Shown here: one piece after another, positions 1 to 33,027 of the stretch | Layout of the letters: every line of letters begins with the position of its first letter | Numbering within the stretch: position 1 is the stretch's first letter | Origin: Candidatus Berkelbacteria bacterium | GTDB taxonomy: Bacteria; Patescibacteriota; UBA1384; JAPLVJ01 | Direction of reading: 5' to 3' | Assembly: GCA_026397155.1 (NCBI GenBank) | Contig: JAPLVJ010000041.1 | Span: 1-33,027, forward strand | Length of the DNA stretch: 33,027 nucleotides | Made by a program: the position numbers and the translations under genes | Notes under the pieces: model-generated | The model's input: only the letters and a program-made list of their open reading frames with translations | The model's database searches: none | Told to the model about the DNA's origin: nothing

Positions 1-1300
1 ATGAACGATATTCAAAAGTTGAAGAAATTATGTCTGAAATTTCCGATTGTGTTTGGCTGATAATCTGCGATCTTTTGGCAACTTGGACTTGCTCCCGCTT
101 TACCCATACTGGGTCGAGCTTGAAAGACTGATCCATGGCCGTGGCAATCTCTTCAACTTTTCCAATTTCATTTTCCGGCGCAAAGTAGTGTGTCAACCCG
201 GCAGTCCACAAACTTACCCCCGCCATGCTAATGCCTTGTTCGATAACAATGACTTTATGGATTTTGCCGTCGCCAGATAAGGTTGCCTCGGCAGCAGTTG
301 TCTGAGTCACATAAGAAAGTTTGGGGATTTTCGCCACGAGATCGTCGCGTGATTTGATTGAATCAACCTTAAGATTTAAACTTTTCGCCAGGATTGTCTC
401 AATATAATTTTGGGCATTTTTTTCTGACATCACAATCATATCCTGGGAAATTCCACCTGACGGATTATAGTGAGAGCCCTCTTTAAAACCAGAAAATTCC
501 AATATCTGGTTGGGAACAGTATAAATTGGCGGGTACGGATTTTCAATTTGGATACCCTTATCGCCATTAGTAACAATAATTTTTAAAGCAGCATCAATAT
601 AAGGTCTGACCACACCGCCATCAATGTTCCAACCACTAGGCACATTAACAGTAAATGCTCCTTCTTTCGGATCTTTCCACGAAACCATTTGAACTAAATT
701 ATTGATCTTATCTGGATTTTTTAATTTTGCATCATAATTAAATGAAGCCAAAATCTTCATTAAATTAGGTATACTGTCTTTTAATTGATCCACTCGAGCG
801 GCAAATCCGGAAACGAAATAACTTTTTCCACTACCGTTAATATTTAGAACTCCCGTCATATCACTGCCGGTGTATTTTATCCGACAAATAATGGAGCTGT
901 ATTTATCAATGTTCTTTTTATCCAAGATTTGAAAATTGTTAAAAGATTTTGCAAAATATTTTTTTGTATCTTCCAGCACCTGCTCTTTTGTTTTTTCCTG
1001 CGGATAAATCATGGTCAAAGCGAAAACCATTTGTTCGTCGGTTTTTTCAGGATTGGGCCCGATTTTGATTAACCCCCAATCATTAACATTTACTTTCCAG
1101 TTTTTGGGCATTTGGACAGCAAAACCACGTTCGTCTTTGTAATCTACCCAATTTTTTGTCGCATTCTGTCCCCGGAATAATTTTGACAAGTTTAACTTTT
1201 TAACCAAAAAATAAGAACCTAAAATAATTCCCAAAAGAATAATTATCAACGAAACCACTATTAAAACAATTTTGGGCCGTTTTTGATCATGATTATCCAT
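1..1300 (-). CDS. hypothetical membrane-anchored protein; partial, C-terminus runs off the left edge of the window
   Basis: This ORF is absent from the supplied track because it has no stop inside the window. The reverse complement read from ATG at 1300-1298 stays open to position 2 (433 codons): MDNHDQKRPKIVLIVVSLIIILLGIILGSYFLVKKLNLSK... A purine-rich GAGGGG (revcomp of 1304-1309) lies just upstream. There is one N-terminal TM helix followed by a soluble domain. No family recognised. Confidence 0.6.
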   Translation of the reverse strand, partial: MDNHDQKRPKIVLIVVSLIIILLGIILGSYFLVKKLNLSKLFRGQNATKNWVDYKDERGFAVQMPKNWKVNVNDWGLIKIGPNPEKTDEQMVFALTMIYPQEKTKEQVLEDTKKYFAKSFNNFQILDKKNIDKYSSIICRIKYTGSDMTGVLNINGSGKSYFVSGFAARVDQLKDSIPNLMKILASFNYDAKLKNPDKINNLVQMVSWKDPKEGAFTVNVPSGWNIDGGVVRPYIDAALKIIVTNGDKGIQIENPYPPIYTVPNQILEFSGFKEGSHYNPSGGISQDMIVMSEKNAQNYIETILAKSLNLKVDSIKSRDDLVAKIPKLSYVTQTTAAEATLSGDGKIHKVIVIEQGISMAGVSLWTAGLTHYFAPENEIGKVEEIATAMDQSFKLDPVWVKREQVQVAKRSQIISQTQSEISDIISSTFEYRS

Positions 1301-1363
1301 TTTCCCCTCACTTTTTTATTTCTTATTGTTTTGTTTATCTTTAAAGTAATTCCACAATTTCAA

Positions 1364-1430
1364 CTGGCCCTTCGACTCGCTACGCTCACTCAGGGTAAAC
1401 GGGACAGTCGGGTCTAGAACCTGTTTTTTT
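1364..1430. other. GC-rich patch followed by a T7 run, inside the AT-rich 161-nt spacer between two minus-strand genes
   Basis: The sequence is ctggcccttcgactcgctacgctcactcagggtaaacgggacagtcgggtctagaacc followed by ttttttt (1424-1430). CGACT (1373-1377) pairs with AGTCG (1406-1410). The composition contrasts clearly with the flanks. Function unknown. Confidence 0.3.
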
Positions 1431-1461
1431 CTCGTTTTCTATCGCATGAAAAGTATTTAAT

Positions 1462-2822
1462 TTAAGGTGTGCCTGACCCACTGAGAGTAATTGATTTTAT
1501 ACCGCCGGCATATTCCAAACTTATGGCAGTGCTAGTGGAGTTTGAGGTCGATTGAGGTTTCACGCTCTGGCCATCCACAGAAGCCGTAAAATTTTTACCG
1601 GCAAGCGTTGTCGGTATGGTTATCACGGCATTGCCCGTCGTCTCAGTGGAACCAGCAACTGTGAAGGTAATTGCGTGTGTACTCGAATTAAAAGTCGGAG
1701 CCGAAACAGAGGAGGTGGAGCTTATTGAAACGGGATAACACTGGCCATTTGACGTAACTTTATAATTGTAGGCAACTCTCGGTTTCTTTAAGAAAAGCAC
1801 TCTGGCATTGTCGCCTAGGATGTTCTTGGCAGCATTGCTGTCTAAATCAGAAAGGAGATGTACCCAGCGTCCGACGGAATCAGGCGGGGCATTGTCACTT
1901 ATCTTGCTTGTATAGTTCTGCCATCTTTCTAGACTATTTTTGCCTCCTCCTGCATCTGAAGCGAACATGATGTGGGAATTCCATGTTTCTGCATGCCCTG
2001 AATCCCAGCCGTGTCGAAATATAGATTGGGATATCGCAAGAGGTAGTCATTGAGCGTGGCGCTGTTGATCGTCAGGTTGTTGAACCCCAGATGAGCCCAG
2101 ATGATAATCGCGTCTTTATTGTGATTCAACATTGTTTCAAAGGCAACGTTTGCAGCAGGATCATCGGGTACAAAGTGAAACGAGATCGGGACATGGTACT
2201 TGGCGGATAGATCAACTAACTGAAGCCAGAGCGGATTATCCGGAGAGACATTGATGTCAGGCGTACCCGGAGGGAAATTATTGCCGCCATAGTATCTTAA
2301 GTTAGCTTCGCCAATACCGTAATATTTCCCTGTTTTTAGTTTTTCTTCGGTAGAAGTGACGAATGCTTGGCCTTGCTTGAGCCAGGTAGAGGGTTGTGGC
2401 TGGTCAGGAGTATCAGCAAATATTATAAATCTGCCGGGGTATTGCGATGAGTTTTCAAGCGTTCCTGAATACAAATTTGCCACGCTCACCTTCGCTTTAT
2501 CCATCTCTGAAATTATCTGAGATAAGCTAACTTTGGGCGATATGTGGACATGGGAATCGAAGATATCCATATGTGCCGTGTCAACAGGTGGACTGGTACA
2601 GATATTGTTGGATGTGGATGGGGTATCAGTCGGAGTAGAGGATATTTTACCCGAAGACGATTCTTTAGCTGAGTGCTGATAATACCAAAAAATTCCTCCT
2701 GCTATAACAACTACCGCCCCGATAATAATTACTAAGATGAGTTTTGAAAATCCTTTTTTATGCTGAGCTTGTCGAATGTATTGGTTCATAATTGTATTAT
2801 ACACCCAAGCTATATCTATCAC
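1462..2822 (-). pseudogene. amidohydrolase-family (TIM-barrel metal-dependent hydrolase) gene with N-terminal TM anchor and C-terminal Ig-like tail, split by a frameshift into ORFs 1929..2822 and 1462..1968
   Basis: The upstream ORF has FDSHVHISP (an HxH metal motif) and ...NLYFDTAG. The downstream ORF continues the same family pattern in another frame (..NSHIMFASDAGG.., ..KNILGDNARVLFL). The two ORFs overlap by 40 nt, and the second frame is open upstream through the overlap. The true start is more likely ATG at 2789 (MNQYIRQ...) than GTG at 2822. This could be a real pseudogene or an indel error near gcagaaacatgg. Confidence 0.55.
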
Positions 2823-2913
2823 GAGTGGAAAATCCTGAAGCAGGACATTTAGGGAAAAATTGGGGATTTAGAACAAAGTAGAACCTTGATTGTTTTACAA
2901 TGGCATCTGACGA

Positions 2914-2928
2914 GCCCTCGCAGAGGGC
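2914..2928 (-). other. short GC hairpin about 25 nt downstream of tRNA-Ser (possible transcript-end or processing structure)
   Basis: GCCCTC (2914-2919), loop GCA, GAGGGC (2923-2928). No T-run follows on the minus strand, so it is not a canonical intrinsic terminator. Confidence 0.3.
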
Positions 2929-2952
2929 GAGCCAACAAAGACATTTCCTAAC

Positions 2953-3042
2953 TGGCGGAGAGGGCGGGATTTGAACCCGCGATGCCCTTGCGGACATACT
3001 TGCTTTCCAAGCAAGCGCACTAGGCCACTATGCGACCTCTCC
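2953..3042 (-). tRNA. tRNA-Ser (anticodon GGA), type II with long variable arm and encoded CCA
   Basis: The reverse complement reads GGAGAGGTCGCATAGTGGCCTAGTGCGCTTGCTTGGAAAGCAAGTATGTCCGCAAGGGCATCGCGGGTTCAAATCCCGCCCTCTCCGCCA. The acceptor stem is 7 bp (GGAGAGG/CCTCTCC). The anticodon stem CTTGC/GCAAG carries the loop TTGGAAA. The long extra arm is GTCCGCAAGGGC, and the T-arm has GGTTCAAATCC. Confidence 0.92.
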
Positions 3043-3054
3043 AAATTACATAAT

Positions 3055-3083
3055 ATTTTACCAAGTTTTTCTTTGTTTGTCGA
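3055..3083 (-). promoter_or_regulatory. putative sigma70-type promoter for tRNA-Ser
   Basis: The minus strand reads TCGACA, then 17 nt, then TAAAAT. The -10 element ends 12 nt before the first tRNA base. Confidence 0.35.
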
Positions 3084-3151
3084 TAAGCTGACGCGAGGTA
3101 TAATACTTTAGTGGTTTATAGGTTAAGGTCAGGAAGCCAGTATAGTTATTG

Positions 3152-3181
3152 GGTTAAGTTATTGGTGATTTTAACTTAACC
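3152..3181 (-). other. perfect 10-bp hairpin downstream of ppsA, within a GGTTAAG-rich structured spacer
   Basis: GGTTAAGTTA (3152-3161), a 10-nt loop, then TAACTTAACC (3172-3181). It lies about 50 nt after the ppsA stop on the minus strand. There is no clear U-tract. Confidence 0.35.
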
Positions 3182-3229
3182 TTTTAGCTGTCAACCATAC
3201 CGGCGGCTTAACCCTAACCTGATAAAATC

Positions 3230-5542
3230 TTACTCCCCAATATCCTCAAACCCCTCGATCTTTTTGATTTTTTCGAGTAAAATTCTTTTTTCTATTGAGG
3301 CGATTAATTTTTTGGTATCAAATATAACATCAGGATTTATTGAAACAGAAGTAATTCCTGATTCAATTAGCATTTGTAAAAATTCAGGATAAACAGAAGC
3401 AGCTTGTCCGCACAAAGAACAAGTTACATGATACTTCCTGCAAGCAGTAATAATGTGCTTAATTGCCAAAGTAATCGCTTCATTTCTTTCATCAAATCCA
3501 CTGGCAATCTTTTCATTATCCCGATCAATCCCTAAAGTCAGTTGCGTCAAATCATTTGAACCAATAGAAATACCATCAATGCCGGCCTGACAAAATTGAT
3601 CAATCAAAAAAACATTCGAGGGCACTTCTGCCATCATCCAAAGCTTAAAATCATGTGTGCGATATATTCCTTCATCTTCCAAAATCTGTTTTACTTTTTC
3701 CAATTCCTCAACAGTTCTCACAAAAGGAATCATCAACCAGACATTATGCAAGCCAAACTGCTCTCTTACCCTTTTAATCGCCCAGAGCTCGAGTTTAAAA
3801 ACTTCTGGTTCTAAAATATATCTCATTGCGCCTCTGAAACCCAGCATTGGATTTTGTTCCTTACCTTCAAACTCTTCGCCGCCTTTTAATCCCTTATATT
3901 CATTTGTTTTAAAATCTGTTGCCCGATAAACAACTGGCCTTGGATTAAAGCTTTCGGCAATTGTTTTAATTCCTTCAGAGAGCTTTAGGGCAAATTCCTT
4001 ACCTTTTCCTTTTTTAAGCATATATTTTGGATGTTCGCCAATTTCGGCAATCATAAATTCAGCCCTCAAAAGTCCTACGCCGTCGCATGGCTCTTTGGCT
4101 ACAGTTTCAGCAATCTGGGGTTCAGCCAAATTTACATAAACTTTTGTCCCTGTAATAGGCACAATTTCTTGTCTGTTTTTGTTTTCTTTTTGTTCCTCAA
4201 CTTCTTTGGCTTTACTTACTTTAATATCAATAGATCCTTTATAAACCGCTCCCTTCGCACCATCAACTGTTACAACCAAACCATTTTTTAATACATGGGT
4301 TGCTTTTCCAGTGCCAACAACACAAGGAACGCCTAACTCTCTTGAAACGATCGCCGCGTGAGAAGTAGATCCACCAGTATCAGTAACAATGGCAACTGCT
4401 TTTTTCATTAAAGGCACAAAACTAGGATTTGTCATTTCAGCAACCAAAACTTCACCGTCTTTGAATTCATCAGTAGGTCTATCTACTAATCGCACAGGTC
4501 CAGAAACCACTCCCATACTTGCACCCAATCCTTGCAGCAAAGCTTCACCTTTTGGCGCTTCCTTTTCTGATGTTTGATGCTTGACACTTGACACTTGTTT
4601 TATTGTTGTAATTGGCCTTGTTTGAACAAAATAAACTTTCTTTTTCTCAATTGCCCATTCAATATCTTGTGGAAATTTATAGTGTTTTTCGATTTTTAAA
4701 CCATAGCGAGCCAGGTTAATAATTTCATGATCAGCTATTTTTTGTAAGCCTTGCAGTTTTTTTGATACAGAAACATGCTTATCAACATTGCCTACTTTTT
4801 TAATCTGCCATGTCTGTTTATGAATTTCTTTGCCAACAATTCTTAAACTTTTTTTATCAACCAAATACCTATCTGGCGTGATCGAACCAGAAACAATTGC
4901 TTCCCCAAGACCATACCCGGCTTCAATAACAACTTTAGTTTTATCTGACGTCAAAGGATCCAAAGTAAACATAATGCCGCTAGAATCTGACTGAACCATT
5001 TCCTGAATTGGCACCGCAATCTTTACTTTGAGGTGGTCAAATTTATTTGTAATGCGATAAAAAATAGCACGGGGCTCAAAAAGAGAAGCGTATGATTTTA
5101 AAACCGCCCGAGTAACATTATCCTCTCCCTTAATATTCAAAAAAGTGGCTTGCTGGCCTGCAAATGAGGCAGTTGGTAAATCTTCTGCGGTCGCAGATGA
5201 ACGAACAGCAACCAAAACATCTTTGCCTAATTTTTTGTATGCAGCCCTAATCTCTTTTTTTAAATCTTCTGAAAGACGCACCGCTAGTATAGCGTCTTTA
5301 ATTTCTTTTCCAGCTCGAGTAACTTTTATAGTATTGCCCGGATCTAAATCTTTTAGAGTTTCTTTGATTTTGGATCTTAGGTTAGCATAATCTAAAAAAT
5401 GATCATAAGCTTTTGAGCTGACTACAAAACCAAGAGGCACAGGTAGCCCCATTTTAGTCATTTCCCCTAAGTTGGCACCTTTCCCGCCAGCTAAAGGAAT
5501 GCTGTTTTTTGAAATTTCTCTAAACCATTTGATATATTGCAT
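3230..5542 (-). CDS. ppsA: phosphoenolpyruvate synthase (pyruvate, water dikinase)
   Basis: 770 aa. The N-terminal ATP-grasp PPDK_N pattern is present (GGKGANLGEM). The phosphohistidine swivel domain shows GGSTSHAAIVSRELGVPCVVG. The C-terminal PEP-utilising TIM barrel shows GISIGSNDLTQL. ATG is preceded by GAGGGG. Confidence 0.9.
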   Translation of the reverse strand: MQYIKWFREISKNSIPLAGGKGANLGEMTKMGLPVPLGFVVSSKAYDHFLDYANLRSKIKETLKDLDPGNTIKVTRAGKEIKDAILAVRLSEDLKKEIRAAYKKLGKDVLVAVRSSATAEDLPTASFAGQQATFLNIKGEDNVTRAVLKSYASLFEPRAIFYRITNKFDHLKVKIAVPIQEMVQSDSSGIMFTLDPLTSDKTKVVIEAGYGLGEAIVSGSITPDRYLVDKKSLRIVGKEIHKQTWQIKKVGNVDKHVSVSKKLQGLQKIADHEIINLARYGLKIEKHYKFPQDIEWAIEKKKVYFVQTRPITTIKQVSSVKHQTSEKEAPKGEALLQGLGASMGVVSGPVRLVDRPTDEFKDGEVLVAEMTNPSFVPLMKKAVAIVTDTGGSTSHAAIVSRELGVPCVVGTGKATHVLKNGLVVTVDGAKGAVYKGSIDIKVSKAKEVEEQKENKNRQEIVPITGTKVYVNLAEPQIAETVAKEPCDGVGLLRAEFMIAEIGEHPKYMLKKGKGKEFALKLSEGIKTIAESFNPRPVVYRATDFKTNEYKGLKGGEEFEGKEQNPMLGFRGAMRYILEPEVFKLELWAIKRVREQFGLHNVWLMIPFVRTVEELEKVKQILEDEGIYRTHDFKLWMMAEVPSNVFLIDQFCQAGIDGISIGSNDLTQLTLGIDRDNEKIASGFDERNEAITLAIKHIITACRKYHVTCSLCGQAASVYPEFLQMLIESGITSVSINPDVIFDTKKLIASIEKRILLEKIKKIEGFEDIGE

Positions 5543-5548
5543 TGCCCC

Positions 5549-6160
5549 TCAATTTTTAATTACTACTTTAATTGTATCCCAGCTAAATCCTCTTCTTTGT
5601 AAAAAACCAATTAATTTTTGGCGCCGTTCCCGTGGTAATAAATTCTTTAAACTTTGTTTCTTTTTTTGCGTCAATTTTCTTGCTAATTCTAATTCCTTAT
5701 TTTCATTATATTCTTTTTTTAATGTTTTTTTAATCAACTCTTCGGGAATGCCCTTGCAACGCAACTCATAAAAAATCAGTCTTTTGCCTTTGGGTCTCAA
5801 GGTCATTCGGCTACGCACCCAGGCTCGAGCAAATTCAGCCTCATTAAGCAATTTTTCTTTTTTTAATCTGCTGACAGTTTTTCTAACTAGTTTTTCTGGA
5901 AATTTTCTTTTTAGCCTACCTGCCATTTCCTTTTCAGATCGCTGGCGATATGAAAGTAGACGCAAGGCATTATTATAAGCCCTGATTTCCTCTTCGGTTT
6001 TCTCTAATTTTTTAATTTTCCTTAAATCAATTTCTTCGTTTTCCTTAAGACCTAAGGCGATAATTACTTCTTCAAAAACGCCAACTGCAAATTTGTCATC
6101 AACAAAGATGTTAAAACGATGCCTTTTCTTTTGGGGCTCAATTTTGGTAATCTTAGACAT
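5549..6160 (-). CDS. recX: recombination regulator RecX
   Basis: 203 aa, basic and helical-repeat rich ([15 protein letters not shown]...). It lies immediately downstream of recA, and its ATG overlaps the recA stop (ATGTCTAA). Confidence 0.8.
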
Positions 6161-7169
6161 TTACCTTTGGGTTTTCTCTAATTTTCTTTTCAATTTCTTT
6201 GGCTAAATCTGTATTTTCTTTTAAATATTCTTTCGCTGTTTCCCGACCCTGCCCAATTTTCCTTTGGCCATACAAAAACCAACTGCCTGATTTTTGAATT
6301 ATTCCTCTTTCAACTCCAAGATCAAGGATATCGCCCTCACGGGAAATTCCTTCGGTAAAAATTAAGTCAAATTCAGCTATTTTAAATGGCGCTGAAACTT
6401 TATTTTTGGCCACCTTGACCCGAACGCGATTACCAATCACTTCATCGCCTTTTTTAATCTGCTCAATGCGGCGAGCATCCAAACGAACCGATGAATAAAA
6501 TTTTAAAGCTAAGCCACCTGGTGTTGTTTCAGGCGAACCAAAAAAAACGCCAATCTTCATGCGAAGTTGATTAATGAAAACAACAATCGTCTTTGATTTT
6601 GAAATAGAACCAGCCAATTTTCTCAAAGCAGAAGACATTAAGCGTGCCTGTAAACCAATTTGCGCCTCCCCCATCTCACCTTCAATTTCTGCTCTTGGCA
6701 CCAAAGCAGCAACAGAATCAATAATAATAACATCAACTGCGTTTGAACGCACCAAAGTTTCGGTAATTGAGAGCGCCTGCTCGCCAGTGTCTGGCTGGGA
6801 AACCAAAAGGTCATCAATTTTTACGCCAATAGCTTTTGCGTATTCTGAATCAAAAGCATGCTCAGCATCAATATAAGCGCAAATACCACCCAATATCTGG
6901 GCTTCTCTAATAATATGAAGCGATAAACTTGATTTTCCACTCATTTCTGGACCATATATTTCAACAACTCTACCGCGAGGAAGACCGCCAACACCCAAAG
7001 CTAGGTCAAGCGATAAAGAGCCAGTTGGAATTACATCTACGGGCACACTTTCAGCCTCAGAAATCTTCATAATGGCACCCTTGCCGTATTCTTTTTCAAT
7101 CTGGCCCAGCGCCACATCCAAAGCTTCTTTTCTACCACTTTGTGCTGATTTTTTATCATCTTTTGTCAT
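6153..7169 (-). CDS. recA: recombinase RecA
   Basis: 338 aa. Walker A is present ([10 protein letters not shown]). The RecA core motifs [20 protein letters not shown] and [11 protein letters not shown] are present. A GGAGG SD lies upstream. Confidence 0.95.
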
Positions 7170-7181
7170 ACTTCCTCCTTT

Positions 7182-7865
7182 TTATGGTCCTTGTGGTTGA
7201 TAGATTAATATCAACTCTTTGTCTGTTTTTTTTCCAATTCGATTAGTGGCCGAAATGGAAACATTATTTGAACCTTCTTCTAATTTGACCTCTTGTTTAA
7301 AGTTACCATCAGCATCAACAGATAGCAATTGCCCATTAATATAAAGGCTTGCTCCTTTTGAGATCTTACCCTCTATTGATACTGGACTTTGCGTTATAGT
7401 TGCTCCGTAATTAGGCGATTCAATTGCAAGATATGGAGCACTAGCAAAACCAGAAACCTGATAACCAATATAAACAAAAACGCCTAGAAAAATGAGAACT
7501 AAAAAAATAATTAAAAGTAGTGTCGGAGTTATATAGATTTTGGGGTACTTTACTTCTTTTTTCCTAAAGGAAAAGCGATTTTTTAAATTATTTTCTATGC
7601 CGCGTTCTCTTTTATATTGAGTGAGTATTGGATCTGCTGGGACTTCTAAAAAATGGCAATAACTTTTTAAAAAACCGGCGGCATAAGTCGAGGCAGAAAA
7701 AACATCCCAATTTTCATTTTCTAGAGCTTTTAGATATTTGATGCGAATTTTCGTAACTTCTTCAACTGCTTCAAAAGTTAAATTCTTTTGCGTTCTGGTT
7801 TTCTTTAGTTGACTGCCGATTGACTCCTTTTCAATCTCTTTTTTGACGATTTTAAATGCGGTCAT
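7182..7865 (-). CDS. RodZ-like helix-turn-helix membrane protein
   Basis: 227 aa. An N-terminal XRE-type HTH (IGSQLKKTRTQKNLTFEAVEEVTKIRIKYLKALE) is followed by a single TM helix (ITPTLLLIIFLVLIFLGVFVYIGY) and a C-terminal beta-rich extracytoplasmic domain. Confidence 0.7.
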   Translation of the reverse strand: MTAFKIVKKEIEKESIGSQLKKTRTQKNLTFEAVEEVTKIRIKYLKALENENWDVFSASTYAAGFLKSYCHFLEVPADPILTQYKRERGIENNLKNRFSFRKKEVKYPKIYITPTLLLIIFLVLIFLGVFVYIGYQVSGFASAPYLAIESPNYGATITQSPVSIEGKISKGASLYINGQLLSVDADGNFKQEVKLEEGSNNVSISATNRIGKKTDKELILIYQPQGP

Positions 7866-9894
7866 GTGGGTTTTCTTCTTGTTTTGAAATCAAAACATCA
7901 CGCGGCTTTGCACCGTCGGCAGGACCAATGACTCTATTTTGCTCTAATAAATCAAGTAATCTGGCCGCTCGAGTATAGCCGATCCTCAATCTACGCTGCA
8001 AAAGTGAAGCCGAAGCCTTCTTGGCTTGAGTAACAACTTCAATAGCTTGATCATACATTTCATCTTTGGGAATTTCACCAAAGCCTGACGCCTGTGGTTT
8101 AAACTCGGTAATTTTTTCTTCGTAAGCAAAGTCAGGTGCTTGTGCCTTGATAAATTCAGCTACTCCTTTTATTTCTTTTTCTTTAATAAGTGGGGCTTGA
8201 ATTCTTCTTGGTTTTGCAATATCAGATGATTGATAAAGCATGTCTCCACAACCAAGTAATTTGTCTGCCCCACCCATATCAAGAATAGTCCTTGAATCAA
8301 CCTGCGAAGCAACTGCAAAGGCAACTCGGGCAGTAATATTTGCTTTAATTAATCCAGTAATAACATCAACAGACGGCCTTTGAGTAGCTACAACAAGATG
8401 TATGCCAGTTGCTCGAGCCATCTGGGCAATCCTGACAATTTGCGCCTCAACTTCTGAGGCAGCCAAGGCCATCAAATCAGCGAGTTCATCTATAATAACA
8501 ACAACATAAGGCATTTTTTCTTGTTGAGATTGGTTATAAACATCAATATCTCGCTTACCAACATCTTGAAAGATCTTATACCTTCTTTCCATTTCAGAAA
8601 CAGTCCACTTTAGAGTAGAGATTATTTTATCATGATCAACAACAACTGGACTCAACAGATTGGGCAGACCTCCATAAGGTGTAAATTCAACTCGCTTAGG
8701 ATCAATAAGAATAAACTTTAATTCATTTGGTTTTTTAGTATATAAAAGACTTAAAATAAGCGAATTAAGAAAGATTGTTTTTCCGCTACCCGTACTACCA
8801 GCAACAAGCAAGTGAGGCATTTTTTCTAGATTAACCACAATCGGATGTCCAGCCACGTCTCTACCTAAAGCAATGGGCAATTTGCATTTACTTTCCTTCC
8901 ACTCATTGGAAAGTAAAACTTCTTTCAGAGTAACGGTTGCTCTTTTTTGATTAGGAACTTCAACGCCAACAAAAGCTTTTCCAGGAATCGGCGCCTCCAT
9001 TCTAATTGGGTGAGCAGCCAAGGCTAAAGATAAATCATTTGCCCTGGCTGTAATTTGAGAAAGTTTTACCCCTTCAGCTGGTTTTAAGGTGTATTGGGTT
9101 ACTGTCGGACCAATGCTAACATCCGACATTGTTACTGAGATGCCAAAATGAGAGAGGGTTTTAGCTATAATACTAAGATTTTTATTAATATCGCCTGAAG
9201 TTGGCGCACCAGAAGGATCTTCTAAAAGACTGATAGGTGGAAGTTGGTATTCGCCGGGCATTAATTTTGATGCGTCCCTTGCTTCTTCTTCACCTTTTCT
9301 CATGTTTAAAACAGGTACATTATTTTTCACTTCTACACCCTGATTCCCTCTGGTTCTTCTAAATAACTGACCAAAAAACGAAATAATTGAAGAAAATTTT
9401 AAAGAAAAAATAACCATAATCGAAATTATTGAAGCGCAGAAAATAATTAAAAATGAAGCCCAAAATCCAAGTAAAGAATAAAATATTGTTGAAACAGAGA
9501 ATCCAACAATCCCACCGCCTTTGCCTGCCTTTGCCACCTCCAATGCCTCTTCCTTACCAATAAATAAATGGAAAAGCGCTGGAAAAAAGAGGAAGAATAA
9601 AGTAACGCCAACCGCAGACCATGTTGACATTGGAAATTTTTCAGGCAAAAAAAGCATTATTCCTAAAACTAAAAGCGCAAGAGAAAATATAATTGCCAAA
9701 AACCCAAAAAGGAGTGTAATTAAGTGAGCTAGAAATTCCCCAAGATGTCCAGCCAACCCCAAAAGAGATAAAATAAAAATAATGCCCAAAACAATCAATA
9801 CAATGGCGATTATTTCACGAGCGGTATCTGGGTCAATTTCCCACTGAACCTTTTTTTTACGTTGATATCTTCTCTTACGCCTTAAAAGAGGCAT
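7852..9894 (-). CDS. ftsK: DNA translocase FtsK/SpoIIIE
   Basis: 680 aa. The N-terminal region is polytopic membrane. The motor domain has Walker A (VAGSTGSGKT) and Walker B (VVIIDELADL). The C-terminal gamma winged helix reads SLLQRRLRIGYTRAARLLDLLEQNRVIGP. Confidence 0.93.
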   Translation of the reverse strand: MPLLRRKRRYQRKKKVQWEIDPDTAREIIAIVLIVLGIIFILSLLGLAGHLGEFLAHLITLLFGFLAIIFSLALLVLGIMLFLPEKFPMSTWSAVGVTLFFLFFPALFHLFIGKEEALEVAKAGKGGGIVGFSVSTIFYSLLGFWASFLIIFCASIISIMVIFSLKFSSIISFFGQLFRRTRGNQGVEVKNNVPVLNMRKGEEEARDASKLMPGEYQLPPISLLEDPSGAPTSGDINKNLSIIAKTLSHFGISVTMSDVSIGPTVTQYTLKPAEGVKLSQITARANDLSLALAAHPIRMEAPIPGKAFVGVEVPNQKRATVTLKEVLLSNEWKESKCKLPIALGRDVAGHPIVVNLEKMPHLLVAGSTGSGKTIFLNSLILSLLYTKKPNELKFILIDPKRVEFTPYGGLPNLLSPVVVDHDKIISTLKWTVSEMERRYKIFQDVGKRDIDVYNQSQQEKMPYVVVIIDELADLMALAASEVEAQIVRIAQMARATGIHLVVATQRPSVDVITGLIKANITARVAFAVASQVDSRTILDMGGADKLLGCGDMLYQSSDIAKPRRIQAPLIKEKEIKGVAEFIKAQAPDFAYEEKITEFKPQASGFGEIPKDEMYDQAIEVVTQAKKASASLLQRRLRIGYTRAARLLDLLEQNRVIGPADGAKPRDVLISKQEENPHDRI

Positions 9895-10081
9895 TCTTGT
9901 CCCTCTTTTTTATTTTAGCACTTTTTTGAGGAAAATACAGAAATTAGGTTTGTTGTTAAACGAAACGAACGGTATTTGCATGACTGGCTTACTTCCTCTA
10001 AAATAAGGCTACTCCACGTCATCCAGGTAACAGTGGAGGCAACATGGTTGATAAGGAAACCGGATCGAAGGAGGTGCTTAT

Positions 10082-10711
10082 ATGATACAGATTGCAGTTA
10101 TGGTCTCGGGGCATGGCCGAGGGAGCAATCTTCAGGCGATCATTGATGCCTGCAAAGAGAATCGGATTAACGGTGGGGTCATCGTGGTCATCGGCGTGAA
10201 GGATGACGCGCCTGCGATGGAACGCGCCCGTAGCCAGGGCATTTCGGCGATCGAAGTGCGCCCCAAGGCATTCGACTCCGACGAGGCGTACGGCCAAGCT
10301 GTGCTCGATGTCCTTGCCGAGCACAAGGCCGATCTCGTGTGCCTCGCCGGGTACATGCGCATCCTCCCTTCCAACATCGTGAGTGCGTACCGGTGGCGCA
10401 TCATGAACATCCATCCGGCGCTGATACCGCTCTTCTGCGGGAAGGGGATGTTCGGCGAACACGTCCATCAGGCGGCGCTCGATTACGGGGTGAAGGTCTC
10501 GGGCTGCACGGTCCATTTCGTGGACGAGGAATACGACACCGGCCCCATCATCATCCAGAAAACCGTGCCTGTCGAGGAGGGCGACACAGCCGAGACCCTG
10601 GCCGCCCGCGTGCTCATTCAAGAGCACAAGGCGTACCCCGAGGCGATCCAGCTCTTCTCCCAGGGCCGCTTATCGGTCGAGGGTCGCGTGGTTCACATTC
10701 ACCCAAAGTAG
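10082..10711 (+). CDS. purN: phosphoribosylglycinamide formyltransferase (GAR transformylase)
   Basis: 209 aa with canonical PurN motifs: VMVSGHGRGSNLQAIID, NIHPALIP and GCTVHFVDEEYDTGPIIIQ. A GGAGG SD lies 7 nt upstream of the ATG. The G+C content is far above the rest of the window. Antisense and alternate-frame ORFs over it are GC-driven artefacts. Confidence 0.9.
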   Translation: MIQIAVMVSGHGRGSNLQAIIDACKENRINGGVIVVIGVKDDAPAMERARSQGISAIEVRPKAFDSDEAYGQAVLDVLAEHKADLVCLAGYMRILPSNIVSAYRWRIMNIHPALIPLFCGKGMFGEHVHQAALDYGVKVSGCTVHFVDEEYDTGPIIIQKTVPVEEGDTAETLAARVLIQEHKAYPEAIQLFSQGRLSVEGRVVHIHPK

Positions 10712-10720
10712 CAGCCATAA

Positions 10721-10761
10721 GGCTCAGGAACTAATAGGTCTTTATCCTGGGCCACTTTTTT
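10721..10761 (+). terminator. putative intrinsic terminator of purN
   Basis: The stem GGCTCAGGA (10721-10729) pairs with TCCTGGGCC (10745-10753), with one G.U pair. The loop is 15 nt, and TTTTTT follows at 10756-10761. Confidence 0.5.
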
Positions 10762-10808
10762 ATCTACAAAATGAAATTGAAATTATAGCTCAACAATCAA
10801 CAATGAAC

Positions 10809-10833
10809 CACTAACACCTACGAGGTGTTAGTG
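10809..10833 (-). terminator. putative terminator hairpin downstream of rnj
   Basis: A perfect 10-bp stem: CACTAACACC, loop tacga, GGTGTTAGTG. It lies 20 nt past the rnj stop. On the minus strand it is followed by a U-rich but interrupted tract (guucauuguugauuguug). Confidence 0.45.
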
Positions 10834-10852
10834 AGGTTAGTTCAGTTGGTCT

Positions 10853-12523
10853 TCATAACTCGATTATTACAGGTATCACCATAGGGCGACGTTCGGTATT
10901 TTTGTAAAGAAATTCGCCCATCTCGTCTCTCATTGATCTTTTGATGTAGTCCAGATCAAGTGGGTAGCGATTATTATGGCGTGAGAACATTCTTTTAATT
11001 TCGGCACGCGCTCTTTGAATTAAATCCTCTGATTCTCGCATATATACAAATCCACGCGAGATAATATCTGGGGATGTAATAATGCGGCCAGTTTTTTTAT
11101 CAATAGTTAAAATTACAACAAAAATTCCGTCTTTGGCCATCACCTGTCGGTCACGCAAGACAATCTGGCCAATATCCCCGACTCCAAGGCCATCAACCAA
11201 AACATAAGAAGCATTGACTCTGTCGCTGGATATTCTACCCTTACCCCTTTCAAATTCAATTGTCTGACCATTTTCAATAACCAGGATCCTCTCTCTTGGA
11301 ATACCCATTTCTTGGCCAATTTGGGCAAGGTGGATTAACATATGATACTCACCATGAATTGGGATAAGGTACTTTGGTTTGATCAATTTAATCATTTCTT
11401 TCAAATCCTCAACTTTAGCATGGCCTGATTCATGAATTCCGAGCTCTTTACGATAAATACAATCCGCTCCAAGACGATAAAGATTATCAATTGTGTTATA
11501 ACTTGCCCTTTCATTACCAGGAATAACCGAAGCGGAAATTAGTACTGTATCGCCTTCTTTGATTTTAACTTGCTTGTGTTCTCCGCTAGCCATACGCACC
11601 AAGGCAGACATTTCTTCTCCTTGGCTCCCAGTACAAAGAATAACTACCTCATTATCAGGTAAATGATTAATCTTGCGAATATCCTGCAAAACACCTTGAG
11701 GAATTTTTAAATAGCCGAGCCTACTGGCCATCTCAATATTTTTTTCCATAGAAAAACCAGCAACGGCTACTTTTCTTCTATACTTTACAGCGGCGTTAAA
11801 AACAAGCTGAACTCGAGAAATCAAAGATGCAAAGGAGGTAATCACAAGACGCCCCTTTGTTGCTCTAAAAATACCTTCTATTGCCTTGCCCACCTCTTGC
11901 TCTGAAATAGCATAACCTGGTACTTCTGCATTGGTTGAATCAGAAAGAAGTCCCAAAACTCCCCTTCTGCTATAACCGGCTAATTTGCTTAAATCAGTCG
12001 GGTCCTCAAAAACAGGCGTTTTATCAAATTTAAAATCTCCAGTATGAACAAATAAACCAACCGGCGTCTCAATTGCCAGTCCAACACTGTCAGGTATTGA
12101 GTGAGTAACCCTAAAAAATTCGATTTTAAAAACACCTAGATGCAAAATATCACCTGCTTTTATCAATCTGATTTTTGGATTTGCAATTGAAAACTCTTTC
12201 ATTTTGACATCTACTAAACCAGCCGTAAGCTTGGTCGCAAAAATAGGTACACCCAGTTTTGGCCAAATATAAGGCAGACCACCCGTGTGATCTTCGTGTC
12301 CATGGGTGATAATAATTCCCCTAATCCTATGCTTGTTTGCTAATAAATAATCAATATTAGGAATAACAAAATCTATTCCCAAAAATTCTTGGCCAGGAAA
12401 CATAATTCCGCAGTCAACTAAAATAATGTCCTGACCGTACTCGTAGATCATCATGTTTTTACCAACTTCCCCCAAGCCACCAAGAGGAATGATTTTTAGT
12501 TTTGGATAGAATTTTTTAACCAT
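10853..12523 (-). CDS. rnj: ribonuclease J
   Basis: 556 aa. The metallo-beta-lactamase motif HGHEDHTGG is present. The beta-CASP region and the typical RNase J C-terminal domain are present. The N-terminus (KIIPLGGLGEVGKNM) is characteristic. Confidence 0.92.
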   Translation of the reverse strand: MVKKFYPKLKIIPLGGLGEVGKNMMIYEYGQDIILVDCGIMFPGQEFLGIDFVIPNIDYLLANKHRIRGIIITHGHEDHTGGLPYIWPKLGVPIFATKLTAGLVDVKMKEFSIANPKIRLIKAGDILHLGVFKIEFFRVTHSIPDSVGLAIETPVGLFVHTGDFKFDKTPVFEDPTDLSKLAGYSRRGVLGLLSDSTNAEVPGYAISEQEVGKAIEGIFRATKGRLVITSFASLISRVQLVFNAAVKYRRKVAVAGFSMEKNIEMASRLGYLKIPQGVLQDIRKINHLPDNEVVILCTGSQGEEMSALVRMASGEHKQVKIKEGDTVLISASVIPGNERASYNTIDNLYRLGADCIYRKELGIHESGHAKVEDLKEMIKLIKPKYLIPIHGEYHMLIHLAQIGQEMGIPRERILVIENGQTIEFERGKGRISSDRVNASYVLVDGLGVGDIGQIVLRDRQVMAKDGIFVVILTIDKKTGRIITSPDIISRGFVYMRESEDLIQRARAEIKRMFSRHNNRYPLDLDYIKRSMRDEMGEFLYKNTERRPMVIPVIIEL

Positions 12524-12536
12524 TTTAAGAGATCAT

Positions 12537-14618
12537 TTACTTTTGATTTTCTTGATCGCTTTTTGCTCTTTTTAGAGAAAGATTAACTCGACCCTGATCA
12601 TCAATACTAATCACTTTTACTGGGACAATTTCCCCAACTTTAACAATATCTCCAACTGCTTTTACACGATAAGGTGCTAGCTCTGAAATATGAACCATAC
12701 CCTCTTGACCAGGCCAAATCTCAACAAAAGCGCCAAAATCCAGAATTCGAGTTACGCGCCCCTGATAAATCTCTCCAGCACGAGCTTCTTTACTAATATT
12801 TTTAACCAAATCAATTGCTTTTTTAAGATCGCCATCTTCGTTGGAAGAAATCGAAACCGTGCCATCTTGCTCAATATCTATCTCTACATTGGTCTCGGCA
12901 ATAATTTTATTGATATTTTTACCTCCGGGTCCGATCACTTCACGGATTTTATCCGGATTAATTTTGAAAATCTCGATTTGAGGCGCATAAGGTGAAAGTT
13001 CGGCTTTGTGTTTTGGAATAGCTTTATTCATTTTTTCCAAAATTATTTGACGCGCTTTCAAAGCTTTTTCAAGTGTATCCTTAATTGTCGCAAGATCTAT
13101 TCCTTGGATCTTTGTGTCAAATTGAATAGCAGTAATTCCGTCTAAAGTTCCGGCCACCTTAAAATCCATATCACCAGAAAAATCTTCTAATCCTTGAATG
13201 TCAGTTAATAATTTGCACTTTCCGTTTTTGTCAGAAACCATGCCAATCGAGATACCAGCAACATGTTTTTCGATTGGTACTCCGGCTTCCATTAAAGCAA
13301 GTGAAGAAGCGCAAATCGAGGCCATTGAAGAAGAGCCGTTAGAAGACAAAACCTCTGAAACAACCCTAATTGTATATGGAAAATCTTCTTTCTTTGGGAT
13401 TAGAGGACTAATTGCTTTTTCTACTAAGGCACCGTGGCCAATCTCGCGACGGGAAGCACCTCTAACTGGCTTAATTTCACCAGTTGAAAAAGGCGGAAAA
13501 TTGTAATGATGCATAAATCTTTTTTTGGTTTCCAATTCCATTGTTTCAATAGATTGTTCGTCTCCTGGTGCCCCTAAGGTAACGATAGACAAAACCTGCG
13601 TCTGACCGCGTGTGAATAATGCCGAACCATGCGTGCGCGGCAAAAGACCCAAGTCAGTCGAAATTTCTCTGATTTCATCTAGCTTTCGACCGTCTGGACG
13701 CTTGTCGTAGTTCAATATTGCCTCTCGGACTTCTTTTTCTAATAATTTGGAAAATGCTTCTTTAATATCATTCTGTTTATAATCACCCTCTAGATTTTCT
13801 AAAACCTCTTGTTCAAAAGCGCTTAGAGCCTCTTCTCTTTTTTGTTTATCTATCTCCATAACTGCTTTTTTTAATTTTTTGCCAACCATTTTCTTTATAT
13901 CTTCATGGATTTTTTTATCTTCTTCCTCTTGCTCTTTTTTAATTTCAGCGGCAAATTTTTCTTGGACTCCTAAAGCTGGCTTAAGAGCTTTTTGAGCAAA
14001 TTCAATTCCTTCCAGGATAGTTTTGTTTGGCAACTGATCTGCTCTGGCCTCAAGCATCATGATTTTTTCTTTGGTCGCGGCAACAACTAGGTTTAATTTA
14101 CTTTGACCTACAACCTCTTTGCTTGGATTTAAAATAAACTTTCCATCAACAAGACCAATTCGCGCCGCTGCCACTGGCCCAGAAAAGGGTGCACCAGCTT
14201 GAAGCAAAGCGGTTGAGGCAGCAATAATGGCTAAAATATCTGGATCATGCTGGTCATCATAAGACAAAACAGTAACAATAATTTGAACATCATTGCGATA
14301 GCCTTTGGGGAATAAAGGTCTAAGCGGACGATCAATCAAGCGCGAAGCTAAAATAGCTGCATCTGACGGACGACCTTCTCTTTTAATCCAACGAGAACCA
14401 GAAATTTTACCTGCAGCATATAATCTTTCTTCATAGTCTATAAGCAATGGAAAAAATTCGGCGCTTTCTTTTGACTCTTTGGAAATAACCACTGTAGCCA
14501 AAACAACAGTTTCACCCAAAGACGCACAAATAGCGCCAGGGGCCTGTCCTGCCAGCTGGCCGGTTTTAATAGTTAAGTTTTTGTCACCAAATTTAATTGT
14601 TTCTTCTAAAATATCCAT
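12537..14618 (-). CDS. pnp: polyribonucleotide nucleotidyltransferase (PNPase)
   Basis: 693 aa. There are two RNase PH-like domains, a KH domain (GPGGKNINKIIAETNVEIDIEQDG) and an S1 domain (GEIYQGRVTRILDFGAFVEI). It lies downstream of rpsO, as in most bacteria. Confidence 0.95.
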   Translation of the reverse strand: MDILEETIKFGDKNLTIKTGQLAGQAPGAICASLGETVVLATVVISKESKESAEFFPLLIDYEERLYAAGKISGSRWIKREGRPSDAAILASRLIDRPLRPLFPKGYRNDVQIIVTVLSYDDQHDPDILAIIAASTALLQAGAPFSGPVAAARIGLVDGKFILNPSKEVVGQSKLNLVVAATKEKIMMLEARADQLPNKTILEGIEFAQKALKPALGVQEKFAAEIKKEQEEEDKKIHEDIKKMVGKKLKKAVMEIDKQKREEALSAFEQEVLENLEGDYKQNDIKEAFSKLLEKEVREAILNYDKRPDGRKLDEIREISTDLGLLPRTHGSALFTRGQTQVLSIVTLGAPGDEQSIETMELETKKRFMHHYNFPPFSTGEIKPVRGASRREIGHGALVEKAISPLIPKKEDFPYTIRVVSEVLSSNGSSSMASICASSLALMEAGVPIEKHVAGISIGMVSDKNGKCKLLTDIQGLEDFSGDMDFKVAGTLDGITAIQFDTKIQGIDLATIKDTLEKALKARQIILEKMNKAIPKHKAELSPYAPQIEIFKINPDKIREVIGPGGKNINKIIAETNVEIDIEQDGTVSISSNEDGDLKKAIDLVKNISKEARAGEIYQGRVTRILDFGAFVEIWPGQEGMVHISELAPYRVKAVGDIVKVGEIVPVKVISIDDQGRVNLSLKRAKSDQENQK

Positions 14619-14630
14619 TTTACTCCCTTT

Positions 14631-14729
14631 GGAGCTTGAGAATAGAGGTAGAATTTCAGAATTGAATAAATTAAGAACAAATTATGCCCTTAATATACTT
14701 AGTTCTAAAATTCTGGCTAAACAAGCTCC
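14631..14729 (-). promoter_or_regulatory. long imperfect hairpin in the rpsO-pnp spacer (candidate pnp leader or processing structure)
   Basis: Nested inverted repeats: GGAGCTTG (14631-14638) with CAAGCTCC (14722-14729); AGAATTTCAGAA (14650-14661) with TTCTAAAATTCT (14703-14714), 11 of 12 paired; and ATTAAG (14670-14675) with CTTAAT (14689-14694). The base of the stem abuts the pnp SD (AAGGGAG). Confidence 0.4.
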
Positions 14730-14737
14730 TCGTTAAC

Positions 14738-14995
14738 TTACTTTCTTAAGCCAAGATCAAGGATCAATTTTTCATATACAGCTTTATCGCTTTTTTGCAA
14801 ATAATTCAAAAACCTACGTCTTTTTGAAACCATTTTAAGCAGACCCATCTTAGAATCTTGATCTTTCTTGTGTTTCTTTAAATGCTTGACTAAATTACTG
14901 ATCTCTTGGGTCAGCAAAATAATTTGAACTGGAACTGACCCAGAATCATCCTTGTGGGTCTGATATTTTTTGAGTAAATCTTTAATTACAGCCAC
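14738..14995 (-). CDS. rpsO: 30S ribosomal protein S15
   Basis: 85 aa with HLKKHKKDQDSKMGLLKMVSKRRRFLNYL. GTG start preceded by GGAGAGAAA. Confidence 0.93.
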   Translation of the reverse strand: MAVIKDLLKKYQTHKDDSGSVPVQIILLTQEISNLVKHLKKHKKDQDSKMGLLKMVSKRRRFLNYLQKSDKAVYEKLILDLGLRK

Positions 14996-15049
14996 TTTCT
15001 CTCCACAACATCTTGATTGATTAGTTAAATAATAACATATTGGACAAAA

Positions 15050-16207
15050 TTAAGCAAGTCCTAAACGTTTATTTTGATATTCTTTAATTTTACTTAAAAC
15101 TTTTTCTCTAACGTTTTCTAAACTGCCGCCAACAACCAAAAAGGCAGCCGCGGCTTGATGTCCACCGCCACCCAAACTTTGAGCAATTTGGGTACAATCA
15201 ACTGAATTATCAATCGCTCTTAAACTGCCGGCAATCCCCTTCTCCCTTTCAGATAAGAGCAAAACCAAATCAGCCTTAGGAGCTGATCTTAACAACTCAT
15301 CAATTACCCCACTAATTTCTTCCTCTTTGGCGCCTGCTTCTTTGAGATCTTGCTTGGTCACTTCTGAATACACAAAACGATATCTTGGTTCTTCCTTTAT
15401 CTTATCTAAAATGCGACCCCAAAGTCTTAAAGTTGATATTGTTTTAGTTTTAAATAAATTTTTAATAATCTCCTGCTGTCTAGCTCCAGAAGCTAAAAGT
15501 TGCGCCGCACAGGTTAGAGATTTTGGGGTGGTGTTTGTGTTTTGAAAAGAAGCTGTATCGCCAGTAATGCCAGCCAAAAAACAAGTAGCAATATGCTCGT
15601 CAAAAATCTTAACATCTTTTTCTAATGCTTCAGTAATAGCAATTAAAATTTCTGATGTTGAAGTCGCAGTCAAATCAACCAAATTAACCCTACCAAAATA
15701 AGTATTGGTTGGATGGTGATCAATATTGATCACTGGGATTTCATAAAAAATATCGGCATTCTGATCATACAAACCGCCCAACCTTTCTAGATCAGGTGTA
15801 TCTAAAACAATAATTAAATCAAATTTAAAAGTGCCAAAAGAAAGAGATAAATCTTCCTTTTTGAAACTGCCGTTTTTGGGCATAACAACAATTTTTAAGG
15901 TATGGTCATCTAATTTATAGCCCAACTTATCTACAGAGGTTCTAGAGCAGTCTAAATTAATGATAAATTCACGGTTACCAACAAGATTTGTTTTAACCAC
16001 TGGTGCAAAAGGTAGAAAGGTAAAAGTTGAAGGAATTGGATCAACGCAAACTGCCTCAACATCTTTTTTGAGTTTTTTTAAAGCTAAATATAATCCCAAA
16101 ACTGAACCAATTGCATCAGCATCTGGATTCTGATGAGTTAAAAGTAGAATCTTTTTGGCTGATTGAATTAATGATGTTGTTTGTTGCTTTGGCGAAAGTT
16201 CCATCAT
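15050..16207 (-). CDS. nrnA: DHH/DHHA1 family phosphoesterase (NrnA-like oligoribonuclease/pAp phosphatase)
   Basis: 385 aa with the motifs HQNPDADAIGS, NIDHHPTN and GGGGHQAAAAF (DHHA1). Confidence 0.8.
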   Translation of the reverse strand: MMELSPKQQTTSLIQSAKKILLLTHQNPDADAIGSVLGLYLALKKLKKDVEAVCVDPIPSTFTFLPFAPVVKTNLVGNREFIINLDCSRTSVDKLGYKLDDHTLKIVVMPKNGSFKKEDLSLSFGTFKFDLIIVLDTPDLERLGGLYDQNADIFYEIPVINIDHHPTNTYFGRVNLVDLTATSTSEILIAITEALEKDVKIFDEHIATCFLAGITGDTASFQNTNTTPKSLTCAAQLLASGARQQEIIKNLFKTKTISTLRLWGRILDKIKEEPRYRFVYSEVTKQDLKEAGAKEEEISGVIDELLRSAPKADLVLLLSEREKGIAGSLRAIDNSVDCTQIAQSLGGGGHQAAAAFLVVGGSLENVREKVLSKIKEYQNKRLGLA

Positions 16208-16237
16208 AAGGGGTAATTATAAAAATATACGTCTCTC

Positions 16238-16266
16238 TTGTCAAGCCACCCACTTAATGATAAAAT
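16238..16266 (+). promoter_or_regulatory. putative sigma70-type promoter for rpsT-lepB
   Basis: TTGTCA (16238-16243), then 17 nt, then TAAAAT (16261-16266). It lies 30 nt upstream of the rpsT GTG. The AAAGGAG SD is at 16283-16289. Confidence 0.5.
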
Positions 16267-16295
16267 GCTGATTGTAAATTGAAAGGAGAAATTAA

Positions 16296-16574
16296 GTGCC
16301 AAGAACCAAGTCAGCTTTAAAAGCTCTTCACGTTTCAGAGAAGAAAAGAAAGCATAATCTTGAGATTAAAAAAAAGTTTAAATCAGCCATTAAATCTTTT
16401 AGAAAACAAAAGAAAGGTGATTTGAAAACTTTAAGTTCTATACTTGATAAAGCTGCTGCAAAAAATGTTATTCATAAAAACAAAGCAGCTAGATTAAAAT
16501 CAAGATTATCTAAAACCGTTGAGATCAAAAAAGTCACAAAGACCAAAGTTAAATCTAAAAATAAAAAGAAATGA
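16296..16574 (+). CDS. rpsT: 30S ribosomal protein S20 (lysine-rich C-terminal tail)
   Basis: 92 aa with a GTG start. The S20-like N-terminus is SALKALHVSEKKRKHN and ...NKAARLKSRLSK. The stop overlaps the lepB start (ATGA). Confidence 0.88.
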   Translation: MPRTKSALKALHVSEKKRKHNLEIKKKFKSAIKSFRKQKKGDLKTLSSILDKAAAKNVIHKNKAARLKSRLSKTVEIKKVTKTKVKSKNKKK

Positions 16575-17110
16575 TAAAATCTTCCTTAATTACCTGGGGC
16601 TATGAATTAGGAAAAGCAGCTTTGATTTTAGCTTTGCTTGGTCTTTTTTTGCACTATTTTATTGCCACTATTTTTGTTGTTGATGGTGCTTCTATGGCAC
16701 CTAATTTTAAAGATAATGAAGTAGTTATGGTTAATAAAATTTCCTACTTTATTAAAAACCCAAAGCGCGGCGATGCCGTGGTTCTAAAATTCCCTGGCCG
16801 CGAACAAGAAAAATATATCAAAAGAATCATTGGCCTGCCAGACGAAACAATCAAAATAGAAAGCGGCAAAGTTTATATTAATGGCCAAAAATTAATAGAA
16901 GAGGATTATTTGTCCTCTCATCTAACCACAGAACCAGATATGGAAAAAACGCTCTCAGAAAATGAATATTTTATCATGGGCGATAACCGATCAAACTCGA
17001 ACGATTCGCGTATTTGGGGTACTTGCCCAAAAGAAAATTTAATTGGTAAAGCTGTTTTTGTTCTTTATCCATTAAAAGAATGGAATTTTGTTCCAAAAGT
17101 ATCTTATTGA
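16571..17110 (+). CDS. lepB: signal peptidase I
   Basis: 179 aa. An N-terminal TM helix is followed by the catalytic Ser box GASMAPNF, the Lys box KRIIGLPDETI, and GDNRSNSNDSR. Confidence 0.92.
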   Translation: MIKSSLITWGYELGKAALILALLGLFLHYFIATIFVVDGASMAPNFKDNEVVMVNKISYFIKNPKRGDAVVLKFPGREQEKYIKRIIGLPDETIKIESGKVYINGQKLIEEDYLSSHLTTEPDMEKTLSENEYFIMGDNRSNSNDSRIWGTCPKENLIGKAVFVLYPLKEWNFVPKVSY

Positions 17111-17607
17111 TTGTTTAAGGGTAATATTTTATCTGCTGTTGCTAGAGTTTTTCTTTTTTCCTTACCCCACCAAGTCGGGCGTTCAACTTCAGAAATCGCT
17201 ACTCGCGCTATAATCAAATTTTTATCGCCTTTTTTTATTTCCACAGGAATTGTAATTGATCCATTTGTTCCTGCTTTTAAATCACCTAAATTAATCAGTG
17301 TTGATGGTGATATTTCTCTGGAAGTATCACCTAAAACACCCACAATTCGGCTTTTTTCCATGTCTCTTTTTAAAGAATAACTAATAGTGTAGGTAACAAT
17401 TTGCCCCACTGCGGCTGACTCTGAATCACTGTTAATAGTAAAAGTAACGCTATCGTTCTCAACAGAATTTGGCTGAACTTTACTTTCCTCGCTAATTTGC
17501 AATGTATCTGCCGAAGTTCTTTGAAGTTCGCCGAACTGCCACAATAATCCCAAAACTAAAAATAAAAAGGTAATCAGTATAATTAATCCGGTTGTCTTAA
17601 AACGCAT
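17104..17607 (-). CDS. hypothetical membrane-anchored beta-sandwich protein
   Basis: 167 aa. An N-terminal TM or signal anchor (GLIILITFLFLVLGLLW) is followed by a DUF11-like stretch (GQIVTYTISYSL). It is convergent with lepB, with a 7-nt overlap. Confidence 0.6.
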   Translation of the reverse strand: MRFKTTGLIILITFLFLVLGLLWQFGELQRTSADTLQISEESKVQPNSVENDSVTFTINSDSESAAVGQIVTYTISYSLKRDMEKSRIVGVLGDTSREISPSTLINLGDLKAGTNGSITIPVEIKKGDKNLIIARVAISEVERPTWWGKEKRKTLATADKILPLNNQ

Positions 17608-17661
17608 ATCACTCCCCTATCCTTATATTAATAAAATTTTTCTGATTGTCAATGTATCTAT

Positions 17662-19275
17662 CTACACACTCGGCTCTCTTATATTATAAAGCGTCTGGCT
17701 TAAAGAACCGGTAATATAGAAAATACTGGCTACAAAACCCTCCAAAGTCACTTCTTCACTAGAAACATACCAAGACGGAGAACTAAAAGGGCAATGAACA
17801 AAACGGGAGGCCCAATCAATTTCTTTACCTAGAGCAACTGAGTAAACAAAATATCGATTAAACAAATCCTGCTCGGTAACAAGGATTCTGACTGGCCTTT
17901 TATCAGAAAGATATTTTGCAAAAGAAAGCCAAGCGGCCAGAGCTCTTTTTCCTTCTGTGGTTCTTTTGGGCACAAAAGAAGCTGCCTTAATTATCAAAAT
18001 TGAAGCAAATACCAAACCAAAGGAAGCAAATAGAATAAATGGAGGACCCGAACTTATTTTTATGCCGATTACGGCGATTAAAATACCACAAAGGAAAAAT
18101 AAAATCCCAATCATTCGATACCTTAAGATAGCCAGAAACGGATTTCTAATAAAATAATTTCTTTTTTGCGCTTCTTGATATAAAAATTGATAAAATTTCG
18201 AAATTTTTGGGCTATAAAACTGCTGAACTGCGCGTGACTCTAATTCAAATTCAGTTCTTTTGATCTTAACTTCGCCTTGTTGTGTAAATAATTTATCATA
18301 AAGATAGGCTTCAAAAGGACGAAGGGTGTCTTTGGCTTGCCCTGGTCTTTTGCCTAAAATATACTCTTCCCGTTTTTTGACAATATATAAAAATCCGCGC
18401 TGGGCTAAATCAATTACAGTTGCGGCAATTTCCCGCTGAGCGGCTCTTTGTCTTAAAAGTAAACCAACAAGTGCTGGCGGTACATTTTCTGGAGGCTTAT
18501 TTAGATAGGTCAAAGGAATTGATTTTATTTCTCTTTTTTGTCTCCAAACCATGTAAAAATAAACCAAAAAGCCCAAAACAGCCAAGACAATAGCAACTTC
18601 TAGCCAGAATTTTAGCCCCAGTGACTGAACTGAATATAAAAGTTTCTTTAATGGTGGATATTTAATAATGCCCTTAGGCCATTCAGCTTGAATGGTAAAG
18701 GTGGCAAGTGGAGATATTGTTGATCCAGAATATTCTAAAGTCTTTTCGTCTTTAACTGAAGATTTGTTGCTCCCGACCCCATGGATAGCATACACCCTTT
18801 GCTTGATCTGATTTTTGTCAGTTTCTAAAGGGAGGTGTACTGCTACCTGAAACTGATTAATAAAAACATCCGGCTCCAAAATTAGAATCATAGAAAGGCG
18901 ATCTAGATTTGAAAAAGGCTTTAAGTTTCCGTCGGCACGGTACGTTATGGTCCATCTTTGGCTCGCATTTTCATCTTTGGCTTGAATAATTAATTTCCCT
19001 TTATCTTTCTTAATGCTGTAATTTTTTTGGCTAACCTCAATCCCGTTGTTGAAAATCTTTAAATTAGAGATTGTCTCATCTTTTGACCAAATAAAATCTT
19101 GCGTTGGTACTGAAGTTTTAAATTCTTCTATTACTTCAACATTGCCACTCTGGCTAATTTGGATATCAATATCAAGATTATCAACCTCGTATAGCGGAAC
19201 AGATGGAAAACTTTGAGCCAAAACTAAGGAAGGCCAAAAAAGAATTAACATGGAAAATATTTTTAAAAACCTCAT
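17662..19275 (-). CDS. DUF2207-like membrane protein
   Basis: 537 aa. The architecture is a signal peptide (LILFWPSLVLAQS), an extracytoplasmic domain of about 200 aa, a TM helix, a cytoplasmic segment, two further TM helices and a C-terminal tail. This matches DUF2207 as I remember it. The family call is unverified. Confidence 0.6.
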   Translation of the reverse strand: MRFLKIFSMLILFWPSLVLAQSFPSVPLYEVDNLDIDIQISQSGNVEVIEEFKTSVPTQDFIWSKDETISNLKIFNNGIEVSQKNYSIKKDKGKLIIQAKDENASQRWTITYRADGNLKPFSNLDRLSMILILEPDVFINQFQVAVHLPLETDKNQIKQRVYAIHGVGSNKSSVKDEKTLEYSGSTISPLATFTIQAEWPKGIIKYPPLKKLLYSVQSLGLKFWLEVAIVLAVLGFLVYFYMVWRQKREIKSIPLTYLNKPPENVPPALVGLLLRQRAAQREIAATVIDLAQRGFLYIVKKREEYILGKRPGQAKDTLRPFEAYLYDKLFTQQGEVKIKRTEFELESRAVQQFYSPKISKFYQFLYQEAQKRNYFIRNPFLAILRYRMIGILFFLCGILIAVIGIKISSGPPFILFASFGLVFASILIIKAASFVPKRTTEGKRALAAWLSFAKYLSDKRPVRILVTEQDLFNRYFVYSVALGKEIDWASRFVHCPFSSPSWYVSSEEVTLEGFVASIFYITGSLSQTLYNIREPSV

Positions 19276-20207
19276 TTTGCAAACTCCGAAATAAGCAAAT
19301 CCAAAGCAAGATAGGGCTTTAAAGTTCCTCTTTTAATATGTAGATCTGTTTCTACTAATTTGCCGTGGATTAACTTTAACTGATCCAAAGAAAAGTTTTG
19401 AACCTGTCTTTTTGCTTTTTCTAAAACAAAAGGATGAAGCCCGGCTTGCGACAAGGGTTTTTTATTTTCAATTAAGTCCCTTAAAATAATCAGATTTCTA
19501 AACTGATAAGCAATCATGGATAAAATGTAACTTTCATTTTCGCCTGAAGATAAAAGTTCTGAAAGAAGCGAGTAGGCCTTTTTGATATCGCGATGACCAA
19601 GACTATCAATAAGGACAAAGATATTTGGATCAACTTCTTCTTTAACAAGCTCTTTAACATCCTCCTTTTCGATTGTCTGACCGTTCCGATAAGCAATCAG
19701 CTTGTCAATTTCTAAAGATAAACGCCAAAGATCAGGACCGGTTATTTGAGTTAAGAGACAGATAGCTTCTGGCTGAATTCTACCTTCTCGTTTTTGAACT
19801 TCTTTTTCCACCCAATCATTTAGCTTCTGTGACGAAAGCAAGGGAAAATGATCTATCTTTTTGGCTAATCTTAGTTTCCTAAAAATCCCTAAAGATTTAT
19901 CAACTTCCCCTTCTTCACGAAAGATAACAATGGCAAATTCTGGAACAGTACTTAATATTTCAGCCACTTTTTCTTTAACCTCTTTCTGACCTTGTGTTAA
20001 AAGATTACTGACAACAATAAGGCGTTTCGGAGCCAAAAATGGGACCAGGCAAATTGCTCTTTTTATTTTTTCTAAAGTTAAATTTACTCCCTCCAAATTT
20101 GTGATATTAATATCACCCATATTGGCATCAAAAAAGCGCGACTTTATTTCTTTTAATTTTCGACGCGACGAGAAGGTATCTTCTCCATATAAAAGATAGA
20201 CCGGCAT
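19272..20207 (-). CDS. holA: DNA polymerase III subunit delta
   Basis: 311 aa. The N-terminus (PVYLLYGEDTFSSRRKL) and length are typical of HolA. It lies adjacent to polA. Confidence 0.8.
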   Translation of the reverse strand: MPVYLLYGEDTFSSRRKLKEIKSRFFDANMGDINITNLEGVNLTLEKIKRAICLVPFLAPKRLIVVSNLLTQGQKEVKEKVAEILSTVPEFAIVIFREEGEVDKSLGIFRKLRLAKKIDHFPLLSSQKLNDWVEKEVQKREGRIQPEAICLLTQITGPDLWRLSLEIDKLIAYRNGQTIEKEDVKELVKEEVDPNIFVLIDSLGHRDIKKAYSLLSELLSSGENESYILSMIAYQFRNLIILRDLIENKKPLSQAGLHPFVLEKAKRQVQNFSLDQLKLIHGKLVETDLHIKRGTLKPYLALDLLISEFAK

Positions 20208-20219
20208 ATTGCCCCGCTT

Positions 20220-22310
20220 TTATTTTAACACGAGTGGTTTCATTTCGCCCCAACTGTTTCCCTCACTAATTCCCACAACCAGAGGAACTTCCAGCTTGTA
20301 AATATTCTCCATTGAATCTTTAATAATTTTGGCTACTTTTCTAACCTTCTTGTCGGGGATCTCAAAAACTAATTCATCATGAACTGTTAATATTAATTTA
20401 GAGTGTAGGGATTTGACCTCGGAGCACACTTTAACCATTGCCAGTTTTAAAATATCCGCGCTACCGCCCTGACAAGGAAAGTTAACAGCCATTCTTTCTG
20501 CACTGGCTCTGGTATTTGGAATTGGTGAATTAATTTCTGGCAAATATCTTCGGCGACCAAGCAAGGTTTCCAAATAACCCTCCTTTCTTGCACCTTCGAT
20601 ACAGTTTTGGATATAAATTCTTAAATCAGGGTAAAGATCAAAAAAACGCTTAATATAATCATGAGCCACTTGATGAGATACACCCAAAGTTCCAGATAAA
20701 CCATAAGCCGACATGCCGTAAATAATGCCAAAATTAATCACCTTAGCAACTCTTCGATTAACTTTAAGCGCTCTGGCTACGGCATCATGAATATCCATAC
20801 CCTTTTTAAAAGCAAATATTAATCGCGGCTCTTTTGAAAGATGAGCAATCACCCTTAACTCAATTTGAGAATAATCAGCTGAGACTAGTTTAAATCCTTT
20901 GGGGGCAATGAATGCCTTTCTAATACAGTTTCCTAAGTCAGTTCTAATTGGAATATTCTGGAGATTTGGGTTTTTTGAGGCAAGACGACCGGTTTGAGTG
21001 TCTTGAGTATAGGTCGTGTGAATTCTTGATTTTTTATCAGCCATTTTAGGCAAAGTATCCAAATAGGTACTTTTAAGCTTAGAAAGTTCGCGGTACTTAA
21101 TAATTAAATCAATTACCGGATGAGTACCTTTTAGTTTTAACAACTCAGGTGCGGCTGTTGATATTCCAGTTTTAGTTCTTTTTATCCCATTTATTCTTAA
21201 CGCCAAACGAACAAATAGAATCTGTGAAAGTTGTTTTGGTGAATCTAGATTAAATTCGCCACCGGTTTTTTTAAAGATTTGGGATTTGAGTTTTAAGATC
21301 TGACTGTTGATATCCTTTGAAAGTTTGTTTAAATATAAAGTATTAATCTGCACCCCAGTCGTCTCCATCTCGCGCAAAATGGGCTCTAAGCTCCGATCAA
21401 TTTTATCTGCTTCACTTTTAATCTCAGCTTCAAAAAGAGCACTCTGAACAGATTTTGTTTGTGGCAATCTTGAAACTAAACTTTTGAAATCCAACTTGTA
21501 GAAAAGTTCGGCCACTTTTTGTGGATCATAATCTGCCAGGCGGCATTTTTCTAAATTGAATTTAATTGGGACTTTTTCAACAAGTACGACTAGTTTTCTA
21601 CTAAGGAAAGCATCTTTCTTTCCTTTCTCTAAAAGGCGTCTAACTTTTTCCGGATGCTCGTCGATCTTTTGATATATCCTCTCCAGGGTTTTATATTTTT
21701 TAATTAATTCTGCAGCCGTCCTCTCTCCAATCCCTTTTACTCCAGGAATATTGTCTGAAGCATCCCCAGCTAACCCTTTATAATCTGCTATGTTTTCAGC
21801 TGAAAATCCATATCTTTTTTTGACTGCTTCTTGATCATAAACAACAATATCTGTTAATCCGCGCTTCATGGCGTGAACTTTTGTATTTTCGTTGACTAGC
21901 TGTAAAGCATCCAGATCGCCCGTAATAATAATGTTCTGAATTTTTTTATTCCTAAGTGAAGCAATAACATCATCTGCCTCATAACCTTCAGCTTCATAGA
22001 TTGGGATTGAAAAAGCATTCAAAACTTCTTTAACTATTGGGAATTGAGAATAAAGCTCTTCGCCTTTCTTAACCCGTTTTGCTTTGTATTCCTTAAATTC
22101 TTTGTGACGAAAAGTTGGCGTTGGACAATCAAACGCAGCTGCTATATAGTCTGGCTTAATCCCGTCAATTATTTTTAGCAATATCAAACAAAAACCATAA
22201 ACAGCATTGACTAGCTGACCACTCCTGGTTGTTAGCGGAGGCAAAGCATGAAAAGCACGATGCACTATCGCGCTAGTATCAATTAAAACAAAGGTTTCTT
22301 TTTGGGACAT
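20220..22310 (-). CDS. polA: DNA polymerase I, 5'-3' exonuclease plus polymerase domains only
   Basis: 696 aa. The 5' nuclease domain shows GDASDNIPGVKGIGERTA. Polymerase motifs A (DYSQIELRV), B (RRVAKVINFGIIYG) and C (VHDELVFE) are present. Only about 30 aa link the two domains. Confidence 0.93.
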   Translation of the reverse strand: MSQKETFVLIDTSAIVHRAFHALPPLTTRSGQLVNAVYGFCLILLKIIDGIKPDYIAAAFDCPTPTFRHKEFKEYKAKRVKKGEELYSQFPIVKEVLNAFSIPIYEAEGYEADDVIASLRNKKIQNIIITGDLDALQLVNENTKVHAMKRGLTDIVVYDQEAVKKRYGFSAENIADYKGLAGDASDNIPGVKGIGERTAAELIKKYKTLERIYQKIDEHPEKVRRLLEKGKKDAFLSRKLVVLVEKVPIKFNLEKCRLADYDPQKVAELFYKLDFKSLVSRLPQTKSVQSALFEAEIKSEADKIDRSLEPILREMETTGVQINTLYLNKLSKDINSQILKLKSQIFKKTGGEFNLDSPKQLSQILFVRLALRINGIKRTKTGISTAAPELLKLKGTHPVIDLIIKYRELSKLKSTYLDTLPKMADKKSRIHTTYTQDTQTGRLASKNPNLQNIPIRTDLGNCIRKAFIAPKGFKLVSADYSQIELRVIAHLSKEPRLIFAFKKGMDIHDAVARALKVNRRVAKVINFGIIYGMSAYGLSGTLGVSHQVAHDYIKRFFDLYPDLRIYIQNCIEGARKEGYLETLLGRRRYLPEINSPIPNTRASAERMAVNFPCQGGSADILKLAMVKVCSEVKSLHSKLILTVHDELVFEIPDKKVRKVAKIIKDSMENIYKLEVPLVVGISEGNSWGEMKPLVLK

Positions 22311-22354
22311 TTTAACCCATTATAGTTCATTGTGAGTTCAATTAAAAGAAACGA

Positions 22355-23665
22355 TTATCTTGTTTGTCTTAAAAGTTGCCTTGTTACCTCTCGGTCATCC
22401 CAGGGTATATGTTTTGCGCCAACCACAATTGCCTGTTCGGCTCCTTTGCCCGTAATTAGCACTATGTCATTTTTTTTAGCTAATTCAATTGCTTTCTGGA
22501 TTGCTTCTCTTCGATCAAAAATTTTCCAGAAATTGACCCCCTCTTTCTTGCCTTCTTTATTTTTAGCCCTACCCCTTGGCACACCTCTGGCAATTTCTCC
22601 AATAATTTTTTGCGGATTTTCGGTATATGGATCTTCGTTAGTCAAAATAATATAATCGGCATATCTTCCAGCTAAGGCACCCATGATTGGTCTTTTAGTT
22701 TTGTCTCGATCTCCGCAAGCACCAAAAACATGAATTAAATTGCCCTTTTTGATTGGAATCAAGGTTTCATAAATTTTTTGCATTGCATCGGGTGTATGAG
22801 CATAGTCGATTAATACAGTAAAATTTTGCCCACTTTCAATTTTTTCCATCCGACCAGCCACTCCCTTAATTTTTTCTAAACCATTTTTTATTGTTTTTAT
22901 GTCTATGCCACAAGATAAAGCAGTAGCGGCAGCAGCCAAAGCATTGTGGATATTAAATCGTCCAGGTAATTTCAACTGAACCAACATTTTCCCTTTAGGC
23001 GTGGTTACAATAAAGTCTGTCCCGTCTGGCTTGTAAAAAATATTCTGGGCAGAAACATCTCCTCCCATAATTCCGTAGCTTAATTTGACATCAGCGTCAA
23101 ACTCGGAAAAATATGAAAAATTCGGATCGTCTCGGTTAACTATTGAAGCTTTAAGGGTGTTTGGTTTTCTTAAGGATTTTTCTAAATTAGCAAAAAGCTG
23201 CCCCTTAACTTTTTTATATTCTGAAAAACTATGATGATAATCTAAGTGTTCGTGAGTCAAATTAGTAAAAACCATTACGTCATAAGGAATGCCCCAAATT
23301 CTGTTTTGTATTACAGCATGAGAGGTGGTTTCAATAACACAATATGTGCATTTTTCCTTGACAGCACGGTAAATAAACCTCTGGAGCGCAAAAGGAGAAA
23401 GCGTAGTCATTTTGGCTTTATTGACCTCACGTTTCTCACCAATCTGAAAATCTATTGTTGTTGCCATGGCCACTTTAAAACCAGCTTCTTGCAAAATCGA
23501 TGTGATTAAATGACAAGTGGTTGTCTTACCATTGGTTCCTGTTACTCCAATAACTCTAATGTTTCGAGCTGGAAAATTATATAACAAACAAGCAACGACC
23601 GCTCTAATTTTGTGAGATGCCAATATCCATGAGTTAGGTAATATTTTTCTTAATAAATTTTTCAC
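22355..23665 (-). CDS. murE: Mur ligase family protein, MurE-like (UDP-MurNAc-tripeptide synthetase) with N-terminal domain missing
   Basis: 436 aa with GVTGTNGKTTT, ETTSHAVIQNRIWG, FTNLTHEHLDYH, DYAHTPDA, GACGDRDKTKRP and ITGKGAEQ. The P-loop starts at about residue 42, versus about 110 in E. coli MurE. Confidence 0.75.
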   Translation of the reverse strand: MKNLLRKILPNSWILASHKIRAVVACLLYNFPARNIRVIGVTGTNGKTTTCHLITSILQEAGFKVAMATTIDFQIGEKREVNKAKMTTLSPFALQRFIYRAVKEKCTYCVIETTSHAVIQNRIWGIPYDVMVFTNLTHEHLDYHHSFSEYKKVKGQLFANLEKSLRKPNTLKASIVNRDDPNFSYFSEFDADVKLSYGIMGGDVSAQNIFYKPDGTDFIVTTPKGKMLVQLKLPGRFNIHNALAAAATALSCGIDIKTIKNGLEKIKGVAGRMEKIESGQNFTVLIDYAHTPDAMQKIYETLIPIKKGNLIHVFGACGDRDKTKRPIMGALAGRYADYIILTNEDPYTENPQKIIGEIARGVPRGRAKNKEGKKEGVNFWKIFDRREAIQKAIELAKKNDIVLITGKGAEQAIVVGAKHIPWDDREVTRQLLRQTR

Positions 23666-23669
23666 TATC

Positions 23670-24719
23670 CTATCCTTCCCTTCTCCTTACCCTTTCCGCC
23701 AGTTTAAACAAACGATACCAAGAAGATTTATATACTAAATCATAAGCGCCCGGAAAGTCAACCTGGTTTTTGCCAAATTTCATCTTAAATTCTCTTAAAC
23801 CCGACCAGTGATGCGATTCTTCTGAAGGTGCGATTGCTCCAAAATCATAAATTTTAAAACCTTCTTGTTTTGATTTTTTGATCGCCTCCCAGTGAGCTAG
23901 ATACACGGCCATAGTGTTACGCGATTCTGATGAACTTGCACCATAAAGATAAGTTGCATATTCTCCAAAATAAGTAATCAAAAGAGCAACTAATGGCTTT
24001 TGTCCTAAATAGGCAATAAATAATTTTGCTTGGTTGTTCTTAAAAAATACTTCAAAGAATTTTTTAAAGTAAGATCTTGGTCTCTCTGAAAATCTATCTC
24101 TTCCTGCAGTTTCTAAAAACAAGGCATAAAAGACATCTAACATTTTCATGTCGTTCGTCCCTTGGATATTAACACCCCTTTTCTCAGCGATTCTAATGTT
24201 ATATCTACCTTTATGTTTCATTTCTTTTAAGATTTCTTCTTCGCTTTTTTTTAAGTCAATCCAAAGACGATGATCTGGTTGTACATTTTCAAATGATTTT
24301 TTAAAGTCTAGTTTTTCTAAAATCCCTTGTAATTTGGGATCAAAGGGTTCTATGCGCAAAAATATGGCATTTTCTTCTTTAGCAATCTCTTGCATTTTTG
24401 CAAGTAACAATTTTGTCCCCGATACTTGATTCTTGATACTTGATACCCGCCCAAATACCGGTCCTTCGCCTATATAGATAAAGCTTTTTGAAAAGGGAAG
24501 CCTTCTTACTAATATATTCGCAGCCAGAATCCACTGACTTTTGTCAATTATGGCTAAGCGAATCGGCTTCCATAAAAATTCTTTCTTAAAATCACCCCAT
24601 TCCCAGGATTGCAAAAGCGTCCCATTATTTTGCTTAACAAATTGATTCCATTTTTCTTTTTGATTTTCAGCAATAATAGTGGCTTCCATTTTTTCTCTTT
24701 CTAAGCTACATTGTATCAT
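23670..24719 (-). CDS. FemAB-family peptidoglycan bridge-forming aminoacyltransferase (FemX-like)
   Basis: 349 aa. The overall pattern of a tandem GNAT-like fold fits the FemX/FemAB family (LQSWEWGDFK..., YLYGASS...). The internal ATG at 24689 (MEATII...) has a better purine-rich upstream region and may be the true start. Confidence 0.75.
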   Translation of the reverse strand: MIQCSLEREKMEATIIAENQKEKWNQFVKQNNGTLLQSWEWGDFKKEFLWKPIRLAIIDKSQWILAANILVRRLPFSKSFIYIGEGPVFGRVSSIKNQVSGTKLLLAKMQEIAKEENAIFLRIEPFDPKLQGILEKLDFKKSFENVQPDHRLWIDLKKSEEEILKEMKHKGRYNIRIAEKRGVNIQGTNDMKMLDVFYALFLETAGRDRFSERPRSYFKKFFEVFFKNNQAKLFIAYLGQKPLVALLITYFGEYATYLYGASSSESRNTMAVYLAHWEAIKKSKQEGFKIYDFGAIAPSEESHHWSGLREFKMKFGKNQVDFPGAYDLVYKSSWYRLFKLAERVRRREG

Positions 24720-24731
24720 GAGGCATAAATT

Positions 24732-25943
24732 ATGAAAATTTTGGGGATTGAAACAAGTTGCGACGAAACTGCCGCGGCAATCGTTGAGGTAAAAAATGAT
24801 TGCACGCAGGCGAGTCCGAGAATTAAAATTCTTTCAAATATTGTTTCGTCTCAAATTAAAATCCATCGAAAATACGGCGGAGTGTTTCCAGAACTTGCTT
24901 CAAGGGCACATTTGGAAAATATTATACCAGTTTTAAAAGAAAGTCTAGAGGAATCAAAAACAAAATTAGATGCAATCGATTTAATCGCTGTAACTGTTGG
25001 CCCAGGATTAATTGGTTCACTTTTGGTTGGCGTAAATACGGCTAAAACCATAGCCTATACATTAGAAAAACCAATAATTGGGGTTAATCATTTGGAAGGA
25101 CACGTGTATTCCGCCCCTGGCGGAGAGCGCCAAAAAAACAAAACGTTTATGGCGAGCTTGGAAGCTCAAAGTGGGTCGCAAGCGCATTGGAAGGCCGAAA
25201 GCCGCACCAATAAAGCGCACATCTTTGAGCGACAAGCGAGCCAAGATTTTCAGTTTCCCGCTCTCGTCCTGATAGTCTCTGGCGGACATACCTCCTTGGT
25301 TCTGATGCACAATCACGGAGATTTTAAAATAATCGGCCAAACAAGAGATGATGCAGCTGGCGAGGCATTTGATAAAGTAGCAGCGCTTCTCGGGTTACCA
25401 TACCCCGGAGGACCAGCAATAGAGAGAATTGTCCAAAAAGCTGGTCTAAAATCTCACTTCTCAAGCCTGAAATATAAGCTCCCGCGACCAATGATTGATT
25501 CAAAAGATTTTGATTTTTCATTTTCTGGCTTAAAAACAGCAGTGCTTTATCTAGTAAAACAATTGCCAGACGACCAGATACAAAAAGTTAGACAACAAAT
25601 TGCAGCTGAATTTCAGCAAGCAGTTATTGATGTTCTGATCCAAAAAACTTTGCAAGCCGCAAAAAAATATGACACTAAAACAATAATACTTTGCGGCGGC
25701 GTTTCAGCAAACTCTTTACTGCGCAAAGAATTTGAATTAAAAATTAACTTTGCCCGAAAGGGCAGTGCTGCGAAGGCAGATTTTTATAAATTAAAAATTG
25801 ACTTTTTGGTTCCGCCAAAAAATCTCTGTACTGACAACGCAGCTATGATTGCCATCGCTGGATGTTTTAAGTCCTTGGAAAAGAAGCCAGATAAATGCTA
25901 CAATATCTATGCTGACTCAAATGCAAAATTACTCAGCTGGTAA
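24732..25943 (+). CDS. tsaD: tRNA N6-adenosine threonylcarbamoyltransferase TsaD, carrying a 31-aa in-frame element insertion
   Basis: 403 aa with GIETSCDETAAAIV, HLEGH, SGGHT and CTDNAAMIA. It is about 60 aa longer than typical TsaD, because of GC-rich in-frame patches. Confidence 0.92.
   Translation: MKILGIETSCDETAAAIVEVKNDCTQASPRIKILSNIVSSQIKIHRKYGGVFPELASRAHLENIIPVLKESLEESKTKLDAIDLIAVTVGPGLIGSLLVGVNTAKTIAYTLEKPIIGVNHLEGHVYSAPGGERQKNKTFMASLEAQSGSQAHWKAESRTNKAHIFERQASQDFQFPALVLIVSGGHTSLVLMHNHGDFKIIGQTRDDAAGEAFDKVAALLGLPYPGGPAIERIVQKAGLKSHFSSLKYKLPRPMIDSKDFDFSFSGLKTAVLYLVKQLPDDQIQKVRQQIAAEFQQAVIDVLIQKTLQAAKKYDTKTIILCGGVSANSLLRKEFELKINFARKGSAAKADFYKLKIDFLVPPKNLCTDNAAMIAIAGCFKSLEKKPDKCYNIYADSNAKLLSW
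25150..25242 (+). repeat. 93-nt GC-rich palindromic element, copy 1 (in frame inside tsaD)
   Basis: 90/93 identical to 28083-28175. G+C is 53/93. End-to-end hairpin potential: GGC/GCC, GCTTG/CAAGC, GCTCAAAG/CTTTGAGC, GCGC/GCGC, ATTGG/CCAAT and GGC/GCC around CGAAA. Confidence 0.9.
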
Positions 25944-25948
25944 AGATT

Positions 25949-28504
25949 ATGAAACTATCAAAAACATACGATCCTTCTAAGGTAGAGGGTAAAATTTATC
26001 GCTTTTGGGAAAAGAAAAAATGCTTTAAACCCGAACTAAAACCCAAAGCAAAACCTTACTGCATTATTATGCCGCCGCCAAATGCCAATGCCCCGATGCA
26101 TTTAGGCCACGCTGTTTTTGTTACTTTGGAAGATTTAATGATTCGATATAAACGCATGAAAGGCATGGCTGCCTTATGGCTACCTGGTGCAGATCATGCT
26201 GGATTTGAAACCCAGGTTGTTTTTGAAAAAAAACTGGAAAAACAAGGCAGAAACCGCTTTGAAATCCCGCGTGAAATACTTTTTAGAGAAATGTGGGATT
26301 TTACTCAAGAAAATAAAAAAACAACAGAAAACCAACTTAAAAAACTCGGCGCTAGCTGCGACTGGGATAGGGAAAAATTTACACTTGATCCAGATATTAT
26401 TAAAATTGTCTACCGCACTTTCAAAAAGCTGTATGATGATGGGCTAATTTATAGGCAATATAGACCAGTAAACTGGTGTCCAAAACACAAAACCGCCCTT
26501 TCTGATCTAGAAACAAAATATATTGAAAAAAATGATCCTCTTTATTACATCAAATATGGACCCTTGACCCTAGCTACTGTTAGACCAGAAACTAAATTTG
26601 GTGATACAGCCGTAGCTGTCAATCCAAAAGACAAACGTTATCAAAAATATATTAAAAAAGAAATTAAGGCAAAAGGAATTTTGGGACCACTAAAATTTAA
26701 AGTCATTGCTGATGAAGCTGTTGATCCAAAGTTTGGCACTGGTGTTGTCAAAGTAACCCCAGCTCATGATCCAATTGACTTTGAAATTTGGCAAAGACAC
26801 GAAAAAGAAATCCCTGGTCCTTGTATTGTGATTAATGAAAGTGGTCGGCTGACAAAAGAAACAGGGAAATTTGCTGGACTAAAAGTACTAGAGGCGCGCG
26901 AAAAAGTGGTTGAAGAAATGAAGAAAATTGGCATTTTAGAAAAAATAGATTCAAGTTACAAACACACAATCGCCACCTGCTACAAATGCGGAAACACGGT
27001 TGAACCACTACCAAAAGAGCAGTGGTTTGTTGCTGTTAATAAAAAAGGTAAATCTGGTAAAGCGCTTGCTCCGGACGCCTTAAAAGCAGTCAAAGAGAAA
27101 AAGGTTCAATTTGTGACCAAGCGATTTGAAAAAATATTTAACCACTGGATGCAAAATATTCGCGACTGGAATATTTCACGCCAAATTGTTTGGGGAATCA
27201 GAATACCAGTTTGGTACTGCCAAAATACAAAGCCATTTGAAGATAAAAAAATGGGCTTTGCTGGCAATATTGTTCCCCAGGTATTTAAAAATAAAACAAA
27301 AACCTATCGCCTACGGGATCACTGCTTTAAGGTTAGCGATAAAGTTGCCTTTGAAAATAGTCAAAAAGGAGAAATTTTCGGCTACGGAACCATCATTGAA
27401 ATTAAAAAAACAACAGTCGAAAAAGTTGACCTCAAAGATCCAAAACATGGAACAACATACAAAAAATTGGATGAACTAATTTTAGCTTTCAAGAAACATC
27501 ATCCTGACAAAAAAGTAACTCCTAAAACATTGGTTTGGATTTATATCTATAAATTTGAGGAAAAGAAAAAGTGCAGTCCCTTGATTACACTAGGTCAAAA
27601 GCCAGCTCAATGTCCGATCTGTGGCGACAAAAATTTATCCCAAGACCCAGATGTCTTTGATACTTGGTTTTCTTCTGGGCAGTGGCCGTTTGCAACCTTA
27701 CAAACAACAAAACCAGGCGATTTTGAAAAATTTTATCCAACAGAAATAATGGAAACTGGCTGGGATATTCTTTTCTTTTGGGTGGCTAGAATGATCATGC
27801 TTGGACTTTATGAAACTGGGAAAGTGCCTTTCAAAAAGGTTTATTTACATGGCTTGGTCCGCGACAAAGATCGCCAAAAAATGAGTAAATCAAAAGGAAA
27901 TGTGATCGATCCCTTGGGCGTTGCCGAACAATACGGAACTGATGCTATTAGAATGGCTCTAGTTTTTGGAACAAACGCTGGAAACGATATTATTATTTCG
28001 GAAGAAAAAATCCGCGGCATGAGAAATTTCGCTAACAAAGTTTGGAATGTGGCAAGATTTGTTTTAATGCAAACTGAAATTGTGGCAAGCTCGGAAGCTC
28101 AAAGTGGGTCGCAAGCGCATTGGAAGGCCGAAGGCCGCACCAATAAAGCGCACATCTTTGAGCGACAAGCGAGCCCAAAAACCATCGCCGACCGAAAAAT
28201 CTTGCAAAAACTCGATAGTCTTATTGCTAAAATTGATAAAGATTTGAACAATTTCCGTTTTGGTCAGGCCGCCAGTGATCTTTACGATTTTATCTGGCAC
28301 GATTTTGCCGATAAGTATATTGAAGAATCAAAAAATCAACTCCAAGACGAAAAAACCAAACAAAACACCCAAGAAACCCTACTCTACACACTTAAAACAA
28401 GTCTCAAATTGCTTCACCCGTTTATGCCCTACGTAACCGAAGAAATTTGGGGAAGGTTACCCGGCTACAAAAAACCTCTAATTGTTTCCGACTGGCCCAA
28501 ATGA
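25949..28504 (+). CDS. valS: valine--tRNA ligase with an internal ASCH-like insertion, a 31-aa element insertion, and no C-terminal coiled-coil domain
   Basis: 851 aa. The HIGH-type motif (PNANAPMHLGHA) and KMSKS (QKMSKSKGN) are present. Editing-domain motifs TKFGDTAVAVNP and GTGVVKVTPAHDP are present. The protein ends right after ...EEIWGRLP...WPK. Confidence 0.93.
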   Translation: MKLSKTYDPSKVEGKIYRFWEKKKCFKPELKPKAKPYCIIMPPPNANAPMHLGHAVFVTLEDLMIRYKRMKGMAALWLPGADHAGFETQVVFEKKLEKQGRNRFEIPREILFREMWDFTQENKKTTENQLKKLGASCDWDREKFTLDPDIIKIVYRTFKKLYDDGLIYRQYRPVNWCPKHKTALSDLETKYIEKNDPLYYIKYGPLTLATVRPETKFGDTAVAVNPKDKRYQKYIKKEIKAKGILGPLKFKVIADEAVDPKFGTGVVKVTPAHDPIDFEIWQRHEKEIPGPCIVINESGRLTKETGKFAGLKVLEAREKVVEEMKKIGILEKIDSSYKHTIATCYKCGNTVEPLPKEQWFVAVNKKGKSGKALAPDALKAVKEKKVQFVTKRFEKIFNHWMQNIRDWNISRQIVWGIRIPVWYCQNTKPFEDKKMGFAGNIVPQVFKNKTKTYRLRDHCFKVSDKVAFENSQKGEIFGYGTIIEIKKTTVEKVDLKDPKHGTTYKKLDELILAFKKHHPDKKVTPKTLVWIYIYKFEEKKKCSPLITLGQKPAQCPICGDKNLSQDPDVFDTWFSSGQWPFATLQTTKPGDFEKFYPTEIMETGWDILFFWVARMIMLGLYETGKVPFKKVYLHGLVRDKDRQKMSKSKGNVIDPLGVAEQYGTDAIRMALVFGTNAGNDIIISEEKIRGMRNFANKVWNVARFVLMQTEIVASSEAQSGSQAHWKAEGRTNKAHIFERQASPKTIADRKILQKLDSLIAKIDKDLNNFRFGQAASDLYDFIWHDFADKYIEESKNQLQDEKTKQNTQETLLYTLKTSLKLLHPFMPYVTEEIWGRLPGYKKPLIVSDWPK
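28083..28175 (+). repeat. 93-nt GC-rich palindromic element, copy 2 (in frame inside valS)
   Basis: It has the same orientation and codon phase as copy 1. The three differences are at element positions 5, 10 and 50. The apex change A to G converts GGC-CGAAA-GCC into GGCC-GAA-GGCC. Confidence 0.9.
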
Positions 28505-29412
28505 ATCCAAAACTTAAAAAATTAACAAAGTATTTTTTAATTTTTATTGCCATTATTTTTGGCCTTCTTTTAATTTGGTTTGCCTTAAAACCCTTGCGCA
28601 TAGCTAAAGCTGATGAGTATTTAAATTCCGGAACCTTAATCGGCTATCAAAAAGCTTCGGTTTTGACTCCTTTTTCTCCCTATGTTTATCTTAAGATTGG
28701 CCAAGTTTATGAAAACAATAACAATATTGAGCTAGCTGAAAAAGAATTCAAAAAAATCCTCTCTATCTGCCGCTTGTTTGCCTGGAAAAACAAGCAATTT
28801 GAGGTCTGTCCAGAATATAAGGAGGGGTATTTTAATTTAAAAAAGCTGGAACTAAAAAAAGCATTAAAAAATGGCGAGCTAGACAAAGCCGGTGCTTCTT
28901 TAGCTGAAAGTTTAGAACTAAATTCTAAAGACCCAGAAACTGTCTTCTATCATGGGGTCTTCTTGGTTATCCAAGATGATTTTAATGAAGCAAAAAAGAA
29001 TTTAGAAGATAAAAGCATTGATTTTAAAGCAATGAATGGCGAAATGAGCCAACAAAGACAAACTTTACTTTCAGTGTTGAAAAAAGATATTTCTTTAGAA
29101 AATCCCTACGCTTATGTTCTAGTGGGTGCAGGATTTTTGAAAATGGGCTATGGGGGTTTGGCCATAATAGAATTAAAAAAAGCAACAGAGCTCGACTCTG
29201 AATATCGCGATGCCTATATCTATTTAGGAAAAGCGTATTTACAACAATCAGACTTTAACAAAGCCGAGGAATCATTAAAAAAAGCAGCGGAAATCGACCC
29301 GATCAACGCCGAAACCTATCATTTACTCTCTAAAACTTACCAAAAGTTGAAAAATCAAGATAAAGCCGATAAAGCTCTTGTCAAAGCAAGAATGCTGGGG
29401 TGGAAGGAATAG
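28501..29412 (+). CDS. membrane-anchored TPR-repeat protein
   Basis: The track ORF starts at 28447 inside valS. ATG at 28501 (MNPKLKKLTKYFLIFIAIIFGLLLIWF...) overlaps the valS stop (ATGA) and is the likelier start. After the TM helix come TPR-like repeats (AYIYLGKAYLQQSDFNKAEESLKKAAEIDPINAETYHLLSKTY). Confidence 0.8.
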   Translation: MNPKLKKLTKYFLIFIAIIFGLLLIWFALKPLRIAKADEYLNSGTLIGYQKASVLTPFSPYVYLKIGQVYENNNNIELAEKEFKKILSICRLFAWKNKQFEVCPEYKEGYFNLKKLELKKALKNGELDKAGASLAESLELNSKDPETVFYHGVFLVIQDDFNEAKKNLEDKSIDFKAMNGEMSQQRQTLLSVLKKDISLENPYAYVLVGAGFLKMGYGGLAIIELKKATELDSEYRDAYIYLGKAYLQQSDFNKAEESLKKAAEIDPINAETYHLLSKTYQKLKNQDKADKALVKARMLGWKE

Positions 29413-29493
29413 GAACCAGCGTTCAGTGATTAGGGTTTAGGGTTAAGTCATCTCACTAACCGCTAAACGCTTTACCCTGATTCCTACAAATCA

Positions 29494-29502
29494 TGTTATA
29501 AT
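29494..29502 (+). promoter_or_regulatory. extended -10 element (TGTTATAAT) upstream of the 952-aa membrane protein gene
   Basis: TGnTATAAT matches at 29494-29502, 18 nt before the ATG at 29521. No good -35 element is present. Confidence 0.35.
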
Positions 29503-29520
29503 TAATTAAATGGGGCGTTA

Positions 29521-32379
29521 ATGAAAAAGTTATCCAAAATAATCATTTTTACTATTCTAGCCGTCTTTTTAGCTAGCTTTTTTGGTTTTTCAAATACTAA
29601 AGCAGATCTCCCGGGACCTGCGGGCGACCCAGACGCTCGCCCTTCTGATTGCCACACTCTAATACCCCTTGTCACTCAAACAGCAAACGAGAGTACTGTT
29701 CTTAGATGCGCTACATTTTCACCAGCTGGATATACTGTCAATCTTTGGTATGGGGATAAAGACAAAACTACAGGAAATGAAGCTTTTAATTTTGCGGGCA
29801 CTGCCGATTGGGGTGTCGCAGGCACAGGAGACATAGGAGACTATGTATACAGAAGCACAAAAAGACCTGAATTTTATATTGCAGTAGCACGCAAAGACCA
29901 ATTGGGTGTAGTACAAGCAATATATGTTACTCATCATTACAAAGTTGGTGAGAACTTAAGATGGGATGAAAATTCTGCAGACGATAGAATGTATTCTGTC
30001 TACAAAGTTGGAGATGACACACCCAATTTGCCTGATTATAGAAATGCTTTTGATAATGGCAAGCGCTTTGTTTGGAGAATAGTCGTTAATGGTAAAATCA
30101 CTTTAAACAACGAGATAGTAAAGGGAGCAATTGTAAAATTAAAGGTTGACAACTCCGCGGGTCCTGCATTAGACCAAGTCACAAGTAACGATGAGGGAGT
30201 ATTTGAATTTTCATATGTAGGAACAAACGAAGACATATGGATTAATCAGGGAACCGTCAGTAAAATATTCCTTTATGTACAAACGGAGAAAGATAATAAA
30301 TACCAGATTTATAAAGAAATAGCCTTTCCCCAAGGATTCGTACCGCACGGTGACCAGGATACAAAAATGGCAAATCTAGGAACTATTAATTTAACTACAG
30401 AGAACAAAGTCGATAATTTTACCGAGGAAGCCGGAGGAGAACAATCAACCACAGAAGAAGCAATCGGCGCTGATTCCGAATCCCAATGCGAAAAAGAAGC
30501 GTGCAGAGGTACCGGTGGGTGGCTAAGCATCAAAGGCGTATTCTGTAAATTAGGCTGTGCTATTGTTGGTTTAATCGGGGACTTTGTTAACTTTGCCATG
30601 AAACTACTGAATGAAGCCTCTGGTTTAACTCAAAACTTTTTCGGAGTTGAGCATGCCTACGCAAAACCCCTTTCAGAACAATTAAAGGCCCAACAAGTGG
30701 TCAACGGCTGGAAATTTGCTTTAACTTTTACTGATATTCTGATTGTTTTGGCATTAATGGTTCTTGCTTTTGCAAATATTTTAAAGATAAGCATTGACAC
30801 TTATGCCATCAAAAAGTCACTTTTTCCTTTAATTATCGGGGTCATTTTGGCAAATTTAAGTTTATTAATCTGCCAAGTAATTGTTGATTTTTCTTCTTTG
30901 CTTTCTGATTATTTTATCAAGATTGGCGGGAGCTGGTCGGCTACTGGTGGTGGACCAATGGCTGGATATGGTCCAGGGAATCTTGGGGATAAAATAGCCA
31001 GCTTGATGGGCATCAGCCCTGCTGCAACTGGTGGAGTAGCAATTGCAACAATTCTTGGTGCAATAATAACGGCGGCAATTGTTCCTCAGGCCGGTTGTAT
31101 TGTTGCCATTGCTGCAGTTGTTTTTTTGGCTTTGCCGGGTCTTTTAATTTTGGCCCTTGCCTTTTTGATGTATGCGCGGGTTTATGTTGTCTGGATATTA
31201 ACAATCATGGCACCGCTTGCTTTTATTTGTTTGGGCATCCCACCATTACAGCAATATTTTAAGCAATGGTGGTCGTGGTTTACTAAATGGGTCTTTTTAG
31301 CGCCGATTGCCTATTTCTTTATTAGTTTGGCGGCTGTTTTGGGTAGCGTAACTTGGGCCAGTAGCGACAATAAACTCTCTATATTTGGCGGCTGGCTTTT
31401 GGGTATGGTTGTTTTGGGAATGGCAATTATGATTCCTTTCAAAATGGGCGGACCGATCATGGCTGCATGGGCTGCCTGGGGCAAGAAAGGCGGAAAATTG
31501 ATTGGCGGTTTGGCTGACATTGGAATCTCAAAAGTAACCAAGGGGTGGTCTCCTTATGGAGTTTACACCGGAGTCAAGCAGGCTTATGAAGCTGGATGGA
31601 AACGACATACAACAGAAGTAACTGGTAAGGGACGAGCACTGGGAGAAACAATGACTGCACTACCCAGAACTGGTTGGCATAGAGCTAGACAAAAACTTAT
31701 GGGACTAAAAACTTCAGGAAGTCTTAGGGGTGTAGCCAAAGAACAAATGAAAAGTAGAGAATCTATAAATGCAGGCCAAGAAGTAGACAGAATTTTACAA
31801 GAAACACAAATACCATACGGCGGCACGGAGTTAAATAATTTTCTACAAAGCGCTATACAAAACAATGATATTGGTATGGCCGCACCAGCTATGGCTAGGG
31901 CTGCCGAAGAAGGAACATTGACTGACGAAAACTTTAGAGGTTTTGCTGCTACATTTAAAGGTGATTTAAAAGCTCAAGCAACGATAAATAAAGTAGAAAA
32001 TTTATCAGTCCAGTCAGGAAATGGCCCCTCTATTTCTCCGGTCAAAATCGAAAATGGACAACCAGAACCACTATCGGATGATGAAGTTAAAGATAAAAAT
32101 AGACTTCTACAAAAATCAATGTTTGGCAAAAATACTGCTCAACAACAACAGCTTATCAATAATATGATTGGCCGTATTAATTCAGATATAACCACTAGAA
32201 GCCCTGGGAAAGATATTACCAGTGCTAATTTTCTTCAGGACCTTACCCCGGGCGAAAAACAAATTATGCGATTTTTGCATCAGATTTATCAACATGAAGG
32301 AAATAAATCCGTCCTGCTTAAAAGTGTTTTAAACAGGATCCAACCCCACATGGACCGTCTAAATCAACCAACTCCTTGA
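29521..32379 (+). CDS. large secreted/polytopic membrane protein, possible TrbL/VirB6-like channel component
   Basis: 952 aa. After a signal peptide (IIFTILAVFLASFFGFSNTKA) comes an extracytoplasmic region of about 300 aa. That region includes a CarboxypepD_reg-like beta-sandwich stretch (GAIVKLKVDNSAGPALDQVTSNDEGVFEFSY). An acidic linker and a Cys-rich patch follow. Then come about 7 TM helices, including ARVYVVWILTIMAPLAFICLGIP. The soluble C-terminal region is about 330 aa. The family assignment is architecture-based only. Confidence 0.8.
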   Translation: MKKLSKIIIFTILAVFLASFFGFSNTKADLPGPAGDPDARPSDCHTLIPLVTQTANESTVLRCATFSPAGYTVNLWYGDKDKTTGNEAFNFAGTADWGVAGTGDIGDYVYRSTKRPEFYIAVARKDQLGVVQAIYVTHHYKVGENLRWDENSADDRMYSVYKVGDDTPNLPDYRNAFDNGKRFVWRIVVNGKITLNNEIVKGAIVKLKVDNSAGPALDQVTSNDEGVFEFSYVGTNEDIWINQGTVSKIFLYVQTEKDNKYQIYKEIAFPQGFVPHGDQDTKMANLGTINLTTENKVDNFTEEAGGEQSTTEEAIGADSESQCEKEACRGTGGWLSIKGVFCKLGCAIVGLIGDFVNFAMKLLNEASGLTQNFFGVEHAYAKPLSEQLKAQQVVNGWKFALTFTDILIVLALMVLAFANILKISIDTYAIKKSLFPLIIGVILANLSLLICQVIVDFSSLLSDYFIKIGGSWSATGGGPMAGYGPGNLGDKIASLMGISPAATGGVAIATILGAIITAAIVPQAGCIVAIAAVVFLALPGLLILALAFLMYARVYVVWILTIMAPLAFICLGIPPLQQYFKQWWSWFTKWVFLAPIAYFFISLAAVLGSVTWASSDNKLSIFGGWLLGMVVLGMAIMIPFKMGGPIMAAWAAWGKKGGKLIGGLADIGISKVTKGWSPYGVYTGVKQAYEAGWKRHTTEVTGKGRALGETMTALPRTGWHRARQKLMGLKTSGSLRGVAKEQMKSRESINAGQEVDRILQETQIPYGGTELNNFLQSAIQNNDIGMAAPAMARAAEEGTLTDENFRGFAATFKGDLKAQATINKVENLSVQSGNGPSISPVKIENGQPEPLSDDEVKDKNRLLQKSMFGKNTAQQQQLINNMIGRINSDITTRSPGKDITSANFLQDLTPGEKQIMRFLHQIYQHEGNKSVLLKSVLNRIQPHMDRLNQPTP

Positions 32380-32425
32380 CACTAACTCTATGATTCTAAT
32401 ACAATAAACTATTCTGGAGAAAATA

Positions 32426-32995
32426 ATGGAAACTGAAAAAAGAGAACAAGAACCCGGCCAGCTCGGCGCTGAAATAGAAAAAGAAATCAAAGCTCAATCA
32501 GTTTCTGAAAAAGATTCTAATTTTACTATTGAAACCAAAATCAAACGCGAACAATTAAAAAAAGAATATGAATCTGCTGATGCTGCTCGCAGAAGACAAA
32601 TCGCAGAAGAGCTAAAAAAATTAGAAAGCGAGCTCTCTTTAGAAGCGCGGGCAGAAAGATTAAAGGGTTTAAAGATTGAAGTTACAGGCTTTACCAAAGC
32701 TATTAAAGAAGCAGCAGAGGATCCAAACAAAAGAGAAAATGTTCCTTGGCTTGATGATGAAGAAATGGCTGTTTATTTAAAAAAATGCATCCCGGGGATA
32801 TTTCATGAATTTTTTGAAAAACATTGCAAATTTATTTATGATCCAACAGTAGAAAATGACACTGTTATGCCAAAAGCCAAGGGAGAAAAAATTATAATAA
32901 TAGCTAAAGCCACCGTCCTTACTACGAGAAGCACAGCGATAATCAAAAGTGTTACGGCGAAAATAAAACCGAAAATTACGGCGGCGATCAGATAA
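32426..32995 (+). CDS. hypothetical charged coiled-coil protein
   Basis: 189 aa with a GGAGA SD 7 nt upstream. The first 140 aa or so are K/E-rich and look coding. The last 45 codons or so overlap an equally plausible hydrophobic ORF on the opposite strand, so the 3' end is uncertain. Confidence 0.55.
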   Translation: METEKREQEPGQLGAEIEKEIKAQSVSEKDSNFTIETKIKREQLKKEYESADAARRRQIAEELKKLESELSLEARAERLKGLKIEVTGFTKAIKEAAEDPNKRENVPWLDDEEMAVYLKKCIPGIFHEFFEKHCKFIYDPTVENDTVMPKAKGEKIIIIAKATVLTTRSTAIIKSVTAKIKPKITAAIR

Positions 32996-33027
32996 GATGT
33001 ATCAGCCGACATCGAGGTAGGGAATAG

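Follow-up and report, generated by a model that had tools for sequence, protein, structure and literature searches.

A GC-rich purN gene between ftsK and rnj of a Berkelbacteria-like bacterium: probable recent transfer from an Armatimonadota-labelled clade

The stretch of DNA analysed here (the window; 33,027 nt) carries a lone gene for phosphoribosylglycinamide (GAR) formyltransferase, purN, in a short GC-rich segment between ftsK and rnj. Very probably it was acquired recently, as a single unameliorated gene, from a high-GC, Armatimonadota-labelled clade, presumably by illegitimate recombination. Three independent lines of evidence support a recent transfer, namely the unameliorated composition of the segment, the absence of the gene from the corresponding site in relatives, and a phylogeny in which the window's PurN is nested among Armatimonadota. 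The original prediction, made from the sequence alone, had listed recent acquisition from a high-GC donor as one of several possibilities, and these data favour it.

A compositional island with a single gene

In reasoning of the Lawrence-Ochman type, transferred genes or islands that have not ameliorated display deviant GC content, GC3 and oligonucleotide usage. A single-gene island of ~0.8 kb and ~60% G+C had been predicted by eye, and windowed GC bears this out. In 400-nt windows, G+C is 0.57-0.63 across 10000-10800 and 0.35-0.40 on either flank, setting an island of 57-63% G+C against a contig background of 33-43%. The island is unique within the window, as 600-nt bins over the whole 33 kb have a G+C of at most 0.47 everywhere outside it. 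Its left edge was placed where 50-nt GC climbs from ~0.3-0.4 to at least 0.5, and its right edge at the last T of the terminator T-run. The features of the region are as follows:

7852..9894, minus strand: ftsK, 680 aa, the left flank (Pfam FtsK_4TM, FtsK_alpha, FtsK_SpoIIIE, FtsK_gamma)
9932..9959, minus strand: weak promoter-like match TTAACA-16-TATTTT upstream of ftsK (9/12 matches)
9975..10004, plus strand: sigma-70-like promoter match TTTGCA-18-TAAAAT (9/12 consensus matches only)
~10008..10761, no strand: segment of foreign composition (~0.75 kb; 50-nt GC scan, extent approximate)
10070..10074, plus strand: Shine-Dalgarno sequence GGAGG, 7 nt 5' of the purN ATG (read from the sequence)
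10082..10711, plus strand: purN, GAR formyltransferase, 209 aa, 60.6% GC (TIGR00639, PF00551)
10721..10761, plus strand: intrinsic-terminator-like hairpin and T6, with a 9-bp stem GGCTCAGGA/TCCTGGGCC, 10 nt past the purN stop
10808..10834, minus strand: terminator-like hairpin 3' of rnj, with perfect 11-nt arms and a 3-nt loop
10853..12523, minus strand: rnj, RNase J, 556 aa, the right flank (Pfam RNase_J_b_CASP, RNase_J_C, Lactamase_B, RMMBL)

Tetranucleotide and codon-position usage, which the original prediction had proposed as checks, make purN a clear outlier. In tetranucleotide L1 distance, the island stands 0.893 away from the remainder of the contig; other 630-nt windows lie at 0.371 +/- 0.041 (at most 0.515), a separation of ~12 SD. 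The GC3 of purN is 0.786 (78.6%), exceeding that of the neighbouring genes by 45-55 points; 22 of the 24 other listed ORFs lie at 0.215-0.342, the remaining two (0.44-0.45) being those at 1462-2822.

As had been described, the island contains one gene, purN, transcribed from the plus strand amid ftsK and rnj on the minus strand. The long alternate-frame ORFs noted at 10019-10627 (minus strand) and 10339-10734 (plus strand) are also present, together with a further one at 10132-10410 (minus strand). None of the three matched a Pfam family, which is consistent with their being by-products of GC-rich DNA; they were dropped as genuine genes, the conserved frame being that of PurN.

A second, milder segment is found elsewhere in the window, where the ORFs at 1462-1968 and 1929-2822 (both minus strand) have a GC content of 44-47% and a GC3 of 0.44-0.45, against 0.22-0.34 for the host. 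Neither gave a significant match in Pfam, NCBIfam or PDB. They adjoin a tRNA-Ser(GGA) gene at 2953-3042 (minus strand), and 1462-3042 may be another foreign segment, milder or older, situated at a tRNA.

The PurN protein and its nearest relatives

The identification of the gene product as a textbook GAR transformylase holds. It scores 214.2 bits against TIGR00639, the NCBIfam PurN equivalog (cut-off 150.1), and the sister families PurU (92-94 bits) and Fmt (55 bits) both fall far under their own cut-offs on the same protein. Formyl_trans_N (PF00551; E = 1.3e-54, residues 3-189) is the sole Pfam domain found, with neither the C-terminal domain of Fmt/ArnA nor the ACT domain of PurU. PurN chains in the PDB matched at 8.5e-59 to 4e-47 (3auf, 8.5e-59; E. 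coli 2gar, 8e-48). In the alignment to 2gar, the catalytic residues Asn106, His108 and Asp144 (E. coli numbering) are all retained: RIMNIHPALIP lies over E. coli LLNIHPSLLP, and the Asp of DEEYDTGP over DELDGGP. Judged by this alignment, purN encodes a complete, catalytically intact and apparently functional GAR formyltransferase, which would convert 10-formyl-THF and GAR to fGAR and THF.

The E. coli (1c2t/2gar) and Symbiobacterium toebii (3auf) enzymes have in common with the window protein a single ~200-aa Formyl_trans_N domain and the motifs NIHP(A/S)L(I/L)P and VHFV..(E)xD.GP, with the catalytic Asn, His and Asp. Relative to these two enzymes, five residues are inserted in the window's PurN (GKGMFGEH region, residues ~117-124, window 10430-10455). 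This insertion is shared with a close homologue of the donor-type clade, L049, and may be a signature of that clade. The window copy also differs from known PurN in its setting, as a solitary gene with no pur operon around it, in a host lineage from which the pathway is usually missing.

The nearest PurN proteins are 80-85% identical in amino acids and 73-76% in nucleotides, and lie on contigs of ~50-65% GC. The original prediction had suggested that the taxonomy of the best matches be recorded; among the best 120, all named ones are Armatimonadota and none is a named member of the Patescibacteria. One cluster (P0003, 82%) includes proteins of NCBI Armatimonadota MAGs on contigs of 182-358 kb. 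In a neighbour-joining tree, the window's PurN is nested within an Armatimonadota-labelled clade beside P0003, P0029, P0005 and P0006. On the sequences compared, the phylogeny of PurN is thus in conflict with that of its host.

P0005 and P0004, the nearest homologues for which neighbouring genes were read (on contigs of 51% and 60% GC), carry purN at the end of a purD-purE-purB-purF-purM-purN or purB-purF-purM-purN operon of native GC. At the DNA level, homology to donor-type relatives is confined to 10091-10708, with blastn identities of 75.7% over 10091-10696 (L047/L048) and 72.7% over 10091-10708 (L041/L042). No remnant of purM was found upstream of the window's purN, either by tblastn (E up to 10) or in a three-frame translation. 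As the best DNA identity is ~76% and the true donor is unsampled, we infer the direction and source of the transfer from composition and phylogeny.

Of 80 metagenome loci carrying PurN relatives, none holds a second high-GC purN with low-GC flanks, or a purN linked to rnj or ftsK, and the homologues that are at least 72% identical all have flanks matching the GC of the gene. L049 (84% identical, 49% GC) was considered as a second island and rejected, since it lies on a mid-GC contig with matching flanks and outside a CPR context. GC3 in the donor clade spans 0.47-0.88 and is mostly 0.75-0.88; the window's purN falls inside this range, so that no amelioration is detectable.

Donor-type purN contigs and members of the window's CPR clade were found together in three metagenomes: L041/L133 in ENA ERZ27247220, L042/L044 in JGI 3300031463 and L052/L046 in JGI 3300005573. 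This co-occurrence fits a shared habitat or a physical association.

The rnj-ftsK site, the insertion and its route

Apart from purN, the window reads as a stretch of housekeeping genes. It encodes a PEP-utilising enzyme, recX, recA, an HTH_25 protein, ftsK, rnj, pnp, S15, a DHH phosphoesterase, S20, signal peptidase, DUF2207, holA, polA, murE, a FemAB-family protein, tsaD, valS, a TPR protein and a 952-aa protein without a family. The best named relatives of its RNase J (49-60% identity) are Patescibacteria, Berkelbacteria and Kazan MAGs, and the relatives' loci preserve the order dhh-S15-pnp-rnj-ftsK-HTH25-recA-recX-ppdk. By these genes, the recipient is a Berkelbacteria-like bacterium of the Patescibacteria (CPR).

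A protein search with RNase J uncovered a closer clade at 74-83% identity. The site was compared in the contigs of seven of these proteins. Six relatives, with an RNase J 79-83% identical, have data at the site, L129/L130 being left out because their contigs stop just past rnj:

L043, RNase J 83%: ftsK begins ~20 nt past rnj; co-directional, no purN
L131/L132, RNase J 82%: rnj-ftsK spacer ~70-190 nt; co-directional, no purN
L044/L045, RNase J 81%: rnj-ftsK spacer ~70-190 nt; co-directional, no purN
L046, RNase J 81%: rnj-ftsK spacer ~70-190 nt; co-directional, no purN
L133, RNase J 80%: rnj-ftsK spacer ~70-190 nt; co-directional, no purN
L134, RNase J 79%: rnj-ftsK spacer ~70-190 nt; co-directional, no purN

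The synteny comparison that had been suggested therefore returns ftsK-rnj adjacency without purN in 6/6 closest relatives with data, indicating that adjacency is the ancestral state of the clade. By this comparison of gene order, the window's purN is a lineage-specific insertion, reversed in strand, that parts rnj and ftsK. It might be argued that purN is instead an ancient resident, kept GC-rich for some gene-specific reason, for which its presence alone would speak. Against this, it is missing between rnj and ftsK in the six close relatives and was likewise found at none of 40 genome loci from more distant Patescibacteria, its GC3 stands 45-55 points over that of its neighbours, and it nests in an Armatimonadota-labelled clade. 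The empty sites effectively refute ancient residence, to which we attach a negligible probability. Because RNase J identity to the closest relatives is just 79-83%, what bounds ‘recent’ is the missing amelioration and not a comparison with sister strains.

In the distant Patescibacteria, the rnj-ftsK spacer is 0.26-5.6 kb long and contains unrelated cargo of host-like GC, never purN (loci L001, L002, L005, L009, L011, L012, L014, L016, L017, L031 and L036). This cargo comprises 70-75-aa ORFs that by eye resemble LuxR-type HTH proteins, plus large proteins. Variation at this site recurs across the wider group, but in the window's clade the spacer is tight (~20-190 nt). The relatives also vary within ftsK itself: L131 (4404-7793) and L132 (2829-6218) encode an FtsK of 1129 aa with an intein (Intein_splicing and LAGLIDADG_3) inside the FtsK_SpoIIIE motor domain. 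The window FtsK (680 aa), which is 66-71% identical to those of relatives, has no intein, unlike L131/L132.

The strong Shine-Dalgarno sequence and the hairpin with T6 that had been attributed to purN are both present. The hairpin folds at -17.7 kcal/mol (z -2.25) and was also picked up by a terminator scan. Upstream of the gene, the TTTGCA-18-TAAAAT match sits in AT-rich, host-like sequence. The stops of purN and rnj are 141 nt apart, and the hairpin on the rnj side, which has no counterpart in L043, the closest relative with the site, folds at -21.2 kcal/mol (z -3.3) and is convergent with the purN terminator; the two 3' hairpins are adequately explained as convergent terminators. On the other side, 187 nt with weak divergent promoter-like matches separate the starts of ftsK and purN. 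Separation from rnj would leave ftsK in need of its own promoter, a role that TTAACA-16-TATTTT may fill. A 12-nt word at 10782-10793 (minus strand), TTGAGCTATAAT, lies ~60 nt downstream of the rnj stop and equals the last rnj codons and stop of L043. The match could be accidental, or the word could be left over from an earlier 3' end of rnj.

The proposed course of events is as follows. The source would be a purB-purF-purM-purN-type operon of an Armatimonadota-labelled bacterium, from which a fragment of ~0.75 kb would have been captured, comprising purN, ~70 nt of 5' leader with the Shine-Dalgarno sequence and probably the terminator. Foreign DNA would have been taken up and then joined by illegitimate (end-joining or microhomology) recombination, the fragment entering the short rnj-ftsK spacer in opposite orientation and splitting a tight, co-directional pair.

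No significant target duplication or inverted repeat was found at the island edges. The longest flanking repeat is the 9-nt word CACTTTTTT at 9919-9927 and 10753-10761, within a 19-nt match of 79%; it was rejected, as 12% of Markov resamples share a word of at least 9 nt. The window ORFs scanned against Pfam include no integrase, transposase or recombinase, in agreement with the original prediction, which had likewise seen no convincing repeats or recombinase. There is no tRNA at the insertion site, and 2.9 million viral contigs contain no PurN relative, so a phage origin was dropped. With no significant repeats, recombinase, tRNA or phage link, illegitimate recombination is the most economical route to propose for an insertion that is probably recent.

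These same findings weigh against purN being cargo of a mobile element, such as an integron cassette, a transposon, or a phage or ICE remnant. Its cassette-like size and single-gene layout would suit such an origin, as would the variability of the rnj-ftsK spacer in distant Patescibacteria, but the close homologues whose neighbours were read lie in a chromosomal pur operon, with no element. An integron cassette was considered specifically and dropped: heptamers resembling GTTRRRY/RYYYAAC can be picked out by eye close to the edges, but chance alone would produce them, and no integrase is among the ORFs scanned against Pfam. Mobile cargo is accordingly very improbable. What classical compositional islands have in common with the present one is deviant composition, absence from relatives at a conserved site and a phylogeny that points to another phylum. 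The purN islet differs in being only ~0.75 kb long, with one gene and without tRNA, integrase or flanking repeats, and in having a reduced-genome CPR bacterium as its recipient.

A chimeric join, by which a high-GC piece from the same metagenome was mis-spliced into a CPR contig, had also been raised at the outset. It would account for the lack of any amelioration in purN, and donor-type organisms do occur in the same samples as CPR relatives. The public data that contain the window sequence are two freshwater-sediment runs, available as Logan unitigs only, at 2-4x and with about one third of the host words. At this depth, neither 9747-10333 nor 10606-10717 is spanned in host-like fashion by any unitig at 95% or 85% likeness, so that neither junction is bridged and the physical linkage of purN to the host is given by the assembly alone. 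One unitig of host-like depth (X1, 289 nt, 10718-11006) starts at the island edge, 7 nt after the purN stop, which could reflect a coverage gap or a de Bruijn branch from coexisting filled and empty sites. A second (X2, 238 nt, 2x), also of host-like depth, follows the window's purN for ~165 nt without any listed difference before diverging, which would speak against a chimera; other unitigs in X1 and X2, at 90-95% identity, indicate that close purN variants are present in that sediment. Taken together, the unitigs argue neither for the join nor against it.

The structure of the locus also argues against mis-assembly. Two mis-joins would be required, the second re-entering the same genome at the syntenic position, and between them they would have to deliver into a spacer exactly one whole, intact gene, with its Shine-Dalgarno sequence and terminator and without a piece of purM. 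No long words are apparent that a 60% GC operon would share with an AT-rich spacer, and both flanks are host-like with their own terminator- and promoter-like signals. On these structural grounds a chimera is unlikely, and we consider recent transfer of a real gene the better account of the locus.

Purine synthesis and the place of a lone purN

The substrate of PurN, GAR, comes only from the upstream pathway, and a lone PurN depends on it. GAR is a phosphorylated intermediate, and its import is unlikely. No other pur or folate gene was found among the annotated ORFs of the 33-kb window, consistent with the earlier reading, in which no further purine-pathway gene had been seen. The premise that lineages of this kind usually lack nucleotide synthesis also agrees with the literature. 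CPR bacteria are often unable to make nucleotides (PMC7304191); there are exceptions in which nucleotide synthesis occurs, such as Peribacteria (PMC4736985), and a Parcubacterium has been described with few purine enzymes (PMC5220378).

The transfer may have been real and the gene nonetheless kept for use, either together with other acquired pur genes elsewhere in the genome or in another role as a formyltransferase or 10-formyl-THF consumer. In keeping with such recruitment, the reading frame and the catalytic Asn-His-Asp are intact, a strong Shine-Dalgarno sequence, a promoter-like site and a terminator are in place, and nucleotide synthesis does occur in some CPR lineages (PMC4736985). A very young insert, however, would be expected to be intact anyway. 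The 33 kb without other pur or folate genes, the relatives without purN, the extremely foreign codon usage of the gene and, from general biochemistry, the improbability of GAR import all tell against it, and recruitment remains a tentative and rather doubtful reading. On balance, a young and as yet undecayed passenger seems somewhat likelier than a component of a working pathway.

A broader proposal is that purN represents a step in the piecemeal re-acquisition of purine synthesis, or a host-derived marker of an episymbiosis between Berkelbacteria-like bacteria and Armatimonadota. We regard this as a long shot. Were the episymbiotic reading true, the donor clade would name an otherwise unknown host, and if acquired pur genes were present elsewhere in the genome, they would bear on the reversibility of CPR auxotrophies.

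The case may be set beside lateral transfer into CPR metabolism as treated by Jaffe et al. 2020 (PMC7304191), with which it has in common a patchy metabolic gene obtained from non-CPR bacteria. The subject of that study is glycolysis, the pentose phosphate pathway and nucleotide salvage, and the words ‘purine’ and ‘formyl’ are absent from it. purN differs from the cases described there in being one very young, unameliorated gene, seen at its insertion site.

As the evidence stands, the case is that of a textbook enzyme passed on by horizontal transfer, well documented but ordinary, an event of a known kind that involves no new system. Old, ameliorated genes are the usual basis for recognising transfers into CPR genomes. 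Here, that of purN appears to have been caught fresh, with the empty site visible in relatives and the donor clade identifiable. It offers a possible clue to the organisms that live with this uncultured lineage, and illustrates concretely how single foreign genes may enter a reduced genome without the machinery of mobile elements.

Follow-up and report, generated by a model that had tools for sequence, protein, structure and literature searches.

Two essential genes of the window, by which we mean the whole 33,027-nt stretch of a Candidatus Berkelbacteria contig analysed here, each carry in frame a near-identical copy of an imperfect palindrome that belongs to a family of seven full copies, 92–122 nt long, in four sources. 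With a probability of roughly 0.65, we read this 93-nt element as a non-autonomous palindromic repeat, similar in kind to the Rickettsia palindromic elements (RPEs) and to MITEs, that is translated as part of its host proteins and tolerated there at permissive surface loops. An earlier note made from the letters of this DNA had proposed such an RPE-like, in-frame invasion of two essential ORFs, a proposal supported by the absence of the element from orthologues, by its intergenic copies and by its compensatory base changes.

Two copies in tsaD and valS and their predicted fold

The product of the first host gene was identified as TsaD by profile search (TIGR03723, 393 bits, and also the Pfam TsaD model). 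A gapless alignment of the two copies gives 90 identical positions out of 93, the differences being 25154 (G/A), 25159 (T/C) and 25200 (A/G), and a repeat search of the window returned the pair as a 96-nt repeat at 96% identity, with the likeness ending within a few bases beyond either boundary. A 30-mer taken from the core has exactly two occurrences in the window, compared with none in 100 dinucleotide shuffles. No third copy was found in the window by a covariance-model scan with filters off; the segment at 31914-32024, considered as a candidate, matches at 15.6 bits only and was rejected as an unrelated weak hairpin (z = -1.8).

Both copies have the same orientation and begin at codon position 2, base 25150 being the second position of the ATG codon at 25149-25151, and in copy 1 the codons GCG AGC are found identically at both ends (25152-57 and 25236-41). 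The element has a G+C content of 53/93, compared with 0.39 for the remainder of tsaD and 0.38 for valS. In TsaD the insert occupies residues 140-170, between HLEGH and SGGHT, where conceptual translation predicts the peptides TFMASLEAQSGSQAHWK and AHIFER; in ValS the predicted peptide is IVASSEAQSGSQAHWK, placed in a variable loop after the RNFANKVWNVARFVL helix in the anticodon-binding region. The earlier note had stated the 90/93 identity with common orientation and codon phase, the exact length of 31 codons that leaves both ORFs open, the peptides, the high G+C content inside AT-rich genes and the site between the two TsaD motifs, and each of these statements holds when checked by gapless alignment and ORF coordinates, by translation, by composition and by alignment of TsaD, respectively. 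Four of the six reading frames of the window element are open (two to four in the other copies), which is weakly unusual, as by our own estimate about two of six are expected for this composition (p ~0.09).

Table 1 Positions and placement of the element, its helices, its host genes and related loci.
Feature	Position	Strand	Description
Element copy 1	25150..25242	+	in tsaD; 93-nt imperfect palindrome, 31 codons ASLEAQSGSQAHWKAESRTNKAHIFERQAS; 121 bits (covariance model)
Element copy 2	28083..28175	+	in valS; 116 bits (covariance model)
tsaD, host gene	24732..25943	+	403 aa; family models match in two stretches, insert between
valS, host gene	25949..28504	+	851 aa; tRNA-synt_1 and Anticodon_1
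P1	25151-53/25240-42		basal helix, then tandem G.A
P2	25156-60/25233-37
P3	25164-71/25223-30		then conserved internal loop UGGGUCGCAA
P4			GCGC/GCGC
P5			AUUGG/CCAAU
Apex			GGC-CGAAA-GCC
Second hairpin insert in tsaD	25751..25779	+	TGCCC-GAAA-GGGCA, GTG, CTGC-GAAG-GCAG
L001			MAG H43-bin058_1 (JBBUEO01, groundwater Patescibacteria; L001 and L002 on two contigs); full copy between ksgA and preceding gene, antisense to both
L002			MAG H43-bin058_1; full copy between divergent genes
L008			SDBV01 metagenome (L008 and L018 on two contigs); full copy upstream of a gene, sense orientation
L018			SDBV01 metagenome; full copy between prfB and a neighbour, antisense
L020			ENA; full copy inside tsaD (protein P0016)
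L006			JGI metagenomes; 3' half of element alone kept
L021, L022			TsaD loop: double hairpin flanked by heptamer repeats
L031			TsaD loop: long GTCATTACGAG...CTCGCAATGAC palindrome
L032			TsaD loop: another long hairpin

The element is predicted to fold as one long hairpin, with minimum free energies of -38.8 kcal/mol for copy 1 (z = -3.93) and -36.3 kcal/mol for copy 2 (z = -3.21); none of 200 shuffles folds as well, and the reverse strand and single-stranded DNA versions fold equally well. The earlier note had called the element palindromic from end to end, and every helix that it listed is present in the predicted fold (Table 1), in which the internal loops near the base measure 2x2 and 3x2. 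The note had also suggested comparison with dinucleotide-shuffled controls and was prepared to give up its reading if the fold proved no better than these, an outcome that the z-scores contradict. Its statement that the apex substitution between the copies preserves pairing stands in part: the change is compatible with pairing, but rather than merely preserving it, the A-to-G substitution at 25200/28133 replaces a C.A mismatch in copy 1 with an added C-G pair in the valS copy.

Further copies, conserved structure and empty sites

Five more full copies were found in three other Patescibacteria sources (Table 1) by three routes. In the first, an exact 22-mer of the 5' core was compared with 185,579 genomes, one per species, and matched two contigs of the single MAG H43-bin058_1. 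The second used a 3'-end pattern, from a block that had played no part in the first scan, on JGI metagenomes and returned 17 loci, five of them on true contigs (L001, L002, L008, L018 and L006) and 12 without the core, most of the latter being GC-rich contigs that we took as chance matches. We note that L005 and L017 (GC 0.41) carry a 23-nt 3' match and several AAGCGAGC repeats, respectively, and that neither is recognised by the covariance model. L001, L002 and L006 come from wells of the Hainich groundwater, for which metatranscriptomes exist (10.1101/2025.05.30.656956). The third route was through protein: in P0016, a TsaD homologue, the same loop contains "AQSGSQA...KRTSLSDKRA"; its DNA is L020. 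Because the search seeds differed, the conservation of each block is confirmed through copies that came from another route. A covariance model built from the two window copies, L001 and L002 recognised all seven full copies at 68-121 bits, the five outside the window scoring 68-106, and nothing beyond them in the sequence examined; L018, L020 and L008, which were outside model training, provide independent scores of 68-80 bits. The earlier note had made its reading depend on further copies existing somewhere, and five do. Copy number appears low, with 2 copies in the 33 kb of the window, a single MAG matched in the genome scan and five true contigs in the metagenome scan, and this counts against the reading that we favour.

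Four of the five outside copies lie between genes, facing either way with respect to their neighbours, and have core lengths of 94, 98, 98 and 122 nt. The basal two thirds of the element are nearly invariant across copies, with the unpaired nucleotides (the UGGGUCGCAA loop and the tandem G.A) conserved as much as the stems, and the apex varies in length and sequence, L002 having an additional side hairpin. In a model-guided alignment of the seven copies 95.6% of cells are paired, and four pairs show compensatory changes, with P5 occurring as AUUGG/CCAAU, AUAGG/CCUAU and ACAGG/CCUGU. The observed covariation score was reached by none of 500 shuffles, and sliding the partners abolishes pairing. 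Covariation among seven related sequences is supportive of a conserved structure, though it falls short of proof. The ACAGG/CCUGU subtype is common to L020, L008 and L018, and the window copies are nearest to L001 and L002. Wobble positions carry no strand signal (3 G.U cells versus 5 A.C/C.A cells), which, together with intergenic copies facing either way, leans slightly towards a role at the DNA level or one independent of orientation.

The element ends in GCGAGCTTG ... CAAGCGAGC (9 nt), with the conserved tandem G.A mismatch and a 5' end of (G/A)GCGAGC. A search for a target-site duplication, which the earlier note had proposed, found no shared direct repeat of 2-8 nt at boundary offsets of +/-8 in the seven copies; the direct repeats that it did detect are all internal to the element. 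The surroundings of the copies held neither a transposase nor a longer parent element, and no parent insertion sequence with the same ends occurred in the ~350 kb examined. The lack of a target duplication and of a transposase or parent element nearby counts against the reading that we favour. Rfam gave no match to the element at gathering or permissive (E<=10) thresholds; elsewhere in the window the Rfam scan identified a tRNA-Ser and returned a meaningless RT-17 match (E = 8). NCBIfam and Pfam at E<=10 held no match for the 33-aa peptides of both copies, and collections of viruses, phages and plasmids held no match to the element. The concatenated translations of the four open frames had 0 matches in an index of 5.8 billion proteins, a search that likewise missed the window TsaD, the window ValS and P0016, which deprives this negative of any weight. 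A phmmer search of the 33-aa peptide against 1.84 billion cluster representatives, whose clustering at 50% identity could mask insert-bearing members, returned no true match, a BspA-like repeat protein being judged a false positive.

The closest TsaD and ValS homologues among 5.8 billion proteins are only ~62% identical over their full length, and the lineage of the window is therefore poorly sampled. Of the 120 best-scoring listed TsaD homologues only P0016 carries the element, and none of the 119 other listed ValS homologues does. Three relatives (L025, L026 and L027) share the gene order femAB-tsaD-valS-TPR with the window, and in these, when aligned as the earlier note had advised, the TsaD loop is short (GGEIRNSKLEINFPA, compared with GGERQKNKTFM[31 aa]QDFQFPA in the window). 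Empty orthologous sites are thus found in tsaD of L025 and L026, and an element-free valS loop is found in L026, L027 and L023; across ~170 kb of related loci, the closest syntenic relatives included, no copy of the element is present. In Thermotoga maritima TsaD (PDB 6nak_B), 4 residues lie opposite the 42 residues 127-168 of the window protein. An AlphaFold model of the window TsaD built on 120 homologues (mean pLDDT 89, pTM 0.88) has 10-residue block means of 43-52 over residues 131-170 and of more than 90 over most of the core. The segment thus appears as a low-confidence loop on a confident core, which is how a flexible loop appended to the surface would be expected to show in such a model and agrees with the exposed loop that the earlier note had expected. 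Judged by these alignments, the element is an insertion, and not native sequence, in both tsaD and valS.

Over conserved columns the window TsaD is 63% identical to P0016, and each has a nearer relative that is free of the element: P0004, 75% identical to the window protein, and P0025, 67% identical to P0016. (L030, which gene order had suggested as a close relative of L020, has a TsaD only 46% identical and was set aside as uninformative.) Since the nearer relatives are without the element and the copies are of differing subtypes, it is more parsimonious to assume that TsaD gained the element twice than that it gained it once and lost it precisely many times, although homogenisation within genomes could blur what the subtypes tell. 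The earlier note would have taken a homologous peptide at this site in a distant TsaD as a mark of native sequence; P0016 does carry the insert, but the nearer relatives do not, which argues for independent insertion in the two proteins.

Among 120 Patescibacteria TsaD proteins the HxEGH-SGGHT loop is 17 to 68 residues long, most often 19-20, and at least three unrelated hairpin-forming inserts occupy it in other lineages (Table 1). The loop itself accounts for recurrence at this site, with no need of targeting. Two of the three coding copies lie in the same TsaD loop, an observation that could mean targeting and not random insertion followed by selection. Further downstream, the window tsaD has a second GC-rich insert, an in-frame double hairpin at 25751-25779 that encodes about ARKGSAAKAD and is missing from most orthologues; it is unrelated to the 93-nt family, yet it is the same phenomenon.

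Constraint on the element and alternative explanations

Identity between the window element and that of L020 is 81%, compared with 61% at the DNA level and 60% at the protein level for the surrounding tsaD. In L020 the apex differs in length and thereby changes the reading frame partway through the element while the gene stays open, such that the first half is read in the frame used in the window and the second half reads PVKRTSLSDKRA where the window has NKAHIFERQAS. Together, the excess of identity and the change of frame indicate that what is constrained, or of recent common origin, is the nucleic acid and not the peptide. Constraint at the nucleotide level argues against a functional protein module and would fit a structure-dependent mobile element as well as a role of the RNA. 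None of the three coding copies contains a stop, and all preserve the frame downstream, while the intergenic copies, with cores of 94 to 122 nt, have only two to four open frames; selection on translated inserts would predict this pattern, which excision or bypass would not call for. That the element is mobile and neutral is an inference, as is its translation into tolerated loops of TsaD and ValS, which on the strength of this pattern we prefer over excision or bypass. There is precedent for this, as translation of an RPE in Rickettsia guanylate kinase was shown experimentally (PMC2229807) and in-frame fusions of MITEs or RPEs are documented, among them conserved enzymes that stay active (PMC10969869, PMC2229807).

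Under the reading that we favour, a small family of non-autonomous palindromic repeats would occur in a few Patescibacteria, one copy having entered the surface loop between HLEGH and SGGHT of TsaD and a near-identical copy the variable loop in the anticodon-binding region of ValS, by putative transposition or by local copying across the 2.9 kb between the two. Both copies may have survived in essential genes because their length is divisible by three, no stop interrupts the frame in use and the sites tolerate added residues. The element would be transcribed with its gene and translated as a 31-residue hydrophilic, probably disordered loop that itself serves no function. Hairpin, conserved internal loop and termini together would most likely be what a putative trans-acting mobilisation machinery recognises, and we propose that this is why nucleotides and pairing are conserved but the peptide is not.

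Conservation of this kind might also be expected of a cis-acting structured RNA (a site for RNase III or RNase E processing, for mRNA stability or for protein binding), for which spread would be secondary and copies would be kept for the regulation of tsaD and valS. The hairpin is stable on either strand, it has compensatory base changes, its unpaired internal loop and tandem G.A are kept across genomes in an element more conserved than its host gene, and mRNA processing is known to be affected by Correia and ERIC repeats (PMC2229807). Several of the neighbouring or host genes are translation-related (tsaD, valS, ksgA, metG and prfB), although such genes are simply frequent in genomes this small. 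We nonetheless think a regulatory RNA unlikely, given that the copies take both orientations relative to flanking genes in unrelated contexts, that the G.U and A.C/C.A cells favour neither strand, that Rfam holds no match, that neither window copy overlaps a promoter-like or terminator-like site and that syntenic relatives express the same genes without the element. More than tolerated selfish DNA, the element could also be, though we consider this improbable, a conserved nucleic-acid module with a sequence-specific partner (protein or RNA) that homes repeatedly to the tsaD loop of unrelated Patescibacteria and might act on, or be removed from or skipped in, the mRNA of translation genes; if true, this would add an intervening or regulatory element of a new kind to those of bacterial protein genes.

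Removal or skipping of the element at the RNA level, as an intron-like intervening sequence or by translational bypass, would leave the proteins unaltered. Patescibacteria have unusual intervening sequences in their rRNA genes, and the GCG AGC codons at both ends of copy 1 could in principle serve for take-off and landing. A GC-rich hairpin within AT-rich genes also resembles byps (cited in PMC6649704). We hold removal or bypass to be very unlikely all the same: all three coding copies are free of stops and leave the frame beyond them intact, neither of which removal or bypass would require; no stop codon follows the putative take-off codon; group I, group II and other intron families gave no match in Rfam; the basal loops of 2x2 and 3x2 are not a bulge-helix-bulge, with its 3-nt bulges 4 bp apart; and most copies are intergenic, where splicing or bypass would be meaningless. 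That the segment is instead an ancestral, lineage-specific functional loop of TsaD, later copied into ValS, gains from the homologous insert at the equivalent position of P0016. Such a loop is highly improbable in view of the nearest relatives, which are without the insert, the second half of the peptide, which differs in L020 through the change of frame, the intergenic occurrence of the same DNA elsewhere and the low model confidence across the segment. An artefact of assembly or a chimera would gain from the fact that the genome of the window is the sole representative of itself in the collections; both copies are in frame within one contig, however, and the family appears in four independent assemblies from different projects, once more inside tsaD, so that an artefact is extremely unlikely.

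Relation to known palindromic elements, and significance

We regard the element as a new family in a new host lineage of a kind of element already familiar. The likeness to RPEs drawn in the earlier note is sound as an analogy of behaviour and fails as membership: a palindromic repeat of ~100-150 nt occurs in frame in conserved genes and between genes, and searches of the NCBIfam, Pfam and Rfam libraries found no similarity to any family in them. RPE domain models, of which TIGRFAM has some, are presumed to be among those of the NCBIfam and Pfam releases used. RPEs (Ogata et al. 2000, 2002, via PMC10969869 and PMC2229807) and the Patescibacteria element are both stem-loop repeats of ~100 nt found between genes and inside conserved protein genes, in frame, open and at positions that the protein tolerates, in small AT-rich genomes of host-dependent bacteria, and for both a target duplication is not clear and a transposase not known. 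In the same accounts, RPEs are longer (105-146 nt, compared with 92-122 nt), far more numerous than the copies found so far here and from another phylum, and each RPE family encodes a conserved peptide, whereas the peptide of the Patescibacteria element varies between copies. The nucleotides of the Patescibacteria element are unusually conserved between distant hosts (81% versus 61% for the host gene).

The element has the size of a MITE, terminal inverted repeats within a whole that is itself an imperfect palindrome, and dispersed copies (7 in 4 sources) with filled and empty sites, and no target-site duplication at any of the 7. The ORF-compatible MITEs, namely ERIC/IRU, the 107-bp form of Correia/NEMIS and YPAL, are likewise small, with end-to-end stem-loop transcripts, contiguous open frames and occasional in-frame ORF fusions, but they have TA or other target duplications and some have associated IS families, (PMC2229807), whereas for our element neither a duplication nor, in the ~350 kb examined, a partner IS was found. 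REP/BIME sequences, which are associated with RAYT, are also GC-rich palindromes without target duplication whose hairpins are thought to be recognised single-stranded; they are, however, 20-40 bp long, extragenic and headed by GTAG or CGTC (PMC3733652), and we rejected this identity for a tag-free element of 93 nt with a (G/A)GCGAGC 5' end and copies inside ORFs. Byps, found in Magnusiomyces mitochondria and in T4 gene 60, are GC-rich mobile hairpins in coding regions of an AT-rich genome, but they break the frame and must be skipped (cited in PMC6649704), whereas the window element is open and in frame; a bypass element was accordingly rejected, the matched GCG AGC ends being present but unneeded. 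The coding palindromes of Nematomorpha mitochondria, too, are stable hairpins in translated genes, but both of their arms encode conserved residues and they do not form dispersed repeats, whereas our element is an extra loop that orthologues are without (PMC6649704).

Other identities were considered and rejected: a self-splicing or archaeal-type intron, on account of the absence of any Rfam family at E<=10 and of the basal loops; a DGR variable/template pair, as the differences between copies (G/A, T/C and A/G) are not adenine-specific in either direction; and an integron attC site, a retron, a k-turn or an SRP RNA, whose defining motifs are absent by our reading of the sequence. A full-text search, partial in its coverage, found no literature on RPE-like or MITE insertions in coding regions of Patescibacteria/CPR.

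It is modestly surprising that nucleotide conservation is so high across distant hosts and that one TsaD loop has been used repeatedly by several hairpin families. With at least four unrelated hairpin repeats, the HxEGH-SGGHT loop is a recurrent landing site and a convenient natural marker for the spread of such elements and for their absorption by essential enzymes. Some lineage-specific insertions that hamper the alignment and annotation of CPR proteins can now be traced to a concrete source, and gene callers, domain models and phylogenomic alignments of Patescibacteria should anticipate and mask hairpin inserts. Coding palindromes, best documented in Rickettsia, thus extend to Patescibacteria/CPR, another lineage of tiny, AT-rich, host-dependent genomes.

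TsaD inserts and GC-rich segments

Among the GC-rich segments of the window (see the table below), the island that contains a complete purN-like gene reaches a G+C fraction of 0.78 in 40-nt windows, compared with 0.33-0.44 elsewhere in the window, and this Formyl_trans_N island is probably a recent horizontal acquisition. A copy of the 93-nt family that retains only its 3' half was found in L006, a DNA locus of another source, where it lies just downstream of a gene encoded on the opposite strand and is preceded by AT-rich GAATTT-like repeats. The 5'-truncated copy could be the remnant of a deletion, or it could hint at the mechanism by which the element is copied.

Coordinates of the GC-rich segments, inserts and palindromes, in the window and in loci (L) of other sources
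Feature	Source	Position	Strand	Remarks
GC-rich island, 619-nt	window	10082-10711	+	complete Formyl_trans_N (purN-like) ORF, Pfam 1.3e-54
Short GC-rich hairpin CGAGCCCTCGCAGAGGGCGAGCC	window	2906-2935		next to tRNA-Ser (2953-3042, - strand)
Short GC-rich segment CCCTTCGACTCGCTACGCTCACTCAGGG	window	1363-1417		close 3' of the stop of ORF 1462-1968 (-), apparent intergenic gap
Small GC-rich insert	window	25751-25779	+	in frame within tsaD; unrelated to the 93-nt element
Partial 93-nt-family copy, 3' half only	L006	~1430-1501		subtype of L002 (intergenic full copy), side hairpin present
Double-hairpin insert, tsaD loop	L021	1592-1741		heptamer tandem repeats on flanks
Double-hairpin insert, tsaD loop	L022	same gene		heptamer tandem repeats on flanks
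Long palindrome GTCATTACGAGCGAA...CCTCGCAATGAC, tsaD HxEGH-SGGHT loop	L031	within 895-2034		Patescibacteria
Long palindrome, tsaD HxEGH-SGGHT loop	L032	within 1501-2754		Patescibacteria

ValS and the protein searches

In the window valS (25949-28504; about residues 435-560) the match to the class I synthetase model falls into two stretches, many ValS homologues of ~700-760 aa cover just half of the window ValS query, and an ASCH domain hit occurs in one homologue. The catalytic half of the window ValS may contain an extra inserted domain. A word-indexed protein search with a chimeric peptide query containing 30 identical residues missed the window's own TsaD and ValS, and negatives obtained in such searches with short or composite queries are therefore unreliable.

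Hairpin inserts in TsaD

In the small second insert in the window tsaD, GTG links two short hairpins, TGCCC-GAAA-GGGCA and CTGC-GAAG-GCAG. The insert encodes a peptide (approximately ARKGSAAKAD) that is absent from most TsaD orthologues and at which pLDDT drops to ~70 in the AlphaFold model of the window TsaD; the GTGCTGCGAAGGCAG motif also occurs, at different positions, in four TsaD homologues from other Patescibacteria (P0003, P0005, P0006 and P0007).

The double-hairpin insert of L021 and L022, which represent near-identical strains, is surrounded by (AAATCCG)n and (TACAAAT)n heptamers in unequal copy number. Because heptamer copy number differs, the same insert DNA is read in different frames in the two strains (VAKGDSAAKAE versus CRQRRQCCEGR), and tsaD nonetheless stays open. 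This looks like frame switching by slippage inside a tolerated loop.

The palindromes of L031 and L032 are two further, unrelated inserts in the tsaD loop, that of L031 being read as SLRAKRSEARQSQ...IASSPASPDPRNDN. Among 120 TsaD homologues the HxEGH-SGGHT loop is between 17 and 68 residues long, and it appears to serve hairpin repeats as a general landing site.

Follow-up and report, generated by a model that had tools for sequence, protein, structure and literature searches.

What is a 96-nt segment with the fold of a hairpin doing in frame inside valS, and why does a nearly identical segment lie in frame inside tsaD, an unrelated essential gene? We addressed this in the window, by which we mean the whole 33,027-nt stretch analyzed, from a Candidatus Berkelbacteria bacterium (contig JAPLVJ010000041.1). 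The features concerned are as follows.

24732..25943, + strand: tsaD, host of copy 1, intact, 403 aa.
25147..25242, + strand: repeat copy 1, in tsaD, at residues about 139-170; 110.5 bits with covariance model R1.
25949..28504, + strand: valS, host of copy 2, intact, an 851-aa ValRS with HIGH-type and KMSKS motifs.
28080..28175, + strand: repeat copy 2, 96 nt or 32 codons, ValRS residues 712-743 (VASSEAQSGSQAHWKAEGRTNKAHIFERQASP).
28084-28175, + strand: the hairpin proper of copy 2, GGCAAGC...GCGAGCC.
25062-25340, - strand: spurious antisense ORF of 92 aa, twin of the next, where the reverse frame of copy 1 is free of stops.
28064..28300, - strand: spurious antisense ORF of 78 aa, where the reverse frame of copy 2 is free of stops.

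A preliminary description of this DNA, made from the sequence, had held that 25150-25242 and 28083-28175 are one and the same element; the two were said to share their phase and to differ by 3 substitutions over 93 nt. This was borne out. Within those limits the two copies differ by exactly three substitutions (copy 1/copy 2: 25154 G/A, 25159 T/C, and 25203 A/G), and a fourth difference lies outside them (25149 A/G); over the 96 nt the identity is 92/96. One of the four differences is synonymous and three are nonsynonymous, and one breaks a pair of the hairpin. The differences show no adenine specificity, and a template/variable repeat pair of a DGR was excluded. Copy 1 lies 2933 nt upstream of copy 2 and has the same orientation; each begins at codon position 2 [(25147-24732) mod 3 = (28080-25949) mod 3 = 1], with the translations ASLEAQSGSQAHWKAESRTNKAHIFERQAS and ASSEAQSGSQAHWKAEGRTNKAHIFERQAS. 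They form a direct-repeat family with two members in the window: a 27-mer of the repeat core, allowed up to 3 mismatches, matched only the two copies (0 matches expected from 100 shuffles), and a scan of the whole window with the covariance model, filters off, found only the same two, copy 2 at 105.1 bits (R1, E 4.5e-25) and the next best hit, at 14.7 bits, being the reverse strand of copy 1. The G+C content of the repeat is about 0.54, against 0.32 to 0.40 in its flanks, and a long imperfect hairpin is predicted from either strand (-38 to -41 kcal/mol, z -2.6 to -3.9).

We then compared the host proteins with their homologues. The ORF at 25949..28504 is identified as ValRS by PF00133/PF08264 and by 1GAX (E 1e-38), and the ORF at 24732..25943 as TsaD by 6NAK (E 7e-78). 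The site in valS had been placed between the helix after KMSKS (..NVARFVLMQTE) and ADRKIL, in a linker said to be variable. An alignment with 119 homologues agrees on both points: the insert falls at that position, and the linker there varies in length and sequence. In this linker alignment of 120 ValRS, the insert and its motif are absent from 119/119 homologues, so a universal ValRS insert, raised at the outset as a possible objection to the insertion reading, is contradicted. Opposite 26 residues of the insert region, Thermus ValRS (1GAX) has one residue, and opposite TsaD residues 127-168, Thermotoga maritima TsaD (6NAK) has only 4. In the AlphaFold2 model of ValRS, pLDDT is below 50 at residues 712-736, while the remainder of the protein averages about 90; most of the insert (712-736) is thus left unfolded in the prediction. 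On the other strand, the two antisense ORFs have the peptide ARLSLKDVRFIGAAFGLPMRLRPTLSF in common. As had been suggested, they are open because the reverse frame of the repeat has no stops in either copy.

Is the repeat confined to this window? We collected the family through an 18-mer scan of metagenomes together with the covariance model. The seed first used for a genome scan, GCTCAAAGTGGGTCGCAA, took in variable P2 bases; it gave 2 true hits, in one Patescibacteria metagenome-assembled genome, and 21 other matches that were chance 18-mers. About 45/60 of the metagenome matches were true family members. Matches that lacked the right conserved block were dropped as chance matches (L026/32/40/53/54/67, L035, L041-43, L056/63/64, L059, L073, and L075). 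The covariance model gave 48 hits, at 30 to 118 bits. Beyond the window there are about 40 further loci, apparently all in Patescibacteria; the GC-rich members, too, come from this phylum. Two copies on one contig were also found in L037, L080, and Ga0172374_1000128. The majority of copies are intergenic, in short spacers adjoining gene ends, and about 7/48 lie in genes. There were 0 copies in the gap neighborhoods of three other Patescibacteria (66 kb) and 0 matches with two seeds in viral contigs. Rfam 15 had no match to the window element at E up to 10 or to 10 diverse copies at E up to 5. The library of papers searched yielded none with the sequence of the element and nothing relevant on MITEs, REPs, or structured RNAs of CPR bacteria. 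The family is apparently undescribed.

These loci also bear on whether the window was assembled correctly. This contig is one metagenomic record, it has no close relative, and a collapsed or chimeric repeat might in principle give two such copies. There is next to no chance that this is the case: both copies lie in ORFs that are continuous, full length, and in the correct order, with flanks that align to homologues to the left and right of the insert, the copies differ at 4 positions, and in-frame inserts of the same kind occur in independent assemblies (L030/L033, from two samples). The proposal that the two copies are the only ones and arose by misassembly fails in view of the further loci, which come from independent assemblies.

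The members share one architecture: covarying outer stems with tandem G.A, an asymmetric internal loop, and a variable apical hairpin. The inner parts of copy 2 are as follows.

28101..28118, + strand: left conserved block, AAAGTGGGTCGCAAGCGC, in which AAAG is the end of P2, TGGGTCGCAA the 10-nt side of the loop, and GCGC part of P3.
28119..28144, + strand: variable apical part, with P4 (ATTGG/CCAAT), an internal AA/GCA, and P5 (GGCC-GAA-GGCC).
28145..28159, + strand: right conserved block, AAAGCGCACATCTTT, in which GCGC is part of P3, ACAT the 4-nt side of the loop, and CTTT part of P2.

The outer helix, GCGAGCUUG/CAAGCGAGC, has Watson-Crick pairs around the tandem G.A, and its outer ends are fully complementary in some lineages (GCGAGTTT/AAACTCGC). 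AGCGAGC occurs at both ends of the repeat, and we rejected it as a target-site duplication because the ends pair as GCGAGC/GCGAGC with tandem G.A and appear as GAG/CUC in some lineages. The asymmetric internal loop, UGGGUCGCAA/ACAU, is bordered by AAAG/CUUU, the end of the second helix, and by GCGC/GCGC. The left block AAAGTGGGTCGCAAGCGC is identical in all family members, an invariance that is partly one of ascertainment, as this block was the search pattern. The right block, A(A/G)AGCGCACATCTTT, is nearly invariant among 39 sequences and lay outside every search pattern. Overall, 29 columns are invariant. In the family alignment, 93.2% of cells pair, and 19/26 pairs show double-sided changes. 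The values for pairing and covariation were reached by 0/500 shuffles, and in a control in which the 3' partner was slid by 1 to 3 columns, pairing fell to 26 to 53% of cells. All of the modeled pairs of P4 (5/5) change on both sides across the family, for example, from ATTGG/CCAAT in the window to ATAGG/CCTAT in L002. The fold is also strand asymmetric: there are 36 G.U against 8 A.C, and the more stable RNA is that of the + strand in 27 copies versus 16 (p 0.009). By eye, the conserved loop fits none of the K-turn, T-loop, SRP-like, and terminator readings, and no U-tract follows the hairpin.

Which of the two, the hairpin or the peptide, is kept by selection? In the two window copies taken alone, a test has no power because there are only 4 differences. 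The other in-gene copies carry the answer. In-frame copies lie at five loci elsewhere, in the sense orientation in genes for MiaB-like, YchF, and Elp3-like proteins and in the antisense orientation in genes for a Mur ligase and MnmA, and these five loci use three frames. The MiaB-like copy (L079) is in the window's frame (ASLEIKSGSQAH..), and the others are in a second sense frame and two antisense frames that yield unrelated peptides. Since the copies in genes are read in more than one frame and lie in either orientation, it is the hairpin rather than the peptide that selection maintains. At the level of the family, the question is settled for the hairpin. The preliminary description had also argued for selection against ORF disruption, and the data fit this inference, as five more housekeeping genes carry in-frame copies. 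We saw no copy that was out of frame and split a gene; the same-strand ORFs flanking the copies are complete and different genes. The length of the core from helix to helix, taken modulo 3, did not separate in-gene from intergenic copies, as the boundaries of the insert reach a few nucleotides past the outer helix.

The same data speak to the insert as a protein-level module, a peptide under selection that was copied from one of the two proteins into the other, or as an original component of the ValRS linker. Although the ValRS and TsaD inserts are alike in frame and nearly so in peptide, and the MiaB-like copy is in that frame too, we consider this extremely improbable. No ValRS homologue has the insert, the second sense frame and two antisense frames used elsewhere give unrelated peptides, and most copies are intergenic, many of them with stops in the window's frame. 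Moreover, AlphaFold2 predicts no structure for the insert, and 3/4 of the differences between the window copies are nonsynonymous. When a tandem of both insert peptides was compared with 5.8 billion proteins, 5 word candidates emerged, none of them with E<=1, and the 32-aa peptide, searched against 1.84 billion representatives, gave one spurious match to a DUF285-like repeat protein. Thus, the insert peptide is not a protein family, and a peptide search can provide no census of in-gene copies.

Removal of the insert after transcription or after translation, in the manner of an intron or an intein, would leave a mature ValRS without it. A compact, stable hairpin with conserved unpaired nucleotides is what ribozymes and splice substrates look like, and the linker left behind would be short but possible. 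However, 93 to 96 nt is far below the size of group I/II introns, Rfam matched neither a ribozyme nor an intron (E up to 10), and intein blocks, which take about 130 aa or more, are missing from the 32-aa peptide. Two in-gene copies (L082 and L038) are antisense, which an RNA-level mechanism would not tolerate, and the same-strand ORFs around copies are never the halves of one gene. Removal is therefore very unlikely, and the insert would be translated.

Taken together, the 96-nt segment is probably a copy of a dispersed, hairpin-forming repeat of the Patescibacteria (CPR), similar in kind to Rickettsia palindromic elements (RPEs) and ERIC sequences and recently duplicated in this genome. Under this explanation, selection would act on the fold, on the strand carrying AAAGUGGGUCGCAAGCGC, and not on the encoded peptide. 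A minority of copies would have landed in housekeeping genes, where only those that preserve the ORF in length and frame would persist, in loops that tolerate extra residues. The ribosome would read through copy 2 to give a hydrophilic, presumably unstructured loop of 32 residues between the catalytic body of ValRS and its anticodon-binding helices. In this genome, one variant would have been duplicated recently, through transposition or because tsaD and valS underwent gene conversion with each other. The two copies had prompted the proposal of recent mobility or gene conversion at the outset, and this fits the finding that the stems differ between genomes yet are identical in both window copies. 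Beside 44 copies examined, we saw no target-site duplication (no direct repeat outside the element) and no shared target save A/T richness, and no transposase is found among 20 ORFs of the 33-kb window scanned with Pfam or among the recurrent neighbors. With no such enzyme, no duplicated target, and no viral copy, it is the distribution of the repeat that argues for its being mobile now or formerly.

Several copies are found at matching intergenic positions, and in matching orientation, in genomes whose flanking proteins are only 37 to 54% identical, and compensatory changes are found in place at these shared sites. Examples are L002/L028, between a G5/RlpA-like gene and rsmA; L050/L069; and L044/L077, upstream of gap. 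Such retention points to long-term purifying selection on individual copies, beyond the needs of a purely selfish repeat. The repeat is thus more than a young selfish insert: it is a deeply conserved, covarying family that is mostly intergenic and sometimes shares sites. The fold may serve the propagation of the repeat itself, or it may have a cis role on RNA, as a stabilizer or processing site like REP or ERIC.

A related question is whether the repeat is a structured RNA that primarily serves the host: an mRNA element that acts in cis, or a small RNA made from the + strand, with valS and tsaD holding dual-coding copies. In that case, the invariant internal loop would be a binding site for a conserved protein or would adopt a tertiary motif, and spread would be rare. 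Conserved loop sequences amid covarying helices, the strand asymmetry of the fold, and the copies kept at orthologous intergenic sites with compensatory changes all agree with this idea. So do the orientation bias of the intergenic copies, of which 24 of about 34 are antisense to their neighbors, and the sense orientation of both window copies to their host genes. However, both orientations relative to genes occur, among intergenic and in-gene copies alike; no class of associated genes is held in common; the distribution is patchy, as in the 66 kb of three other Patescibacteria; one genome can hold near-identical copies; and no promoter or terminator evidence was obtained. We regard a host function of this kind as rather doubtful, and it overlaps and is compatible with the dispersed-repeat explanation.

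To our knowledge, very little is known of the non-coding biology of Patescibacteria, and this family is a tangible candidate: it could be a structured RNA or single-stranded DNA (ssDNA) element of a new kind. The conserved loop nucleotides, the 19/26 covarying pairs, and the sites shared across deep divergence make it a candidate functional fold. We suggest, tentatively, that it could form a new, strand-specific class among the structured nucleic acids of this phylum, either a functional RNA module or a single-stranded substrate recognized by some mobilization system. As an RNA module, it would bind a protein or be catalytic, with the invariant UGGGUCGCAA/ACAU loop as the hallmark of its fold. 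Under either alternative, the valS and tsaD copies would be dual coding, the same 96 nt specifying both a conserved RNA or ssDNA structure and a translated loop of an essential enzyme. Palindromic repeats that colonize essential genes in frame are best documented in Rickettsia. The same behavior in an unrelated reduced-genome lineage suggests that this is a general outcome where dispersed hairpins meet nearly spacerless genomes. In practice, the repeat accounts for antisense ORFs that are spurious and for the odd "extra loops" met in CPR protein annotations, and it offers a marker of gain and loss at the strain level.

Among known systems, integron attC sites are folded single-strand hairpins of 57 to 141 nt with covarying stems and a few conserved unpaired bases; they are strand specific and lie 3' of ORFs. 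The Patescibacteria repeat is like them in hairpin size, covarying stems, conserved unpaired bases, strand asymmetry, and position at gene ends. However, the R''/L''-L'/R' boxes (RYYYAAC...GTTRRRY) are absent from its consensus, its neighbors are core housekeeping genes rather than cassettes, and no integrase lies nearby. ERIC copies persist at the same sites in different species and show compensatory changes there. REPs are 20 to 40 nt long, often come in inverted pairs, have a conserved 5' GTAG-type motif, and are linked to RAYT transposases. Both kinds lie almost entirely outside genes and are not typically found in frame in essential ones. The likeness to ERIC/IRU and REP/BIME lies in imperfect palindromes, transcribed spacers by gene ends, and low to moderate copy number; like ERIC, the repeat is also kept at shared sites, where compensatory changes occur. 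The Patescibacteria repeat differs in also residing in frame in essential genes, and sequence similarity is not expected. It has no GTAG-type terminal motif, and its arms are not inverted copies of one another (loop sides of 10 nt versus 4 nt).

Previous reports describe MITEs, such as Correia elements and Nezha, as small non-coding inverted-repeat elements that are scattered over many loci, lack a transposase of their own, and occasionally form in-frame fusions (PMC10969869). The Patescibacteria repeat has terminal inverted repeats of the MITE type, the GCGAGCUUG/CAAGCGAGC pair. However, it has no target-site duplication, no autonomous parent is recognizable among the window ORFs scanned or the recurrent neighbors, the whole of it is one hairpin rather than two terminal inverted repeats flanking a core, and it is most conserved in its internal unpaired loops, not at its termini. 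In Rickettsia, a bacterium with a small genome, RPEs are palindromic repeats of about 100 to 150 bp that insert in frame into various unrelated housekeeping genes without closing the ORF; the protein gains a peptide where this is tolerated (PMC10969869). The repeat studied here is similarly a hairpin, of 90 to 96 nt, found at multiple loci and in frame in valS, tsaD, and five other genes. In contrast, each RPE family is described with a conserved peptide, whereas the Patescibacteria family uses several frames in both orientations, is mostly intergenic (about 7/48 in genes), belongs to another phylum, and has an invariant asymmetric loop and strong helix covariation across deep lineages. The resemblance to RPEs is one of behavior only, and the repeat, with its Patescibacteria host, cannot be called one of them. 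Finally, palindromic amphipathic repeat coding elements (PARCELs) are palindromic coding repeats readable on both strands (PMC2996958), and in this respect the window copies are like them. PARCELs are tandem repeats in surface proteins selected for their peptide, whereas here single copies lie in enzymes and it is the fold that is selected.

The window contains a single outstanding direct repeat of 96 nt, whose two copies are 92/96 identical and whose G+C content is ~54%, against a background of 32 to 40%:

25147-25242, + strand, copy 1, inside tsaD (TsaD; intact ORF of 403 codons)
28080-28175, + strand, copy 2, inside valS (ValRS; intact ORF of 851 codons)

The preliminary description had taken copy 2 for the same element as copy 1, near-identical and in the same phase, and we confirmed that observation in every detail. 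There are three substitutions within the 93-nt limits set there (25154 G/A, 25159 T/C, and 25203 A/G), and the fourth difference lies three bases upstream. Both copies start at codon position 2 and encode near-identical peptides, A-S-(L/S)-EAQSGSQAHWKAE-(S/G)-RTNKAHIFERQAS. A 27-mer from the repeat core had no other match in the window, even when three mismatches were allowed, and never appeared in shuffles. Either strand of the repeat forms a long imperfect hairpin (~-40 kcal/mol, z ~-3). The reverse strand of both copies is stop-free in one frame, and this open frame accounts for two antisense ORFs, both containing ARLSLKDVRFIGAAFGLPMRLRPTLSF, as had been proposed. The four differences between the copies, too few for any test, comprise one synonymous and three non-synonymous changes; one breaks a pair, and the other three lie in a G.A pair, in the apical loop, and outside the structure.

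Judged against homologues of the host proteins, the element is an insertion, and its place is a tolerant one. Even the nearest ValRS among 5.8 billion proteins shares just 62% identity, and those relatives that carry names belong to Patescibacteria/Parcubacteria. Aligning 120 ValRS showed that the segment joining the ..NKxWNxxRFVLM and (A/T)xxD(K/R)xI helices differs in length and sequence, in agreement with the variable linker proposed for this site, and that the window's insert is missing from every homologue. Peptide motifs from all six reading frames of the element were likewise absent from every ValRS homologue. Against Thermus thermophilus ValRS (1GAX), the window residues through ..VLMQTE correspond to 504-594 and the alignment picks up at 596, with 26 window residues opposite one; for TsaD, the Thermotoga enzyme has four residues where the window protein has residues 127-168. 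AlphaFold2, given 52 homologues, modeled the window ValRS with confidence along its whole length (mean pLDDT 90), with one long exception, residues 712-736. These fall inside the element-encoded residues 712-743 and are predicted as coil flanked by two long helices.

Both host proteins have further extra segments. A far larger ValRS insertion of ~135 aa lies within the catalytic core (window ~27227-27630, residues ~427-560). It is common to the longer (830-880 aa) Patescibacteria homologues and missing from those of 700-770 aa; AlphaFold2 predicts that it folds as a domain rich in beta structure (pLDDT mostly 80-95). One homologue, P0098, gave a Pfam ASCH (PF04266) match, and there was no Pfam match to the window's own segment. 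Compared with solved TsaD structures, the window TsaD has extra residues 127-139 (window 25107-25146), SAPGGERQKNKTF, immediately ahead of the element, and a second extra stretch near the C-terminus, ..FARKGSAAKADFYKLKIDF.. (residues ~345-365, window ~25760-25830). The tsaD start is divergent from that of a femAB-like gene 12 nt away, at a strand switch at 24719-24732. Credible ORFs (100 aa or more, with a family match or otherwise plausible) lie on the - strand to its left and on the + strand to its right, apart from two + strand genes on the left, for a formyltransferase (10082-10711) and a signal peptidase (16571-17110). Four window ORFs had no Pfam match at E<=0.001:

29521-32379, 952 aa
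1929-2822, 297 aa
1462-1968, 168 aa
17104-17607, 167 aa

Relatives of the element outside the window are given here by locus number. Rfam 15 returned nothing at the element's coordinates even at E = 10, and ten diverse family copies had no Rfam match. When one genome per species was scanned with a first 18-mer, the true relatives all came from a single Patescibacteria MAG of Hainich groundwater; they are L002, a full-length copy at 91% identity, and L019, which has extra nested hairpins, and both are intergenic. A second 18-mer seed, AAAGTGGGTCGCAAGCGC, matched 60 metagenome loci, about 45 of which aligned in register with an unmistakable common architecture:

Family architecture, 5' to 3'
variable outer stem
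18-mer
variable apical hairpin
second block, A(A/G)AGCGCACATCTTT
outer-stem complement

The second block is nearly invariant though it lies outside the search seed. All members were collected by an exact 18-mer, and counts cover seed-matching copies. A covariance model built from 14 metagenome loci found 48 copies over all collected loci; its hits in the window were the two already known and no others, each on the + strand and thus sense to its host gene (110 and 105 bits; 11-15 bits for their reverse strands). Judging by which named proteins a neighboring GAPDH is related to, the GC-rich members are also Patescibacteria. No copy was present in viral contigs or, in three other Patescibacteria, within 66 kb surrounding gap; the latter indicates a patchy distribution. 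Near-identical copies share a contig in the window, in L037, and in the apical parts of L080, and those of L055/L062 are quite different. An assembly artefact is very unlikely.

The conserved feature of the family is its fold. In the 48-sequence alignment, standard pairs fill 93.2% of cells and 19 of 26 pairs have changes on both sides, values matched by 0/500 shuffles; sliding the 3' partners by 1-3 columns lowers pairing to 26-53%. Helices AAAG/CUUU (P2) and GCGC/GCGC (P3) enclose an unvarying asymmetric loop, UGGGUCGCAA opposite ACAU, the left side of which lay within the search seed and the right side outside it. GCGAGC at both element ends, apparently a direct repeat, is really a helix with tandem G.A pairs (GCGAGC/GCGAGC), and some lineages have a fully complementary GAG/CUC in its place. 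G.U pairs outnumber A.C (36 versus 8), and the 18-mer strand is the better RNA fold in 27 copies versus 16 (mean 1.4 kcal/mol, p 0.009); this is moderate evidence, uncorrected for relatedness, for folding of one particular strand. Size variants also occur. At L019:1155-1293 (MAG H43-bin058_1, upstream of pyrG) there are two nested GC-rich mini-hairpins, one interrupting the right block, which is invariant elsewhere (GCGCACA, CCCGCCTTGCCGATGAGGCAGG, TCTTT); it resembles an expansion segment or another insertion element, smaller than the first, lying inside it. L078:954-1011 is a minimal form missing everything between the halves of two GCGC helices, and L029, L081, and L083 have apical parts 25-30 nt longer.

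Copies that lie in frame within genes recur. At five further loci the element lies within a long ORF whose sequence runs on at both sides, the host gene being confirmed by Pfam:

L079, MiaB-like radical-SAM enzyme, sense, window's frame: ASLEIKSGSQAH..
L074, YchF GTPase, sense, second frame: ..GSQKWVASA..KRTSF..
L033/L030 (two samples), Elp3-like radical-SAM protein, sense, second frame
L082, Mur ligase, antisense: ..KRCALY..ACDPLF..
L038, MnmA, antisense: ..KDVRF..RLRPT..

Pfam domains are broken at the element, with two stretches each for Mur_ligase_C and the MnmA HUP domain, and in MnmA 52 residues lie opposite ~9 of the solved enzyme. In YchF the element sits in a poorly conserved helical domain, where the comparison decides little; this locus probably belongs to the Hainich genome of L002/L019, and all three have coverage 7. 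The L038 MnmA has more unaligned stretches apart from the element (residues ~174-190 and ~300-350), which suggests that enzymes of these genomes are commonly rich in inserts. The conserved blocks are stop-free in all six frames, and a conserved UA(A/G) after helix P4 shuts one sense frame in most copies. Because three frames and both orientations are used, the peptides are unrelated and there is no peptide-level conservation; a peptide module is a very unlikely account of the family. Removal by splicing is also very unlikely, given how small the element is, that Rfam gave no match, that in-gene copies occur in both orientations, and that no gene-splitting copy was found. The valS and tsaD inserts are presumably translated.

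About 34 intergenic copies could be oriented. Counting each singly and ignoring relatedness, 24 lie 2-20 nt past the stop codon of an opposite-strand gene, with the next start 20-110 nt off, and the remaining 10 are sense to their neighbors. The ORFs on either side are complete and represent different genes rather than one gene split in two, and no target-site duplication or common target was visible around the copies. In several cases, two clearly diverged genomes have a copy at one and the same intergenic site, oriented alike:

Shared intergenic sites, with identities of flanking proteins
L002:4244-4354 and L028:1433-1542, G5/RlpA-like - element - rsmA (ksgA), 42% and 54%
L050 and L069, glycosyltransferase - element - membrane protein, 27-38% and 46%
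L044 and L077, upstream of gap, 51%
further pairs, 37-73%

The L002 and L028 copies are antisense to both flanking genes and differ by compensatory changes in two helices, P2 and P5. Long retention at shared sites, the orientation bias, and the invariant loop would all fit a family that is primarily a host-functional structured RNA, in which case valS and tsaD would contain dual-coding copies. We consider this main rival, which partly overlaps our own reading, rather unlikely.

We favor, as the probable explanation, a dispersed structured hairpin repeat of Patescibacteria that was copied recently in the window genome and kept in frame. The identical stems and only four differences argue for recent copying, in which one variant would have passed between two adjacent essential genes, tsaD and valS, perhaps by transposition or gene conversion. 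The element is 32 codons long, counting four shared bases (TTRT) ahead of the helix, and would settle in loops that tolerate extra residues; both copies would persist because their length, phase, and stop-free frame leave the ORFs intact. The fold may be kept for the copying machinery's need or for an action in cis on the RNA.

Within an incomplete literature coverage, we found no paper with either conserved block in a relevant context, and none that describes MITE-, REP-, or RPE-like elements from the Candidate Phyla Radiation. The element can be placed in a known class, interspersed palindromic repeats open to in-frame readthrough. Its behavior between genes is that of ERIC/REP elements; its behavior inside genes is that of Rickettsia palindromic elements (RPEs), already known for in-frame insertion of palindromic repeats into many housekeeping genes (PMC10969869). 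The invariant asymmetric internal loop, the deep covariation, and the site retention are not typical of such repeats.

Follow-up and report, generated by a model that had tools for sequence, protein, structure and literature searches.

The closest described relative of the domain discussed here is E. coli YqfB, a free-standing N4-acetylcytidine amidohydrolase of the ASCH 'GKTR' group (PDB 9KYF, 9KYH and 1TE7), whose K21A, T24A and R26A mutants are inactive (PMC6972931). Further solved ASCH proteins are PH0355 (2Z0T), EF3133 (1T62), the L. crispatus ASCH protein (3S9X), PF0455 and PF0470 (1S04, 1XNE), as well as ZmASCH (5GUQ), TTHA0113 (2DP9), EOLA1 and the ASCH domain of TRIP4, the last four being of the 'GKER' type with Glu replacing Thr. 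None of these solved proteins has its ASCH domain nested in an aminoacyl-tRNA synthetase. All 19 of the 19 divergent ASCH proteins recently assayed removed ac4C from tRNA, and several isolated ASCH domains deacetylated tRNA although their binding to it was undetectable (bioRxiv 10.64898/2026.02.27.708502).

The stretch of DNA analysed here, which we refer to as the window, comprises 33,027 nucleotides of a Berkelbacteria genome (G000, 82% complete). It carries valS at positions 25949-28504 of the forward (+) strand, on which all features described below are located. This 851 aa ORF is the only valyl-tRNA synthetase (ValRS) gene found in the genome (one match). Few enzymes are as conserved as the aminoacyl-tRNA synthetases, within whose cores new catalytic-type domains are, to our knowledge, rare. 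In this ValRS, an ASCH domain is nested in the catalytic body, inside the zinc knuckle of CP3.

The host ValRS is otherwise complete, with a predicted fold that is undisturbed by its guest. We consider the host intact because valS exceeds the cut-off of the NCBIfam equivalog NF004349 (857.1 bits, cut-off 704) and because the model of the full-length enzyme, with the ASCH domain folded in place, reaches a pLDDT of 91.4 (pTM 0.83). The gene also scores above the cut-off of TIGR00422 (832.7 bits, cut-off 612), and both class signatures are in place, HLGH at residue 51 (26099-26110) and KMSKS at residue 644 (27878-27892). The product matches Thermus thermophilus ValRS 1GAX with an E of 4e-167 and aligns end to end with the Thermus enzyme (1GAX, 1IVS) through the Rossmann fold, the CP1 editing domain, CP2, CP3 and the anticodon-binding domain, keeping all four cysteines of the Thermus CP3 knuckle. 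Relative to Thermus, ~ 117 additional residues separate Cys1 from Cys2 of the knuckle. The host also has another disordered in-frame element of 31 aa at residues 712-742, and it misses the C-terminal 155 residues, including the coiled-coil arm. The absence of the arm, already noticed in the preliminary description, is confirmed by the C-terminus, which follows directly after the anticodon-binding domain (query residue 850 corresponds to 1GAX residue 706 of 862), and by the lack of any PF10458 match in the valS product (P0001) or in the whole genome. This arm is typical of bacterial ValRS, not defining for ValRS.

The extra residues (425-541) are in frame and split the first half-knuckle of CP3, giving C424 ... 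C542, with C555 and C558 after. The last host residue ahead of the insert is C424, the first Cys of the knuckle, within the motif WYC (27212-27220). It is followed by an N-terminal linker (residues 425-434, 27221-27250), which is predicted to be flexible, with pLDDT below 50 at residues 427-430 of the full-length model and at residues 1-4 of the insert-only model. The ASCH core (residues 435-538, 27251-27562) is followed by a C-terminal linker, KKK, and by C542, which completes the split CxxC half-knuckle as its second Cys (27563-27574 together). Then come the hairpin of the knuckle, residues 543-554, and its other half, CPIC (C555, C558); these span 27575-27622 and align with the C438/C441 region of 1GAX. 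The motif CPICGD occupies 27611-27628, and 3' of it in valS lies QDPDVFDTWFSS (27641-27676). Query residues 428 and 550 pair with 1GAX chain residues 421 and 433, and the segment at the CP3 insertion point measures ~ 121 residues in this ValRS versus ~ 11 in Thermus. By sequence, the four-Cys knuckle with its putative zinc site is present, the ASCH domain lying between the first two cysteines. Cys is found at position 424 in 19 of the 22 ValRS bearers, and the knuckle of most bearers reads C-[ASCH]-C-G-E..I-V-S..K-P..C-P-x-C. At the first half-knuckle, an uninterrupted CxxC is seen in the Thermus enzyme and in the insert-less ValRS of the nearest relative (G011, 69% identical); in G011 it reads C-D-S-C. 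The preliminary description had located the core, NIVPQ...YKFEE, exactly (27266-27562). However, it placed WYC one base too early and started the segment at 27220, which is off by one base from the in-frame start at 27221, and its ~ 140 residues from WYC to CPICGD shrink to the 130 between C424 and C555.

The insert is a self-contained ASCH domain of ~ 104 residues, a beta-barrel of the PUA-like class that is closest to YqfB; the ASCH/YqfB-like fold proposed from the letters of the sequence was borne out by Pfam, structure prediction, Foldseek, VIA-align and hhalign. In Pfam, ASCH (PF04266) is the best match, although its 19.6 bits (E 0.0015) stay just under the gathering score of 21.2. Homologous inserts of 32-57% identity score above this cut-off (P0027 43.4, P0034 28.5, L046 35.2 and L048 31.3 bits), and so do the stand-alone relatives P0036-P0042 found by phmmer (26.5-45.8 bits). 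A six-frame Pfam ASCH search of the whole genome did not pick up the insert, which is expected since its score is sub-threshold. The 130-aa insert has no counterpart among the NCBIfam models, YqfB's included, up to an E of 10, and a PDB search with the single insert sequence gave no matches; a PDB search with alignment A2 was dominated by ValRS columns and hence uninformative for the insert. A profile built from the insert and its stand-alone relatives retrieves YqfB (9kyf) first among PDB entries (E 1.7e-6), and hhalign pairs the insert with E. coli YqfB at a probability of 91% (E 1e-6). The AlphaFold model of the insert alone has a pLDDT of 91.1. Its ten best Foldseek matches are all ASCH-family structures, and VIA-align superimposes it on YqfB (9kyf_A) with a Z of 13.1 and an rmsd of 2.0 Å over 99 of 102 residues, followed by 2z0t_B with a Z of 10.7; the ASCH superpositions span model residues 7-113. 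The insert is basic, with a net charge of + 11 and a pI of 9.6. In the ESM Atlas, the clusters nearest to the insert are ASCH families, largely viral.

The core of the ASCH octapeptide, KTKTYR (27293-27310), contains K449, T452 and R454, which hhalign pairs with K21, T24 and R26 of YqfB. All three are unchanged across the 33 rows of alignment A2 and the 22 ValRS bearers. The Gly of the octapeptide, present in most homologues, is replaced in the insert by Asn448, which adjoins the Lys, so that the motif is one residue shorter than G-x-K-x-x-[T/E]-x-R. As aligned, four of the seven YqfB-family invariant residues are unmatched in the insert (D27 falls on L455, H70 on D497, E74 on T503 and Y89 on H518), the alignment of the loop 497-504 being uncertain. 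This conserved loop, D497-P-K-H500-G-T-T-Y504 (27437-27460), is aligned with the YqfB loop bearing His70 and Glu74, and D497, H500 and Y504 are each found in 21 of the 22 bearers. The conserved Asp497/His500 pair could stand in for the unmatched YqfB residues. Conservation of the Lys and the Arg could reflect RNA binding alone. Across the whole insert, at least 21 of the 22 bearers agree at nine positions. Conservation of the insert is equal to or above that of the enzyme body; in P0003, identity is 67% for the insert versus 52% and 45% for the body.

Within the class, the insert is exceptional. We surveyed 30 same-class relatives, and the distance from DWxISRQ to DTWFSS could be measured in 28 of their valS genes. 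It amounts to 23-75 aa in 26 of these, against 165 aa in the present gene, which substantiates the extra segment in the catalytic body. The other two (G004 and G027) carry a different insert of ~ 232-235 aa. The survey of relatives places the ASCH insert in a single ValRS among the 31 genomes of the class, and the closest ValRSs (G011 and G001) lack both insert and arm. The ASCH domain itself is rare, occurring in ~ 1% of 460 sampled Patescibacteria species; since ~ 99% of them do without it, any role it plays is dispensable.

Where the domain does occur, it does so in varying settings. Exactly one copy is present in each of 15 genomes, which cover three architecture classes. Stand-alone genes are the commonest form (~ 16 of 28 loci in species-representative genomes) and have no conserved neighbourhood (blastp 1e-8, 16 loci). 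Other copies are fused to ribosomal proteins, namely L32e (L046, L047, P0015) and S5 (L048), or to the enzyme domain His_Phos_1 (L050, P0022), while fusions to L23, S4, FtsY and NUDIX (P0018) are metagenomic singletons of one predicted protein each. The attachment to ribosomal proteins is seen in DPANN archaea. Taken together, these loci form a small subfamily of ASCH domains shared by Patescibacteria and DPANN archaea. Each carrier genome has one copy, whose setting is interchangeable and may be a gene of its own, the inside of ValRS or a fusion. The ValRS tree requires at least seven gains or losses of the insert, and the domain is not ancestral to this ValRS lineage. The domain tree conflicts with the ValRS tree, so that the domain moves between genes. 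In other ValRSs, the CP3 loop also holds a histidine phosphatase domain or low-complexity inserts.

Several specific origins of the insert were considered and either rejected or left without support. An intein or other splicing element is contradicted by the absence of Hint or intein Pfam matches, by the absence of a Cys/Ser...His-Asn-Cys boundary pattern and by the unambiguous ASCH fold. No meaningful direct or inverted repeats mark a transposition footprint at the insert boundaries; just a 15-nt imperfect AT-rich repeat is found nearby, at 27116, 27227 and 27712. A compositional anomaly is not clear either (GC 0.333 versus 0.390), with GC3 equal to that of the 5' part of valS. A phage origin, suggested by the largely viral families in the ESM Atlas, gained no support, since tblastn gave no match in 50,697 phage records and a pattern scan found no relative in IMG/VR.

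On balance, we lean towards the domain being a working module, most likely one for binding of a cytidine-type base and hydrolysis of an N4-acyl (amide) group. A working module is preferred over a spacer because the Lys-Thr-Arg centre, which E. coli YqfB needs for N4-acylcytidine hydrolysis, has been kept. The nested domain would then bind such a base and hydrolyse its acyl group. Its target would be either free nucleosides or RNA engaged with the translation machinery, whether tRNA bound by ValRS or rRNA in the ribosome. ValRS would serve as its anchor and expression vehicle, while charging of tRNA-Val would continue as usual. Where CP3 lies with respect to the tRNA is taken here from general descriptions of class Ia enzymes (PMC7191050). 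An added RNA- or cytidine-directed hydrolytic function of the insert is plausible. Searches for the ac4C writers TmcA (PF13718) and TmcAL (PF05636) found neither in the present genome, at its 82% completeness, nor in 18 further carriers, among which four are archaea. As no known ac4C writer was found in the 19 carriers, a self-made ac4C substrate is unsupported. The hydrolase reading is also weakened by the four unmatched YqfB residues, the Asn in place of the octapeptide Gly, the lack of an NCBIfam match and the rarity of the domain among Patescibacteria. The fusions connect the domain to translation (L32e, S5, L23, S4, FtsY) and to nucleotide chemistry (His_Phos_1, NUDIX). A bolder version, which we put forward tentatively and hold to be rather doubtful, is that of an active amide hydrolase cassette moving horizontally among translation genes (ValRS, uL23, eL32, uS4, uS5, FtsY) of ultra-small bacteria and archaea, often together with a histidine phosphatase, and targeting, on tRNA or at the ribosome, an acylated cytidine or similar base for which these organisms have no known writer. 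Such a cassette might find its substrate in modified RNA or nucleosides from the host, or in an undescribed modification.

A possible, though not the expected, alternative is a module without catalytic activity, an RNA binder or reader comparable to PUA, YTH and EVE domains. It would only bind tRNA or rRNA, perhaps at a modified base, and would tether or guide the protein that carries it. The membership of ASCH in the PUA-like class (PUA domains of TruB and others superimpose at Z ~ 5), the basic character of the insert, the RNA-binding ribosomal proteins among its fusion partners and the nucleic acid binding of TRIP4 ASCH (titles of PDB 8yfj and related entries) would all agree with a reader. 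However, the buried Thr452 is invariant together with the Lys and the Arg (33/33), which is the catalytic signature of YqfB, and fusions to phosphatase and NUDIX hydrolase suggest nucleotide chemistry. The predominance of stand-alone copies also counts against a reader, as does the deacetylation of tRNA by several isolated ASCH domains without detectable binding (bioRxiv 10.64898/2026.02.27.708502). Besides an added RNA-editing function, the preliminary description proposed yet another role, that of an additional tRNA-contact module making up for the lost C-terminal coiled-coil arm. The truncation of this ValRS beyond its anticodon-binding domain (850 = 1GAX 706 of 862) and the basic insert are in line with this idea, but the distribution of the two elements is not. 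PF10458 scores above its cut-off in none of the 31 class genomes, compared to 10 of 14 reference genomes in a control search, and just one of these 31 genomes has the insert. The closest ValRSs have neither, while P0008, P0020 and L067 have both. Given this distribution and a domain that is mostly stand-alone and single-copy, compensation for the arm is very improbable.

Nearly as improbable is a neutral or selfish insertion, in which a mobile domain entered a permissive surface loop encoded by an essential gene and persists there without function. The patchy distribution with its repeated gains or losses, the incongruence of domain and host trees and the acceptance of other inserts by the same loop would be expected from such an element. 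In contrast, the strong conservation of the domain across distant hosts, with an identity at least as high as in the enzyme body, argues against it, and so does the maintenance of stand-alone orthologues as intact ORFs, one per genome. The absence of intein or Hint signatures and of flanking repeats likewise speaks against a selfish element.

The present locus places an ASCH fold, recently shown to act as an ac4C eraser on tRNA (2026 preprint), inside ValRS with its key residues kept. If the domain is active, it would point to an unknown cycle of RNA modification and erasure, or to salvage of host-derived modified nucleosides, in minimal-genome episymbionts. If the mobile-cassette reading were true, it would newly connect the charging of tRNA with the removal of RNA modifications, or with nucleotide salvage, in symbiotic microbes. 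The locus is also a clean natural case of a mobile domain entering a single loop, CP3, of an essential enzyme.

Comparison with the known systems shows what is retained and what is new. YqfB and the insert share the same fold over their whole length at the same size of ~ 103 residues, along with the Lys-x-x-Thr-x-Arg centre and a Pro after the Tyr89 position (P519 in the insert), at a sequence identity of 17%. They differ in that YqfB is free-standing while the insert is nested in another enzyme, in the spacing of the octapeptide (N-K in the insert, G-x-K in YqfB) and in the conserved D497-x-x-H500-x-x-x-Y504 loop of the insert, which by alignment leaves D27, H70, E74 and Y89 of YqfB unmatched. 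The other solved ASCH proteins have the beta-barrel fold in common with the insert (Z 7-10.7 for most, ~ 6 for TRIP4), many of them with extra helices or domains, unlike the insert. We found no published description of an ASCH domain nested in ValRS. Guest enzymes in class Ia synthetases do have parallels. One is indicated by the family name of an NCBIfam exception model, 'ileS_w_GNAT' (isoleucine--tRNA ligase carrying an N-acetyltransferase domain), and the ValRSs of G004 and G027 harbor a His_Phos_1 guest in the same CP3 loop, different from ASCH. In all three, 'ileS_w_GNAT', the His_Phos_1 ValRS and the ASCH ValRS, an essential class Ia synthetase carries an unrelated small enzyme domain.

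The open reading frame valS (25949-28504, + strand, 851 aa) encodes, by its sequence, a bona fide valyl-tRNA synthetase (ValRS). It scores 857 bits against the NCBIfam equivalog NF004349 (cut-off 704), matches the Thermus thermophilus ValRS 1GAX with E 4e-167, and carries the HLGH and KMSKS signatures at residues 51 and 644. No second valS was found in the Patescibacteria assembly of the window (630 kb, 82% complete). The full-length AlphaFold2 model, built from 47 ValRS sequences, has a pLDDT of 91.4 and a pTM of 0.83, with pLDDT below 50 at only two places, residues 427-430 and 714-737. The former belong to the N-terminal linker of the insert. The latter, the only long stretch of such low confidence (window 28088-28159), overlap an in-frame 93-nt palindromic element of valS (28083-28175) and lie opposite an alignment gap in the Thermus enzyme.

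The alignment to 1GAX is interrupted between query residues 428 and 550 (chain residues 421 and 433, respectively), so that about 121 residues in the window's ValRS stand against 11 in Thermus. Likewise, the distance from DWxISRQ to DTWFSS is 165 aa, compared with 23-75 aa in 26 of the 28 class ValRSs in which it was measurable (30 genomes surveyed). Both comparisons bear out the extra segment proposed in the preliminary description. The motifs quoted there exist as well (WYC, 27212-27220; NIVPQ...YKFEE, 27266-27562; CPICGD, 27611-27628), although its positions were one base off and its start at 27220 was out of frame.

Insert-less relatives follow the pattern W-Y-C-x-x-C-(11-17 residues)-C-P-x-C-G. 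The nearest of them, the ValRS of genome G011 (69% and 65% identity over two halves), has C-D-S-C where the window's insert sits. In the window's enzyme, C424, the first knuckle cysteine, immediately precedes the insert on the + strand and is followed by a 10-residue linker (27221-27250), the ASCH domain (residues 435-538, 27251-27562), K-K-K and C542 (27572-27574); a 12-residue hairpin then leads to the second half-knuckle, C555-P-I-C558. The first CP3 half-knuckle thus encloses the guest domain between its two cysteines, and all four knuckle cysteines are retained. CP3 is a small subdomain of variable topology that bridges CP2 and the Rossmann fold's second half, and in Thermus IleRS it contains a zinc motif (PMC7191050). 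No DNA footprint of the insertion was found in the window, with no repeats flanking the insert and no clear compositional shift. An imperfect AT-rich direct repeat of 15 nt (80-87% identity) occurs at 27116-27130, 27227-27241 and 27712-27726, one copy at the extreme start of the insert and two in host sequence; we judged it to be chance in a gene of 37% GC.

The by-eye alignment of the insert to E. coli YqfB proved correct. Pfam ASCH (PF04266) is the best match of the insert, at 19.6 bits narrowly missing the gathering score of 21.2, a cut-off exceeded by stand-alone relatives (26-46 bits) and by the homologous inserts of the ValRSs P0027 (43 bits) and P0034 (28.5 bits). Searching 1.8 billion representative proteins exhaustively with phmmer yielded 33 matches, among them ValRSs that carry this insert as well as stand-alone proteins about 110 aa long. 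For a profile of the insert and six stand-alone relatives, the best PDB sequence is YqfB (9KYF, N4-acetylcytidine (ac4C) amidohydrolase; E 1.7e-6), and hhalign against the K-12 protein gives a probability of 91% (E 1e-6, 98 columns). The structural comparisons agree in naming ASCH, nearest YqfB. With the insert-only model (pLDDT 91.1), every significant Foldseek match in the PDB is of the ASCH family, YqfB on top with a target-normalised TM of 0.78, and VIA-align superposes 99 of 102 residues on YqfB (Z 13.1, rmsd 2.0 Å), followed by PH0355 (Z 10.7) and other ASCH proteins (Z 7-10). The guest domain folds identically in the full-length model. The insert is an autonomous, well-folded and strongly constrained ASCH module, anchored in a surface loop of its host ValRS, which bears no mark of damage. 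Elsewhere, the metagenomic protein P0043 (1972 aa) matches the insert's N-terminal half weakly in three repeated pairs, near residues ~500, ~870 and ~1240 (E ~1e-4 each), and may be a repeat protein with ASCH-like half-barrels.

With the insert as query, ValRS-embedded homologues appear in only one of 60 same-class relatives (G049) and in two of 400 genomes drawn evenly across the phylum (G162, G338). When 185,579 species-representative genomes were scanned by pattern, 28 loci emerged, from Patescibacteria lineages labelled Microgenomates, Paceibacterota, Nealsonbacteria, Doudnabacteria, Kuenenbacteria, Parcubacteria and Saccharibacteria, and DPANN archaea (two Aenigmatarchaeota, one Woesearchaeota, one unclassified archaeon). 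Six loci lie inside ValRS and about 16 encode the domain by itself, in ORFs of 110-155 aa; two are L32e-ASCH fusions, one is ASCH-S5 and one His_Phos_1-ASCH. Metagenomic singletons add fusions with L23, FtsY, S4 and NUDIX, as well as ValRSs with ASCH and His_Phos_1 in one CP3 loop. Across these architectures, 15 of 15 genomes hold exactly one copy of the domain.

Ribosomal-protein fusions occur in DPANN archaeal MAGs (L046:1294-2112, L047:2557-3360, L048:2992-4098), and the proteins P0013, P0014, P0015 and P0026 are further ribosomal-protein or GTPase fusions of the same subfamily. The kinds are L32e-ASCH (three independent sequences), ASCH-S5, ASCH-L23, S4-ASCH and a fusion to an FtsY/SRP54-type GTPase, those with L23, S4 and FtsY being single metagenomic predictions each. 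The ribosomal-protein-fused domains are ~50-59% identical to the window's insert.

The CP3 loop is very plastic in related ValRSs (L017:80-298, -; L039:2770-3003, +; L022:2752-2994, +). Some relatives have low-complexity or entirely Cys-less loops, G001, a genome of the same family, and several more combine a Cys-less CP3 with Ser/Gln/Asn-rich low-complexity stretches, and in other related ValRSs the loop is cut to a few residues. The ASCH insertion point varies too: L067 keeps an intact CxxC N-terminal to the domain, and a Cys-less CP3 hosts it in P0008, P0027 and L005. The ValRSs of G004 and G027 (same class, family f4) harbor a His_Phos_1 domain in this loop at 93-96 bits (L020:847-1560 and L019:856-1560, respectively, both - strand), a complete histidine phosphatase with its RHG motif, CxC before and CxxC after. 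P0003 and P0011 contain ASCH and His_Phos_1 together in the loop; P0005, sister of P0003, has ASCH alone, pointing at a recent gain or loss of the phosphatase. The window's own genome has a separate His_Phos_1 gene (L045, C9:10011-10412; 195-aa ORF, 34 bits), unlinked to valS.

On a ValRS tree computed without the insert columns, the sister of the window's enzyme is that of the insert-less G011 (support 95). ASCH presence requires eight changes on this tree, at least seven of them forced by well-supported branches, and forcing the bearers into one group lowers the log-likelihood by 800 units (AU p 0.019). On the domain tree, the window's ASCH clusters with those of P0021, P0004, P0006, P0003, P0005, P0009 and P0011 (support 95/88). 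This grouping is rejected by the ValRS bodies (delta lnL 492, AU p 1.6e-63), and the body grouping is rejected by the domain data (delta lnL 49, AU p 4.6e-4). The insert of the ValRS P0023 clusters with a stand-alone and a phosphatase-fused form (100/99). Given the conflict between the trees and the placement of P0023, the domain has passed from one ValRS lineage to another and from one architecture to another. In the window lineage, it was either gained once G011 and G001 had branched off or precisely lost in both.

What the nested domain does can be approached from the host and from the domain itself. The preliminary description rightly regarded the ValRS as lacking its C-terminal coiled coil, as it ends directly past the anticodon-binding domain, and proposed that the insert compensates for the lost coiled-coil arm. 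That arm (PF10458) is above cut-off in none of 31 genomes of the class (a control search was positive for 10 of 14 reference genomes), the insert is present in the window's genome only among these 31, and the ValRSs P0008, P0020 and L067 have both; compensation is therefore unsupported. We infer instead a working hydrolase or reader of a cytidine-type base, located at the translation machinery. A catalytic role is favored by the invariant Lys-Thr-Arg centre, the repeated pairing with phosphatase and NUDIX domains and the ac4C removal reported as general among ASCH proteins. Its main difficulty is the missing ac4C writers, as neither TmcA (PF13718) nor TmcAL (PF05636) was found in the window's genome or in 18 other carrier genomes, archaeal ones included, and a purely RNA-binding domain is a serious rival. 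If catalytic, the domain may therefore have host-derived ac4C, another acyl-cytidine or something else as its natural substrate. Host-derived ac4C would suit salvage by symbionts deficient in nucleotide synthesis.

A literature search on ASCH domains in ValRS, in tRNA synthetases generally and in the Candidate Phyla Radiation returned no description of this architecture; the one match, a 2026 preprint (bioRxiv 10.64898/2026.02.27.708502), names the synthetase-like enzyme TmcAL in a different context. The present analysis adds the exact placement in a split CxxC, variants included, the lack of the coiled-coil arm throughout the class, the single ASCH copy per genome, the finding of no known ac4C writer in any of 19 carriers and formal tests of tree incongruence.

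Comparison with YqfB offers a closer view of the putative active site. Alanine mutants of YqfB Lys21, Thr24 and Arg26 are inactive, and Glu74, His70 and Tyr89 contribute to activity (PMC6972931); in 19 of 19 divergent ASCH proteins tested, the octapeptide Lys and Thr (or Glu) are reported to be essential for tRNA ac4C removal (bioRxiv 10.64898/2026.02.27.708502). In the hhalign alignment, K449, T452 and R454 of the insert pair with K21, T24 and R26, and all three are invariant in 33/33 aligned relatives and 22/22 ValRS bearers. P519 likewise equals P90. In contrast, the insert as aligned departs from YqfB at other family invariants (YqfB/insert: D27/L455, H70/D497, E74/T503, Y89/H518), and the His70/Glu74 region is taken by another conserved loop, D497-x-x-H500-x-x-x-Y504, whose D497, H500 and Y504 are each conserved in 21 of 22 bearers. 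Relative to the canonical ASCH form, the octapeptide is short by one residue, and its Gly is replaced by Asn in the window's copy. Because Lys-Thr-Arg aligns, the other invariants are unmatched and the octapeptide is shorter, we assign the insert, on present alignments, to the Thr-type ('GKTR-like') ASCH domains, closest to YqfB and outside the YqfB family proper.
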